The position numbers were made by a program, and so were the translations under genes. The notes under the pieces are model-generated. The model was not told where the DNA came from, did not search any database, and saw nothing but the letters and a program-made list of their open reading frames with translations. A stretch of 64,000 bases of DNA. Origin: Mobula hypostoma (Eukaryota). Shown here piece by piece: positions 1-64,000 of this stretch (the stretch's first letter is position 1; every line of letters starts with the position of its first letter). The stretch lies in the NCBI RefSeq assembly GCF_963921235.1, contig NC_086097.1:29700001-29764000 (forward strand), read 5' to 3'.

Positions 1-1268
1 CACGGGCGGGGGCAGGGTCAGATGCAGGTGCAGGCGCACGCGCAGGAGTAGGATCAGGGGCAGAGGTAGCTGCGGCACTGGTGCCCGAAGTGGGCTCCCT
101 CGGGTTCCGGGCGGCAGGACAGTCCCTCCGAAAGTGCCCCACCTCCCTGCACGCATGGCACCGTGGGCGCTCGGAGCTCCAGTACACCTGATAATCTACT
201 CCCTCGTGCCGGACAGTAAAGCGGCCCTCAACATCGTCCTCCCTTTCCAGCTGCATGAAAACCTGACGCCGGAAAGAGATTACGGTGCGGAGGGTGCGTC
301 TCTTAAATTTGTGTCGGATGGCAGTAATCTCCGACCTTACTTGCCCTAAACGGGCCAGTGGGGGAAGCAAGTCCTCATTTGGAATGAAAGGCTTAACATG
401 CCCAAGCACGATACGTTGCGTGGGGGCCGTCACCAGCTCCATAGGTAAAAAGATGTTGTCCACCGTGACTCCCCTGCTTAGGGCCCGGTGCACTAGCTCT
501 TCATTCACCAGATAGAACACCGCCTTTCCGAACTCCTTCTCGGTGGCCAGAATACCACCTTTCCCCACAAGGTCCTCCATTGCCTCCGTACACTTTTCTA
601 GTGTCATTCCAGGGCGCAAAATACATTGCACCCCACGTTCCACCTTCACCGACCGAAACAGGGCGTTGTCCGAGGCCGGGGAGGCAGCCGCCCTTGCGTA
701 ACTCCCCGAAGGCCCGCGACTCCCTGGAGACCGGTCCGGCATGCTGGCGCTCTTTCCAGTCCGAGAATCCTACAGCGCTGTCGATTAGAAGTCCTGGAGC
801 GAAACGAGTAACTGGCCGGGAAAGTTTGCAGTCGACAGTTCCTCGCTGGCTCGGCGCCAGTAAAGGCTCCGTCGGACTTGCAGAGACCCAGGCCGGGAGA
901 GGCCGAAACGTCCTTCCAGATGCTCCGGCACCGGCACCGGCACCGACACCGGACGAAAAATCAGGAAAACAATGGAGGAGGAACTTTGCCCCGATGTCAA
1001 TGGGGGGAAAACGACGGCGTTTGCCTCCGGTTTTGGAGCGAACCGGCTTACTGGCGAGTTGCCAGCGGCCGCAGCTGGGAGCTACGCAGTAAGCAGCCGC
1101 CAACAAACCCAGTCCAAACCGGCAGCAAAAACTCCACACCGAGCTTCCACGCCAACGCCGTCACTCACTCAGTTGTCCAAGAGACTTTTAGAGCCACCTC
1201 CAAAGTATTCCACGAACTTTATCCAGTAGTTTTCCTTCGATTTCTCCCAGCTCAGTCAGCACAGCTCC
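1..1268 (-). mobile_element. Tx1-clade non-LTR retrotransposon, 5' UTR and ORF1 (continues past the left edge)
   Basis: The minus frame from ATG at 742 reads MPDRSPGSRGPSGSYARAAASPASDNALFRSVKVERGVQCILRPGMTLEKCTEAMEDLVGKGGILATEKEFGKAVFYL...IVLGHVKPFIPNEDLLPPLARLGQVRSEI...VISFRRQVFMQL...RCHAC. This is the layout of Tx1 ORF1p (PFIPNE and SFRRQV motifs, then a CCHC knuckle). It is missing from the ORF track because it has no stop before the window edge. Confidence 0.85.
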
Positions 1269-3484
1269 TCTCTGTGTCTGACCCCGGGAGTGTGTGACGG
1301 AATGGTGTTGAGGTAGTTTCATTCTGTATCTGACCTCAGGAGTGTGTGATGGGACAGTGTGGAGGGAGTTTCACTCTGTGTCTGACCCCGGTGTGTGTGA
1401 CGGAATGGTGTTGAGGTAGTTTCATTCTGTGACTGAACCCAGTGTGTGTGATGGAATGGTGTGGAGGTAGTTTCATTCTGTGACTGAACCCCAGTGTGTG
1501 TGATGGGACAGTGTGGAGGTAGTTTCATTCTGTGACTGAACCCCAGTGTGTGTGATGGGACAGTGTGGAGGGAGCTTCACTCTGTGTCTGACCCCAGTGT
1601 GTGTGATGGAATGGTGTTGAGGTAGTTTCACTCTGTGTCTGACCCCAGTGTGTGTGATGGAATGGTGTTGAGGTAGTTTCACTCTGTGTCTGACCCCAGT
1701 GTGTGTGATGGGACAGTGTGGAGGGAGCTTCACTCTGTGTCTGACCCCAGTGTGTGTGATGGAATGGTGTTGAGGTAGTTTCACTCTGTGTCTGACCCCA
1801 GTGTGTGTGATGGAATGGTGTTCAGGTAGTTTCACTCTGTGTCTGACCCCAGTGTGTGTGACGGAATGGTGTTGAGGTAGTTTCACTCTGTGTCTGACCC
1901 CAGTGTGTGTGATGGGACAGTGTGGAGGTAGTTTCACTCTGTGTCTGACCCCAGTGTGTGTGACGGAATGGTGTTGAGGTAGTTTCACTCTGTGTCTGAC
2001 CCCAGTGTGTGTGATGGAATGGTGTTGAGGTAGTTTCACTCTGTGTCTGACCCCAGTGTGTGTGACGGAATGGTGTTGAGGTAGTTTCACTCTGTGTCTG
2101 ACCCCAGTGTGTGTGATGGGACAGTGTGGAGGTAGTTTCACTCTGTGTCTGACCCCAGTGTGTGTGACGGAATGGTGTTGAGGTAGTTTCACTCTGTGTC
2201 TGACCCCAGTGTGTGTGATGGGACAGTGTGGAGGTAGTTTCACTCTGTGTCTGACCCCAGTGTGTGTGACGGAATGGTGTGGAGGGAGCTTCACTCTGTG
2301 TCTGATCCCAGTGTGTGTGACGGAATGGTGTGGAGGTAGTTTCACTCTGTGTCTGATCCCAGTGTGTGTGACGGAATGGTGTGGAGGTAGTTTCACTCTG
2401 TGTCTGACCCCGGGAGTGTGTGATAGGACAGTGTGGAGGGTGCTTCACTCTGAGTCTGACCCCAGTGTGTGTGACGGAATGGTGTTGAGGTAGCTTCACT
2501 CTGTGTCTGACCCCAGTGTGTGTGACGGAATGGTGTGGAGGTAGTTTCACTCTGTGTCTGACCCCGGTGTGTGTGACGGGACAGTGTGGAGGTAGTTTCA
2601 CTCTGTGTCTGACCCCGGTGTGTGTGACGGGACAGTGTGGAGGTAGCTTCACTCTGTGTCTGACCCCGGTGTGTGTGACGGAATGGTGTTGAGGTAGCTT
2701 CACTCTGTGTCTGACCCCAGTGTGTGTGACGGAATGGTGTTGAGGTAGTTTCACTCTGTGTCTGACCCCAGTGTGTGTGACGGAATGGTGTTGAGGTAGT
2801 TTCACTCTGTGTCTGACCCCGGTGTGTGTGACGGGACAGTGTGGAGGTAGCTTCACTCTGTGTCTGACCCCGGTGTGTGTGACGGAATGGTGTTGAGGTA
2901 GTTTCACTCTGTGTCTGACCCCGGTGTGTGTGACGGAATGGTGTTGAGGTAGTTTCACTCTGTGTCTGACCCCAGTGTGTGTGATGGAATGGTGTTGAGG
3001 TAGTTTCACTCTGTGTCTGACCCCAGTGTGTGTGATGGGACAGTGTGGAGGGAGTTTCACTCTGTGTCTGACCCCAGTGTGTGTGACGGAATGGTGTTGA
3101 GGTAGTTTCACTCTGTGTCTGACCCCGGGAGTGTGTGATAGGAAGGTGTAAAGGGAGTTTCACTCTGTGTCTGACCCCAGTGTGTGTGATGGAATGGTGT
3201 GGAGGGAGCTTCACTCTGTGTCTGACCCCAGTGTGTGTGACGGAATGGTGTGGAGGGAGCTTCACTCTGTGTCTGACCCCGGTGTGTGTGACGGAATGGT
3301 GTTGAGGTAGTTTCACTCTGTGACTGACCCCAGTGTGTGTGATGGAATGGTGTGGAGGTAGTTTCACTCTGTGTCTGACCCCGGTGTGTGTGACGGAATG
3401 GTGTTGAGGTAGTTTCACTCTGTGACTGACCCCGGTGTGTGTGACGGAATGGTGTTGAGGTAGTTTCACTCTGTGACTGACCCC
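1269..3484. repeat. Minisatellite, 51-bp unit (occasional 52-bp variants), about 43 copies
   Basis: Unit GTTTCACTCTGTGTCTGACCCCAGTGTGTGTGA(C/T)GGAATGGTGTTGAGGTA, with a GGGACAGTGTGGAGG variant. The 17-aa periodicity in the ORF track confirms a 51-nt period. Confidence 0.97.
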
Positions 3485-3727
3485 GCAGTATCCTTGCCCT
3501 GGAAGTAGGTGATGGGATCATTACTTTATAAGTTGGCTGTAGTTGAATTCTATTTAATTCTTTGTGCCAGAATCACAAATAACCGATTGTGCACTAGTGT
3601 AAGAGGAACATCATTTGCACCAGAGTCATTGACTCTTTCTCTCCCCACAGATGCTGCCTGGCCTGCTGAGTATTTCCAACATTTTCTGCTTGAGTTGCAA
3701 GAAGTAACTTTGCCTCTCTCCTGACAG

Positions 3728-3782
3728 GTTGAAGATGTGTACGTGCAGTTTATGAGAAAATATTTTCCTCAGAGATCGGCAG
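3728..3782 (+). CDS. AGBL3: AGBL3/CCP3-like exon a (N-terminal region)
   Basis: ctctctcctgacag|GTT...GCAG|gtgagt; VEDVYVQFMRKYFPQRSA. Resembles the recalled AGBL3 segment EDMFMKFV...LTA. Its phase-1 end fits the next exon. Confidence 0.7.
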
Positions 3783-6228
3783 GTGAGTCACCACATTCAG
3801 TTCAGTTACGTACAGTTTACAAGGAAACAGTGATGCAAAGTGAGGGGGAGAATGGATGATGCATTTCAACAGAGCAAGGAGAAGAAATTAGGCACATGAA
3901 ACTCGATCCTACCGCAGTGTCACACACAGTTAAAACTCCCACTCACCTCACATGTGCTTAAAAATCCAACTTCAAAAATATTACAGTCGTAAAAATCCAA
4001 CTTCAAAAATATTCAGTTATTTTTGGCTTGGCAAAAGCAAATTAGATGGTTAGAGTGAGGCACAAGGAATATTTATTTCTTTCCTTGAACAGTTTGGAAC
4101 ATAAGAGAACATGGAAGGAGCTTTGTGATTGGTGAGAGGCTACGTTGCCTGCCAAAACTTTGTGCCTAGGGTATCAGTTTTTGAACTCATGAAGACTGGA
4201 GGCCAGAAGCTCTCCTGGATTTGGATGACTGTCCATATGTGTGGAAAGGGACTTGTTTTGCTGTTGTTGTTGTTCTGTTATTTATGGTTTTCTGCTTTGT
4301 TGTGTTCTGTGTTGTTCTGCTGAACATGGTGGTCGTGTCGTGTTAGCGCTGGAATGTGTGGTGACCCTTGCGGGCTGCCCCCACCACATCCTTGGATGTG
4401 GTGGTTGTTAATGCACTGTATGCTTCAATGCACATGTGATAACTAAATCTGAATCTGAATTTGTTAAACGTATACTTTTCTTACACGTGCCTGATTCCTC
4501 TGTCGTTACCAAACCTTCTCAGTTTGCATGGAAAACCTTGCCAATTACCTACACCCTTTTGGCCCGTTAATGCGATTTCTACACATTTTCCTTGCCACAA
4601 CTTCACCTATACTCAAAATGCAAGATTCAAGATTGTCTAATGTCATTTCCAGTACATGAGTGTAAAGGAGAACAAATTAATTGTTATTCCCAATCTGATG
4701 CAGCACAAAACAGAATACAGTAAGATAAAGAACACGATGATAAAAAGCACAATAAATATATATACATTAGCTAGCTTATATACATAGACTGATTGTATGA
4801 ATGCCCATAAAGAGACACCAGTAACAGGAGTGTCTGTACGTAAGGTGACTGACGGGATATGATGAAGTAGTGGTGGAGGGGGATGCAGAGAGGTGGATTA
4901 GTAGGTGAAAGTGCTGATTCGCCTTGCTGATTGAGGAAAGTAACTGTTTTGAGTCTGGTGGTCCTGACATGGACAAAAAGTCCAGGAGTAGGGTGGAGGG
5001 GGATCCTTCTTGATGTTTCTGGCACCTTTCTGTATATATGTCCTTGATGACAGGTAGGCTGGTGCCAGTGATGTGTTGGGCAATTTTGACCACTCATAGA
5101 GCCTTTCTGTCCACCAGAGGGCAGAGTCTGTACCATTTCTTCATTCCTTGTAAGCACTAAAGACTGATGATGATAACAAGCCGGCTTTATAAATGTGTAA
5201 GGCCATCTATCTAGTGCTTGGAATTTTGACTGAAGCTATGAATTTAGGCAAAAGGACACACAAATATGTAACATGTTTCTTTTTGTGATGCAAGGATGTG
5301 GACCTGAGTAATGGGGAAAAGTTGAATAGATTAGAACATTATTCCCTTGGAGAGTAGGAGTACGAAGGGAGATTTGATTGAAGTTATAAATAGGGTAAAT
5401 GCAAGCAGGCTTTTCTGATTGCAATGAGTTCTACATATTCACCTCTGGCTAAATAAAATCCTCTTCGTGTCTGTTCTCTATTCTGAGGCTGTGCCTTCTG
5501 GTCCCAGACTCTCACACTACAGGAGACATCCTCTCCACATCCACTTTATCTGGGCTTTTCAGTATTCAGTCGGTTTCAGTGAGATCCTCCACCCTCATTC
5601 TTCTAAACTCCAGTCTCTGGGCCTGAGCCTAAACTCCAGGACCAGAGACATCAAATACCCCTCATACATTAACCCTTTCATTTCTGGAATCATTCTCCTG
5701 AACCTCCTCTCCAACGCCAGCACCTCTTTTCTTAGAAAACACAGAACACAGAACACTAGAGGAACTCAGTGGGTCAAGCAGCGCCTGTAGAGAAATGGAC
5801 AATTGACGTTTCAGATTGACACCCTTTGTCTGGAGCTATCCACGTTCGTTTTTGAATTTGAATGGACTTTGTTGTTGTCACATGTAATAGGTACAGTGAA
5901 AACCTTCGAGGAGTACAAGGGAAATCACTAACAGAATGCTGAATAGAGTGTTACTGCTACATGGTGCAGGGTGCGGGTACAAAATAAGGCGCAGAGGCCA
6001 GGATGAGGTGGACTGTGAGGTCAAGAGTTTGTCTTTAGCATATAAAAGGTCCATTTGATAGTTTTATAACACCAGGGTTTAAGCTGTCCTGCTGTCCTTG
6101 AGCCTACTGGTAGGTGTTTTCAGGGCTTTGTATCTTCTGCTCGATGGGAGGGGGAGAAGAGAGAATGTCCGCAGTGGGAGGAGTCTTTGATTATGCTGGC
6201 TATTTTACTGAGGCGGTGAGAAATATAG

Positions 6229-6429
6229 GCAACACACACAAAATGCTGGAAGGACTCAGCAGGCCAGGCAGCATCTATGCAAGAGAGTCGAGTTGCTAAG
6301 TTGTCGGCCCGAAATGTCGACTGTTTACTCTTTTCCCATGGATGCTGCCTGGCCTGCTGAGTTCCTCCCGCGTTTTCTGCATGTAGCTTTGATTTCTAGC
6401 ATCCGCAGATTTTCTCTTGTTTGGGAAAG
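6229..6429. mobile_element. Short fold-back element made of inverted Penelope-like termini, with 11-bp TSD
   Basis: Arm ACTCAGCAGGCCAGGCAGCATC is the reverse complement of GATGCTGCCTGGCCTGCTGAGT. GAGAAATATAG is duplicated at 6218-6228 and 6430-6440. Confidence 0.8.
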
Positions 6430-7174
6430 GAGAAATATAGACAGAGGCCACGGAGGGGAGGCTGGTTCCTGTGGTGTGCTGAGCCGTGTCCACAACTCTG
6501 CACGTGGTCACAGGCAGAACAATTGCTGTACCAAACCGTTATGCATCTGGACAGGATGCTTTCAATGGTGCAACTATAAAAATTAGTAAGGGTTAATGGG
6601 GACATGCCAAATTTCTTCTGCCTCCTGAGGAAGGAGAGGTGTTGGTGAACTTTCTTGCCGTGGTTGTCCAGGACAGGCCATTGGTGATGTTCAGTCCAAG
6701 GAATCTAAAGCTGTCAAGCATCTCAACCTCAGCACCGTTGATGTTGATGCAGACAGGAGCATGTACATTGACTCTTCCTGAAGTCAAAGACCAACTCCTT
6801 TGTTTTTCTGACATTGATGGACATGTTGTTGCCTTGACATGATGTTACTAAGCTCTCTACCTCCTTCCTCTATTCCAAACTCATCATTATCTGAGATAAT
6901 GGCCCACTACAGTCATAGCATATACACACTATTAGTTGGAGTTAGAGCAATCATGAGTGTACAGGGAGTAGAGAAGAGAGCTCAGGACATGAGCGTGCAG
7001 AGCATCAGTGTTTAGAACAATCGTGGCCGAGCTGTTGCTGTCGATCCTTACTGATTGTGGTCTGTTGGTAGGAAGTCAAGGATCCAATTGCAGAGGGAGG
7101 TATCAACTCCCTGGGTCTGAAGTTTGGTGATGAGTTTGCTTGAAGGCGGAACTGTACAATAAACAATTGTCTGA

Positions 7175-8790
7175 CATAAGTACCATAAGGCCATAAGATA
7201 TAGGAGCAGAAGTAGGCCATTTGGCCCATCGAGTCTGCTCTGCCATTCAATCATGGGCAGATCCAATTCTTCCAGTCATCCCTACTCCCTTGCTTTCACC
7301 CCATACCCTTTGGTGCCCTGGCTAATCAAGAACCAATCTATCTCTGCCTTAAATTCACCCAATGACTTGGCCTCCACAGCCACTTGTGGAAACAAATTTC
7401 TACAGATTTACCACCCTGTGACTAAAGTAATTTCTCCGCATTTCAGTTTTAAAAGGATGTCCTCCAGTCCTGAAGTCGTGCCCTCTTGTCGTAGAATCCC
7501 CTAACATGGGAAATAACTTTGCCATATCTAATCTGTTCAGGCCTTTTAACATTCGGAATGTTTCTATGAGATCCCCCCTCATTCTCCTGAACTCCAGGGA
7601 ATACAGCCCAAGAGCTGCCAGATGTTCCTCATACAGTAACCCCTTCATTCCTGGAATCATTCTTATGAATCTTCTCTGAACCCTCTCCAATGTCAGCATA
7701 TCCTTTCTAAAATAAAGAGCCCAGAACTGTACACAATGCTCCAAGTGTGGTGTCACGAGTGCCTTATAGAACCTCAACATTACATTCCTGCTTTTATATT
7801 CTATACCTCTAGAAATGAATGCCAACATTGCATTTGCCTTCCCGACTCAACCTGGAGGTTAACCTTTAAGGTATCCTGCACAAGGGCTCCCAAGTCCCTT
7901 TGCATCTCTGCATTTTGAATTCTTTTCCCATCTAAATAATAGTCTGCCCGTTTATTTCTTCCACCAAAGTGCATGACCATACACTTTCCAACATTGCATA
8001 TCATTTGCCACTTTGCCCATTCCCCTAAACTATTTAAGTCTCTCTGCAGACTCTCTGTTTCCTCAACACTACCCACTCCTCCACCTATCTTTGTATCATC
8101 AGCAAATTTAGCCACAAATCCATTAATACCATAGTACAAATCATTGACATACATTGTAAAAAGCAGAGGTCCATTGATAACTGGCAGCCAGCCAGAATAG
8201 GATCCCTTTATTCCCACTCCCTGCTTTCTGCCAACCAGCCAATGCTCTACCCATGCTAGTAACTCCCCTGTAATTCCATGGGCTCTTATCTTGCTAAGCA
8301 GCCTCATGTGCGGCACCTTGTCAAAGGCCTTCTGAAACTCCAAGTACACCACATTTACTGCATCTTCTTTGTCTACCATGCTTATGATTTCTTCAAAGAA
8401 TTGCAGTAGGTTTGTCAGGCAGGATTTTCCTTTCAGGAAACCATGCTGGCTTTGGCCTATCTTGTCATCTGCCTCCAGGTACTCTGTAATCTCATCCTTA
8501 ACAATCGATTCCAACAACTTCCCAACCACTGATGCCAGGCTAACAGGTCTATAGTTTCCTTTCTGCTGCCTCCCACCCTTCTTAAATAGCAGAGTAACAT
8601 TTGCAATTTTCCAGTCATCCGATACAATGCCAGAATCTATCGATTCTTGAAAGATGATTGTTAATGCCTCCGCAGTCTCTCCAGCTAGTTCCTTCAGAAC
8701 CCGAGGGTGCATTCCATCAGGTCCAGGGGATTTATCCACCCTCAGACCATTAAGCTTCCTGAACACCCTTTCAGTCGTAATTTTCATTGC
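7175..8790 (-). mobile_element. CR1-type LINE, 5'-truncated (RT domain and 3' end)
   Basis: ORF 7801-8847: KSPGPDGMHPRVLKEL, GNYRPVSL, SQHGFLKGKSCLTNL, KFADDTK. ORF 7400-7828: RRMRGDLIETF. Ends in short CCATAAG tail repeats. Confidence 0.93.
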
Positions 8791-10609
8791 AGGTGCCTTT
8801 ACTGTCCAGATGCTCCAGAGGTGAGTGTAAGGACCGAGCGATGGCAATCACCTGTTACCTGTTTTGGTAGCAAGCTAATTGTATTGGGTTGAGGTTTTCT
8901 GGAAGGCTGGAGCTGACGTAAGCTTTCAAAACACTTCTTTATGGCAGACATCAGAGCCACGTTATCTTGCTTGTCCTAGGTACGGATGATAGTGATCTTC
9001 TTAAAGGAGGAGAAAACCACAGACTGAAGCAGGGAGAGGTTAAAGATTCTGCATATACCCCTGCTGTCCAGGTCCGATGGATAGCAGGGGTACATGCTTT
9101 CCAATGTGCTCACTCTCCAGAAGGCTGATCTTGTGTCTGCAGTGGTGACTGTGGGTTCGGGTTCCCTGGAGACGACCAGGGTAGGTGGTGACACATCTGT
9201 TCCTGTTCAAAGTATGCATGGAGTGTGTTAAACTCCACCGGGTGGGATGTGCTGCCGTCGGGCGATGCTGACTGACTCTGTTTTGTGACCCATCACGGCG
9301 TGTACGTCCTGCAGCAGCTGAAACTGGTCTGGGACTGTACTTTGGGCTGGTATGGTCTCCTGGAATCCCTGATGGCTTTACAGAGACTGTATGATGATTT
9401 CTTGTATCGGTCAGGGTCACCCGATTTCAATGCTGCAGACGTAGACTTCAACAGGTGGTAGATCACCTACAGTTTCCCGTTTGGGACACCTCCATTGTCC
9501 TCTTTAGTACGGAAGCCTCAACACACTTTCTGATAAAGTCAGTGACGTTGCTGACAGACTCAACTTGCCCGGCAGCTGAAAATTTGAACATGGACCAGTC
9601 TACCAACTCAAAGATAAGATTAAGATAGGGTTTGCTTTATTTTGTCACATGTACATCGAAACATCGAAGCATACGGCGGTTTGCATCATTTGCACCAGCC
9701 ACCAGCATAGTCCGAGGGTGTGGTGGGAGGCAGCCCGCGAGTGTAACCAGACTTCCGGTGCCAAAATAGCATGCCCACTACTTAGCAACTCTAACCCGTG
9801 TATCTTCGGGATGTGGGAGGGAAACAGAGCACCTGGTGAAAGTACAAACTCCGTACAGACAGACAGTGGGGGGGTTTGAGCCCCAGTTGGTGACTGCCAG
9901 AGCAGTAAAACAATACACTAACCCCGACACCCGAGCAGTCACGTGGAAGCTCAGACCAGCACTGTGTGAGTTTCTGTTCCGGATTCTCCCGCTTGTTTGT
10001 ATACAGGGAGTAGGAGCACAGCCTGGTTGTCTGATTTACCAGCGTGTAGATGAGGGCTGGCTCAGCTGGTGGCTTTGATGGTTGTATAGCATGGACGAGG
10101 GTGTTTGGCTCCCTGGTGGGACAGGAGATGTGCTGGTAACACTAACCCAGAATAGTACAGTACAGGTTCTTTGGCCCATGATGTTGTGCCAGCCTTTAAC
10201 CTGCTCTAAGATCAAACTAATCTTTCCGTCCAATATAGTCCTTCATTTTTCTATTATCCATATGCCTATCTACGAGTTTCCAAAATGTACCTGCCTCTCC
10301 TACCACCCTGGTTGGGCGCTCCACACGCACACACACACCTCTCTGTGTAAAGAATATTCTTCTGACGTTCCCCCCATACTTTCCTCCAATCACCTTAAAA
10401 TTATAACCCCTCGCGTTACCTATTTCCAATCTGTGAGAAGTCTCTGACTGTTAACTCTATGCCTCTGATCATTTGTAGATCTACATCAAGTCACCTCTCA
10501 TCCTCCTTCACTCCAGGGTGAAAAGCCCAAACTCAATCAACCTGTCCTCATAAAACATGCTCTCTAGTCCATCCAGCATTCTGGTAAATCTCCTCTACAC
10601 ACTCTATAT

Positions 10610-11399
10610 CAGGGGTCTCCAACCTTTTTTGGACCGCGGACCGGTTTAATATTGACAATATTCTTGCAGACCGGCTGACTGGGGGGTGGGGGGGGAGTGC
10701 AGGGGGTGGTGTTCAAGTAGGGTTGCCAACCTTCTCACTCCCAAATAAGGGGCAAAAGTAGCAGTCAAATACGGGACACTTGTGTTTACCCCGAGAAAGA
10801 CTACCATGACCATGAAGCCTTGTGCGGGCACCTGTGTGCACATGTGTGTACGTGCCGATTTTTTTCTACAAATCAGTTTTGGCTTAATCTTCTCGTTTCT
10901 GTTAAGTGAAACTACATTGTGCATACATTAATTCTACTTTATATAGGCTGTGTATTATCATATCATTCCTGCTTTTACTATATGTTAGTGTTATTTTAGG
11001 TTTTATGTGTTATTTGGTATGATTTGGTAGGTTATTTTTTGGGTCTGGGAATCCTCAAAAAATTTTCCCATGTAAATTAATGGTAATTGCTTTTTCGCTT
11101 TACGCCATTTCGGCTTACGAACGGTTTCATAGCAACGCTGTACCTTAGCAGGGGAAATACGGAACAAGGGCAGTCCTGTATGGGATAAACCAATTTAGCC
11201 CAATATACGGGATGTCCCGGCAAATATGGGACAGTTGGCAACCCTGTGTTCAAGTTCAACAGGGCGTGACAGGGAATGAGAGAAGGTGCAGCTGACTCAT
11301 ATAGTTTCATATCGCCAAATCAAATCGTTTCCTCGCGGCCCGGTAGCACATGCTTTGCAGCCTGGTACTGGTCCGCGGCCCGGTGGTTGGGGACCGCTG
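10610..11399. mobile_element. hAT-type non-autonomous DNA transposon with 8-bp TSD
   Basis: Terminal inverted repeats CAGGGGTCTCCAACC / GGTTGGGGACCGCTG. TSD CTCTATAT at 10602-10609 and 11400-11407. Confidence 0.88.
10718..11246. mobile_element. Second hAT-type non-autonomous element nested in the first, with 8-bp TSD
   Basis: Terminal inverted repeats TAGGGTTGCCAAC / GTTGGCAACCCTG. TSD TGTTCAAG at 10710-10717 and 11247-11254. Confidence 0.88.
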
Positions 11400-12194
11400 C
11401 TCTATATAGCTTCCATATCCCTCCTATAATGGGGTGACCAGAAATGAGTACAATACAGAAATGAGTGTGGTGTAAGCAGAGTTTCTTAGAGCTGCAACAT
11501 TACATCTGTGTGGTAATACACTCTTGAAACTGTCCTGGTAAAAGTCTCCAGCAGCAACGAAAAGTGTCTCTGGATATCCTGCTTCAAGGCTGTTGACTGC
11601 AGATTATAGTTCATTGAGTCCGGTCTTCACATCCATCCGGGGTGGGATGTAGACCGCTGTCAGGATAGCAGAAATGAACACCCATGGCAGATAGTATGGG
11701 TGACACTTCACAGCTAGATATTCCAAACTGGGTGAGCAGGACCCAGTACCCTCAAGTTATTTCCTCTGCCAAGTTTATAAGTTCCTCTCTTGTTCTAACT
11801 TGCTTCCGAATGGTAGAAATTCCTGATGACAGGTCTAGATCCAAGGCATTGACTGTCCATTTCCCTCCGTAGATGCTACCCAACCGACCGATTCCCTTCA
11901 GCACCTCTGTATGTTGTTCCAGATTTTGTGTCCACAGTCTCTTGTATACCCACTGGTGTTCTGTTTTAATTCTCAAACTAGTTAGACCATAAATCATAGA
12001 ACAGAGAACAATACAGCACAGTACAGGCCATTCGGCCTGCGATGATGTGCTGACCTTACAACTTATTCTCAGATCAATCTACATAACCCTCCATTTTTCT
12101 ATCATCCATATGCCTATCTAATAGTTTCTGAAATAATTTCATTTTATCAACTGTTGTTATGTACTATAGATACTCTCTTCTCTTTCCCTGGAAG

Positions 12195-12377
12195 GGTGTC
12201 AGAATAAGCTGCTTCTCCCCCGTACAACACAGATCGTGATCGAGGATGGATTTGAAGGGCTTGTTCATCGCCTGCGCGAACCTTGGGATCTTCACGGCCT
12301 GTCCACCAAGCGGACGGGTCAATCAGTGTGTTGGCCCCAGGAGTGTGAGGTCATTAAGGAGCGGATTCGACACATTG
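12195..12377 (+). CDS. AGBL3: AGBL3/CCP3-like exon b
   Basis: ctcttctctttccctggaag|GG...ATTG|gtgaga; (G)CQNKLLLPRTTQIVIEDGFEGLVHRLREPWDLHGLSTKRTGQSVCWPQECEVIKERIRHI. Matches recalled AGBL3 PRTTQILLE...PRLREPRDLYG...WPYHCEVIDEKVQHI. Confidence 0.9.
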
Positions 12378-12562
12378 GTGAGACTGACACACAGAATGGT
12401 GGGCTGTGTTTTAAGTTTTAACTGGGCTAGACTTGTATCCTTCGGAGATTCGAAGGTTGAGATGCAATGATGAAAAGATTCTGAGAAGTCTTGTGAGGAT
12501 GCATGAGGAAAGAATGGAGAGAATCTAAAACCAGGCATAAAAATAAATAAATAGATTGGTTT

Positions 12563-13545
12563 TGTCAGGAATTGTGGAAGACGCTTGACCCAAACAGAGC
12601 AGTGGGTGATCACTTTAATAATAAACTGCAAAATACAAGCCACAAGGTGCCACAAAAAAGGAGAGAACAGATACTTAACATGACATGACGAGGGTAACTG
12701 AAGGCTAGGAACAACTGGTTGAGGCTGACTGGTTCGATGGGTGAATAAAAGACCGTGGATGAGAGCTGGGTTTAAATAGGCTGCAGGTGATGTGTGGAAA
12801 CGAGTGTCAGGTGACTGTTAGCTGGGTGGAGATTGGGTGGTGCCTGCCTGTGTAGGCTTGACAGAACACCACCCCCCCACCCCACATCTGGCAGGACGAT
12901 CCAGATGGGTCTCATGGAACTCCTCGATGAGCGATGGATCCAAAATGAAATTGGATGGCACCCGAGACCTCTCCTCCGGGCTGTACCCTTCCTAGTCAAC
13001 CTGGTACCATACACCACACCCACACCGATGTGGATCAATCAACCAGCGAACCGTGTACACTGGACCACCCTCCACCATCCTGGTTCCGGAGGTGCAGGCT
13101 CAGGTGGTCTGAGTGGTCCATGGACAACAGGCTCCAGACAGGACTCTTGGAAGGTAGGTGTGATCCTGAGGGACAGTGGCAGATGGAAACAGGAAGTGAC
13201 TGGGTGATACGATGGGTAATCTTAAAAGAACAAATAAATCAATGTGAGAGCTTGAGGGAGTTGATGCACAGGAGTAGATCTCGGGTGGACAGCTAAACAC
13301 GAACCCCAGGCCAGAGAAGTCTATCTGAATGCTACTCATAGTTAGCCTGGCAGCATTCCACATGGTTGGCAGCCAGGATAGCCCTTTGTACCCTCTTGCA
13401 AGCATTCTGGCATCGGCAAACCAGGGCCCTGGTGGATGGGACCTCCACCATTGGCTCCTCCTTGGGAATGATGGTGGTTGGTAGCCAAGAAGCACTTTGA
13501 TGAAATCCAAAAGGTCATGGTGTCCATTTCACAGGCAAGGGACTT
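12563..13545 (-). mobile_element. Chromoviral Gypsy fragment: 3' LTR (12563-12863), polypurine tract and integrase/chromodomain tail
   Basis: LTR bounded by TGTCA...TGACA. The C-rich run at 12864-12885 is the reverse complement of a PPT. The minus frame has a chromodomain-like [30 protein letters not shown]. Confidence 0.8.
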
Positions 13546-13771
13546 AAAACATTGAACATTACAGCGCAGCACAGGCCTTTCGGCCCACAATGTTGTACTG
13601 ACCTCTTAACTAACTTCATGGTCAATCTACCCCTCCCTTTCCACCTAGCCCTCCATTTTTCAATCATCCATGTGCCTATCTAAGAGTCCCTAATATATCT
13701 GCCTTTACCCAAACTCTGGCTAAACGTTTCAGACATACGTCATTCCCTGTGTAAAATATGACCACAAAATC

Positions 13772-16378
13772 ATAAGACATAGGGGCAGAATTAGGCCATT
13801 TGGCCCATCGAGTCTGCTCTACAATCTCACCATGGCTGATCCAACTTTCCTCTTAGCCCCAATCTCCTGCCTTCTCTCCATATCCCCTCATGTCCTGACC
13901 AATCAAGAATCTACTAACCTCTGCCTTAAATATACATAAAGAATTCCACAGATTCATCGCTCTTTGGCTAAAGCAATTCCTCCTCATCATTCTAACGGGA
14001 CACCCCTCTATTCTGAGGCTGTGTCTTCTGGTCTTAGACTCTCCCATTCCAGGAAACATCCTCTCTATATCCATTATATCAAGACCTTTCATCATTCGAT
14101 AGGTTTCAATGAGGTCAGCCCTCATTCTTCTGAATTCTAGTGAAAACAAACCCAGAGCCATCCAACACTCTTCGTATGAGCCATTCAATCCTGGAATCAT
14201 TTTTGTGAATCTCCCTCTTTTGAACCCTCTCCAGTTTCAGCACATCCTTCCTAAGAAACGGGGCCCAAAACTGCTCATAATACTCCAAGTGGGGTCTTGC
14301 AAGTGCTTAATAAAGTTTCAACATTGTATCCTTTCTTTTATACTCTAGTCCTCGTGAAATGAATGCTAACATCGCATTTGTCTTCCTCACCACGGACTCA
14401 ACCAACAAATTAACCTTTAAGAAATCCTGTACAAGGTCTCGCAAGTCCTCTTGTACCTTATGTTTTTTGTATTTTCTCTCCATTGAGAAAACCGTCAACC
14501 TTTTCATTTCTTCTACCAAAGTGCATGACCATATGTTTCCTGACATTGTATTCCATCTGCCATTTCTTTGTCCATTTTCCTAATCTGTCTAAGTCCTTCT
14601 GCAGCCTCTGTACTTTGTCAAAACTACCAGCCCCTCCACCTATCCTCATATTGTCTGCAAACTTTGATACAAAGCCATCAATTCCATCATCCAAATCATT
14701 GACATATAATGTAAAAAGAATCGGTCTCGATACAGACCCCTATGGAACAGTACTAGTCACCGGCAGCCAAGCAGAAAAAGCTCCCTTTATTCCCACTCTT
14801 TGTCTCCTGTCAATCAGCCATTGCTTTATCCATGCTCGAACCTTTCCTATAATACCATAGGCTCATAACTTGTTAAGCAGCCTCATGTCTGGCAGCTTGT
14901 CAAAGTCCTTCTGAATATCCAAGTACACAATATCAACCAATTCTCATTCATCTATCCTGATTGTTATTTCTTCAAGAGATTCCAACAGATTTGTCAGGCA
15001 AGATTTTCCCTTGAGGAAACCATGCTGACTGCGGCTTATTTTATCATGTGCCTCTAAGTACACTGAGACCTCATCCTTAATAATCAACTTCAACATCTTC
15101 CCAAGCATTGAGGTCCAACTAACTGGCCTATAGTTTCCTTTCTTCTGCCTCTCTCCTTGAATAGTGGAATGACATTTGTAATTTTCCAGTCTTCCAGAAC
15201 CTTTCTAGAATCTAGTGATTCTTGAAAGATCATTACTAATACCTCCACGATCTCTTTCAAAACTCTGGGGTGCACACCATCTGGTCCAGATGGCTTATCT
15301 ACCTTCAGACCTTACAGTTTCCCAAGAACCTTCTCTCTAGTCATGGTAGCTTCCCACACTTCACAGCCCCTGACACCTGGAACTTCCACCACACTGCTAG
15401 TGTCTTCCACCATGAAGACAGATGCAAAACACTTAGCAGTTCATCCACCATTTCATTGCCCACCTTTACTACCTCTCCAACATCATTTTCCAGTGGTCCA
15501 ATAGCCACTCTCGCCTCTCTTCTACACTTTACAGTATGTATCTGAAGAAACTCTTGGTATTCATTTTAATATTATTGCCTAGCTTATTTTTGTATTTCTT
15601 GACCTTCTTAATGACTTTTTTTAGTTGCCTTCTGTTGGTTTTAAAAGTTTCATAATCCTCTAACTTCCCACTAATTTTTGTTCTATTATGTGCCCTCTCT
15701 TTGGCTTTTATGTTGGCTTAGATTTTTCTTGTTAGCCATGGTTGTACCATCTTCCCTTTATAATACTTCTTCCCCTTTGGGATGTATATATCCTGTGCCT
15801 TCCGAATTGCTTCCAGAAATTCCAGCCATTGTTGTTCTGCCATCATCCCTGCCGGTGTTCTTTTCCAATCAATTCTGGCCAACTCCTCTCTTAAGCCTCT
15901 GGAATTCCCTTTACTCCACCATAATACTGATATACCTGACTTTAGCTTCACCTTTTCAGATTTCAGGGTGAATTTGATCATAATATGATCACTTACCCCT
16001 AAGGGTTCTTTTACCTTAAGCTCTCTAATCAATTTTGGCTCATTGCACAACACCCAATCCAGAATAGCTGATCCTCTGATGGGCTCAAGCACAAGCTGCT
16101 CTAAAAAGTCAACTCTTAAGCACTCTAGAAGTACCTCCTCCTGGAATCCAACACCAACCTGATTTTCCCAGTCAACCTGCATATTTAAGTCCTCCATGAC
16201 TATTGTAGCATTGCCCTTTAGGCATACATCTTCTATCTCCTGCAGGCCACATCCTTACTACTGTTTGGGGCCTGTACTCAACTCCCATCTGTGTCTTTTT
16301 ACCTTTGCAGTTCCTTGGTTCTATCCACAATAATTCAACTACTTCCAACCCTATGTTACCTCTTTCTAATGTTTTGAA
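13772..16378 (-). mobile_element. CR1-type LINE, degraded (endonuclease and RT)
   Basis: Fragments FLEQLVLEPIRGSAILDWVL, PLGVSDH, MHPRVLKEI, FVSKFADN and RRMRADLIETY. Confidence 0.9.
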
Positions 16379-16836
16379 AGAGCAACAGAGGAACAAAATT
16401 CTTAACCCTGAACTTTCCTAAACTTTCCTCCACTCATCTTAAGCAGATGTCCTCTGGTATTGGCCATTGTAGCCATGGGAAAAGATGTCTCTGGCTGTCC
16501 ACTGCATCTATGCTTCTTATCTTGTACTGCTCTATCAAGTCACCTCTCACCCTCCTTCACTCCAAAGACAAAAACCCTAGGTCGCTCAACATTTCCTTAT
16601 CAGACATGCTCTCCAATCCATCAACATCCTGGTAAATCTCCTCTGCACCCTTTCTAAGGTTTCCACATCCTTTCTATAATTGTCAAAAGGTATCTCCCCC
16701 ACCCCAATGCTGCTCGACTGACTAAGTTCCTCCATCAGACAGTTTGTGGCTCCAGACTCCAACACCTGCTGTTGCTTGTGTCTCTTACCACTCCAGAGTC
16801 TGATTGCAAGGCCTGATCATCTCTTGTATTTTACAG

Positions 16837-16944
16837 TGGGAATTCCATTAGAACCAGAACCTCTCTACACTCCATCTGGGTTGGAGGAAACATCAACCTG
16901 CACAGATGCTGAGGAAGGTGAAGTGGTTTACATCACTAATAAAG
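16837..16944 (+). CDS. AGBL3: AGBL3/CCP3-like exon c
   Basis: ttttacag|TG...AAAG|gtacag; (V)GIPLEPEPLYTPSGLEETSTCTDAEEGEVVYITNK, similar to AGBL3 PEPVYIPTGLE...EATVVY. 108 nt, phase 1-1. Confidence 0.88.
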
Positions 16945-17074
16945 GTACAGAAAGAGTCGACATGTTCTCTGGTCAGTTCTAATTGGAAGACATGCTCAAG
17001 TGAAAGATTATGTATACCTATAATATAGAATAGTAAATGTCCTTTGACCCTCAATGTTCTGCCAACCTTTTAGA

Positions 17075-18322
17075 CCATAAGATAGAGGAGCAAAATTAGG
17101 CCATTTGGCCCATCGCATCTCCTCTGCTATTACATCTTGGCTGATCAATTTTCCTTTGAATCTCCTGCCTTCTCCCTGTATCCCTTCATGTCCTAACCAA
17201 TCAAGAATCTTTCAACCTCTACCTTAAATATATATAGAATTGGCTTCCACAGCTGCCTGTGGCAAAGAATTCCAAAGAATCACCATTCTCTGGCTAAAGA
17301 AATTCTTCTTCATCTCCGTTCTAAAAGGAAGCCCCTCTATTCTAAGGCTCTGTCCTCAGCTCTTAGACTCTCCCACAAAAGGAGGCACCCTCTCTATATC
17401 CACTCTATCACAGTCTTTCACCATTCACTAGATTTTAATGAAGTCACCCCTCATTCTTCTGAATGCTAGTGAAAACAGGCCCAGAATCATCAAATGCTCT
17501 TCATAGGACAAGCCATTCAATCCTGGAACCATTTTCATGAACCTCCTTTGAACCCTCTGCAGTTTCAGCATATTCTTTCTAAGGGGCCCAAAACTGCTCA
17601 CAATACTCCAAGTGAGGCCTCACCAGTGTTTTATAAATTCTCAATATTACATCCTTGCTTTTATATTCTAATCCTCATGAAATGAATGCTAACATTGCAT
17701 TTGCCTTCCACACTACTGACTCAGCCTACAAATTAATCTTTAGGCAGTCCTGCACAAGGACTTCCAAATCCCTTTGCACCACAGTTTTTTGTATTTTCTC
17801 TCCATTGAGATAACTGTCAACCCTTGCATTTCTTCCACCAAAGTGCATGGCCCTACATTTCGTGACACTGTATTCCATCTGCTATTTCTTTGCCCACTCT
17901 CCTAATCTGTCTAAGTCCTCTGTAACCTCTCTGCTTCGTCAAAACTATCTGCCCCTCCACCTATCTTTGTATCGTCTGCAAACTTTGCAACAAAGCCATC
18001 AATTCCGTCATCCAAATCACTGACATATAATGTAAAAAAGAATCAATCCCAACACAGAACCCTGTGGAGCACCAATAGTCACCAGCAGCCAACCAGAAAA
18101 GTCTCCCTTTATTCCCACTCTTTGCCTCCTGCCAGTCAGCCTCTGCTTTACCCACGCTAGAATCTTTCCTGTAATACCCTGGGCTCATAGTTTGTTAAGC
18201 AGCCTCATGTGTGGCACCTTGTCAAAGGCCTTTTGAAAATCGAAGTACACAGCATCAACCGATTCTCCTTTGTCTATCCTGCTTGTTATTTCTTCAAAGA
18301 ATTCCAGCAGGTTTGTCTGGCA
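17075..18322 (-). mobile_element. CR1-type LINE 3' fragment
   Basis: Colinear with the 7175 and 13772 copies (ccataagataGAggagcaaaattaggccatt ... ggcaccttgtcaaaggcc). Confidence 0.85.
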
Positions 18323-19052
18323 GGATGTTCCTACTCCAAAATCAATCTACCCCATCCTTCCCACTTTGCCCTCCAGTTTTCTATCATCCATGTGCCTGTC
18401 CAAGAGTCTCTTAAGTGTTATTGTCCCTAATGTATCTCCCTCCACGACCGACACTGGCTGCACGTTTTACACACACATTACTCTCTGTGGAAAAAAAACC
18501 TACCCCTGACTTTCTTCTATACTTCTGACTTTCTTCCAACCAGCTTAAAGTTATGCTCCTTTGTGTTAGCCATTTCCACCTGGGGAAAGTCTCTGGCATA
18601 GTTCACTCGATCTATGCCTCTTCTCATCTTATACAGCTCTATCAAGTCACCTGTCATCCTCCTTTGGAAGGTCTAGGTTATGTGGAGGAATTGAATAGGC
18701 TGGCCTTGATATCCCTGGAATTGAAGGAGGCTGGTGGGGGAGGGAGTGACCTGATATTGTAATGCTGTAGAGCATTAGCTGTAAGATCAGGATTCGATTT
18801 ACGCCATTGCTTATAAGGGGCTTGTATGTTCTCTCTGTGACTGTGTAGGTTTCCTCCGAGTACTCGTGTTTCCTACCACATTCAAAACACATCCAGGTTA
18901 GGGTTAATGAGTTGTGGGCATGCTCTGTTGACTGGAAATGTGGCGACACTTGTCGGCTGCCCACACCACATGCTTCGACTGTGTTGGTAGTTGACTCAAA
19001 TGATCCATTTCACTGCATGCTTCGATGTTTTGACAAATAAAGCTAATCTTTA

Positions 19053-19542
19053 AGGTTCACCAGATTGATTCCTGGGATGGCAGGACTTTCATATGATGAA
19101 AGACTGGATGAACTAGGCTTATACTCGTTGAAATTTAGAAGATTGAGGGGGAATCTGATTGAAACGTATAAAATCCTAAAGGGATTGGACAGGCTAGATG
19201 CAGGAAGATTGTTCCCGATGTTGGGGAAGTCCAGAACGAGGGGTCACAGTTTGAGGATAGAGGGGAAGCCTTTTAGGACCGAGATTAGGAAAAACTTCTT
19301 CACACAGAGAGTGGTGAATCTGTGGAATTCTCTGCCACAGGAAACAGTTGAGGCCAGTTCATTGGCTATATTTAAGAGGGAGTTAGATATGGCCCTTGTG
19401 GCTAAAGGGATCAGGGGGTATGGAGGGAAGGCTGGTGCAGGGTTCTGAGTTGGATGATCAGCCATGATCATACTGAATGGCGGTGCAGGCTCGAAGGGCC
19501 AAATGGCCTACTCCTGCACCTATTTTTTAATGTTTCTATGTT
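19053..19542 (+). mobile_element. Young CR1 3' fragment
   Basis: Uninterrupted ORF MIPGMAGLSYDERLDELGLYSLKFRRLRGNLIETYKIL...FFTQRVVNLWNSLP, then 3' UTR and ATGTTTCTATGTTT tail. Confidence 0.9.
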
Positions 19543-19613
19543 TAAACTTTAACTGGAGTTTGCCTCGTGCCTCGGGAGCATCACTGACTGACTTTGGTGT
19601 GTTTGTCTCGCAG

Positions 19614-19758
19614 CCAGCTCGAAACACTTCACCTTCTCCCGTGTGGGGGGCAGTGCTCAGCCCCTGAGCCAGGCGGCCGTTAACCTCGACAAGCAGGACA
19701 ACACGCTGAGATTTGAGGCTCGCTTTGAGTGTGGAAATTTGCAGAAAGTTGTGAAAGT
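19614..19758 (+). CDS. AGBL3: AGBL3/CCP3-like exon d (start of the CCP N-domain)
   Basis: gtttgtctcgcag|CC...AAAGT|gtacgt; (A)SSKHFTFSRVGGSAQPLSQAAVNLDKQDNTLRFEARFECGNLQKVVKV, matching AGBL3 DNTLMFEARFESGNLQKVVKV. Confidence 0.93.
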
Positions 19759-19879
19759 GTACGTAAGAGTTAAACTTCAGAAATCTGGCATTAGCAACCT
19801 CTGTGTTAGCGGGCCGCCAAGAATCTGGACTTTTAGATGTGACGCCCATTAATAGCCAAACACATATTTACTGTCAACA

Positions 19880-20635
19880 TTTTCTTCTGCCTGTACACAG
19901 TACACAGTTAATGGCAGGGTCCTTAACAGCATCAGTGTCCAGAGGGATCTTGGAGTCCAAGTCCACAACTCCCTGAAAGGGGCTGCTCACGTTTACAGGG
20001 TGGCAAGAAAGGCAGATGGTGTGTTTGCCATTGTTGGCCAAAGCATTGGTTTCCAGAATCGGGAAGTTATGTTGCAGTTTTATATAATTAGTGAGGCCAC
20101 GTCTGGAGTATTGCATTCAAATTTTGTTGTCCCTTTATAGGAGAGATGTGTAGCCTTTGGAGGGGTTCAGAAGGGGTTAACCAGGATGCAGCCTGGATTA
20201 GAGGGTATGTGCTGTGAGGAGAGGTTGGATGAACTTGGGTTGTTTTCTAGGCAGCACTGGAGGCTCAGGGGAGACCTGAGAGAGGCTTATAAGATTGAGA
20301 GGTGGGGGCAGACAGCAAGTATCTTTCATCCAGGGCTGAAATGTTTAATACCAGAGTGCATTCATTTAAGGCAAGAGGGGATAAGTTCAAAGGATTTGTG
20401 TGGGGAGAGTTTTTTTTTATACGGAAAATGGTGGGTGCCTGCAACATGCTGCCAGGGATGGTGGTACAGATATGACAGAGGCATTTAAAAGACACTTCAG
20501 AACACGAATAAACAGAGAATGGAGGGATATAGACATTGTGTAGGCAGAAGGGATGAGTTTAGTTACTATTTTAATTATTTCAACATAAGATCCTTGGCTA
20601 AAGTGCCTGTTCCAGTGCTGTACTGTTCTATGTTA
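19880..20635 (+). mobile_element. CR1-type LINE 3' fragment, degraded
   Basis: EERLDELGLFSRQHWRLRGDLREAYKI; ends in ctgtactgttctatgtt. Confidence 0.8.
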
Positions 20636-21311
20636 GAGTTAAAAGCTGCAGGAAATACTCAAACATTCTGGATTCTGACTACCCACGTTCCTGACCCCTG
20701 GTGTTCTGAATTGTAACCATAGGTCCACATCCTTCCTATACTGAGGAGGTGTGTGTGACCCTATTATACTCCGTGACTATATGACTGTACAAAACTATAT
20801 GTTTTGTAACCAAAACGTAAAAAAACCTAAATGGAAGAAAAACGTAGGGGTCCGAATACGGGGCATGCGTATTTCGCGGTAGCATATACAATTCACTTAT
20901 TTTTACATATAACCCAAAATGGATTATGCAAACAACAAAGAATGTTTAATCAAACAATATATTTATAATATTACTCAAATATTACTGAAATATTAAATAC
21001 ACAACACTCCTCCCTGCTTCGCTATAAACTCCAACTCAATATAGAATGCATCTCAACTATATACACAGTATACTATATAACTACAACACAGACATCCAAT
21101 ACATAGTAAATTTTAAATTCAGGCCTAAAGATTTAATCACTGTAGAGGCTTACTTACTCTTCTGGGGTAAAGTCTTTCTTGACAAGGGGGATCACTACTA
21201 GGCAGGTGAGATTTATGGCTGTGAAAACAGTCTCAGGTTCTGGTGCCTCCTCCATGGCCGTTGTAGGAGCAGACGCCGAGCCTGTAGGAAATGGTTCTGA
21301 CTGCTCTGGAC

Positions 21312-21890
21312 ACCGTTCTTCTCCTTTTCTCGGCTTCCTTCTCTTTCTTTATCCCACTCCTTTTCTTTCTCAAGTTCCTTCTCTCTTTCTTGCTCACGTT
21401 CTTTCCCTCTATTTCCTCTCTGCTTTTCAAATCTTGTCTTTCTTTGTCTCGCCTCTCCCTTTCTTCTTTCTGGGATGTGCATCTTGATCTTTAGCTCATT
21501 GAGTATTCTCTTATTAATCCTTCTATTGCTCCCTTTATGATCTATTCTCTCCTCTTGGTTTCCTCATCCACAACATGATCTGATGAATCCTTGGTTTTTG
21601 TATCTCCAATGACTCCTTGCTCTTTGACCTTCCATTCATCCCACTGGGCTTCGGTCTTTACATCTCCTTTAACAAGCTGCTTTTTGTCTCCCTCTTGAAC
21701 CTTAATGCACACAGAGTAGATTCTGGTTCTTTATACTCACAAAAACTGAATGCTTGAATCTTTCCTGAAGCTCCTTGAACTCTCTTCCAGTTTAAAACCA
21801 GACCACATCTCGCAAGTAACTGCCTGATAAACGTATCAGAAGCTTTCACATATATATTGCCTACAAAATCTGTTGTAGTCAGACCACTGT
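21312..21890 (-). pseudogene. RBM25: Intronless RBM25 fragment (RRM plus Arg/Glu-rich region) inside the LTR element
   Basis: SGLTTTDFVGNIYVKASDTFIRQLLARCGLVLNWKRVQGASGKIQAFSFCEYKEPESTLCALR...GDKKQLVKGDVKTEAQWDEWK...DEETKRRE*IIKGAIEGLIREYS...DAHPRKKK...EREKE. Matches recalled RBM25 GPTTTVFVGNISEKASDMLIRQLLAKCGLVLSWKRVQGASGKLQAFGFCEYKEPESTLRALR. Has frameshifts and a stop. Confidence 0.92.
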
Positions 21891-22424
21891 TTTAAACCTG
21901 TTTTGGTCTGGTGTACGTGAGTTCCTGTCACAATGGTAACAGAATTTGTTTGGCCAGGTCGTTTTCTGTTTAGACATTGCAGTTTGGTTCATGCTCACTT
22001 TCATTCCTGACTGCAACTCAGTTGTGTCCCTGTCTCTGTTTCCATTGATACAACTATTTCAACTGTTCTTTTAAGTGTAAGTTATGCTTCAGTTAGGAGC
22101 TGTTTTTAAATGTTTTCCACAAACTAAGTGATCTCTCAGTGCTTCATTAAGCCCATCACTGAACTGACGATGTTCACTAATTTCTTCAATTCAGCCATGA
22201 ACACTGAAATGGACTCCCCTTCCCTTTGATTCCACTTATGAAACCTGAAGTGTTCTGCAATCAACAATGGTTTTGGTTCTAAATGTTCCTGTATTACATT
22301 CACAATATTCAGCAAAGCTCATTTCGGCTGGTTTGGTTGGAGCAGTTAATCTTCAATATGCCTTTAAACCCAATTAACTCAGCAAAAAATGGTACTTTTG
22401 CTTTAAAATATTGTTCAATTAGCT

Positions 22425-25400
22425 TGTAGGTTTTCGCAAATAAATCCAAGTGAGGTGTTTTATGTTTAATGAAGCCCGTAACACAACTTAATAAACTCCA
22501 AAACCTAAACACAAAAGCGCACAGAAAATCTTTACATAATAAAGTCATCACATCAGACCATCCTCTTAAAGTGAACCCCAACTCAATGTCAATGGTTGTG
22601 AATTTCTCCCAGTTATGTTACCCCACACAGGCCCCCCAAGCCCAGAATTCACTAAAACCAGCATCATGAGCCTGTCTGGAGCTCGGGTGAGCCACCCAGC
22701 TTGGGTCCTGTGTTCCGTGGGTGGAGGAACAGCAGTTGCCTTGGGCTCGTCCAGACCTGTGTTGACACGCTGATGGCATTGTTGTGATGCCAGGGGCATG
22801 GCAGCGGAATAGTCCAAATCTTGATGGGCTGGTTTAAGGCAATCTACTGAAATATGTTCATGTTTACCCCTCTTATCAATGGTAAAAGTCTTTTCTCTCC
22901 CTTCCAAAACATGGAATGGGGCATCGTAAGGGGGCCTCAGGGGATATTGGTGTGCATTGTGGCAGACAAAAATAGACCAGGCAGAATGCAGGTCACGGTG
23001 CTGCTGGCTGTGATGGGCGTGGGGATTGGTGAAAAGGAATTGAATTTACTGGGGAGGGTGGATCACTGTTGAGCGATCGACCAGGTGTTCATTGTGTCAA
23101 GTATGAAATCGCCTGGCACTCGTAACGACTCCCCATATACCATCTCTGCTTTTGGAGCTGTTCTGAGCCCCTGCAGGACCCATGGGAGTTGATCATGCCA
23201 ACATTCATTAGTCAGGGAAGCCCTCAGAGCAGCCTTTAAGGAGCGGTGAAACCGCTCGCGTAGGCCATTGGACTGCGGGTGATACTGAGGTTCTGGGCAA
23301 TTGCAGCCCAGAGGTCTGAAATTAATTGGGCACCATGGTCAGAGGAAATATCAGATGGTGTGCCAAACTGAACAAACCAGGTGCCGATGAGCACCCGAGC
23401 CACGTCTGTGGCCGTCATTGACGCTAGGCGGACGACCTCTGGCCACCTGGTGGTACGGTCCACCATGGCAAGAAGGTGCATGAAATTGTGGGGGGGTGGT
23501 GGATGCCCAACAAGGTCCACATGACATGGTCAAACCATCACTCAAGGACCTGAAAAGGTGCCAATGGTGCCTGAACGTGACAGCTGACACTCCACATGGG
23601 CTGCAGTCCAATCACGCACGTCCTTTCTCAGGCCATGCCAAACAAACTTTAGTGCAATCAGTTTCTGAGAGGCCTTCTGGTCCAGATGCAAGAGGCCATG
23701 TACGGAGTCGAAAACAGTCTGTTTCCAGTATGTGGACACGATGGGGTGAGGTCGACCAGTTGAGACATCACACAGGAGAGAAACCACAGCTTCCCCAAAC
23801 TTAACGTCAGCCAACCGCAGGCTCGTGACTGCTGTTCGGTAAGCCTGGACCTCTGGTCGGTAGCTTTAATACTTTATACTTTATTGTCGCCAAACAATTG
23901 GTACTAGAAAGTATAATCAACACAACAATATTTGATTCTGCGCTTCACACTCCCTGCATTACAAATATTAACTATTAAAAATATTAAAAATAGTTAAAAT
24001 TAGTAAATATTTAAAATTTAAATGATAAATCATAAATAGAAAATAGAAAAATGGGAAGTAAGGTAGTGCAAAAAAACCGAGAGGCAGGTCCAGATATTTG
24101 GAGGGTATGGCCCAGATCTGGGTCGGGATCCATTCAGCAGTCTTATCACAGTTGGAAAGAAGCTGTTCCCAAATCTGGCTGTACGAGTCTTCAAGCTCCT
24201 GAGCCTTCTCCCGGAGGGAAGAGGGACGAAAAGTGTGTTGGCTGGGTGGGTCGTGTCCTTGGTTATCCTGGCAGCACTGCTCTGATAGTGTACGGTGTAA
24301 AGTGAGTCCACGGATGGCTGCCAATCCAGCATAGCCAACCCCTATGTGTACAGCCTCAATGGCGGCTGTGAGAGGCAATCACCACCACATTATTTTTCCC
24401 CTTAATGTGTTGTATAGCCGTTGTGAACTTGGATATGTAGGCCAGGTGGTGTTGCTGCTGTGCAGACCAGGTGTCTGATATTTTGGCCATTGTGTGCATG
24501 AGAGGTTTGTGGTTAACTGATGCTGTGAAATGGCGATCTTCTAGAAGAAAATGAAAATGGCAAACGAAAATAGAGACTGAGATGCTCATGGTCAAATGTG
24601 CTGTACTTCCTTTTGGGGGGATGGAGCTGCCAGCTGACGGAGGTGAGGGGCTGCAACACACCTGACAAACTGTTCATACACAGCACCCACACCATAGTCT
24701 GAGACATCAGTAGTAATGGCTATGGGTATACAGTAGGGTCATGTTAGAAGGAGCTTGTTCAAGATCGTCAAATGCCCTGGCATTGTCCTCTGACCAGTCA
24801 TGCACGTGATTAGGGCTATTGCCTTTAAATGCACTCTACAGGGAAAGCCTGTTAAGCAGCTCGCGGAATGAAGCAGTGATAGGAATTTACCATGCCTATA
24901 AACTCTTGTAAATTTTTGGAGAGCAGGGCATTGGGAAATCCATAAAAGTGACTACTTATGATGGGAGGGGTTTTGCACCTTTTGCGGAGATGTGATGGCG
25001 CTCAAAAAGTGAGCAGAGATGAGATACGTGTTTAGATTTGGACACACTAGCAACAAGTATGTCATCCAGGTTCACAAAAGAAAATCTAAGTCTTTTAATA
25101 CAGAGTCCATTGGCTGTTGAAAAGTCTGGGCTGCGTTTTTCAGCCCAAACAGCATGCGCAGAAACTTAAGGCCAAACTGGGTTATCACAGCCATTTGGGG
25201 ACATTCCCTAAGCACACAGGCCCCTGATGGTAGCCCCTTACTAGACTGACTTCAGAAAAAATTAACTTTCTGGCTAAACACCGAAGTCTTGGATATGTGG
25301 GAGTGGGTGATGATCAGGGGTGGTGGCCTCGTTAAGGCACCGACAATCACCACATGGGCGGCAATCATCAAAGGACCCAAAGTCTTTGACATCCACAAGC

Positions 25401-26607
25401 TGGCAGTTCTTAAGATTAACTACCAGTCCCTGGGCACACAGGAAATCTGCACCGAGTAGAAGTCTAGCCACTTTAGCCAGGACAAAGTCCCATGTGTCAC
25501 ATCGTCCACTAAGGCAGAGTGTTACCCGTCGTGTCCTGTAGGTCTGGATCTTGCTGCCATTGGCGGCCTCCCGTGAGGTTTCGTCACTCTTTGCTGTTTC
25601 ATCAATAGGCAATGCTGGCAGCACACATGAGCAACTGTGTCACACAGGAAGCGTCGCCCTGAAAGGGTGTCCGTAATGAACAGTAGACGACCCTGGCAGC
25701 TGGAGCCCCTGGTGTTCACAGACCTCTGACGTCCCGATGTGCTGGCATTGTCGAAGCTGCAAGGTGGTCACCATTTCCTAGCATTCCTACCAAAGTGTGC
25801 ATGGTATAAACACACGCCAGGCATCGTCTGTTTTGCAGCCATGGACATCCTTATGATGGGGGCCTTTCTCTGTTGAGGTTGAGAGAGGAGGAGGAATGGT
25901 GAACCACTGCCTGGCTGTGTGTAGACTATCAGCCACTTTAGCAAGCTCCCTACAGTCCTTCACAGGTGCATTAGCAAGGGCTAAGCAGACTTGATCAGGC
26001 ATTTGCTACACAAAGAGTTCTTTAAAAATAATTTCCCAGGAGAGACAGCACGTGGTTCGCTAGCTCCGATGGTTTAGCATCGTCGAGGTCAGACAGGGTG
26101 TGCTCAGATTCCAATAGTCCACAAGTCTGTAAAAGGAGAGTTTATTGTGATTAGTATTTATCATGTTCAGGCGGGTGTTCTAGTAGACTCACCACTCTCA
26201 CAGATGTGGAATTGCTGAGCGACGCTGCTATGTAGTAGAAATTGATGTCAGTGGCCGTGATTTCTCACGGAATGAACTGGGCCTCAGCTTGTACAAACCA
26301 AGCGACGGCATTTTGCTCCCAAAACTCCAGCAGTTTCAAAGTGACTGCGTTGGTCGACACGTTCATTAACTCTGGAATCATCCTGGAGCATCGGGGTTGC
26401 CAATGTAGGCTTTTGCAAATAAAACAAAGTATGTTTAATGAAACCTGTAACACATATTATTGCACTCAAAAACCTCAACACAACAGTGTGCTAAAAAATC
26501 CTTACGTAACCACATCATCACATCAGAACAGACTCTTAAAGTGAGACCCTAACCCTATGTGGGTGGTTGTGAATTATGTACATTTCATCCAATTCTGTTA
26601 TCCTACA
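22425..26607 (-). mobile_element. Near full-length degraded Gypsy LTR retrotransposon nested in the gag of the RBM25-carrying element
   Basis: LTRs 22425-22627 and 26404-26607 (TGTAGG...ACA). PBS-like TTGGCAACCCCGATG and PPT CTTGGGGGGCCTG, both on minus. 4-bp TSD AGCT/AACT (one mismatch). Gag LKLLEFWEQNAVAWFVQAEAQF, protease GRRFLCDT, RT RPCGDCRCLNEATTPDHHPLPHIQDF, RNase H KYSTFD, integrase LAMVDRTTRWPE. Confidence 0.9.
23865..24320 (-). mobile_element. Rex1/Babar-type LINE 3' fragment inserted in the inner Gypsy pol
   Basis: AARITKDTTHPANTLFVPLPSGRRLRSLKTRTARFGNSFFPTVIRLLN, followed by an AT-rich 3' UTR and AAAGTAT tail repeats (minus). Confidence 0.85.
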
Positions 26608-26965
26608 AACTCAGTGTATGTATATATATATATGTTATCCGTAGTGTAATCAAACGCGCCAATCTTTCTGATGCTGTCAGCCATTTCGGTCTTTTTTTAT
26701 GATTATATTACTTGGTACTCACTGTTTATGAGCCCATAAATCTTTCTGTTTGCTGCCTTTTTTTAAAGCTCGACATGTCTTCCCTTCTGAAGAACACGTA
26801 CTTATTTTATCCGACTGTTTCTCTCTGCACTTTTTTTTTAACTCGAATGTCTCGTTACACTTAATCAAACAATATATTTATAACATTACTCAAATACTAC
26901 TGAAATATTAAAATACAGTACACAACAGTTTGATGTTTGACTGTATAATGGTGTATGATTAAATA

Positions 26966-27210
26966 ACTATGATGGTGTGTGAGTGTATGACGTTATGATG
27001 GTGTGTGAGTGTATGTCATTATGATGGTGTGTGAGTGAATGTCGTTATGATGGTGTGTGAGTGTATAACTATGATGGTGTGTGAGTGAATGTCATTATGA
27101 TGGTGTGTGAGTGTATGTCATTATGATGGTGTGTGAGTGTATGTCATTATGATGGTGTGTGAGTGAATGTCGTTATGATGGTGTGTGAGTGTATGACCGA
27201 ATGATGGTGT
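26966..27210. repeat. Minisatellite, ~26-bp unit, about 9 copies
   Basis: Tandem copies of ATGATGGTGTGTGAGTG(T/A)ATGTC(A/G)TT. Confidence 0.93.
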
Positions 27211-27285
27211 ATGCCTGCGTGACCAACTATGATCTTGTAAGATTCTACAATCCAGTGTGACCGTATGACCTTTTGACCTCTGCAG

Positions 27286-27519
27286 GGGTGAGCGTGACTA
27301 CAACCTGATGCTGTGCACAGACCTCTACACAACCAGGCATACACAATGGTTCTACTTCCAGGTGCAGAACACACACAAGGCAGTGCCCTACCGCTTCACT
27401 ATCGTCAACCTGACGAAGCCGACCAGCCTGTACAACAGGGGCATGAAGCCCCTCATGTACTCCAGCAGGGATGCCAGTGAGGGCCGCCTCGGCTGGCGCA
27501 GGGTTGGCACCCACATCAG
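27286..27519 (+). CDS. AGBL3: AGBL3/CCP3-like exon e
   Basis: ctctgcag|G...ATCAG|gtacga; GERDYNLMLCTDLYTTRHTQWFYFQVQNTHKAVPYRFTIVNLTKPTSLYNRGMKPLMYSSRDASEGRLGWRRVGTHIR, containing the CCP W(F/Y)YF motif. Confidence 0.95.
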
Positions 27520-28330
27520 GTACGACAAGAGAGCCTCTGCATAGAGTAGTGCCCTGTAACAAACTCGTCAGTCTCTACACAGATCCCCCGGCCACCACTG
27601 GCTTCTGCTGGGTGCAAGAGACAGTGTACCCCATGTCCGTAGGCCTGCAGCCTCCATTTTGCATATCTGCAAGGGCTGCTCCTTGCCTTCCAGCTGCGCT
27701 TTAGTTATTTACGTCATTCAGTAAGGAGGGACGAAGACATCCTGGTAAACTTGCTCTTGGAGCTGCCAAAGATGGATATTCGTGGGTTCTGGAAGCAGGC
27801 CCCAGAGGGTTTGGCCTGGGTGGAATGCCTGGTGGTGTCCTGGGGATGTGTCTATGCCTGGGTAATCATGGAGGGGTCTGCAGATACCATGGTGGTGTTC
27901 ATTTATTTATTTAGCTAAACAGAGCAGAGTAGGCCCTTCTGGCCCTTCGAGCCATGCTGTCCCAGCAACCCCCAACAAACCCGATTAACCCTAACATAAT
28001 CACGGGGCAATTTACAGTGACCAGTTAATCTACCCGGTACGACTTTGGACTGTGGGAGGAAACCAGAACTCCTGGGGAGGGGAACACACACATTCCACGG
28101 GGAGGACGGAATCGAACCCCTGACTCTGGAATGGCCCAAGCTGCTACACTACCCTGTGTTCCGGGACTGTCAGACACCACTAGGGATAAATGCTTTCCTT
28201 GGTAGAGATGGGAACATTTTAATTTAACTTAGTATGTGTTACTAATTGAGTTAGTCACTGTTAATGCCTATGTGTTTTTGCAGCATTGTAGAAGGTGATT
28301 AGCAATAAACATATTTTTGTAAAAATCCAG

Positions 28331-28879
28331 GTACTATAAGAGCACGTGCAGGGGTGAGGGGCACCAGTTCTACTCCCTCACCTGGACCTTCCAGTTTCCC
28401 CATGACTTGGACACCTGCTACTTCGCCCACTGCTACCCCTACAGTTACTCTGACCTCCAGGACTACCTGCTCGACGTGGCCACCGATCCAGTCAAGTCCA
28501 GCTATTGCAAGACCCGAGTCCTCTGTCGCTCGCTGGCCGGCAACATGATCTACCTGCTGACGGTGACCAACCCCTCCGAGAGCCCCGAGGCGGCGGCGAG
28601 GAAGAAGGCGGTGGTGCTGACCGCCCGCGTCCACCCGGGCGAGAGCAACAGCTCGTGGGTGATGAAGGGCTTCCTGGACCACCTCCTGGGCGACTCCGCT
28701 GATGCCCACCTGCTCCGGGACACCTTCCTCTTCAAGATCGTGCCAATGCTGAATCCGGACGGGGTGATCGTAGGGAACTACCGCTGCTCGCTCTCCGGCC
28801 GGGATCTGAACAGGCAATACCGCAGCCTGTTGCAGGAACGCTACCCCCCAGCGTGGTATACCCGGAAGCTCGTCAAACG
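28331..28879 (+). CDS. AGBL3: AGBL3/CCP3-like exon f (M14 catalytic core, Zn ligands HPGE)
   Basis: atccag|G...AAACG|gtgaga; YYK...SLTWTFQFPHDLDTCYFAHCYPYSYSDL...ARVHPGESNSSW...VPMLNPDGVIVGNYRCSLSGRDLNR...KLVKR. Confidence 0.97.
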
Positions 28880-29158
28880 GTGAGAGGCCACAGCGGAATT
28901 ACCTTCACCTAGCTCAAGTGTCGGGAAGTTATGTTGCAGCTTTATAAAACTCCGGTGAGGCCGCATCAGGGGCATTGCATTCACTCTTGGTTGCCCCATT
29001 TCTTCCCCTTCATTTCCTTCCTTCTGATGCCCCTTCTTCTTCCATGGTCTACTGTCCTCTCCTATCAGATTCCTCCTTCCTCAGCCCTTTACCTTTTCCA
29101 CCTATCACCTACCAGCTTCTTACTTCATCCCCTCCCCCACCTACACTCCTTTACTCTC

Positions 29159-30234
29159 GCAAACAACAGGAATTCTGCAGATGCTGGAATTTCAAGCGAC
29201 ACACATCAAAGTTGCTGGTGAACGCAGCAGGCCAGGCAGCATCTCTAAGAAGAGGTACAGCTGACATTTCGGGCTGAGACCCTTCGTCAGGACTAACAGA
29301 AAGAAGAGCTAGCAAGAGATTTGAAAGTGAGAGGGTGAGGTGGAGATTCGAAATGATAGGAGAGGACAGGTGGGGGGGGATGGAGCTGAGCTGGACAGGT
29401 GATTGGCAAAAGAGATATGAGAGGATCATGGGACAGGAGGCCTATCCCTCCCCACCAATCTCCTTCCTGGCACTTATCCTTGTAAGCGGAACAAGTGCTA
29501 CACATGCCCTTACACTTCCTCCCTCACTACCATTCAGGGCCCCAGACACTTCACTTGTGAGTCGGCTGGGGTGATATACTGCGTCCGGTGCTCCCAATGT
29601 GGCCTTCTATATATTGGCGAGACCCGATGCAGACTGAGAGATCATTTCGCTGAACACCCATGCTCTGTCTGCCAGAGAAAGCAGGATCTCCCAGTGGCCA
29701 CACATTTCAATTCCATGTCCCATTCCCATTCTGATATGTCTATCCACGGCCTCCTCTACTGTCAAGATGAAGCCACACTCAGGTTGGAGGAACAACACCT
29801 TATAGTCCGTCTGGGTAGCCTCCAACGTGATGGCATGAACATTGACTTCTCTAACTTCCACTCTTGCCCCACCTCCCCCTCGTACCCCATCCGTTATTTA
29901 TTTATACACACACATTCTTTTTCTCTCTCTCCTTTTTCTCCCTCTGTCCCTCTCACTATACCCCTTGCCCATCCTCTGGGGTTCCCCCCTCCCCCTTTTC
30001 TTCCTCCCTAGGCCTCCTGTCCCATGATCCTCTCATATCCCTTTTGCCAATCACCTGTCCAGCTCTTGGCTCCATCTCTCCCCCTCCTGTCTTCTCCTAT
30101 CATTTCGGATCTCCACCTCCCCCCCCCCACTTTCCCACTTTCAAATCTCTTACTTTCTCTTCTTTCAGTTAGTCCTGACGAAGGGTCTCGGCCCAAAACG
30201 TCAACTGTACCTCTTCCTAGAGATGCTGCTTGGT
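29159..30234 (+). mobile_element. Penelope-like element (GIY-YIG 3' part) with inverted pseudo-LTRs and 13-bp TSD, inserted in an older Penelope-like terminus (~29000-29158 and 30235-30470)
   Basis: ORF 29571: IYCVRCSQCGLLYIGETRCRLRDHFAEH...PVATHFNS...RLEEQHLIVRLGSLQRDGMNIDF. 29230-29444 is the inverted copy of 30008-30232. CTCCTTTACTCTC at 29146-29158 and 30235-30247. Confidence 0.9.
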
Positions 30235-30864
30235 CTCCTTTACTCTCTCCTGGTCTCACCTCCATCCTCCCAGCTTGTACTCCCTCCCCTCTCACAATTT
30301 TCTTATTCTGGCTTCTGCCCCTTTCCATTCCAGTCTTGATGAAGGGTCTCGGCCTGAAACAGCGACCCGTAACTCCTCTGCATAGATGCTGCCTGACCTG
30401 CTGAGTACCTCCAGTATTTTGTGTGTGTGATGCTCAAGACTTCCAGCATCTGCAGAATCTCTTCTGTTTACCATTACTGGAGGATCTGAAGGCTTTGATG
30501 AGGGCGTAGAAGAGTTTCATCAGGATGCCACCTGGATTAGAGGGCATCTGCCGAAAAGAGAGGCTATTGAGTGGCGTGGTAGCCTAGAGGTTAGCGTAAC
30601 GTTTTACACTACTAGCGATCAGGGTTAAACTCCCACTGTTGACTGTAAGGAGTATTTTCTCACCCCATGACCGAGTAGTTTTCCTTGGGGTGCTCCAGTT
30701 TCCTCGCTGGTCTGAAAGATTTACAGATTAGGGTTAGTAAATTGTCGGAATGCTATGTTGGCGACACTTGCTGCTGCCCTCAGCACAAGTTTGGGCTGTT
30801 GTTTGTTGGTGCAAACAGTGCATTTCACTATATGTTTTGATGTACACATGACAAGTAGAGTTAG

Positions 30865-32500
30865 AACACAGAACATTAAAGCACAGTACAGGCCCTTTGG
30901 CTATTAATGTTCTGCCAACATTTTAACCTACTGAACCTTCCCACCCACATATCCTCTATTTTTCCCTCATCAACATGCCTATCCAAGAGTTTCTTAAATG
31001 CCCCTAAAGTATCTGCCTCTACCACCACCCCTGGCAGGGTATTCTATGTACTCACCACTCTCTGAGTAAAATATCTACCTCCAACTTTCCTACAATCATC
31101 TTAAAATTACGCTCCTCATATTAGCCATTTCCATCCTGGAATTAAAAAAAAGCATTGGCTATTCATTTTATCACCTTGTACACCTCAATCAAGTGACCTC
31201 TCATTCTTGGTTGCTCCAAAGAAAATAGCCCTAGCTCACTCAACCTATCCTCATAAGACATGCTTTCTAATCCTGGTAAATCTCTTCTGCACCCTCCCTA
31301 AAGATTCCACATCCTTTCTATAATGAGGTGACCAGAACTGAACACAGGAATCCAAGTGGGGTGGTCTAACCAGGGGTTTATAGAGCTGCAACGTTATCCC
31401 TCAATTCTCTGAACGATGAAGGCCAACAAACTATATACTTTCTTAAACACCTGTCAACTTGTGCGGCAACATTGAATGATCTGTGGACATATCCCCAAGA
31501 TCCCTCTGTTCCTCCACACTGCCAAGAATCCTGCTATTAACCCTGTATTTTATCTTCAAATTCAAACTTCCAAAATGAATCACTTCACACTTTTCCAGGT
31601 TGAACTCCATCTGCCACTTCTTGGCACAGCTCTACATCCTGTCAATGTCCCATTGTGATTTAAAACAACTCTCCACACCATCCACAACAGCTCCATCTTT
31701 CATGTCATCTGCAAACTTACTAACTCACCAAGGCATTTCCTCATCCAAGTCGGTCATAAAAATCACAAAGAGCAGATCCTTGGGGAACATCACTGGACAC
31801 AGTCCTCCAGGCAGAATATGTTCCATTTACAACCACTACCTGCCTTCTGTGGGCAAGTCAGTTCCGTATCCACACTGCCAGGTGTCCCTGCATCCCATGC
31901 TTCCTCACTTCACTTATTTATTGAGACATAGTGCAGAATAGGCCCTTCAAGCCTTCGAACCAATCCATCAAGCAAACCCTGAATTAACCCTAGCTTAATT
32001 GTGGGAAAATTTACAATAATTAACTTTCTACCCAGTACATCTTTGGACTGAGGGAGGAAACCAGAGCATCTGGAGAAAACCCATGCATTCCACGGGGAGG
32101 GCTGTACGGACACCTTATAGATAATGTCAGGAATTCCTTCTGAATGAGCTTACCACGGGGAACCTTGTTGAACGAATGCCTTGCTAAAATCCATTTACAC
32201 CACATCCACCCTCTACTTCATCAATATGCTTTGTCACATCCTTAAAGAATTCAGTTAGGCTCACGAGGCATGACCTGCCCCTCACAAAGATAGGTTGACT
32301 ATTCCTAATCAGATTATGCTTCTTCAAATGTTTGTAAATCCTGTCTCTGAGAACCTTCTCCAGTAGTTTGCCTACCACTGATGTTACCGGGACATCTATA
32401 ATTCACAGAAACGCCCTTATTATCTTCCTTGAGCAAAGGAATAACATTTGCCAGCCTCCAATCTCTGTTACTACTTTTGTGGTCAGTGAGGACACAACGA
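30865..32500 (-). mobile_element. CR1-type LINE fragments, degraded, with a SINE insertion (~31910-32135)
   Basis: MVGKLLEKVLRDRIYKHL...GRSCLVSLTEFF; typical CR1 3' end gaacattaaagcacagtacaggccc. Confidence 0.75.
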
Positions 32501-33303
32501 TCATCACCAAAATTCAGCAGTCTCTTCCATAGCAAGCAGTGATGCGTCCAGGTCGGATGCCTTCTATGACAAAAATTGGTGAGGGTCAATATGGGCAGGG
32601 CAAATTTCTTTAGCTTCCTGAGGAAGTGACCTACCTCTAACCTGTCAGACCACACACTCACAGAGTGGGGAGCACTGGGGTTGGATACAGAGTAAGACTC
32701 CGTCTACACTGGCAGCAACACTCCCGGAGCAGGGAGTACAGGGATTGGATGAAGAGCAAGTCTCTCTTTACCCTGTTCCATAACACATTCCAGTGCAGGA
32801 ACAGCACAGGTCTGAAGTGCAGAATCAGGCTTATTATCATTGGCATATGTCGTGGAATTTGTTGCTTTGTCCAGCTGTACAGTGGAATACATAAAATATA
32901 CTATAAATCACAATAAGGATCGTACACAATATTCTGTAGATGCTGGAAATCCAGAGTAACACACACAAGATGCTCGAGAAACTCAGCAGGCCAGGCAGCA
33001 TCTATGGAGGGGAATAGCCTGAAATGTTGACTCTTTATTCCTTTCCATAGATGCTGCCTGACCTGCTGAGTTCCTCCAGCATTCTGTGTGTTTTACTAAA
33101 GATACTGTAAATAAACAACCAATGTTCAAAAGAAGACAAATTATGCAAATAAAAAAATATATACTGAGAACACGAGTTTTAGTGCTGTCTGGTACGATGT
33201 GTCACGCCCAAGGACAACTGGGCTGGGGTTGTGCAGAGCTGGGGAGCACTAACTCTCGTGGGGACAAAGGTGAGATGCATTGGTGATTCTGGCCTCTTGT
33301 CAG

Positions 33304-33463
33304 GTTGGTGGAAGAGCGAGTGGTTTTAATTTACTGCGACTTGCATGGACACAGCCGGAAACAGAACGTCTTCGTGTATGGCTGCCAGGAGCACGGCACG
33401 GTGTCGTCGTACCTGAACCAGCGAGTCTTCCCTCTCATGTTGAGCAAGAATTGTGATGACAAG
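33304..33463 (+). CDS. AGBL3: AGBL3/CCP3-like exon g (third Zn ligand, DLHGH)
   Basis: ctcttgtcag|G...GACAAG|gtacaa; [53 protein letters not shown]. Confidence 0.96.
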
Positions 33464-35304
33464 GTACAATTAGATTCCAATTCCAATTCTGATTTATTTA
33501 TCACATATACACTGAAGCGCACAGCATTGTTTGCGTTAACAACCAACATGACCTAAGGATGTGCTGGGGGCAGCCCACAAGTGTCGCCACACGTTCCAGC
33601 GCCAGCAAGCCCAATGTTCAGCAGAACCAAGCAGTAACAACAAACAACAGGAAAGCGAGAACTTTCTCTCCCACCCACTCACACACACACAAGCAGGCCT
33701 CCAACCACAGGGCAGCACAGTCACCGACAGTGGGGCTAGCTTGCCTTCACTGGATGGGGCATTGAGTACAAGAGCCGGGACGTCATGTTATAGCTGTATA
33801 GGAGACCACACTAACGTGCGCATTCACACCAATGCGCCAACAGTGCGTATCTCTGCTTAACCACATGTAGCAAGGATTAGATTAAGCTGGAGAGTTGCAT
33901 GGAAGACCATAAGACCATAAAACATAGGAGCAGAATAAGGCCATTCAGCCCATCATGGCTGTTCTGCCTTTTGATCATGGCAGATTGGTTATCAAAATTC
34001 TACAAAGATTGATAGGTATCTGAGTAGCCAGGGCATCAAAGGTTATGGTGAGAAGGCAGGGGAGTGGGACTAAATGGGAGAATGGATCAGCTCATGATAA
34101 AATGGCGGAGCAGACTCGATGGGCCGAATGGCCGACTTCTGCTCCTTTGTCTTATGGTCTTATGGTCTTAAAGGTATATATTCATAAATTAGTAAATTTG
34201 TTTATTATTGTCATATGCATTGAGATACAGTGAAAAACTCATTTTGGATGCCATCATACAGATCACTTCATTACACAGTGCATTGAGTTTGTAAACGGTA
34301 AAACAACAACAGAATGCAGAATAAAGTGTTACAGTTATAGAGAAAGTGCAGCGCAGGTAAACAATAAAATGCAAGGTCATAAGAAGGTAGATTGTGAGGT
34401 CAGGAATTCATTTTATGGTGCTAAGAGGTTGTTCAATATAAGAGTGGGGTAGGAGCTGGTGGTACAGTGGCATAGCTGTTAGCATGGCACTGTTACAGCT
34501 CGAGGTGTGGAGTTCATAGTTCAATTCCAGTGTCCTCTGTAAGGAGTCTGTACGTCCACCCTGTGGACTACATGGGTTTTCTACGGGCCCCCCTGGTTTC
34601 CTCCCACAGTCCAAAGATTTACTAGGTAGGTTCAATACACTTGCTCATAGCCCGTATCAGAATCAGATTATCCCTGATGGTAGTAATGAGAAGAGGGCAT
34701 GTCACAGATGGGGAGGGTCCTTTGTGATGGATGCTGTCTTCTTGATGGACCGCCTCTTGAAGATGTCCTCGATGCTGGGGAGGGTTTTTATTATTTTTAT
34801 TTATAGACACTGCAAGGAAACAGGCCCCTCTGGCCCAATTACATTTGTTTTGCCCGTCATCCCCACTGGGGCACAGGCCACCGACAGGAGCTTGCCTGAG
34901 TCCTCTGTCCCGGCCCAGTCTTTCAAGTTGTCCCCAGATGTAGCCCATCTTCAAATATCCTTCTTCTCCCAGGGATGAGGTCTTTGGAACTACTGTAGCT
35001 CTGGGTTTTAATGTGATGGGGGTTCTAGTCCCATGCCCAATGTGCAGCAGAAGCTTGGGATGGTCCATGGTGGAGTTCCAGTTTTCCTGCTAACCCTTAC
35101 ACCTTTGGGAGATGGGAAGAAACCGGAGCACACAGGGGAAGCCCACACAGTCACAGGGAGAACAAGCCCGAGTCTCTCGTGCCGTTATTGCGTTATGATA
35201 ACCACAACACTACCGTGCCTCCCCCGTATGCCCGTGATGGAGCTAGCTGGGTCCACAATCCTGTACAGCCTCTTGCGATCCTGTCCATTGATGCCTCCAT
35301 ACCA

Positions 35305-36185
35305 GGCTGGTGCCAAAACAACAACCTCTCATTCAATGTTAGTAAAACTAAAGAGCTGATTATCCACTACAGGAGGAAGCAACCAGAAGTTCATGAACCA
35401 GTCCTCATCAGAGGATCAGAGGTGGGGAGTGTCAGTAACTTTAAATTCCTCGGCACTATCATATCAGAGGATCTGTCCTGGGACCAGTACATAAATGGCA
35501 TCACAAAGAAAGCATTGGTGGCAATTCTACTTTCTTAGAAGATTTTGAAGATTTGGCAGGTCATCTAAAACTTTGACAAACTTATATAGATGCAAAGTGG
35601 AGAGTATCCTAAGTGGTTGCATCACAACCTGGTATGGAAGCATCAATGCCCAGGAATGGAAAAGCCTACAAAAAGTAGTGGATATAGCCCAGTCCATCAC
35701 ATGAAAAGCCCATTCCCACCACTGAGCACATCTACAAGGAGTACTGTCATGAAAAAGCAACACCCATCATCAAAGACCTCCAAAATCCAGGCCATGCTCT
35801 CCTCTCACTGCTGCCATTGGGAAGGAGGTAGAAGAATTTGAAGTCCCACACCACCAGGTTATTACCCGTCAACCATCAGACTCCTCAGCTGACGTGGATA
35901 ACTTTGTCATGTCAACAATGAATTGATTCTACAACCTATGGACTCACTTCAAGTACTCTACAACTTATGTTCAGTGTATTATTTATTAATTATTATGTTT
36001 GTAATTGAGCAGTTTGTCTTCTCATGTTCATTGGTTTGCATATTGTTTGTCAGTCTTTGTGTTTTTTCATTGATTCTATTGTATTTCTTTGTTCTATTGT
36101 GAATGCCCACAAGAAAATGAATCTCAAGGTTGTAAATGGAGACAGGTACATACTTTGATAATAAATATACTTTGATTTTGACTTT
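35305..36185 (+). mobile_element. Rex1/Babar-type LINE 3' fragment
   Basis: WCQNNNLSFNVSKTKELII...FKFLGTIISEDLSW; tail ACTTTGATTTTGACTTTGA. Confidence 0.8.
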
Positions 36186-36362
36186 GAGAATGTTCTCCAC
36201 CATGCAAGTGTAGAAATTTGCAGAAACTGAATCAATATCAGAATCAGGTTTAATATCGCTGATATGAAATTTGTTGTATTTGGTGACATACAAAATCTCA
36301 TGAGACTTTGAACAAATTAAAGCTGACATTAATCCCATTTTTAAAAATTATTCTCCCCACAG

Positions 36363-36489
36363 TTCTCCTTCCCGAGCTGTAAGTTCCACATGAAGCGGGA
36401 GAAGGAAGGGACAGGCCGCGTGATGGCATGGAGGATGGGTGTGGCTAACAGTTACACACTTGAGGCCACCTTCTGTGGCTCCACCTTGG
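36363..36489 (+). CDS. AGBL3: AGBL3/CCP3-like exon h (catalytic Glu, YTLEATF)
   Basis: ctccccacag|TTC...TTGG|gtgagt; [42 protein letters not shown]. Confidence 0.96.
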
Positions 36490-36599
36490 GTGAGTGCAGA
36501 GTGGCCAATCAAATACTTCAATCAGACTAGCCATTCAGAAACGCTTTAATCAGGGTGGCCAATCAAGTGCTTTAATCAAGGTGACCAATCAGAAAGTAC

Positions 36600-37190
36600 A
36601 CATACTAAATGTCGGAGGAACTCAGCAGGTCAGGCAGCTTCTATGGGATAGTCAAAGTTTCAGGCTGAGATCCTTCATCAGGACCGGAAATGAAGGGGCA
36701 AGAAGCCAGGATGAGAAGGTGGGAAGACGGGAAGGAATACAAGATAGAAAGTGACAGGTGAAGCCTGGTAAATGACTGATAATCTAATAGGAGAAGAGAG
36801 TGGACCATGAGAAAAAAAGGAGGAGAGGGGACACCAGGAGGAGGAGATTGGCAGGTGATGGGAGAAGAGGTAAGACGGGAGCCAGAGTGGGAATGGCAGA
36901 AGGGGGAGAGGGGAAATTACCAGAAGTTAGAGAAATCAATATTCATGCCTTAAGGATGAAGGCTGCCCAGACGGAACATGAGGTGTTGCTCCTGATATGA
37001 GATGTTGCTTCTGAGAGGGGCCTCATCATGGAAAACGAGGAAGCCATGGACCAACACATCGGAATAGGAATGAGGATTGGAATTAAAATGCTTGGCTGTC
37101 AGGAAATTCTGCTTGTTGCAGATGCAGTGCAGGTGCTCGACAAAGTGACCCCCCCCCCCAATGTCAGGTCTTACCAATGAAGAGGAGGTC
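36600..37190 (-). mobile_element. Degraded Penelope-like element 3' part
   Basis: ORF 36950-37177 HFVEHL...AKHFNSNPHSYSD...QEQHLMFRLGSLHP parallels the 29571 GIY-YIG C-terminus. A pseudo-LTR with a mutated hammerhead core lies at ~36650-36685. Confidence 0.8.
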
Positions 37191-37238
37191 CCATCAGAAG
37201 GGGTATAAATACCACCAGACTAGACATGCCCAGGCATC

Positions 37239-37281
37239 AGCCCTGATGAAAATGGCAGAGTTTGTCATTGAAACGTCGGTT
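37239..37281 (+). ncRNA. Minimal type I hammerhead ribozyme motif (family 2)
   Basis: AGCC-CUGAUGA-A-AAUGGCAG[AGU]UUGUCAUU-GAAAC-GUC^GGUU. Helix I is AGCC/GGUU, helix II is 8 bp including G-U pairs, and the ACGU palindrome replaces helix III. Confidence 0.7.
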
Positions 37282-38631
37282 AAAGTCAATACCTAGACCA
37301 GGCTGGAAGCCCAAGAACTTATTCGTCATATATGTCGGGAAAGCACTTTATCCTTTTGTTTACAACTCGCTGCTTTTCCACTGCCCCTAGCACCCACCAC
37401 TCTCTGCGTAAAACAAAAATTTCCTGCACAACACCTTTTTGCCTCCTTCACCTTAAATCAATGCCCTCTGATGTTAGACATTTTGACCCTGGGGAAAAGA
37501 CACTGGCTCTCTACCTATGCCTCTCATCACTTTATAAACTCCTCAGTCTCTGCCGCTCCGGAGAAAACTGCCCAAGTTTGTCCACGGGGGATTCAGCTGG
37601 CGGACCATGCAGGAAGTTGACCTGGTAGGGTATCTGGGTCCGAGATTTCTGTTGGAATTGGTGATCACTTGGTGGATCTGTCCCACCATCACACCACCAT
37701 CCTCACATGGCAACTAACCAAGGAACTGATAGGAGCTGCTGCCTGACCTGCCAAGTTCCTCCAGCATTTTGTGCGCATTGCTCTGGATTTCCAGCATCTG
37801 CAGAATCTATGTCATAAAATCTTATTTAATTTTATTTAGGACTACAGCACAGTAACAGGCCCAGTCAGCTCACGCTGGCAAATTATACCCATTTGGCCAA
37901 TTAACCTACCAATCCGTACATTTTTGGAATATGGGAAGAAACTGGAGCACCCGGAATAAACCCACACAGTTGCTTCCAGGCAGCAGCAGAACTGAATCAG
38001 ATCACTGGCACTGTAATAGCATTACACTAACCGTTACACTACATTGGGGAAGGGAAGGGTTAGATTGATCCTAGAATAGGTTAAAGAGTTATCACAACAT
38101 CGTGGGCTGAAGGGCCTGTACTGTGCTGTACGGTTCCATGTTCTATGTTCCATGTTCTATCTACCATGTTACATGTTCTATGTACCATGTTCTATGTTCC
38201 ACATTCTATCTACCATGTTACATGTTCTATGTATCATGTTCTATGTTCCACGTTCTATCATGCTGCTCCATTTGTTGTTTTGCAGCAGCACGGTATAAAA
38301 ATTACTCTAAGTTACAAAAATGAGTAAATAGTGCAAAAGATGAAGAATAAGCTGGTGTACATGGACCTTTCAGAAATCTGATGGCAGTGGAGAAGAAGCT
38401 GTTCCTAAAACACTGAGTGTGGGTCTTCAGGCTCCCGAACCTCCTCCCTGATGGTAGTCATGAGAAGAGGACATGTCCAGGATGGTGAAGGTCTTTGCTG
38501 ATGGATGCTGCCTACTTATAGCGCTGCCTTTTGACAATGCCCATGATGGCGGGGAGGACTGTGCCTGCGGTGGACAGAGATCAAAGGATTCTTGGAGATT
38601 CATGAATGTGGGTTAGTGTTGCTAGGGTAAC

Positions 38632-40438
38632 CTGCAGGACAGCGGCGACGCACGGTGTATGTGGAAGGGCATTCAGGACATCACCAACTACAAAACAACA
38701 CCACCTGCCTCTGCTGGTGATGCCTCCCTCCCAGATGTGTTGAATAACTTCTATGTTCGGTTTGAGGCGGAAAATGACGTGGCTGCGATGAAGACCATCC
38801 CTCCTCCAAATGACCAGGTGCTGTGTCTTACAGTGACTGATGTGAGGAGAACCCTGTGCAGGGTCAACCCTTGGAAGGCTGCTGGACCAGACAATATTTC
38901 TAGCAGAGTGCTTAGAGGATGTGCAGACCAGCTAGCTGAGATTCTCACTGACATCTTCAACATCTCCCTGAGTAGTGCCGTCGTTCTTATGTGCTTCAAG
39001 GTTGCCACCATCGTCTCCGTGCCGAAGGAGTCTTCAGTGTCCTGCCTCAACGACTACCGTCCCGTTGCACTCACATCCATCATCATGAAGTGTTTTGAGA
39101 GGCTCATCATGAGGCACATCAAGACCCTGCTGCCCGCCTCACTGGACCCCCTGCAGTTCGTGTACCGTCCCAACTGTTCAACAGACGACGCCATTGCCAT
39201 CACCCTCCACCTGGCCCTAATCCACCTGGACAAAAAAGACACTTGTGTTCGAATGCAGTTCATAGACTTCAGTTCAGCATTCAACACAATCATTCCTCAG
39301 AAACTGATTGGAAAGCTGAGCCTACTGGGCCTGAACACCTCCCTCTGCAACTGGATCCTAGACTTCCTGACTGGGAGACCTCAGTCAGTCCAGATTGGAA
39401 GCAGCATCTCCAACACCATCACACTGAGCACGGGGGCCCTCCAGAGTGTGCTCAGTCCACTGCTGTTCACTCTGCTGACCCACGACTGTGCTGCAACACA
39501 CAGCTCGAAACATATCATCAAGTTCGCCGATGACACGACCATGGTGGGTCTCATCAGCAAGAATGATGAGTCAGCATACAGAGAGGAGGTGCAGTGGCTA
39601 ACGGACTGGTGCAGAGCCAACAACCTGTCTCTGAATGTGAACGAAACAAAAGAGATGGTCGTTGACTTCAGGAGGACATGGAGCGCTCCGTAAAGATCGT
39701 TAAGAGCACCAAATTTCTTGGTGTTCACCTGGTGGAGAATCTCACCTGGTCCCTCAACACCAGCTCCATAGCAAAGAAAGCCCAGCAGCATCTCTACTTT
39801 CTGCGAAGGCTGAGAAAAGTCCATCTCCCACCCCCCATCCTCAACACATTCTACAGAGGTTGTATTGAGAGCATCCCAAGCAGCTGCATCACTGCCTGGT
39901 TCGGAAATTGCACCATCTTGGATCACAAGACCCTGCAGCGGATAGAGAGGTCAGCTGAGAAGATCATTAGGGTCTCTCTTCCCGCCATTACAGACATTAA
40001 CACCACATGCTGCATCCGTAAAGCAAACAGCATTATGAAGGACCCCATGCACCCCTCATACAAACTCTTCTCCCTCCTGCCATCCCTGGAAAAAGGCACC
40101 GAAGCATTCGGGCTCTCACGACCAGAGTATGTAACAGTTTCTTCCCCCAAGCCATCAGACTCCTCAATACCCAGATCCTGGACTGACACCAACCTACTGC
40201 CCTCTACTGCCTATTGTCTTGTTTATTATTTATTGTAATGCCTGCACTGTTTTGTGCACTTTAAGCAGTCCTGGGTAGGTCTGTAGTCTAGTGTAGTTTT
40301 TGTGTTGTTTTACCTAGTTCAGTGTAGTTTTTGTACTGTTCATGTAGCACCATGGTCCTGGAAAACGTTGTCTCATTTTTACTGTGTACTGTACCAGCAG
40401 TTATGGTCGAAATGACAATAAAATGTGACTTGACTTGA
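38632..40438 (+). mobile_element. Rex1/Babar-type LINE, 5'-truncated, relatively young
   Basis: ORFs 38659-39693 ([54 protein letters not shown]) and 39678-40238. 3' tail GACTTGACTTGA. Confidence 0.92.
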
Positions 40439-40527
40439 TGGTCTCCTTGGATGGTGGGATGGGAATCATAGGCTGTTTGAGGTTTTTTTCCCTTTGACTA
40501 GTCTTCACCCTGATTGCTCAATTGCAG

Positions 40528-40628
40528 GGAACAAAAGGAATATTCACTTCAATGTGAAAGATCTGGAGGAGATGGGCTTCCACTTTTGTGACACTCTGCT
40601 GGACTACTGCGATCCCGACCAATCAAAG
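40528..40628 (+). CDS. AGBL3: AGBL3/CCP3-like exon i
   Basis: attgcag|GG...TCAAAG|gtaact; (G)[33 protein letters not shown], matching AGBL3 [31 protein letters not shown]. Confidence 0.95.
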
Positions 40629-41621
40629 GTAACTTTACAGTTTGCTGCCTCATGTACGTTAATATCTAAGGTGAGCACAAGGCAGGCTTCTCCAGCTTGC
40701 TTGGCTATTTAGTAAGTCTATATCTCAACCGACTGTAACCTCAACACATTATCCCCTCAGCCCCCGCACCCTCGCCTTTCCAGCATCTGTCTCTGACACT
40801 ATGGAAAAACCAATGAAGTAGCATATCCAATCCATCACAGGAAAGGCCCTCCCCTACCACTGAGCTCATTTACAAAGAGCACTCCCACAAGAAAGCAGCA
40901 TCCATCATCCAGGCCATGCTCTCCTCTCACCACTGACATCAGGAAGGAGGTACAGGAGCCTCAGGTCCCACACCACCAGGTTCAGGATCAGTTATTATCC
41001 TTCAACCATCAGTGTCCTGAACCAACATGGATAACTTCATTCACCTTAACACTAAACTGAGTCCACAACCTACGGGCTCGCTTGCAAAAACTCTAAAAAC
41101 TCAGTCTCAGCATTTATCTATTTATTTATTTATTACTTGTTTTTATAATTGCACTGTTTTCTTTTGCACATTGGTTGTTTGTCCATTGTTGTGTGTAGGT
41201 TTTCATTGATTCTATTGTATTACTACAAATGCCTGCAAGAAAACATATCTCCAGATAGTACAATATGTGGTGACATACATGTACTTAGATAATAAATTTA
41301 CTTTGAAATGTGACCTTTGAAATTGAAACAACCCCTCAGCTACAATCCACGCTGGGGAGCTTATTGACCAGCTAATTTTTGGAAGAAGCCATGGAATTTG
41401 GAGCAGTTTGTACCTTCCTGTTCCTCAAACATGGAATGACACAATGTGGACCTATCCTGTTTTTATCATCCATTTAGCTTCCTATTCCAATAATTCTGCA
41501 ACAAATTACAATGTTTTACCCTAGTACAGTAATATGGGCACAACCTCACAGTCAACCCTATTGGGGCTTTGTGCTTTACTGCACTTCCTCTGTAACTGTA
41601 ACACTTTATCCTGCACTCTTA

Positions 41622-42850
41622 TTTGGCCCAACGCAATTTTCCTATCGCCATAATAGGTCAACGGCAGATGCAATCTGAGTGGCTCTTCACACGGCCTTAG
41701 ACCACCTGGACAACACAAACATCTATGTCAGAATGCTGTTCATCAACTATAGCTCAGCATTTAATACCATCATTCCCACAACCCTGATTGAGAAGTTACA
41801 GAACCTGGGACTCTATACCTCCCTCTGCAATTGGATCCTCAACTTCCTAACTGGAAGACCACAATCTGTGCAGATTGGTGATAATATCTCCTCCTCGCTG
41901 GCGATCAACACTGGCGCACCTCAGGGGTGTGTGCTTAGCCCACTACTCTGCTCTCTAGATACACATGACTGTGTGGCTAGGCATAGCTCAAGTACCATCT
42001 ATAAATTTGCTGACGATACAACCATTGTTGGTAGAATCTCAGGTGGTGATGAGAGGGCGTACAGGAGTGAGATATACCAACTGTGGAATGGTGTCACAGC
42101 AACAACCTGGCACTCAACATCAGTAAGACGAAAGAGCTGATTGTGGACTTCAGGACGGGTAAGACGAAGGAGCACATACCAATCCTCAGAAATAGAGAGA
42201 GTGAGCAGTTTCAAGTTCCTGGGTGTCAAGATCTCTGAGGATCTAACCTGGTCCCAACATATCGATGCAGCTATAAAGATAAGCCAGTGACTATACTTCA
42301 TTCGGAGTTTGAAGAGATTTGGTACGTCAACAAAAACACTCAAAAACTTCTATAGATGTACTGTGGAGAGCATTCTGACAGGCTGCTTCACTGTCTGGTA
42401 TGGTGGGGGGGGGCGCTATTGCACAGGACCAAAAGCAATTACAGAGGGTTGTAAATTCAGCCTACAAAGTACCCAGGACATCTTTAGGGAGCGGTGTCTC
42501 AGAAAGGCAGCATCCATTATTAAGGGCCTCCAGCACCCAGGGCATGTCCTTTTCTCACTGTTACCATCAGGTAGGAGGTACAGAAGCCTGAAGGCACACA
42601 CTCAGCAATTCAGGAACAGCTCTGCCATGTGATTCCTAAATGGACATTGAACCTGTGAACACTGCCTTATTTTTTTAGTATATATTATTTGCTTTTTGCA
42701 TGATTTTAATCTATTCAATATACATATACAGTAATTGATCTACTTATTTTTACTTTTTTTCTATACTATGTAATGCATTGAACTGCTGCTGCTAAGTTAA
42801 CAAATTTTACAACACATGCCAGTGATAATAAACCTGATTCAGATTCTGAT
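41622..42850 (+). mobile_element. Rex1/Babar-type LINE, 5'-truncated
   Basis: [11 protein letters not shown]...[17 protein letters not shown]...[13 protein letters not shown]...KFADDTT; tail AATAAACCTGATTCAGATTCTGAT. Confidence 0.9.
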
Positions 42851-43787
42851 GATTGTTTTCCCTTGTACTATCTCAATGCACTGATGTGATCAAATGATCT
42901 GTATGGATGACATGCGAAGTTTTTCACTATACCTCAGCACGAGTCAAAAATAAACAAATTAACCAATTTCTGCCTCGTGTCACTTTTTGTAACATGCTAT
43001 TCAACAATGCTATTCACCCCACTGCACACTCCCTCAAATTCTATCCAAGCTTATTTGGTAAATTATTACTCCAACATAAATTTAATTGCACATCTCTCAA
43101 CCTTTCTTCCAACACAGACGAGCCTCAAAGATACTCATTTACCACAATGGAATGGGACCTTCACCAAAAGGTTCACCTAATCACCTAACTTAGTTCCCTG
43201 CTGTAGATATTGGGGAGGGGTAAATGAATTGCTGTTTCATTATTACTCATTTTGCTCCGTGGATAAACCCTATTGCATCCTCATTTAGTGAGGAGAATTA
43301 GTGGATTGCAACACACAAAGTAGGAACTTAGTGGATTAGGGAGCTCCTATGGAGGAAATGGACCTTTGCTGTTTCAGGATGAGACCCTTCATCTGGACTG
43401 GAAAGAAAGAGGGCAGAAGTCAGTTAAAAAAAGGTGGTGGTGGTGGTGGGGGAGCTGGTGGGTGATAGGTGGCTATTCATTTTCCTCCACGGATGCTACC
43501 TGACCCAAATCAGAATCAGAATCAGGTTTACTATCATTGACATGTGTCATGGAATTTGTTGTTTTATGACAGTAGTACATAGCAAGACATAGCAGTTACA
43601 ATGAATAAACAGATAGATTCTGGATAGATAAATGTATAGATAGATAAATAGAAAACGAATGACTAAAGAATGAATGAATGAATGCTGATTTCCTCCAACA
43701 TTTTGTGTGTTGCTCCAGACTTCCAGCATCTACAGTTTCTCTTGTGTCCCCGCTGAGAATTAATTGATGTTGTCTTTCCTGATCCAG

Positions 43788-43915
43788 TACACACAATGCA
43801 TTAACCAGCTGAAGAACCAGATGAAGGAAGATATTGCAGCCAAAATGGGAATTCCTGGTGCAGCTTACGACTCTGATGCATCACTCAGTGACATCTTGTC
43901 CTGCATTGAGTCCAG
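43788..43915 (+). CDS. AGBL3: AGBL3/CCP3-like exon j
   Basis: ctttcctgatccag|TAC...TCCAG|gtttgg; YTQCINQLKNQMKEDIAAKMGIPGAAYDSDASLSDILSCIES, similar to AGBL2/3 FTQCL...LSDIESS. Confidence 0.88.
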
Positions 43916-45672
43916 GTTTGGATTTCTTCATTGATATGCTAATAAATAATTGGATATTTGGAGGAGTAGCTGAAACCTGGGGGTCCAACTCCATAGATCC
44001 CTTAAAAATGCTGCGCATGTTGGTAGGGTGGTTAAGACGGCTTATGGCCATTAGCCAGGAGATTGACTTGAAGAACTGCGAGGGAATGTTACTGTCCAGC
44101 TGTGGTTCAGAAGGAAAGGGGAGGAATGGTCATGGCCCGAAATGTCAACTGTACTTTTTTCCTTAGATGCTGCCTGGCCTGCTGAGTTCCTCCAGCATTT
44201 TGCGTGTGTGTGTCGCTTAGATCTCCAGCATCTGCAGATTCTCTCTTTGTGATTAGGTTGTGTTGGTTGTTGGTGCAAATGACGCATTTCACTGTATGTT
44301 TCCGTGTACAGACTTAGCTTGCATATAGCTAGGATGCCTAAGATTTTTGCACAGTACTGCAGTAATTTGATATATTGCACTGTACTCCCACAACAAAACA
44401 AAAGCAAATTCCATGACATGTGAGTGACCATAAACCCGATTCTGATATGAGTCTCTATTGTGAACTAGGAGTAGGAAGGGGACAGGCAGAGGGGGATTGT
44501 GGTTGGGAAAAGGAGAAGGGAGGGGGAGGGAGAGGGGACGTGGTTGGGAAAAGAGGAAGGGAGGGGGAGGGGGAGGGGAATCGTGGTTGGGAAAAGGGGA
44601 AGGGAGGGCAGGAAGCACCAGAGAGACATTCCGTAGTGATTAGCAAAACAATTGTTTGGAATCAAATGACATTGCATGGTGTCTCAGGGTTGGGTGTGTC
44701 TGCACCCGCACCACCACCCCCCCCGCCCTTGGCCCTCCTCCTCTGCCACTTGTCACACACTCCTTCTGTGGCACTCCACCCTCGCCACTCCCAACATCCT
44801 TGGTTCCCTCCAGATTTACAAACTAGCTCACCACTCCACGTTGTCTAATATAGTATCGTGCAAAAGTCTTAGGGACACTAACTATACTTATGTGCCCAGG
44901 ACTTCTGTAGAGTACTGCACATGTTATAAGTAAATCTGAATCTGCTGTTCTGAATAATCTTAGTGACCAAATCTCCAGATCCCACTGGGACAGAGAATTC
45001 CAAAGGATCTCCAAATCTGACTGAAGGAATTTCCCGAAACTGCCTAGCCCTTATTCAAAGATTTGTCTTGATGAGGGGTCTCAGCCCAAAGGTCAATTCA
45101 ATTCCTTTCCATAGGTGCTGCCTAGCCTTCAGTATTTTATGTGTTACTCTAGATCCCAGCATCCAAAGAATCTCTTGTGTTAAATATTAGTTTTATTTGT
45201 CATATGTACATCGGAACATAGAGTTAAATGTATTTGCATCAAATTAAATTTGCGAGGATTAAGTTGGGTGCATCCCGCAAGTGTTACCACGCTTCCAGCG
45301 CCAACGTTGCACGCCCACAACTCACTCACCCTAACCTGTATGTCTTTGGAGTGTGGGAAGAAGCTGGAGCACTTGAAGGAAGCCGACATGGTCACAGGGG
45401 CTCTGTACGGACAAGAATTGAACCTCAATCGGTGATTGCTGGTGCTCTAAATTGATTGAGCTAACCAGTACTCCGTGAGCCCTGGTCTTAGACTCCTTGG
45501 TCAGTATAAACATCTCCCTGTACCTTAAAGAATGTCTCTGCTTGATAAGACAGTACAGATGTCCCTCAGTACTGATCCAAGTTGTGATATACAGTATGCC
45601 TGGGTCCCTGGCGCTGTTCTCATTCTTGTTTCTGTAGGTGAAATAGTCAATATCTTTTCTTTTTCATTTCAG

Positions 45673-45754
45673 CACCACAGGATCGAACAGCTCCGAATCT
45701 GATGAGCCACCTTGGAAATCAGTTGGCAAGGAATGTGCTAAATTCCCCAGAAAG
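45673..45754 (+). CDS. AGBL3: AGBL3/CCP3-like exon k
   Basis: Long T-tract then ttcag|C...AAG|gttgta; (S)TTGSNSSESDEPPWKSVGKECAKFPRK, similar to SSRGSDSSES / STSGSDSS. Confidence 0.82.
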
Positions 45755-46440
45755 GTTGTACAGCAAAAAAATTCTCTCATTTTAAAGTCATGTTTGTTCT
45801 CATAGGCACAAGTACGCAAAAATTGATCACAATGTAGTATATGTGGTATATTTACTTGGATCATAAACTTCCGTTGACTTTGACAGATATGCGCAAATGC
45901 AATGAAAAACTTGTATTAGCATCACAGGCACATTGGGCAGAACAGACACATTATGCAGAAGGTACAAAAGCTTGAAACCATGTACCACAGATTTCACATC
46001 AGTGACTACCCTGCTGTTATCAGACTCTTGAACAGACCTCTTATATGCTTAAATATGAACTCTTGATCTCCCAGCCTACCTCATCATGGCCCTTGCAATG
46101 TATTTGTCTACCTGCACTGCCCTTTCTCTGTACATGTAACACAATATTCTGCACTGTTTTTTTTAAAATTTTGTTTTGCTACCTTAACATACTTACTGTA
46201 GGCATTGATTTGTCTTTGATGGTGCACAAACAAAAAGTTTTTCACTGCATCCATGTGAAAATAATAACAGATCAACAGCAAAACCATTTCCACCCAATTC
46301 TCCTTCCCCGTGCCCTGTGGAAACAGAAACTTTACACTGAAGATCAATAGGGACGAGTGAGGGAAGAACAGGCATTGATAAAAAAAACTCTGAATGCAGC
46401 ATCTGTATGGAATAAAGCATCTCATCCTCTTCCTCTTTAG

Positions 46441-46539
46441 CAGAATTTGGTGAAGAGAAGAAAGCAACTGAAAACCAAAAGGGAGAGAGAAACCTCCTAC
46501 TTGATTCGGAAGGCAATGAGCACTGAGAAGCATCACAAG
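46441..46539 (+). CDS. AGBL3: AGBL3/CCP3-like exon l (basic segment)
   Basis: cttcctctttag|CAG...AAG|gtacag; QNLVKRRKQLKTKRERETSYLIRKAMSTEKHHK, similar to AGBL3 QKKHLKTKKERN. Confidence 0.85.
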
Positions 46540-46752
46540 GTACAGTGTTAACCAAGGGGAGGGGTGAGTGTGGTAGTGATGGAGGGGGAGGATGGAATGC
46601 AGTAGGGAGGGAGGGGATAAAAATGTTGGAAGCCCCTGCTTTAAACCGTCCCTTGTATGGTTAATACTGAATACTATCTACAGGGAGACAAGCGAACCCT
46701 ATTAGCCACAGCCGAGTGTAGGTAGGTCTTTTCATCATTTCTTGTGTTTCAG

Positions 46753-46866
46753 TTTTCTTCACGAGCAAAGACTCCCGAGACATCTGCGGAGGACCAAGCT
46801 GAGAAGTTGCCGAACCGCACCTCCCAGCAACATGATAGTGAGCCAGACTCAGACACGAATGTCAAT
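46753..46866 (+). CDS. AGBL3: Putative C-terminal exon m
   Basis: ttgtgtttcag|TTT...AAT|gtaagt; open frame, phase 0-0; FSSRAKTPETSAEDQAEKLPNRTSQQHDSEPDSDTNVN. Supported by splice signals and phase only. Confidence 0.7.
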
Positions 46867-47289
46867 GTAAGTTATATATTGCCATTTTAACATGTCAGTG
46901 AACACATTCAACCTAGTGAAGACTTTCTGGGAATAAAAAGGTTAACGTATGAGGCTCTGGGTCTGTACTCGTTGGCATGTAGGAACTCATTGACACATTG
47001 AGTGTCACATCCAATATTAAAAAACCAACACAGAGTGGATATTAATGCCAGAATGTGTAGTGTCCTTGTATGTTTTGATGAATGTGTGAGAAATAAACCT
47101 GAATCTGAATCTGAGAAGATTTTTCCCATAGTAGGAGAGTCTAAACAGAGTCTAGTCGGAGAGTCTAGAGGATAGCTGTAGAATAGAAGGACGCCCCTTT
47201 AGAACAGAAATGAAGAGGAATTTCTTTAGCCAGAGGGTGGTGTAGTCTCCAATGTTCCAGATGGAACAATTCAATCTCTCCTTTAACTG

Positions 47290-47483
47290 TTGTTGTTGAG
47301 AACCATCCAGTCTTCGTTGACTCATGGCGACTCTATGGATAGTGTAGTTGTCCATAGGGTTTTTGTGGCAAGGTACGGAAGTAGATTGCTAGGACTGCTG
47401 CTGCCCAGGTTGGGACCCGGCCAGATTCGAACTCACGACCACCTGCCTCGAAGTCCAGTGCCGATGCCACTATACCATTGGCA
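47290..47483 (-). mobile_element. tRNA-derived SINE
   Basis: Minus strand has A box TGGTATAGTGG, B box GAGTTCGAATC and a (CAA)n tail. Confidence 0.7.
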
Positions 47484-48260
47484 TCCTGGTGAACCAGTTT
47501 TGCACCCTCTCCAAAACTCCACATCCTTCATGTAATGGGGTAACCAGAACCGCACATAATTCACCATGTTTCCTGTGCTTTAGTGCTGGCTTCACTACAG
47601 ATTATTGGAAGGGAATACATTAAGGACCTTTTCCAAAGTTTAAAGTTCAAAGTAACGTTATTATCATAGCATGTATAAGTCACCACATACTACCCGTGAT
47701 TCATTTTCTCGTGGGCATTCGCAGTAGATACAATTAAACACATGAAGAGCTACACACAAAGATGGACAACCAACCAATTCACAAAAGACAACATTGTCGA
47801 AATTAAAACAAACAAATTAATAATGATATCACCAACAAGAGATGTAGAGCCCTTGAAAGTGAGTCCATTAGTTGTGGCAATACGCACAAAATGTGTGAGG
47901 AACTCAGCAGGCCAGGCAGCATTTATGGAAAAGAGTAAACAGTCGAACTTTCAGGCCGAGTCCCTTCATCATGACCCTTCATAGGTTGTGGAATCAGTTC
48001 AGTGTTGAGGTGAGTGTATTACCCACGCTGGTTCAGGAGCTTGGTGGTTGTAGGGGAATAACTGTTTGTGAACCTGGTGGTGTGGGACCTATAGCTTCTA
48101 TACCTGTTTCCCGTTGGCAGCAGTGAGAAGAGAGCATGGCCTGGGTGGTGGGGGCCCTTGTTAATGGATGCAGTTTTTTTTTGTGACACTCTTCTTACAG
48201 ATGTGCTCAATGGTAGAGAATTTCCCCATTCTTTATGTTATCCTTAACTCTATTTCACAG

Positions 48261-48345
48261 GATCCATGCAAGCCGAGCGAAAGTTCACTGTGTGATGACC
48301 GTCTATCTGGAAGAGTATCTGTGAAACGACACTGCGCCACAAAAA
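48261..48345 (+). CDS. AGBL3: Putative C-terminal exon n
   Basis: ctatttcacag|GAT...AAAA|gtaaga; DPCKPSESSLCDDRLSGRVSVKRHCATK; phase 0-1. Confidence 0.65.
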
Positions 48346-48911
48346 GTAAGAGGTTTGTCTCATAGCAAAAGTAACAGCAACATCAATTGTGTAAAATGAC
48401 ATATCAAAGGAAATGTTGCCATGAAATAGGACAAATTAGCAAGGATTGAACTCCATCTGCCACTTCTCAGCCCAGCTCCGTATCCTAACAATGTCTTAGT
48501 GTAAACTCGAAAAACCCTCCATATTATCCACAACATCACCAACCGTTGTGACATCTGCAAACTATTGGAAAGATCCTCTCCATGTCCAACCTGTCCAAGC
48601 CTTTCAATATCTGGTAGGTTTCAGTGAGATTCCCACACCCACCTCATACCACCATTTTTCTAAACTCCAGCGACTACAGGCCCAGAGCCATCAAATATTC
48701 TTCATACAATAGACAATGCTTTCATTCTTGTAAACCTCCTGTGTACTCTCTCCAATGCCAGCACATCCTTTCTTAGATAAGGGTCCCAAAACTGCCCATA
48801 AAACTCCAAGTGTGGTCTGACCAATGCCTTATAAAGCCTCAGCATTACATTCTCGTCCTCCTTGAACTGAATGCTAACATCACCCTTGCATTTGCCTTCC
48901 TTACTACTGAC

Positions 48912-49161
48912 CCGGCTGGTGGCGTAGTGGCATCAGCGTTGGATTTCGGGATGAAAGGTCCCGAGTTCGAATTCAGCCGGCTCCCCTGCACGCTTTCCAT
49001 CCATGCTGGGTTACGAGCTGGTGATCTGTTTGGAAACTCACCCAGCAGAAGGCAATGTAGCAAACCACTGCTGTATGCGATTCCTCACTATGTCAGAGAG
49101 GCATGGAGGGAAATTGTCCGCTAACTGGAGAAACTCCAGATGCAATGTACCTTTCCTTTTC
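48912..49161 (+). mobile_element. tRNA-derived SINE with 9-bp TSD, inserted in a CR1 fragment
   Basis: A box TGGCGTAGTGG, B box GAGTTCGAATT, tail TACCTTTCCTTT. ACTACTGAC at 48903-48911 and 49162-49170. Confidence 0.8.
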
Positions 49162-51510
49162 ACTACTGACTCAACCTGCAAGATAACCTATCGTATCTAG
49201 ATATGATTTAAGAGCAATTTAGACAGGTACATGAACAGGCAGGAAAAGGAGGCAGATGGAACTAGTTTGGTTGGCGCAGACATGGTGGTCCAAACGACCT
49301 ACTTTTGTGCTGAACTGCTCTAAGATTTAAGATAGACTTTATCACATGTACATCAGAACATAGAGTGAAATTCATTGCTTTGTGTCAATGGAGGCAGCTT
49401 GCAATGGAGACTCCTGGAAGTCACTGAAGATATATACTTACAAAGGAAACAGGTTGATCTCTAGATATTGAAGGCATTAAGGGAGTGTGTGAAAAAAGCA
49501 GGAATATTGCATTAATCATCATTAAGGACCTTCACCATTTGAGAGATGTCCTCTTCTTACCAGGGAGGTGGTACTGGAACCTGAAGACCTACACTCAGTG
49601 ATTCAGAAACAGCTTCTTCCCTTCCATCATCAGATTTCTGAACAGAACCCATGAACACAACCTTACAAATCCTTTCTCTTTGCACTATTTATTTATTTTG
49701 TAATTTATAGTAATTTTGTCTCTTTGCACTGTATTGCTGCCACAAAACAGCAAATTTCACATTATGTAAGATAGTGTTAATAAGCCTGATTCTGATACAG
49801 GTTGAGATGTACTGGGTAATTGGTCCCTGATGGCATGGAATCCAGGTGCAAAATGCTGGATGGCCCATCATTACTCCTGTGGGCAGTACAGTGGCATGGT
49901 GGTTAATGCATCACTTCACAGCACCAGTGAGCGAGGTTCAATTTCTACCTCTGTCTGTAAGGAGATTGTATGCGCTCCCTGTTACCACGTGGGGTTCCGT
50001 TGGGAGCTCCAGTTTCCTCCCACATTCCAAAGGCGTATGGGTTAGTAAGTGGTGAGCATGCATGGCGAGACTTGTGTGCTGCCCTCAGCACATTCTTAGA
50101 CTGTGTTCAGTATAAATGCAAACAACACATTTCACTGTGTGTTTTGATGATTCGAGGTACATGTGACAAATAAAGCTGATCTTAAATATGCTATAGCCTG
50201 TTGCCATCACAAACCGCCAGAGGAACTGAACAGGTCAGGCAGCGTCTGTGGAAGGAAAATGACAGTCAGCGTTTCTATTTGAGACCCTGCATCCAGATGA
50301 AGGGTCTTGATCCATCAACTCGCCATCTCGCCACACCAGTTGGTATTGGTATTGGTTTATTGTTGTCACAAATATCTGAAGCACTTTGGATATCTTCAAA
50401 AGGTAATGCCTCAAAAAGGCTGCATCCATCAAGGACCCCATCACTCAATATCAATGTTTCAATTTAATATCAGAGAATGTATACAGTAAACACAAAATAA
50501 TCTGCAGATGCTGGGGTCAAAGCAACACTCACAACGCGCTGGAGGAACTCAGCAGGTCGGGCAGCATCCGTGGAAAAGATGTATACAGTATACAACCTGA
50601 AATTCTTACTCTTCACAGACATCCACGAAACAGAGAGAAAAAACCCAAAGAATGAATGACAGAAAAAAAAGTTAGAATCCCAATTCCCCCTCCCCCCCCA
50701 TGCACAAGCAGAAGCAAAGCACCAACACCCCTGCCCCCACCTATTCCAGCAAAAAGCCTCATCCCCCATCATCTGCCATGAAAGCAATAGCAAGTCCCCA
50801 GGGACCATGATCTATAGACCACCAAAACTACGTCCAGCATTGCTTATTTCAACTTCCCCTGAATTGAGAATCAGCAGACTCTTTCTCTCTCTCGAGATCG
50901 CTCCAAGTACAGAGGCCTCTGACAGCTGCACCCCCCCTGACCTGTTGAGTTCCTCCAGCACTTTGTGTTAAAAGAGACCTTTATTTGTTTAGTCTGCTCT
51001 GGGTTTGAGTTCATTTAAAAGATTGATATTGTTGGATTAAGCCGTAGAATTGTTACTTTTCTTGTAGTTTAACTTTCCTATGTTTGGTTGTATTTTTATA
51101 TAATCACCTACTATATATACATGTAATTGTTTAGTGAATTTTCCAGGAATTACGATACAGTTGTCTCTGTATTTTTCTAGAAACTTCATCGATTTCACTC
51201 TGTCTCACTACTTGAAGCTGTCTATTTTATAGGTTAATTGTTATCACGGGAAACTTTGTTTTCTCAAGTCTGAGTATGAAATGACCATGACTGTTCCCTT
51301 TTTTTCCTTTGTTCTCTCCGCTCTTATTTGTTTGTTCTTGTGACATTTAATAAAATGGTCATAAGCAACAAGTTTTTTGCCTCATCCTTGACTCCAAAAG
51401 GAATCTTTAGATCGCAAAGGTATAGGGATCCAACTGTATTTAAAGACTGGCTGAAATTAATTTGAGTTCAGAAAATGAATAGAAGAGTTTCTCATGCATA
51501 TGACCATAAC

Positions 51511-51712
51511 TCTATAAAATATACCGTAGACTCAGAATTAGATATCTATAATATCTATAAAATATACCGTAGACTCAGAATTAGGTATCTATAATATCTA
51601 TAAGATGTACCATAGACTCAGAATTAGATATCTATAATATCTATAAGATGTACCATAGACTCAGAATTAGATATCTATAATATCTATAAGATGTACCGTA
51701 GACTCAGAATGA
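51511..51712. repeat. 43-bp tandem repeat, about 5 copies, at the 3' tail of a minus-strand CR1 fragment (~51710-52265)
   Basis: AGACTCAGAAT recurs at 51528, 51571, 51614, 51657 and 51700. Confidence 0.9.
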
Positions 51713-52327
51713 GGCCATTTGGCCCATCCAATCTGCTCCATCCCATTATGGCTGATTTATTATCTTTCTCAACCCCGTTCTCCTGCCTTCTCATTGCAAC
51801 ATTTGACACATTAGCTAATCAAAAACCTATCAAACTCCAATTTAAATTTACCCAATGACGTGGCCTCCAGAGACGTCTACGGCGATGAATTCCAGATATA
51901 CCACCCGCTGGCTACATAAATTCCTCTTTGTCTCTGGTCTAAAGAGATGTCCTTGTATTCTGAGGCTGTGTCCCTTTGTCCTAGACTCCCCCACTACAGG
52001 AAACATACTCTCCAGGTACACTCCGTCTGGGCCTTTTAGTATTTGAGAGGTTTCAGTGAGATCCGCCCCATTCCCCCCCCCACCCCCATTCTTCTAACCT
52101 CCAGCAAGTACAGGCCTGAGCCACCAAACACTCCTCGTACATTAACCCTTTCATTTCTGGGATCATTCTTGTGTACCTCTCCAATGCCAGCACATCTTTT
52201 CTTAGATAAGTAGCCCAAAACTGCTCACCATATTCCAAGTGTGGTCTGAACAATGCATAATAAAGCCTGGGAAAAATTAAGAGTCTGCGAAACAAGTAGA
52301 AGTAAGACTGTTTCTTTCACCCATTAG

Positions 52328-52486
52328 AATTTAGGTTGGTTCCGAACACGGACAACACAAGGAAGGGAACAGCTTCTCTGGTGCCGCACCAGCTTGAGTT
52401 TCCAGTTCATTTCTTACCTGTTGGGAAAACAAAGTTTCCTTTCTTCAACCAAGTGGAGAGCAAGAAGTGGAGGATGCCCAGAAACA
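52328..52486 (+). CDS. AGBL3: Putative C-terminal exon o
   Basis: tttctttcacccattag|AA...AACA|gtaagc; 159 nt, open, phase 1-1; (K)FRLVPNTDNTRKGTASLVPHQLEFPVHFLPVGKTKFPFFNQVESKKWRMPRN. Confidence 0.6.
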
Positions 52487-54063
52487 GTAAGCAAGAATCG
52501 TAGAGCGATTGTTTCGAGGATTAGGGATGACCTCCTTTGGGATCGGGTATGACTTTCTGCAGTTTCAGTTACTAATTGGATTTTATTACGACATGCACCT
52601 CTCCCATACTCCTTTCATTCAAACTTCCCTTAAATGTTGCAATCGGCCCCAAATCCACCACTTCCACAGGCAGCTCTTTCCATATTCACACTACCCTCTG
52701 AATGAAGTTACCCTAAAAAATCAATTCAAAAATTCAAGTTCAAAGTAAATTTATTGTCAAAGTACATATATGTCACCACACACAACCCTGAGGTACTTTT
52801 TCTTTTAGGCATTCACAGAAAATACAAAGGAACACAATAGACTCGATGGAAAACTGCACAACAAAGGCTGACAAATAGCCATTGTGCAATAGACAGAGGT
52901 TCACAGGAATGATTCTGGAAATGAAGGGAATAACGCATATGGAGTGGTTGACGGCTTTGGGCCTGTACTAGTTGGAGTTTAGAAGAATGATGGGGGTATC
53001 TCATTAAAACGTATTGAATATTGAAAGGCCTAGATAGAGCGGATGTGGAGAGGATATGAATCCAGGACCAGCGGGCACAGCCTCAGAATAGTTAGAACAG
53101 AGATGAGAAGGAATTTCTTTAGCTAGGTGGCTGTGAATCTGTGGAATTCATTGCCAAAGACAGCTATGGAAGCCATGTTATCGAGTTTATTTAAAATAGA
53201 GGTTGGTTAGTGAGAGCATCAAAGGTTACGGAGAGAAGGCAGGAGAATGGGATTGAGAGGATAGTAAATCAGCCATCATGGAATGGCAGAGTAGACCCGA
53301 TGGGCCTAGTGGCCTCATTTTGCTCCTACGTCATATGGTCTCATAATCTTATGACATTGAAACATAGGGAAATGCATCTTTTTGTATCTATGACCCACAC
53401 AGCCTGAGGGCAGCCTGCAAGTGTCACCATGCTTCTGGTACCAACATAGCATGCCCACAACTTACTAATCCTTTCCATCCCGTACACCTTTGGAATGTGG
53501 GAGGAAATGCACAGAGTCACGGGAGGGCGTACTAACTCCTTACGGACAAGGGTGGGGTTTGAACACTGATCGGTGATTGCCAGCACCGTAAAACATTGCA
53601 CTGCTATGCTACCAGGCCATTCAGAAAGTCTGAATGCCATCCAGATAGAGAACATCCAATGTACCTTTATAAGTACATTGAGGTAGTACAAAAAGAAAAG
53701 CAATACCAAAATGCAGAATAGAGTGGGAGTTACAGAGAAAGAGCAATGCAGGCAGACACAAGGTGCAAAGGCCACAGATAATTAGATTGTGAGGTCAAGA
53801 GCCCACCAAGTGGTCTGTTCAATAATCTTAAAGCAGCAGAATAGAAACTGTCCTCGAGCCTGGTGGTACATGTTCTCAAGTCCTTGTATTTTCTGTCTGA
53901 AGTGGGTGGGCTGGGGAGAAGGTAGAATGCCCGGGGTAGGAGGGAAACGCTGATTATATTGGCTGTTTTCTTGAGACAGAAGGAAGTGCAGATAGAGTCC
54001 ACAGTTTTTTTTGTGATCAGGTAGAAATTGTTTATTGACCTGCATCTTATTTCTCTTCCACAG

Positions 54064-54121
54064 ACACTATCTATAATGTTCTTGCTGTGCCCGCGTCCCT
54101 CTTGGCATCAGATGGATTCAG
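54064..54121 (+). CDS. AGBL3: Putative C-terminal exon p
   Basis: ttctcttccacag|AC...TTCAG|gtaggt; (N)TIYNVLAVPASLLASDGF; phase 1-2. Confidence 0.55.
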
Positions 54122-55777
54122 GTAGGTAGGACTGTTGGTCAAAAGTACCACGGCAACTTCGTAGTTACACAAAGTTCAAAGCACAAGGTTACAGGGAGAA
54201 GGCAGGAGATTGGGGTTGAGAGGGATAATAAATCAACTGTGATGGAACGGTGGGGCAGACTCGATGGGCTGAACTGCCTGATGTCCATTAATCCACAGGA
54301 CACCTCCTCAGGCAGTGAGTTACAGATTCCATCCACCCTCTGAGTGAAAAAACCTTCCTGATACCCCTTCAAAACCTCTTCTCCCCACCCTAAACACATG
54401 TCGCTTTTGTTGTCTCTACTATAGGGAATGTAGACAGGAGAGGTTCAGAACGATGTGAGCCAAATTCAGGCAAATGGAACAGGCTTAGAGCCTTCCATCC
54501 AACTGGTTCGTGCTGACCAAGTTGCTAGTTCCACTTGCCCATGTTTGCTCCACGTCCCATCTAAGCCTTTCATATCCATTTACCTGTCCAAATATCCTTT
54601 AAATGTCATCATTTTACCCACCTCTACCACTTCCTCTGGCAACTTGTTCCACATGTCCTCTGTGTGGAAAAGTTGCTCCTTAGGTCCCCTTTAAATTCTT
54701 CCCTCTCAACTTGAACCCATGCTCTCTAGTTTTAAACACCCCTACTCTGGGGAAAAGACTGACCCTCCACCTCACGATTTTATGAACTTCTATAAGGTCA
54801 CCCCTCACTCCAGGGAGGACAGTCCCAGCCTGTCCAGCCTCTCCTGATGTCACCGGAGTGCGGACATGACCCGAGTGCAGAGTCAGACGCTCATAGATGA
54901 CAGGCTTTAATGCGAACAATGTTACAGGGAAAGCAAACAAACACTAGGCCAAATGGCCGTTAATTCAAACTCTCAAATGGAAAACGAAGCCTACACTGCA
55001 GCTGAAAAGAACAACTAAGAATTAAGTGAGCACCGGTAGTCTTCAGATTTAGTTGACTCAACAGTTGAATTTCTCAGGCAAGGCAGGATGCAGGAAGTGA
55101 AGTGTAGCTATGTCCATGTCCAAGACTCGACAAGTACTATGACAGAATGAATGGAGTTAAATACAATCACAATGAAGCAATAATTAGCTGTCACGGGCAT
55201 ATTCACGAGCGCAATTGCCGAATCTGATGCGCTGCCGAATTTGTGCCCTCCAGTCCAAGCAACATCTTTCTAAATCTTTCTGCACCTTCTCTAGATAGGG
55301 GTGGCTCATTAGTGCAGTGACTAGCATAACTATTACAGTGCCAGTGACCCAGGTTCAATTCCTCCGGTTGTCTGTAAGAAATGTGTACATTCTCCCCATG
55401 ACCCCATGGGTTTCCTCTGGGAGCTTCCGTTTCCTCCCACGTTCCAAAGCAGGTTAATTAGTGGGTGTAATTGGGCCACACGGGCTCGATGAGGCAGAAG
55501 AAGTGACCATGGAAAGTCTCTAAATAAATAATAAATTAATTAATCATATCCTTCTTAGTGAACATAACTGCAGACAGTTCTCCAAGTGTAGTGTAACCAG
55601 TTTTATACAGCTTTAACATGACGTCCCAACTCTTTTACTCAATGTCAGTGACCTGTTGTGCGTTCCAGCAGGTTCTGATGTTTTTATATGTTAGAATGTA
55701 GAATATTACAGCAAAGTACAGGCCCTTCAGCCCATAATGTTGTGCCAACCTTTTAACTTAACCTAAGATTAATGTAA

Positions 55778-56336
55778 ACACGAGGAATTCTGCAGATGCT
55801 GGAAATTCAAGCAACACACATAAAAGTTGCTGGTGAACGCAGCAGGCCGGGCAGCATCTCTAGGAAGAGGTACAGTCGACGTTTCAGGCCAAGATCCTTC
55901 ATCAAGACTAACTGAAAGAAGAGCTAGTAAGAGATTTGAGAGTGGGAGGGGGAAGGGGAGATCCAAAATGATAGGAGAAGACAGGAGGGGGAGGGATGGA
56001 GCCAAGAGCTGGACAGTTAATTGGCAAAAGGGATATGAGAGGATCATGGGACAGGAGGCCTCTGGGTCCCCCCCCCCTTTTCTTTCTCCCTAGGCCTCCT
56101 GTCCCATGATCCTCTCATATCCCTTTTGCCAATCAACTGTCCAGCTCTTGGCTCCATCGCTCCCTCTCCTGTCTTCGCCTACCATTTTGGATCTCCCCCA
56201 CCCCCTCTCAAATCTCTTACTAGCTCTTCTTTCAGTTAGTCCTGATGAAGGGTCTCGGCCTGAAACGTCGACTGTACCTCTTCCTAGAGATGCTGCCTGG
56301 CCTGCTGCGTTCACCAGCAACTTTGATGTGTGTTGT
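55778..56336. mobile_element. Fold-back non-autonomous Penelope-like element (two inverted pseudo-LTRs, no ORF) with 14-bp TSD
   Basis: 55812-56061 is the reverse complement of 56091-56335, separated by a ~30-nt spacer. TAAGATTAATGTAA at 55764-55777 and 56337-56350. Confidence 0.9.
56238..56273 (+). ncRNA. Minimal type I hammerhead ribozyme motif (family 1, intact core)
   Basis: AGUC-CUGAUGA-A-GGGU[CUCG]GCCU-GAAAC-GUC^GACU. Helix I is AGUC/GACU and the ACGU palindrome replaces helix III. Confidence 0.75.
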
Positions 56337-57177
56337 TAAGATTAATGTAACTCTTCCCTCAAGCATAGCCCTCCATTTTTCTATCAGCCATGTGTTTATC
56401 TAAGAGTCCCTTGAATGTCCCAGCATATCTGCCTGTACCACCACCCCCGACAGCTCATTCCACACACTACCACTCTCTGTGCAAAAACCCTACCTCTGAC
56501 ATTTCCCTACACTTCCCTCCAATCACCTTAAATTATAACTCCTTATATCAGATATTTCCACCCTGGGAAAATGTCTCTGAGTGCCCACTCGATTTTATGT
56601 CTCTTATCATCTTGTACACCTCTGTTAAGTCGCCTCACATTTTCCTGTAGTCCAAGAGAAAAGCCCTGGCTCACTCAACCTCCCCTCATGAGACATGCTC
56701 TCTAAACCAGGCAGCATCCTGGTAAATCTCTGCACCTTCTCTAATACTGCCACATCTTTCCTATAATGACTATAACAATAACCAGAAATGAGCACAATTT
56801 TCAGTGTGTGATCTAATCGGGGTTTTATCTTCCTGCTCTTGAACTCAATGCTCTGATTAATGAAGCCCAATAGACAATGTGCCTTCTTAACCTCCCTATC
56901 AAATTACACAGCAACTTTGAGGGACCTATGGACAGTGGACCCCAAGATCAACAGTGTGTTAAGAATCCTGCCATTAACCCTGTACTCTATCTTCAAGTTT
57001 GATCTTCCAAAGTGAATCGCTTCACACTTTCCTGATTGAACTTCATCTGCCACTTCTTAGCCCAGCTCTGCATCCTGTTAGTGCCCCATTGTAACCTATG
57101 ACAAACTTCTACACTATCCACGGCCTCCTCGTCATCTTTGATTCAAGGGTGTACTTTTTTCAAACGATCTCTTACAG

Positions 57178-57350
57178 CAATGAACCCACCTCTGGGACCT
57201 TAGATCCAGAGCATGTGTTAAACTCGGATGAACTGCTGCAGTCTAGAGGGCCAGTCAGAGACCCTGACCATCAAGAGGAGGTGTGCTTGGCTTCGACTGG
57301 TGTGCCCAGTACCAGAGGAGGGAGCAATCAGCCTCTCTCAAGAAAACAAG
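57178..57350 (+). CDS. AGBL3: Putative C-terminal exon q (gene probably continues)
   Basis: ctcttacag|C...CAAG|gtgacg; phase-2 start fits exon p; (S)NEPTSGTLDPEHVLNSDELLQSRGPVRDPDHQEEVCLASTGVPSTRGGSNQPLSRKQ. Confidence 0.55.
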
Positions 57351-60300
57351 GTGACGTATGTTTATCCTGAAACTAGCTGCTTTTGCCAGACTTTAGAGGT
57401 TCAATTAGTCATAGAGTCATAGAGCACTACAGTATAGAAACAGGCACTTTGGCCCATCTAGTCGTGCCAAACTTTTATTCTGCTAATTCCATCACCCCAC
57501 ACTGGACCATAGTCCTCCTAATCATGCACTAATCCAAACTTCCCTATAAAGTTGAAATTCCACACTCTCACCACTCTGAGTGAAGAACCTCCCCCTCGGT
57601 TTCCCCTTAATATTTCACCTTTCACCCTTAACCCATGACCTCTAGTTCCAGTCTCATCCAGTCTCAGTGGAAAAAGCCCGCTTGCACTTACCCTATCTAT
57701 ATCTCTCATAATTTTATAAACCTCCGTCAAATCTCCCCTCATTCTCCTGCACTCCAGGGAATGAAGTTCTAACCTACTCAACCTACCCCTTTGACTCAGA
57801 CCCTCATGCTTTGCAGCATCCTCGTAAACCTTCTCTATACTCTTTCAACTTTTTTTGATATCTTTCTTATAGGTAGGTGACAAGAACTGAACACAGTACA
57901 GAGAAACACACACAAAGTGCTAGGGTCAGACATTATCTATGGAGAGGAATAAAGACCCAACCCAGGTCATGTTCTCTTCCCACTGCTGCAATCAGGAAGG
58001 TGGTACAGGAGCCTCAGGACCCCCACCACCAGTTTAAGAAACAGTTATTAGCCCTCAACCATCAGGCTCTTAAACCAGAGGGGATAACTTCACTCAAATT
58101 CATTTGTCTCATCACTGAACTGCTCCCACGACCAATGGACTCCCTTCCTCTTCAGCTCACATTCTCAAAATTTACTGCTTCTTCATTATTATTACTTTTT
58201 CCTCTCTCTTTTTGTATTTGCTCAATTTCTTGTCTTTTGCACGTTGGTTGTTCACCCTGGTGGCGTCGTCTTTCACCGATTCTATTATGGTTATTGGATT
58301 TATTGAGTAGGTCCACAAGAAAATGATTCTCAGGGTTGTATATGGTGACATATATGTATTTAGATAATAAATTTACTTTGAACATTTCAGACCAAGACCT
58401 TTCATGAGGATTGAAGAAGGGTCTCAGCCTCTCTGTCTGACCTCCACCATTTGTGTGTTGCTCTAGATTTCCAACATCTGTAGAATCTGTGTTAGTTTTT
58501 TAAAAAAAAATAAGGGCAGCAAGAAATTTAAGTTTATCTGATAACTAATTGAACCATAGAATAGTTCATATCACGAGCAGGCCCCTCAGCCCATGATACC
58601 TGTGCTGGCTATGATGCCAATCCAAATAATCCTTGAAATTTACCAAGAAAGTGATATGGATTCCACAACAGAATATTTCCTCCAGACCACTTGTAACACT
58701 TTGTGCAAATACAATCAACATTCTCACTACCATATCCAGTCACGATGCTGCTTTCAGTAATTTCACTCACAGATCAGTGACTGTGTGGGTTTCCCCCAGG
58801 TGCTCCAGTTTCCTCCCACAGTCCAAAGGTGTTTGGGTTAGGGTTAGTAAGTTGACAGTATATAACATCGACGCTGGAAGCGTGGCTACATTTGTGGGCT
58901 GATCCAGCATATCCTCAGTGTATTGGTCATTGACACGGATGATGCATGTTTTGATGTTTCAATGTACATGTGACAATCTTTATTTTTAATCTTTAGAACA
59001 CAGGACAGTATATACCCTTCAGATCATGATGTTGTGCCAAGCTAATTAAACTCTGGTCCTAGACTCCCACTAATGGGAACATTCTCTCCATGTCCGCTGT
59101 ATCTAGGCCTTTCAATATTTGGTGGGTGTAGGTGATCCGATCAACCTGCAGGGTGGTGATTTTTTGCTACATGTACTTAACAATTAGCACCCTCAGACAT
59201 CTAACACTGGTTATCAGTCACCCAGAAGAATATTCCCCCATTACCTACTGTCTGACCTCATCTCACTTCTATTTGAATTCATTATGCACAGTTCGGTCAT
59301 GTAGAAGTGCTACACTTTACAGCACCAGCTGCAAAATATCAGGGTTCAATTCCTGCCACTGACCATGTGGGTTTCCTCCGGGTGCTCTGGTTTCCTCCCA
59401 CAGTCCAAATATGTTTGGCTAGGGTTAGTGAGCTATGTTGGTGTTGGAAGCGTAGCAACACTTGTGGGCTATTTAGCAGAATCCTCGCTGAATTGATTTG
59501 ATACAAAAATGACTCATTTCACTCTATGTTTTGACGTATGTGTGACAAATAAAAGATAAAGTTTATGTTTATTTATTTGGTGAACAAGCTGCACAACCAG
59601 GTCTAATTTGCGTTTATTGTTACGTGCACAAGTCCATGTCTGCACAGGTGCAATGAAAAACTCACTGCCCACAAGCACAGGACATCAGATGTATAGCTTT
59701 CACAAGAAAAGCAGAAATTATACAGAAGGACATGAACGATTCTGCTAGCGTGGAAATCTTGTTGCTTAGTCTGGAAAAGTGTGAAGTGATTCTCTCTGGA
59801 AGGTTAAAGTCAAGGGCAGAATACAGGGTGAATGGCAGGATTCTTAGAGTGGAGGATCAGAGGAATCTTAGGGTCCAAGTTCATAGATCCCTGAAGGTTA
59901 CTGTGTAAGTTGAGAGGAGGTTAAGAAGGCTTGTGGTGTGTTGGCTTTCGTTAGTCTGGGAAGAGATTTCAAGAGCTGAGGGGTAAGCTTACAACCCGAC
60001 AAAACTCTGGTTAGACCACAGTTGGAATATTGTGTTATGCTCTGATTCCAACAATATAAGAAGGAGGGCGAAGCTTCAGAGAGGGTGCAGAGGAGATTTA
60101 CCAGGATGCTGCCTGGATTAGAGAGCATGTTTTATGAGGATAGATAGAACGAGCTTGGGCTTTTCATTTTGGAGTGAAGGAAGATGAGTGGTGGCTTGAT
60201 AGGTGTAGAGATGATAAAGTCATGGATAGATTTGACAGCCAGAGACATTTTCCCTGGGTGGAAATGGCTAAACTGAGGGGCGTAATTGATTGTGGGAAAG

Positions 60301-61967
60301 TATAGGATGGATGTCAGAGGTAGTCAACTGTAGTGTAAAGTAATCAAAGTGCTCATAGTGTTGCTATGCTCGGGTAATGATCGAGATTGAGCTGCTTGGT
60401 TCAAGAACTGAATGGTTGAAGGAAGATAGCTATTCTTTAACCAGGTGGTGTGAGATTTCAGGCTTTTGTACCTTCTGCCTGATGGTACTTCTGAGAAGAT
60501 AGCATGGACAAGACTTTTTCGTATAATCTGGCCTGTTGGACACATCCCACAGTGACAATTAGTCAAATATGTTTAGTCTGAACCTCAACTGCCAGTTTTG
60601 GACATCTGGTCTTGCCCTATCAGAGATATTTCATTTATTTTACCCATCCCACTTCTCTGCTCTGAAAACTCACTATTTTTCTGTTTTTACCCACTTTGTG
60701 ACAAAATATATTTCATCTAACGGCTCACCAACCCCCTCCATAGATGCTGCCTGATATGCTGAGTGTTTCTAGCATTGTTTGCATTTATTTCAGTACCTGT
60801 AGTTTTATTCTTCAACTTTGCATTCCAACGTAAAGATGTTTCTCCTGGATTCCTCTGGGATTTAATGAATTTTTTTAAAAAATCACTAATAATGAGCCTC
60901 AGTTTTGTTCTGCCAAAGTCTGGTAAACATTTCAGTTTTTGCTGCCATTAATCTTGGTAACCAGTAATTGGCTTATTATTGTCACCTGTAATGAGGAACA
61001 GTGACAATTTTTTCTTTACATGTCATCCATATCATACCACACAGAACTACACAGAGGCAGTAAAAAGGAAACAAAATGCAAAATGATGACCCAGCCCCAA
61101 TGAAAGTTCTCAGTCAGAAACAGCAACTGTACATTTCCCTCTGGACCTCTCGTACAAGGTTGACTCTGACCCAAAGAATCTACCTTGTTAAGATCTTGCA
61201 CCTTATTGTCTACCTGCACTGCACTTGCTCTGCAGCTGTTACACTTTATTTTGCATTGTTATTGTTTATACTGTTCTACCTCACTGTTTGATGGTTTGAT
61301 CAGTGAAGAGTATGCAAGAGAAGCTTTTCACTTGCAGAGGGTTGTAAATTCAGCCAGCTCCATCACCCGTACAACTCTCCCCACCACCAAGGGCAACTTC
61401 AGGAGGCAGTATCCATCATTAAGGACTCTCACCATCCAGGACCTGTGCTCTCATTATTCCTATCAGAGAGGACCCATAGGAGCCTGAAGACCCACTCAAC
61501 ATTTTTAGAACAGGTTCTTCCCCTCTGCCTTTTGATTTCTGAGACATTCATGAACCTTTGAACACAATCTTTCTATTCCTCTTGTGTGATTTATTCCTTT
61601 TTTAAAAATTGCAACCTATAGTAATTTTTTTTAAGTGTCTTACACAGTACTGCTACCACAAAACAACAAATTTCAGTGATTCTGAATTCTGAACTCTGTA
61701 CCTTGGTACAATATCAATAGCCCAATCAAATCAGAAGGGAGAGAAGAAGAAACTCACAGATCTGCAAGTGAGATTTAAAAAAAAAAATTTTGCAAGCTCT
61801 CACCATTTTCCCCAACAGCCTGATCAAATTGGGAATGACGGAAGAGACAAATCACAGGTCCAAGAGTGAGATTTTAAAAAGGAGCATTCACAGGCTTTCA
61901 GCGTTTTCCAGTGGCCTAATCAAACTACTATTCATTAGAAAAGGCAAATAAAAATAAGTTAGAGACC

Positions 61968-62474
61968 TGTCAGGACACTGGAGCAGGGACCCCATCGCAG
62001 GCCCAGTACTGTGCACACAGTGATATTAATTGAGTGACAAATCCCAAGTTGGCATCAAAGTTCAGGCAGAGATCAAAACATCCAGGGAAATCCAAAAACC
62101 AGAATCAGGAAACAGGCAGAGTCAATATCAGACAGACAGAGTACAGATACAAATGCTGGACAGGCTCAGGAAAATTCACTGGCACAACCTGGCAACAAAC
62201 AGCTGGAAACACAGGAGTGAAATACACTGAGCAATAAACAGAGAGGCAGATGACAGGCAGAGCACAGTGAGACACAGGTGGCAGCAATTCAGGTAATAAT
62301 GAGGAACAGGTGAGAGACGGAGTACTCAGTAATACAGGAGCCGGAGTAGAGCAGGAGCGGGGACAGGAGTACATGGGCCATGAAAACAAACAAGAGCACA
62401 TGGCAATACAAAACCACAGACTGATGGCCAGGGGGGAGGCACACAAAAAGACAGTTCAACTGGAGGTACTGACA
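61968..62474. mobile_element. Solo LTR
   Basis: Termini TGTCAG...CTGACA; flanks AGACC / GGACC (5-bp TSD, one mismatch). Confidence 0.8.
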
Positions 62475-63035
62475 GGACCTGGGTGACTGTCAGGAGAGGG
62501 AAAGAAAATGCCAGCCAGTGCAGAGTACCCCAAGGCTGTTCCCCTCAATAATAAGTATACGGGTGGTATATTGTTGGGGAAATAACTTACCGGGGGGAGC
62601 TGCAGTGACCGGGTCTCTGGCACTGAGTCCGGTGCGGTGATTCAGAAGAGAGGAAGGGTGAAGAGGACTGCAGTAGTGATAGGGGATTCCCTGCTCAGAG
62701 GAGTAGACACAAGATTCTGTGGACACCTGGATGGTACGTTGCCTCCAAGGTGCCGGGGCAGAGATGTCTTGGATAGGGTCCATGGCATTCGAAAGGCAGA
62801 GGATGGGCACTCAGAAGTCTTGGTTCATGTTGGCACCAATGGCATAAGTAGGAAAAAGGAGCTGGTCCTTTTAGAGAATTTAAAGATCTAGGTAGAAAAC
62901 TGAAAAGCAGGATCTTCAGGGTAGCAATCTCCTGAATGCTGCCTGTGCCATGCGCCATTGAGGATAAGAATAGGATGGTTTGGCAGATGAATGCATGGCT
63001 GAGGAACTAGGGCAGGGGGCAGAGTTTCAGTTTGC
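62475..63035 (+). mobile_element. CR1 ORF1 fragment (SGNH esterase-like domain)
   Basis: AVVIGDSLLRGVDTRFCG...VLVHVGTNG (GDS and GxN blocks). Confidence 0.8.
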
Positions 63036-63902
63036 TTGGCCTTTCTGCCAGTCTGCGTGGCCTTTCCAGGCGAGTGGCAAATATTGGGTTCTGCCCCAAT
63101 CCCATGTTCTATACAATGTGATCTACGCTACTGTCTATTGAGCAGATCCGTTTTTCACTCCATGATTCTGCTGCTTTCAGTACAGCGACAGCAGGGTAGA
63201 AGATGTATAAGATGATGAGAGGCATTGATCATGTGGATAGTCAGAGGCTTTTTCCCAGGGCTGATATGCCTGCCACAAGAGGACACAGGTTTAAGGTGCT
63301 GGGGAGTAGGTACAGAGGAGATGTCAGGGTTAAATTTTTTTTACGTAGAGAGTGGTGAGTGCATGGCATGGGCTGCTGGCAACGGTGGTGGAGGCGGATA
63401 CGATAGGGTCTTTTAAGAGACTTTTGGATAGGTACATGGAGCTTAGAAAAATAGAGGACTATGGGTAAGCCTAGTAATTTCTAAGGTAGCGACATGCTCG
63501 GCACAACTTTGTGGGCCAAAGGGCCTGTATTGTGCTGTAGGTTTTCTATGTTTCTATGACCAGAAGCATATGGGTATCAATGATTATATTTGACTGGTAA
63601 GAGTGTTAGGGACTCCTGCGGCGTCAGGGATGCACCAAATTTGAACAATAAGAGTGTCAGGACACCTGCCATCAGGGACTCACCAAATCCGTATGGCAAG
63701 AGCACTAGGAACACCTAAGATCTGGCATCAGAGACACACCAGATCTGGCATCAGGGGGGCATCAGTACCAGTAAAGAGAGGAAGTAAGAGTGACAATTGT
63801 GGAAACAGCTCATAAGTTTAATCACTCCAGGATGACCTAATGAATAAAAGAAAGAGAAAATACGGTAAGTCGGGTGAGAAGGAGAGATAGAAATTGGTAA
63901 TA

Positions 63903-64000
63903 ATGGGTCAAAGAGAGTCTATCCCTGTCCCAAATAAAGGAACACCAGCATGGTATATGTTTAATGATTATGGGAAGGGATCAGTGGAAGAATTGCCTAA
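63903..64000 (+). mobile_element. Possible endogenous retrovirus gag N-terminus (runs off the window)
   Basis: MGQRESIPVPNKGTPAWYMFNDYGKGSVEELP with an MGxxxS myristoylation motif, preceded by a leader with short repeats (63610-63770). Confidence 0.4.

What the first reader, a model, noticed from the sequence alone, without database searches (positions are those of the whole stretch)
20795..26927. LTR retrotransposon carrying a spliced RBM25 fragment in place of pol
Seen in sequence (minus strand): 5' LTR, gag ending in a degenerate Zn knuckle (CYHCDRNSRTPDQNRFK, ~21895-21945), an abrupt switch at ~21890 to RBM25 RRM and Arg/Glu-rich coding sequence without introns, a switch back at ~21312 to the Gypsy integrase C-terminal tail (ERLYPRRVSKPLQ*LNL*), PPT, 3' LTR. 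There is no poly(A) or separate TSD around the RBM25 piece, and protease/RT/RNase H/integrase core are missing. Established: LTR elements can capture host mRNA by template switching during reverse transcription. Inference: this is a host splicing-factor cDNA transduced by a non-autonomous Gypsy family, possibly amplified genome-wide and possibly once expressed as a Gag-RRM chimera. In this copy the RBM25 frame is -1 relative to gag and is decayed. Read on the + strand, the AGBL3 pre-mRNA carries antisense RBM25 sequence.
Basis: partly seen in the sequence, partly recalled or inferred. Interest (0 to 1): 0.82.

Follow-up and report, generated by a model that had tools for sequence, protein, structure and literature searches.

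The report
Retrotransposon family carrying captured RBM25 cDNA
An old jumping-gene family in this cartilaginous fish swapped its copying enzymes for a spliced piece of the host splicing-factor gene RBM25 and then spread to more than a thousand places, a known kind of gene capture at an unusually large scale, with no sign that the captured piece did useful work.

Summary
Capture confirmed; anatomy corrected. The RBM25 piece (21313-21893, minus) joins host exons without introns (host gene at C1:99.79-99.84 Mb). It belongs to a genome-wide non-autonomous Gypsy-type family: 913 loci match the 5' capture junction and 1,162 an RRM motif (at most 2 mismatches, controls 0); rough estimate about 1,600 copies. 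The founder took about 1.07 kb of cDNA (9 exons) between microhomologies of 7 and 9 nt shared with a parent family still in the genome, replacing RT, RNase H and integrase but keeping protease. Two corrections. First, the window's gag/RRM join is a later deletion of about 730 nt; the true junction lies after protease and is in frame. Second, 4.2 kb of the 6.1 kb interval is a different, nested Gypsy element. Copies form a star tree, decay evenly across codon positions, and 17 of 27 share a frame-shifting deletion after the RRM. A passive passenger is most likely; selection on the fusion is not excluded. The mechanism is known (Tan 2016). I found no report of this family or this scale in the papers searched. 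This scan noted the same family at another locus of this genome.

The parts
26861..26927 (-). 5' LTR remnant of the outer (RBM25-carrying) element; the rest of the LTR, the PBS and the start of the leader are deleted
   Evidence: 92% to 20946-21007; block comparison with family copy L013
26608..26860 (-). leader and 5' start of outer gag
   Evidence: matches family copies L004, L012, L013, L027 at 72-78%
22425..26607 (-). nested second Gypsy-type LTR element (LTRs about 26405-26607 and 22425-22629, 20% diverged; PBS; PPT; decayed gag-pol with integrase); not part of the RBM25 family
   Evidence: LTR pair; Pfam rve E 3e-9 and Integrase_H2C2 E 4e-8; 4-bp TSD with 3 of 4 letters matching
21891..22424 (-). 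remainder of outer gag, ending inside the zinc knuckle; broken by stops and frameshifts
   Evidence: translation; 70-81% to family copies
21889..21893 (-). secondary deletion join of this copy (about 730 nt lost: end of gag, protease, linker, true 5' capture junction, RBM25 exon 2 end, exon A and half of exon B); 3-nt microhomology
21313..21893 (-). captured RBM25 cDNA: exons B (3' half), C, D, E, then part of G and the start of H; exon F and parts of G deleted; 87% identical to the host gene in exons B-E
21020..21312 (-). 3' capture junction and parent integrase C-terminal tail plus 3' untranslated part
   Evidence: tail matches parent copy L051; junction motif scan
21007..21019 (-). polypurine tract
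   Evidence: read in sequence; same tract before the 3' LTR of family copies
20797..21006 (-). 3' LTR of the outer element
   Evidence: flank-to-LTR join also on a contig of organism B

Best explanation
During reverse transcription of an autonomous Gypsy-type element, RT switched onto a co-packaged spliced RBM25 mRNA and back again at two short shared stretches (9 nt in exon H / integrase tail; 7 nt in exon 2 / protease-RT linker). This replaced about 3 kb of RT-RNase H-integrase with about 1 kb of host cDNA (junctions and microhomology shown; template switching inferred from established LTR biology). The product kept the LTRs, PBS, leader, gag, protease and PPT, so it was copied in trans by the parent's enzymes (inferred) in one burst contemporaneous with the parent's own (shown), shedding GA-rich sequence in heritable deletions on the way (shown). 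The RBM25 piece rode along as a passenger; the advantage, if any, was a short RNA (2.8-2.9 kb element) with all cis signals and an uninterrupted gag frame (inferred). All copies examined are now dead. The window's copy later lost its protease and 5' junction and received a second LTR element inside gag.
For: Exon joins without introns. Same 5' junction at 913 loci and RRM motif at 1,162 loci, both strands, reversed controls 0. Parent family continues as pol at both points. Chance of 7 or 9 matching letters at a random join: 6e-4 and 5.5e-5. Two LTRs, PBS, PPT and different flanks in family copies; a perfect 5-bp TSD in 1 and a 4-of-5 TSD in 1 of the 4 copies with both ends readable. Star tree with internal branches at most 0.016 against tips of 0.065-0.15. 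Copy-to-copy divergence flat over codon positions (0.157, 0.179, 0.156), 0-fold 0.170 against 4-fold 0.144. Protease-linker of 22 family copies and 4 parent copies not separable (0.232 within family, 0.187 within parents, 0.211 between; 1 fixed difference), so little time passed between capture and burst. A 119-nt frame-shifting deletion after the RRM is shared by 17 of 27 copies.
Against: The 5' junction is in frame. Family and host differ at 20-21 synonymous sites and 0-2 replacement sites; 20 is above the 11.4 expected if the host ran at the copies' rate in this region (P 0.013). The excess loses significance at the per-copy rate of about 0.11-0.12 seen in the protease region and LTRs (P 0.06-0.12), but I could not assign these changes to the host or the element lineage. 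A star-shaped burst leaves almost no internal branches, so it has little power to show selection during the active period. The 27 copies were top-ranked hits, not a random sample.
Confidence: 0.8

Rival explanations
1. Same capture, but the in-frame Gag-protease-RBM25 fusion was translated and selected: protease released, or Gag displayed, an RBM25 RRM that helped package, export or protect the element's RNA, and this drove the burst.
For: In-frame 5' junction with the alanine-threonine codons shared in phase; the pol linker reads straight into RBM25 in most copies, with open stretches of up to 189 aa before and 112 aa after the join. 20-21 synonymous against 0-2 replacement differences from the host. 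Shared deletions spare the RRM; exon F is kept by few (96 motif hits with one mismatch already spent). The chimera outnumbers native parent tails about 3 to 1 among the first 100 of 349 listed tail hits (counted by eye).
Against: In-phase microhomology alone makes an in-frame join likely. No codon-position signal among copies and no lineage-specific substitutions between deletion types. No separation from the parent in protease. Retention of the RRM is partly built into how I picked copies. The deletions fall in GA-rich repeats where slippage is expected.
Confidence: 0.14
2. Capture by read-through and splicing: an element inserted in or upstream of RBM25 was spliced to host exons, and only the 3' end was formed by template switching.
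For: The 5' junction lies within 10 nt of the exon 2 / exon A boundary, and the parent has a GT close to that point.
Against: The shared letters extend 10 nt into exon 2, upstream of the acceptor, and three letters there follow the host rather than the parent, which needs a template that already had exon 2 joined to exon A. No internal family sequence was seen in the 150 kb around the host gene with 7 query copies; only two LTR-like pieces upstream.
Confidence: 0.04
3. A LINE-made RBM25 retrocopy landed in an already deleted LTR element, or the locus spread by segmental duplication.
For: LINE fragments are abundant in the window.
Against: No poly(A) or TSD at the insert; the cDNA ends in mid-CDS; microhomology with the parent at both ends; the same junctions at hundreds of dispersed loci with unrelated flanks.
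Confidence: 0.02

Closest known systems
LTR-mediated retrocopies of animals (Tan et al. 2016, PMC5131818; abstract and sections 5, 6, 9 read)
   Same: Partial spliced mRNA replaces internal ORFs; microsimilarity at both switch points (their median 6 bp; here 7 and 9 nt); no poly(A) or TSD at the insert; both LTRs kept; further rounds as a non-autonomous element.
   Different: Their cases are young and few (18 insertion sites for nine fly retrocopies); here at least 1,162 loci, old and decayed, with serial deletion sub-lineages. No cartilaginous fish among the species named in the sections read.
Maize Bs1 (as described in PMC5131818 section 9 and passages of PMC13317346; the primary paper PMC2899935 was not held)
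   Same: LTR element carrying transduced host coding fragments, all copies sharing switch points.
   Different: Bs1 has 1-5 copies and fragments of three genes and is reported to make a hybrid protein; here one gene, more than a thousand copies, none intact among 27.
Crocodilian ERV captures of KIT-ligand (CrocERV29) and nectin3 (CrocERV31) (PMC4299795; passages)
   Same: Ancient vertebrate LTR elements multiplied after taking a host mRNA.
   Different: Those are retroviral lineages with 9 and 6 copies and intact ORFs (purifying selection reported for the KIT-ligand ORFs); this is Gypsy-type, pol is lost, and no selection is detected.
Transducing (oncogene-carrying) defective retroviruses (recalled, no call)
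   Same: Host cDNA fused in frame to gag-derived sequence, replication genes lost, helper needed.
   Different: No env-sized region here, no sign of benefit from the cargo, germ-line amplification only.

Membership tests
LTR-mediated retrocopy (Tan 2016) | Insert is spliced mRNA (introns lost) | tested here: met
   9 exons, 8 joins in the family; 3 joins crossed directly in the window copy
LTR-mediated retrocopy (Tan 2016) | Internal ORFs replaced, not interrupted | tested here: met
   parent L051 has about 3 kb with RNase H and integrase domains between the two junction points
LTR-mediated retrocopy (Tan 2016) | Microsimilarity at both switch points | tested here: met
   7 nt and about 9 nt; chance 6e-4 and 5.5e-5
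LTR-mediated retrocopy (Tan 2016) | No poly(A) or TSD around the insert | tested here: met
   junction read-outs in 27 copies
LTR-mediated retrocopy (Tan 2016) | Secondary retroposition with shared switch points | tested here: met
   913 and 1,162 motif hits, controls 0
LTR-mediated retrocopy (Tan 2016) | Co-transcription from the LTR | not testable with these tools
   only contigs of runs guessed to be RNA were offered
Ty3/Gypsy LTR retrotransposon | Two LTRs with TG...CA ends, PBS and PPT | tested here: met
   family copies L012, L013, L015, L018; in the window copy the PBS and most of the 5' LTR are deleted
Ty3/Gypsy LTR retrotransposon | Domain order protease - RT - RNase H - integrase in the autonomous parent | tested here: inconclusive
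   protease (weak, E 0.0035), RNase H (E 5e-5) and integrase zinc finger (E 2e-7) lie in Gypsy order in L051; RT itself gave no Pfam hit in the 2 fragments tried
Ty3/Gypsy LTR retrotransposon | 4-6 bp target-site duplication | tested here: inconclusive
   5 bp perfect in L013, 4 of 5 in L018, 3 of 5 in L015, none in L012 or the window copy
Ty3/Gypsy LTR retrotransposon | RT phylogeny within Metaviridae clades | not tested
   no reference RT set was fetched
Functional retrogene / domesticated fusion gene | Intact reading frame | tested here: not met
   each of 27 copies has a stop or an indel in the RBM25 exon 2-E stretch; more than 1,100 copies were not read
Functional retrogene / domesticated fusion gene | Purifying selection on the captured frame | tested here: inconclusive
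   none after insertion; before the burst the synonymous excess is borderline and cannot be assigned to a lineage

The most novel reading that the evidence does not exclude
A Gypsy element recruited the RRM of a host splicing factor as an in-frame part of its Gag-protease polyprotein, in the place of RT, kept it under purifying selection, and thereby out-replicated its own autonomous parent to well over a thousand copies; the antisense copies now sitting in introns could also supply small RNAs against an essential splicing gene.
Probability: 0.14. Interest if true: 0.85.

Novelty: new variant of a known kind. Interest (0 to 1): 0.5.

Why it matters
LTR capture of host mRNA is known, but the cases in the papers I read have a handful of copies. 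Here one capture event produced more than a thousand dispersed copies of a splicing-factor cDNA in a vertebrate genome, with the parent family, both switch points and the donor gene all still readable. That makes it a clean natural record of template switching and of how deletion sub-lineages take over a burst. It preserves an old RBM25 isoform with a 48-nt exon seen otherwise only in a shark protein among the 120 hits held. It will also confuse RBM25 annotation, read mapping and gene-family counts in this lineage. Whether the in-frame RRM helped the element is now testable with a few outgroup cDNAs.

Tried and rejected
A Pfam PWI search missed RBM25 and found two other PWI genes; the gene was found with a C-terminal protein query. 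I first read the 5' junction as sitting on the exon A splice acceptor and dropped this when exon 2 letters were found upstream. Motif-to-motif distances modulo 3 were too scattered by indels to settle the gag-to-protease frame. The window copy's missing 5' part gave false alignment and was masked. A possible independent retrocopy at C1:193.29 Mb proved to be another family copy. A metagenome scan for an outgroup RBM25 exon gave only distant eukaryotes (59-65%). Sequencing runs: no RNA holder listed; one depth-3 contig of a run guessed to be RNA matches 21158-21299 exactly, which cannot be told from DNA or intronic pre-mRNA. None of the 120 proteins held has a protease-linker part; a dedicated database search for fused proteins was not done, so their existence elsewhere is open. 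No absolute date is given: the only direct rate I read (7e-10 per site per generation, epaulette shark, PMC10587355 passages) would give an implausible number of generations. Literature: RBM25 with retrotransposon, 29 papers, none relevant among the 20 listed; RBM25 with retrocopies, 0; searches listed nothing on this family. Repeat libraries such as Repbase or Dfam and most subscription journals were not searchable; the supplements of Tan 2016 were not read and may hold higher-copy cases.

Full report
What is in the window. Read on the minus strand, 26,927-20,797 holds two elements, one inside the other. The outer one begins with 67 nt of LTR that match 21,006-20,946 at 92%; the rest of that LTR and the PBS are deleted. 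Its gag is split at 26,607/22,425 by a 4.2-kb second LTR element with its own LTR pair (20% diverged), PBS, PPT, integrase domains and a 4-bp target duplication matching at 3 of 4 letters. After the gag remainder come the RBM25 piece (21,893-21,313), a tail, a polypurine tract and the 3' LTR. The whole lies in an intron of an AGBL-type carboxypeptidase gene on the plus strand (exons near 19,712 and 27,285). The genome is 3.48 Gb. That it is a cartilaginous fish is my inference from the host RBM25 sharing a 14-aa stretch exactly with a Heptranchias protein and with none of the other 119 proteins held.

The insert is spliced RBM25. The RRM frame hits vertebrate RBM25 at 73-82% identity. The host gene lies at C1:99.79-99.84 Mb; the C-terminal query found no second locus among 16 candidates. 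Ten exons with GT-AG borders give an open frame. The window piece runs from the middle of exon B through C, D and E, crossing introns of 1,738, 2,778 and 4,824 nt without a trace, then jumps to part of G and the start of H. It is 87% identical to the host over B-E.

It is a large family. A DNA search with the RBM25 piece gave 2,719 first-look candidates, 40 scored, at 75-84%. A 25-letter motif across the 5' capture junction has 913 matches and an RRM motif 1,162 matches at up to 2 mismatches, evenly on both strands, with 0 for the reversed controls. A binomial correction from the share of exact hits gives about 1,600 copies from either motif (rough). I examined 26 other copies, all top-ranked hits. 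Four with both LTRs readable are 2.83-2.92 kb long, with LTR pairs 16-22% apart; TSDs are 5 of 5 in L013, 4 of 5 in L018, 3 of 5 in L015 and unreadable in L012. Contigs of organism B cross this locus's flank-LTR join and 3' junction and cover the nested element at about 97-98%, so this insertion predates that split; in organisms B, F and G more than 100 contigs each cover a site in the RBM25 piece, so the family is there too (depth is not a copy number).

The true junctions. Other copies carry the end of gag, a protease (Pfam RVP in L005) and a linker before RBM25 begins. The capture runs from 10 nt before the end of exon 2 to 28 nt into exon H, 1,072 nt on today's cDNA, 9 exons spread over 29 kb. 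The window's gag/RRM join is a later deletion of about 730 nt at a 3-nt microhomology; none of the other 39 scored hits to it spanned both sides. A parent family is present: a motif just upstream of the junction, followed by a letter other than the family's, has 475 exact hits, and about 94 of the first 100 listed continue as pol (counted by eye). Parent and host share TGCCACA at the 5' switch and GAGAAGAAA at the 3' switch; random joins reach 7 or 9 letters with probability 6e-4 and 5.5e-5. In parent L051 about 3 kb with RNase H and integrase domains fill the gap. Among the first 100 of 349 exact hits to the tail motif, about 60 are preceded by RBM25 sequence, about 20 by the native parent sequence and about 20 by other deletions (by eye).

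Frame and selection. The 5' join is in frame: the pol linker reads into RBM25 in most of the 23 copies where the join was located, with open stretches of up to 189 aa before and 112 aa after it. In the window copy the RBM25 frame at the 3' join differs from the parent's tail frame. Every one of 27 copies has a stop or indel in exon 2-E. Copies differ from each other evenly over codon positions (0.157, 0.179, 0.156) and form a star, with the host on a short branch of 0.037. Deletions are inherited: 17 of 27 share a 119-nt frame-shifting deletion after the RRM, 7 do not, 3 are unclear, and no substitution separates the groups. Against the host, the family differs at 20-21 synonymous and 0-2 replacement sites. 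That is more synonymous change than the 11.4 expected at the rate the copies show in this region (P 0.013), which would mean selection on the element if part of it arose there. But the copies were chosen for likeness in this very region; the protease part gives 0.116 per copy and the LTRs 0.08-0.11, where the excess is weak (P 0.06-0.12 at 0.11-0.12). Family and parent proteases are not separable (1 fixed difference), so there was little time for a selected phase. I could not obtain an outgroup cDNA.

How it most likely works. Shown: spliced insert, both junctions, microhomology, parent family, amplification, heritable deletions, neutral decay. From established LTR biology (Tan et al. 2016, PMC5131818, sections 5, 6 and 9 read): double template switching in the particle, then copying in trans as a non-autonomous element. 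Inferred: the chimera did well because it is short, keeps all cis signals and still has gag and protease in one frame; the cargo was a passenger (0.8). The rival, a selected Gag-protease-RRM fusion, stays at about 0.14. RBM25's role in splicing is recalled, not from a call.

Against what is known. It meets every sequence feature of an LTR-mediated retrocopy that I could test. Described cases are small: 18 sites for nine fly retrocopies and 1-5 copies for maize Bs1 (PMC5131818), 9 and 6 copies for crocodilian captures (PMC4299795, passages). Passages of PMC13317346 and PMC6431247 describe capture by LTR elements and the siRNA conflict it can cause with donor genes in maize, and name no case like this. 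Searches for RBM25 with retrotransposon, retrocopies or elasmobranch genome found nothing on it; repeat libraries were not searchable. Verdict: real, a known mechanism at an unusual scale, probably without function today. Interest 0.5.

Noticed in passing
G000:C1:99832586-99832633 (L039): A 48-nt in-frame RBM25 exon (exon A) whose 14-aa core is identical in a Heptranchias protein (P0003) and absent from the other 119 RBM25 proteins held; the captured mRNA included it. Possibly a cartilaginous-fish-specific cassette exon.
   Followed up: partly
window 22425-26607: Nested Gypsy-type element of another family inserted in the outer gag, LTRs 20% diverged; pieces of it are shared with organism B.
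   Followed up: partly
window about 23870-24310: A further very high-copy repeat sits inside the nested element's pol (highest depth; 73% match at 38366-38457); it looks like a LINE 3' end (recalled), a third layer of nesting.
   Followed up: no
G000 genome-wide (L052, L053): The parent family also has other internal-deletion derivatives joining at the same tail point; at least one upstream variant recurs at several loci, suggesting further non-autonomous sub-families and a hot spot for switching.
   Followed up: no
G000:C1:99810351-99810685 (exon G): Copies lack about 140 nt of the host's Arg-Glu/Arg-Asp repeat at similar positions; either an early deletion in the element or later repeat growth in the host gene.
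   Followed up: no
window 26942-27249: 26-nt tandem array (9 copies) directly beside the 5' LTR, just before the carboxypeptidase exon; similar words lie beyond the 3' LTR, so the element may have inserted into it.
   Followed up: no
window 26861-26927 and 20940-21006: The surviving 61 aligned letters of the outer LTR pair differ at only 2 places, far less than other copies' LTR pairs; may be a small-sample effect in a conserved part.
   Followed up: no
window 1476-3572: Long tandem repeat array giving stop-free frames of 323-445 codons.
   Followed up: no
G000:C1:99876648-99876890 and 99906403-99906636: Two LTR-like pieces related to this family lie 36 and 66 kb upstream of the RBM25 start codon.
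   Followed up: no
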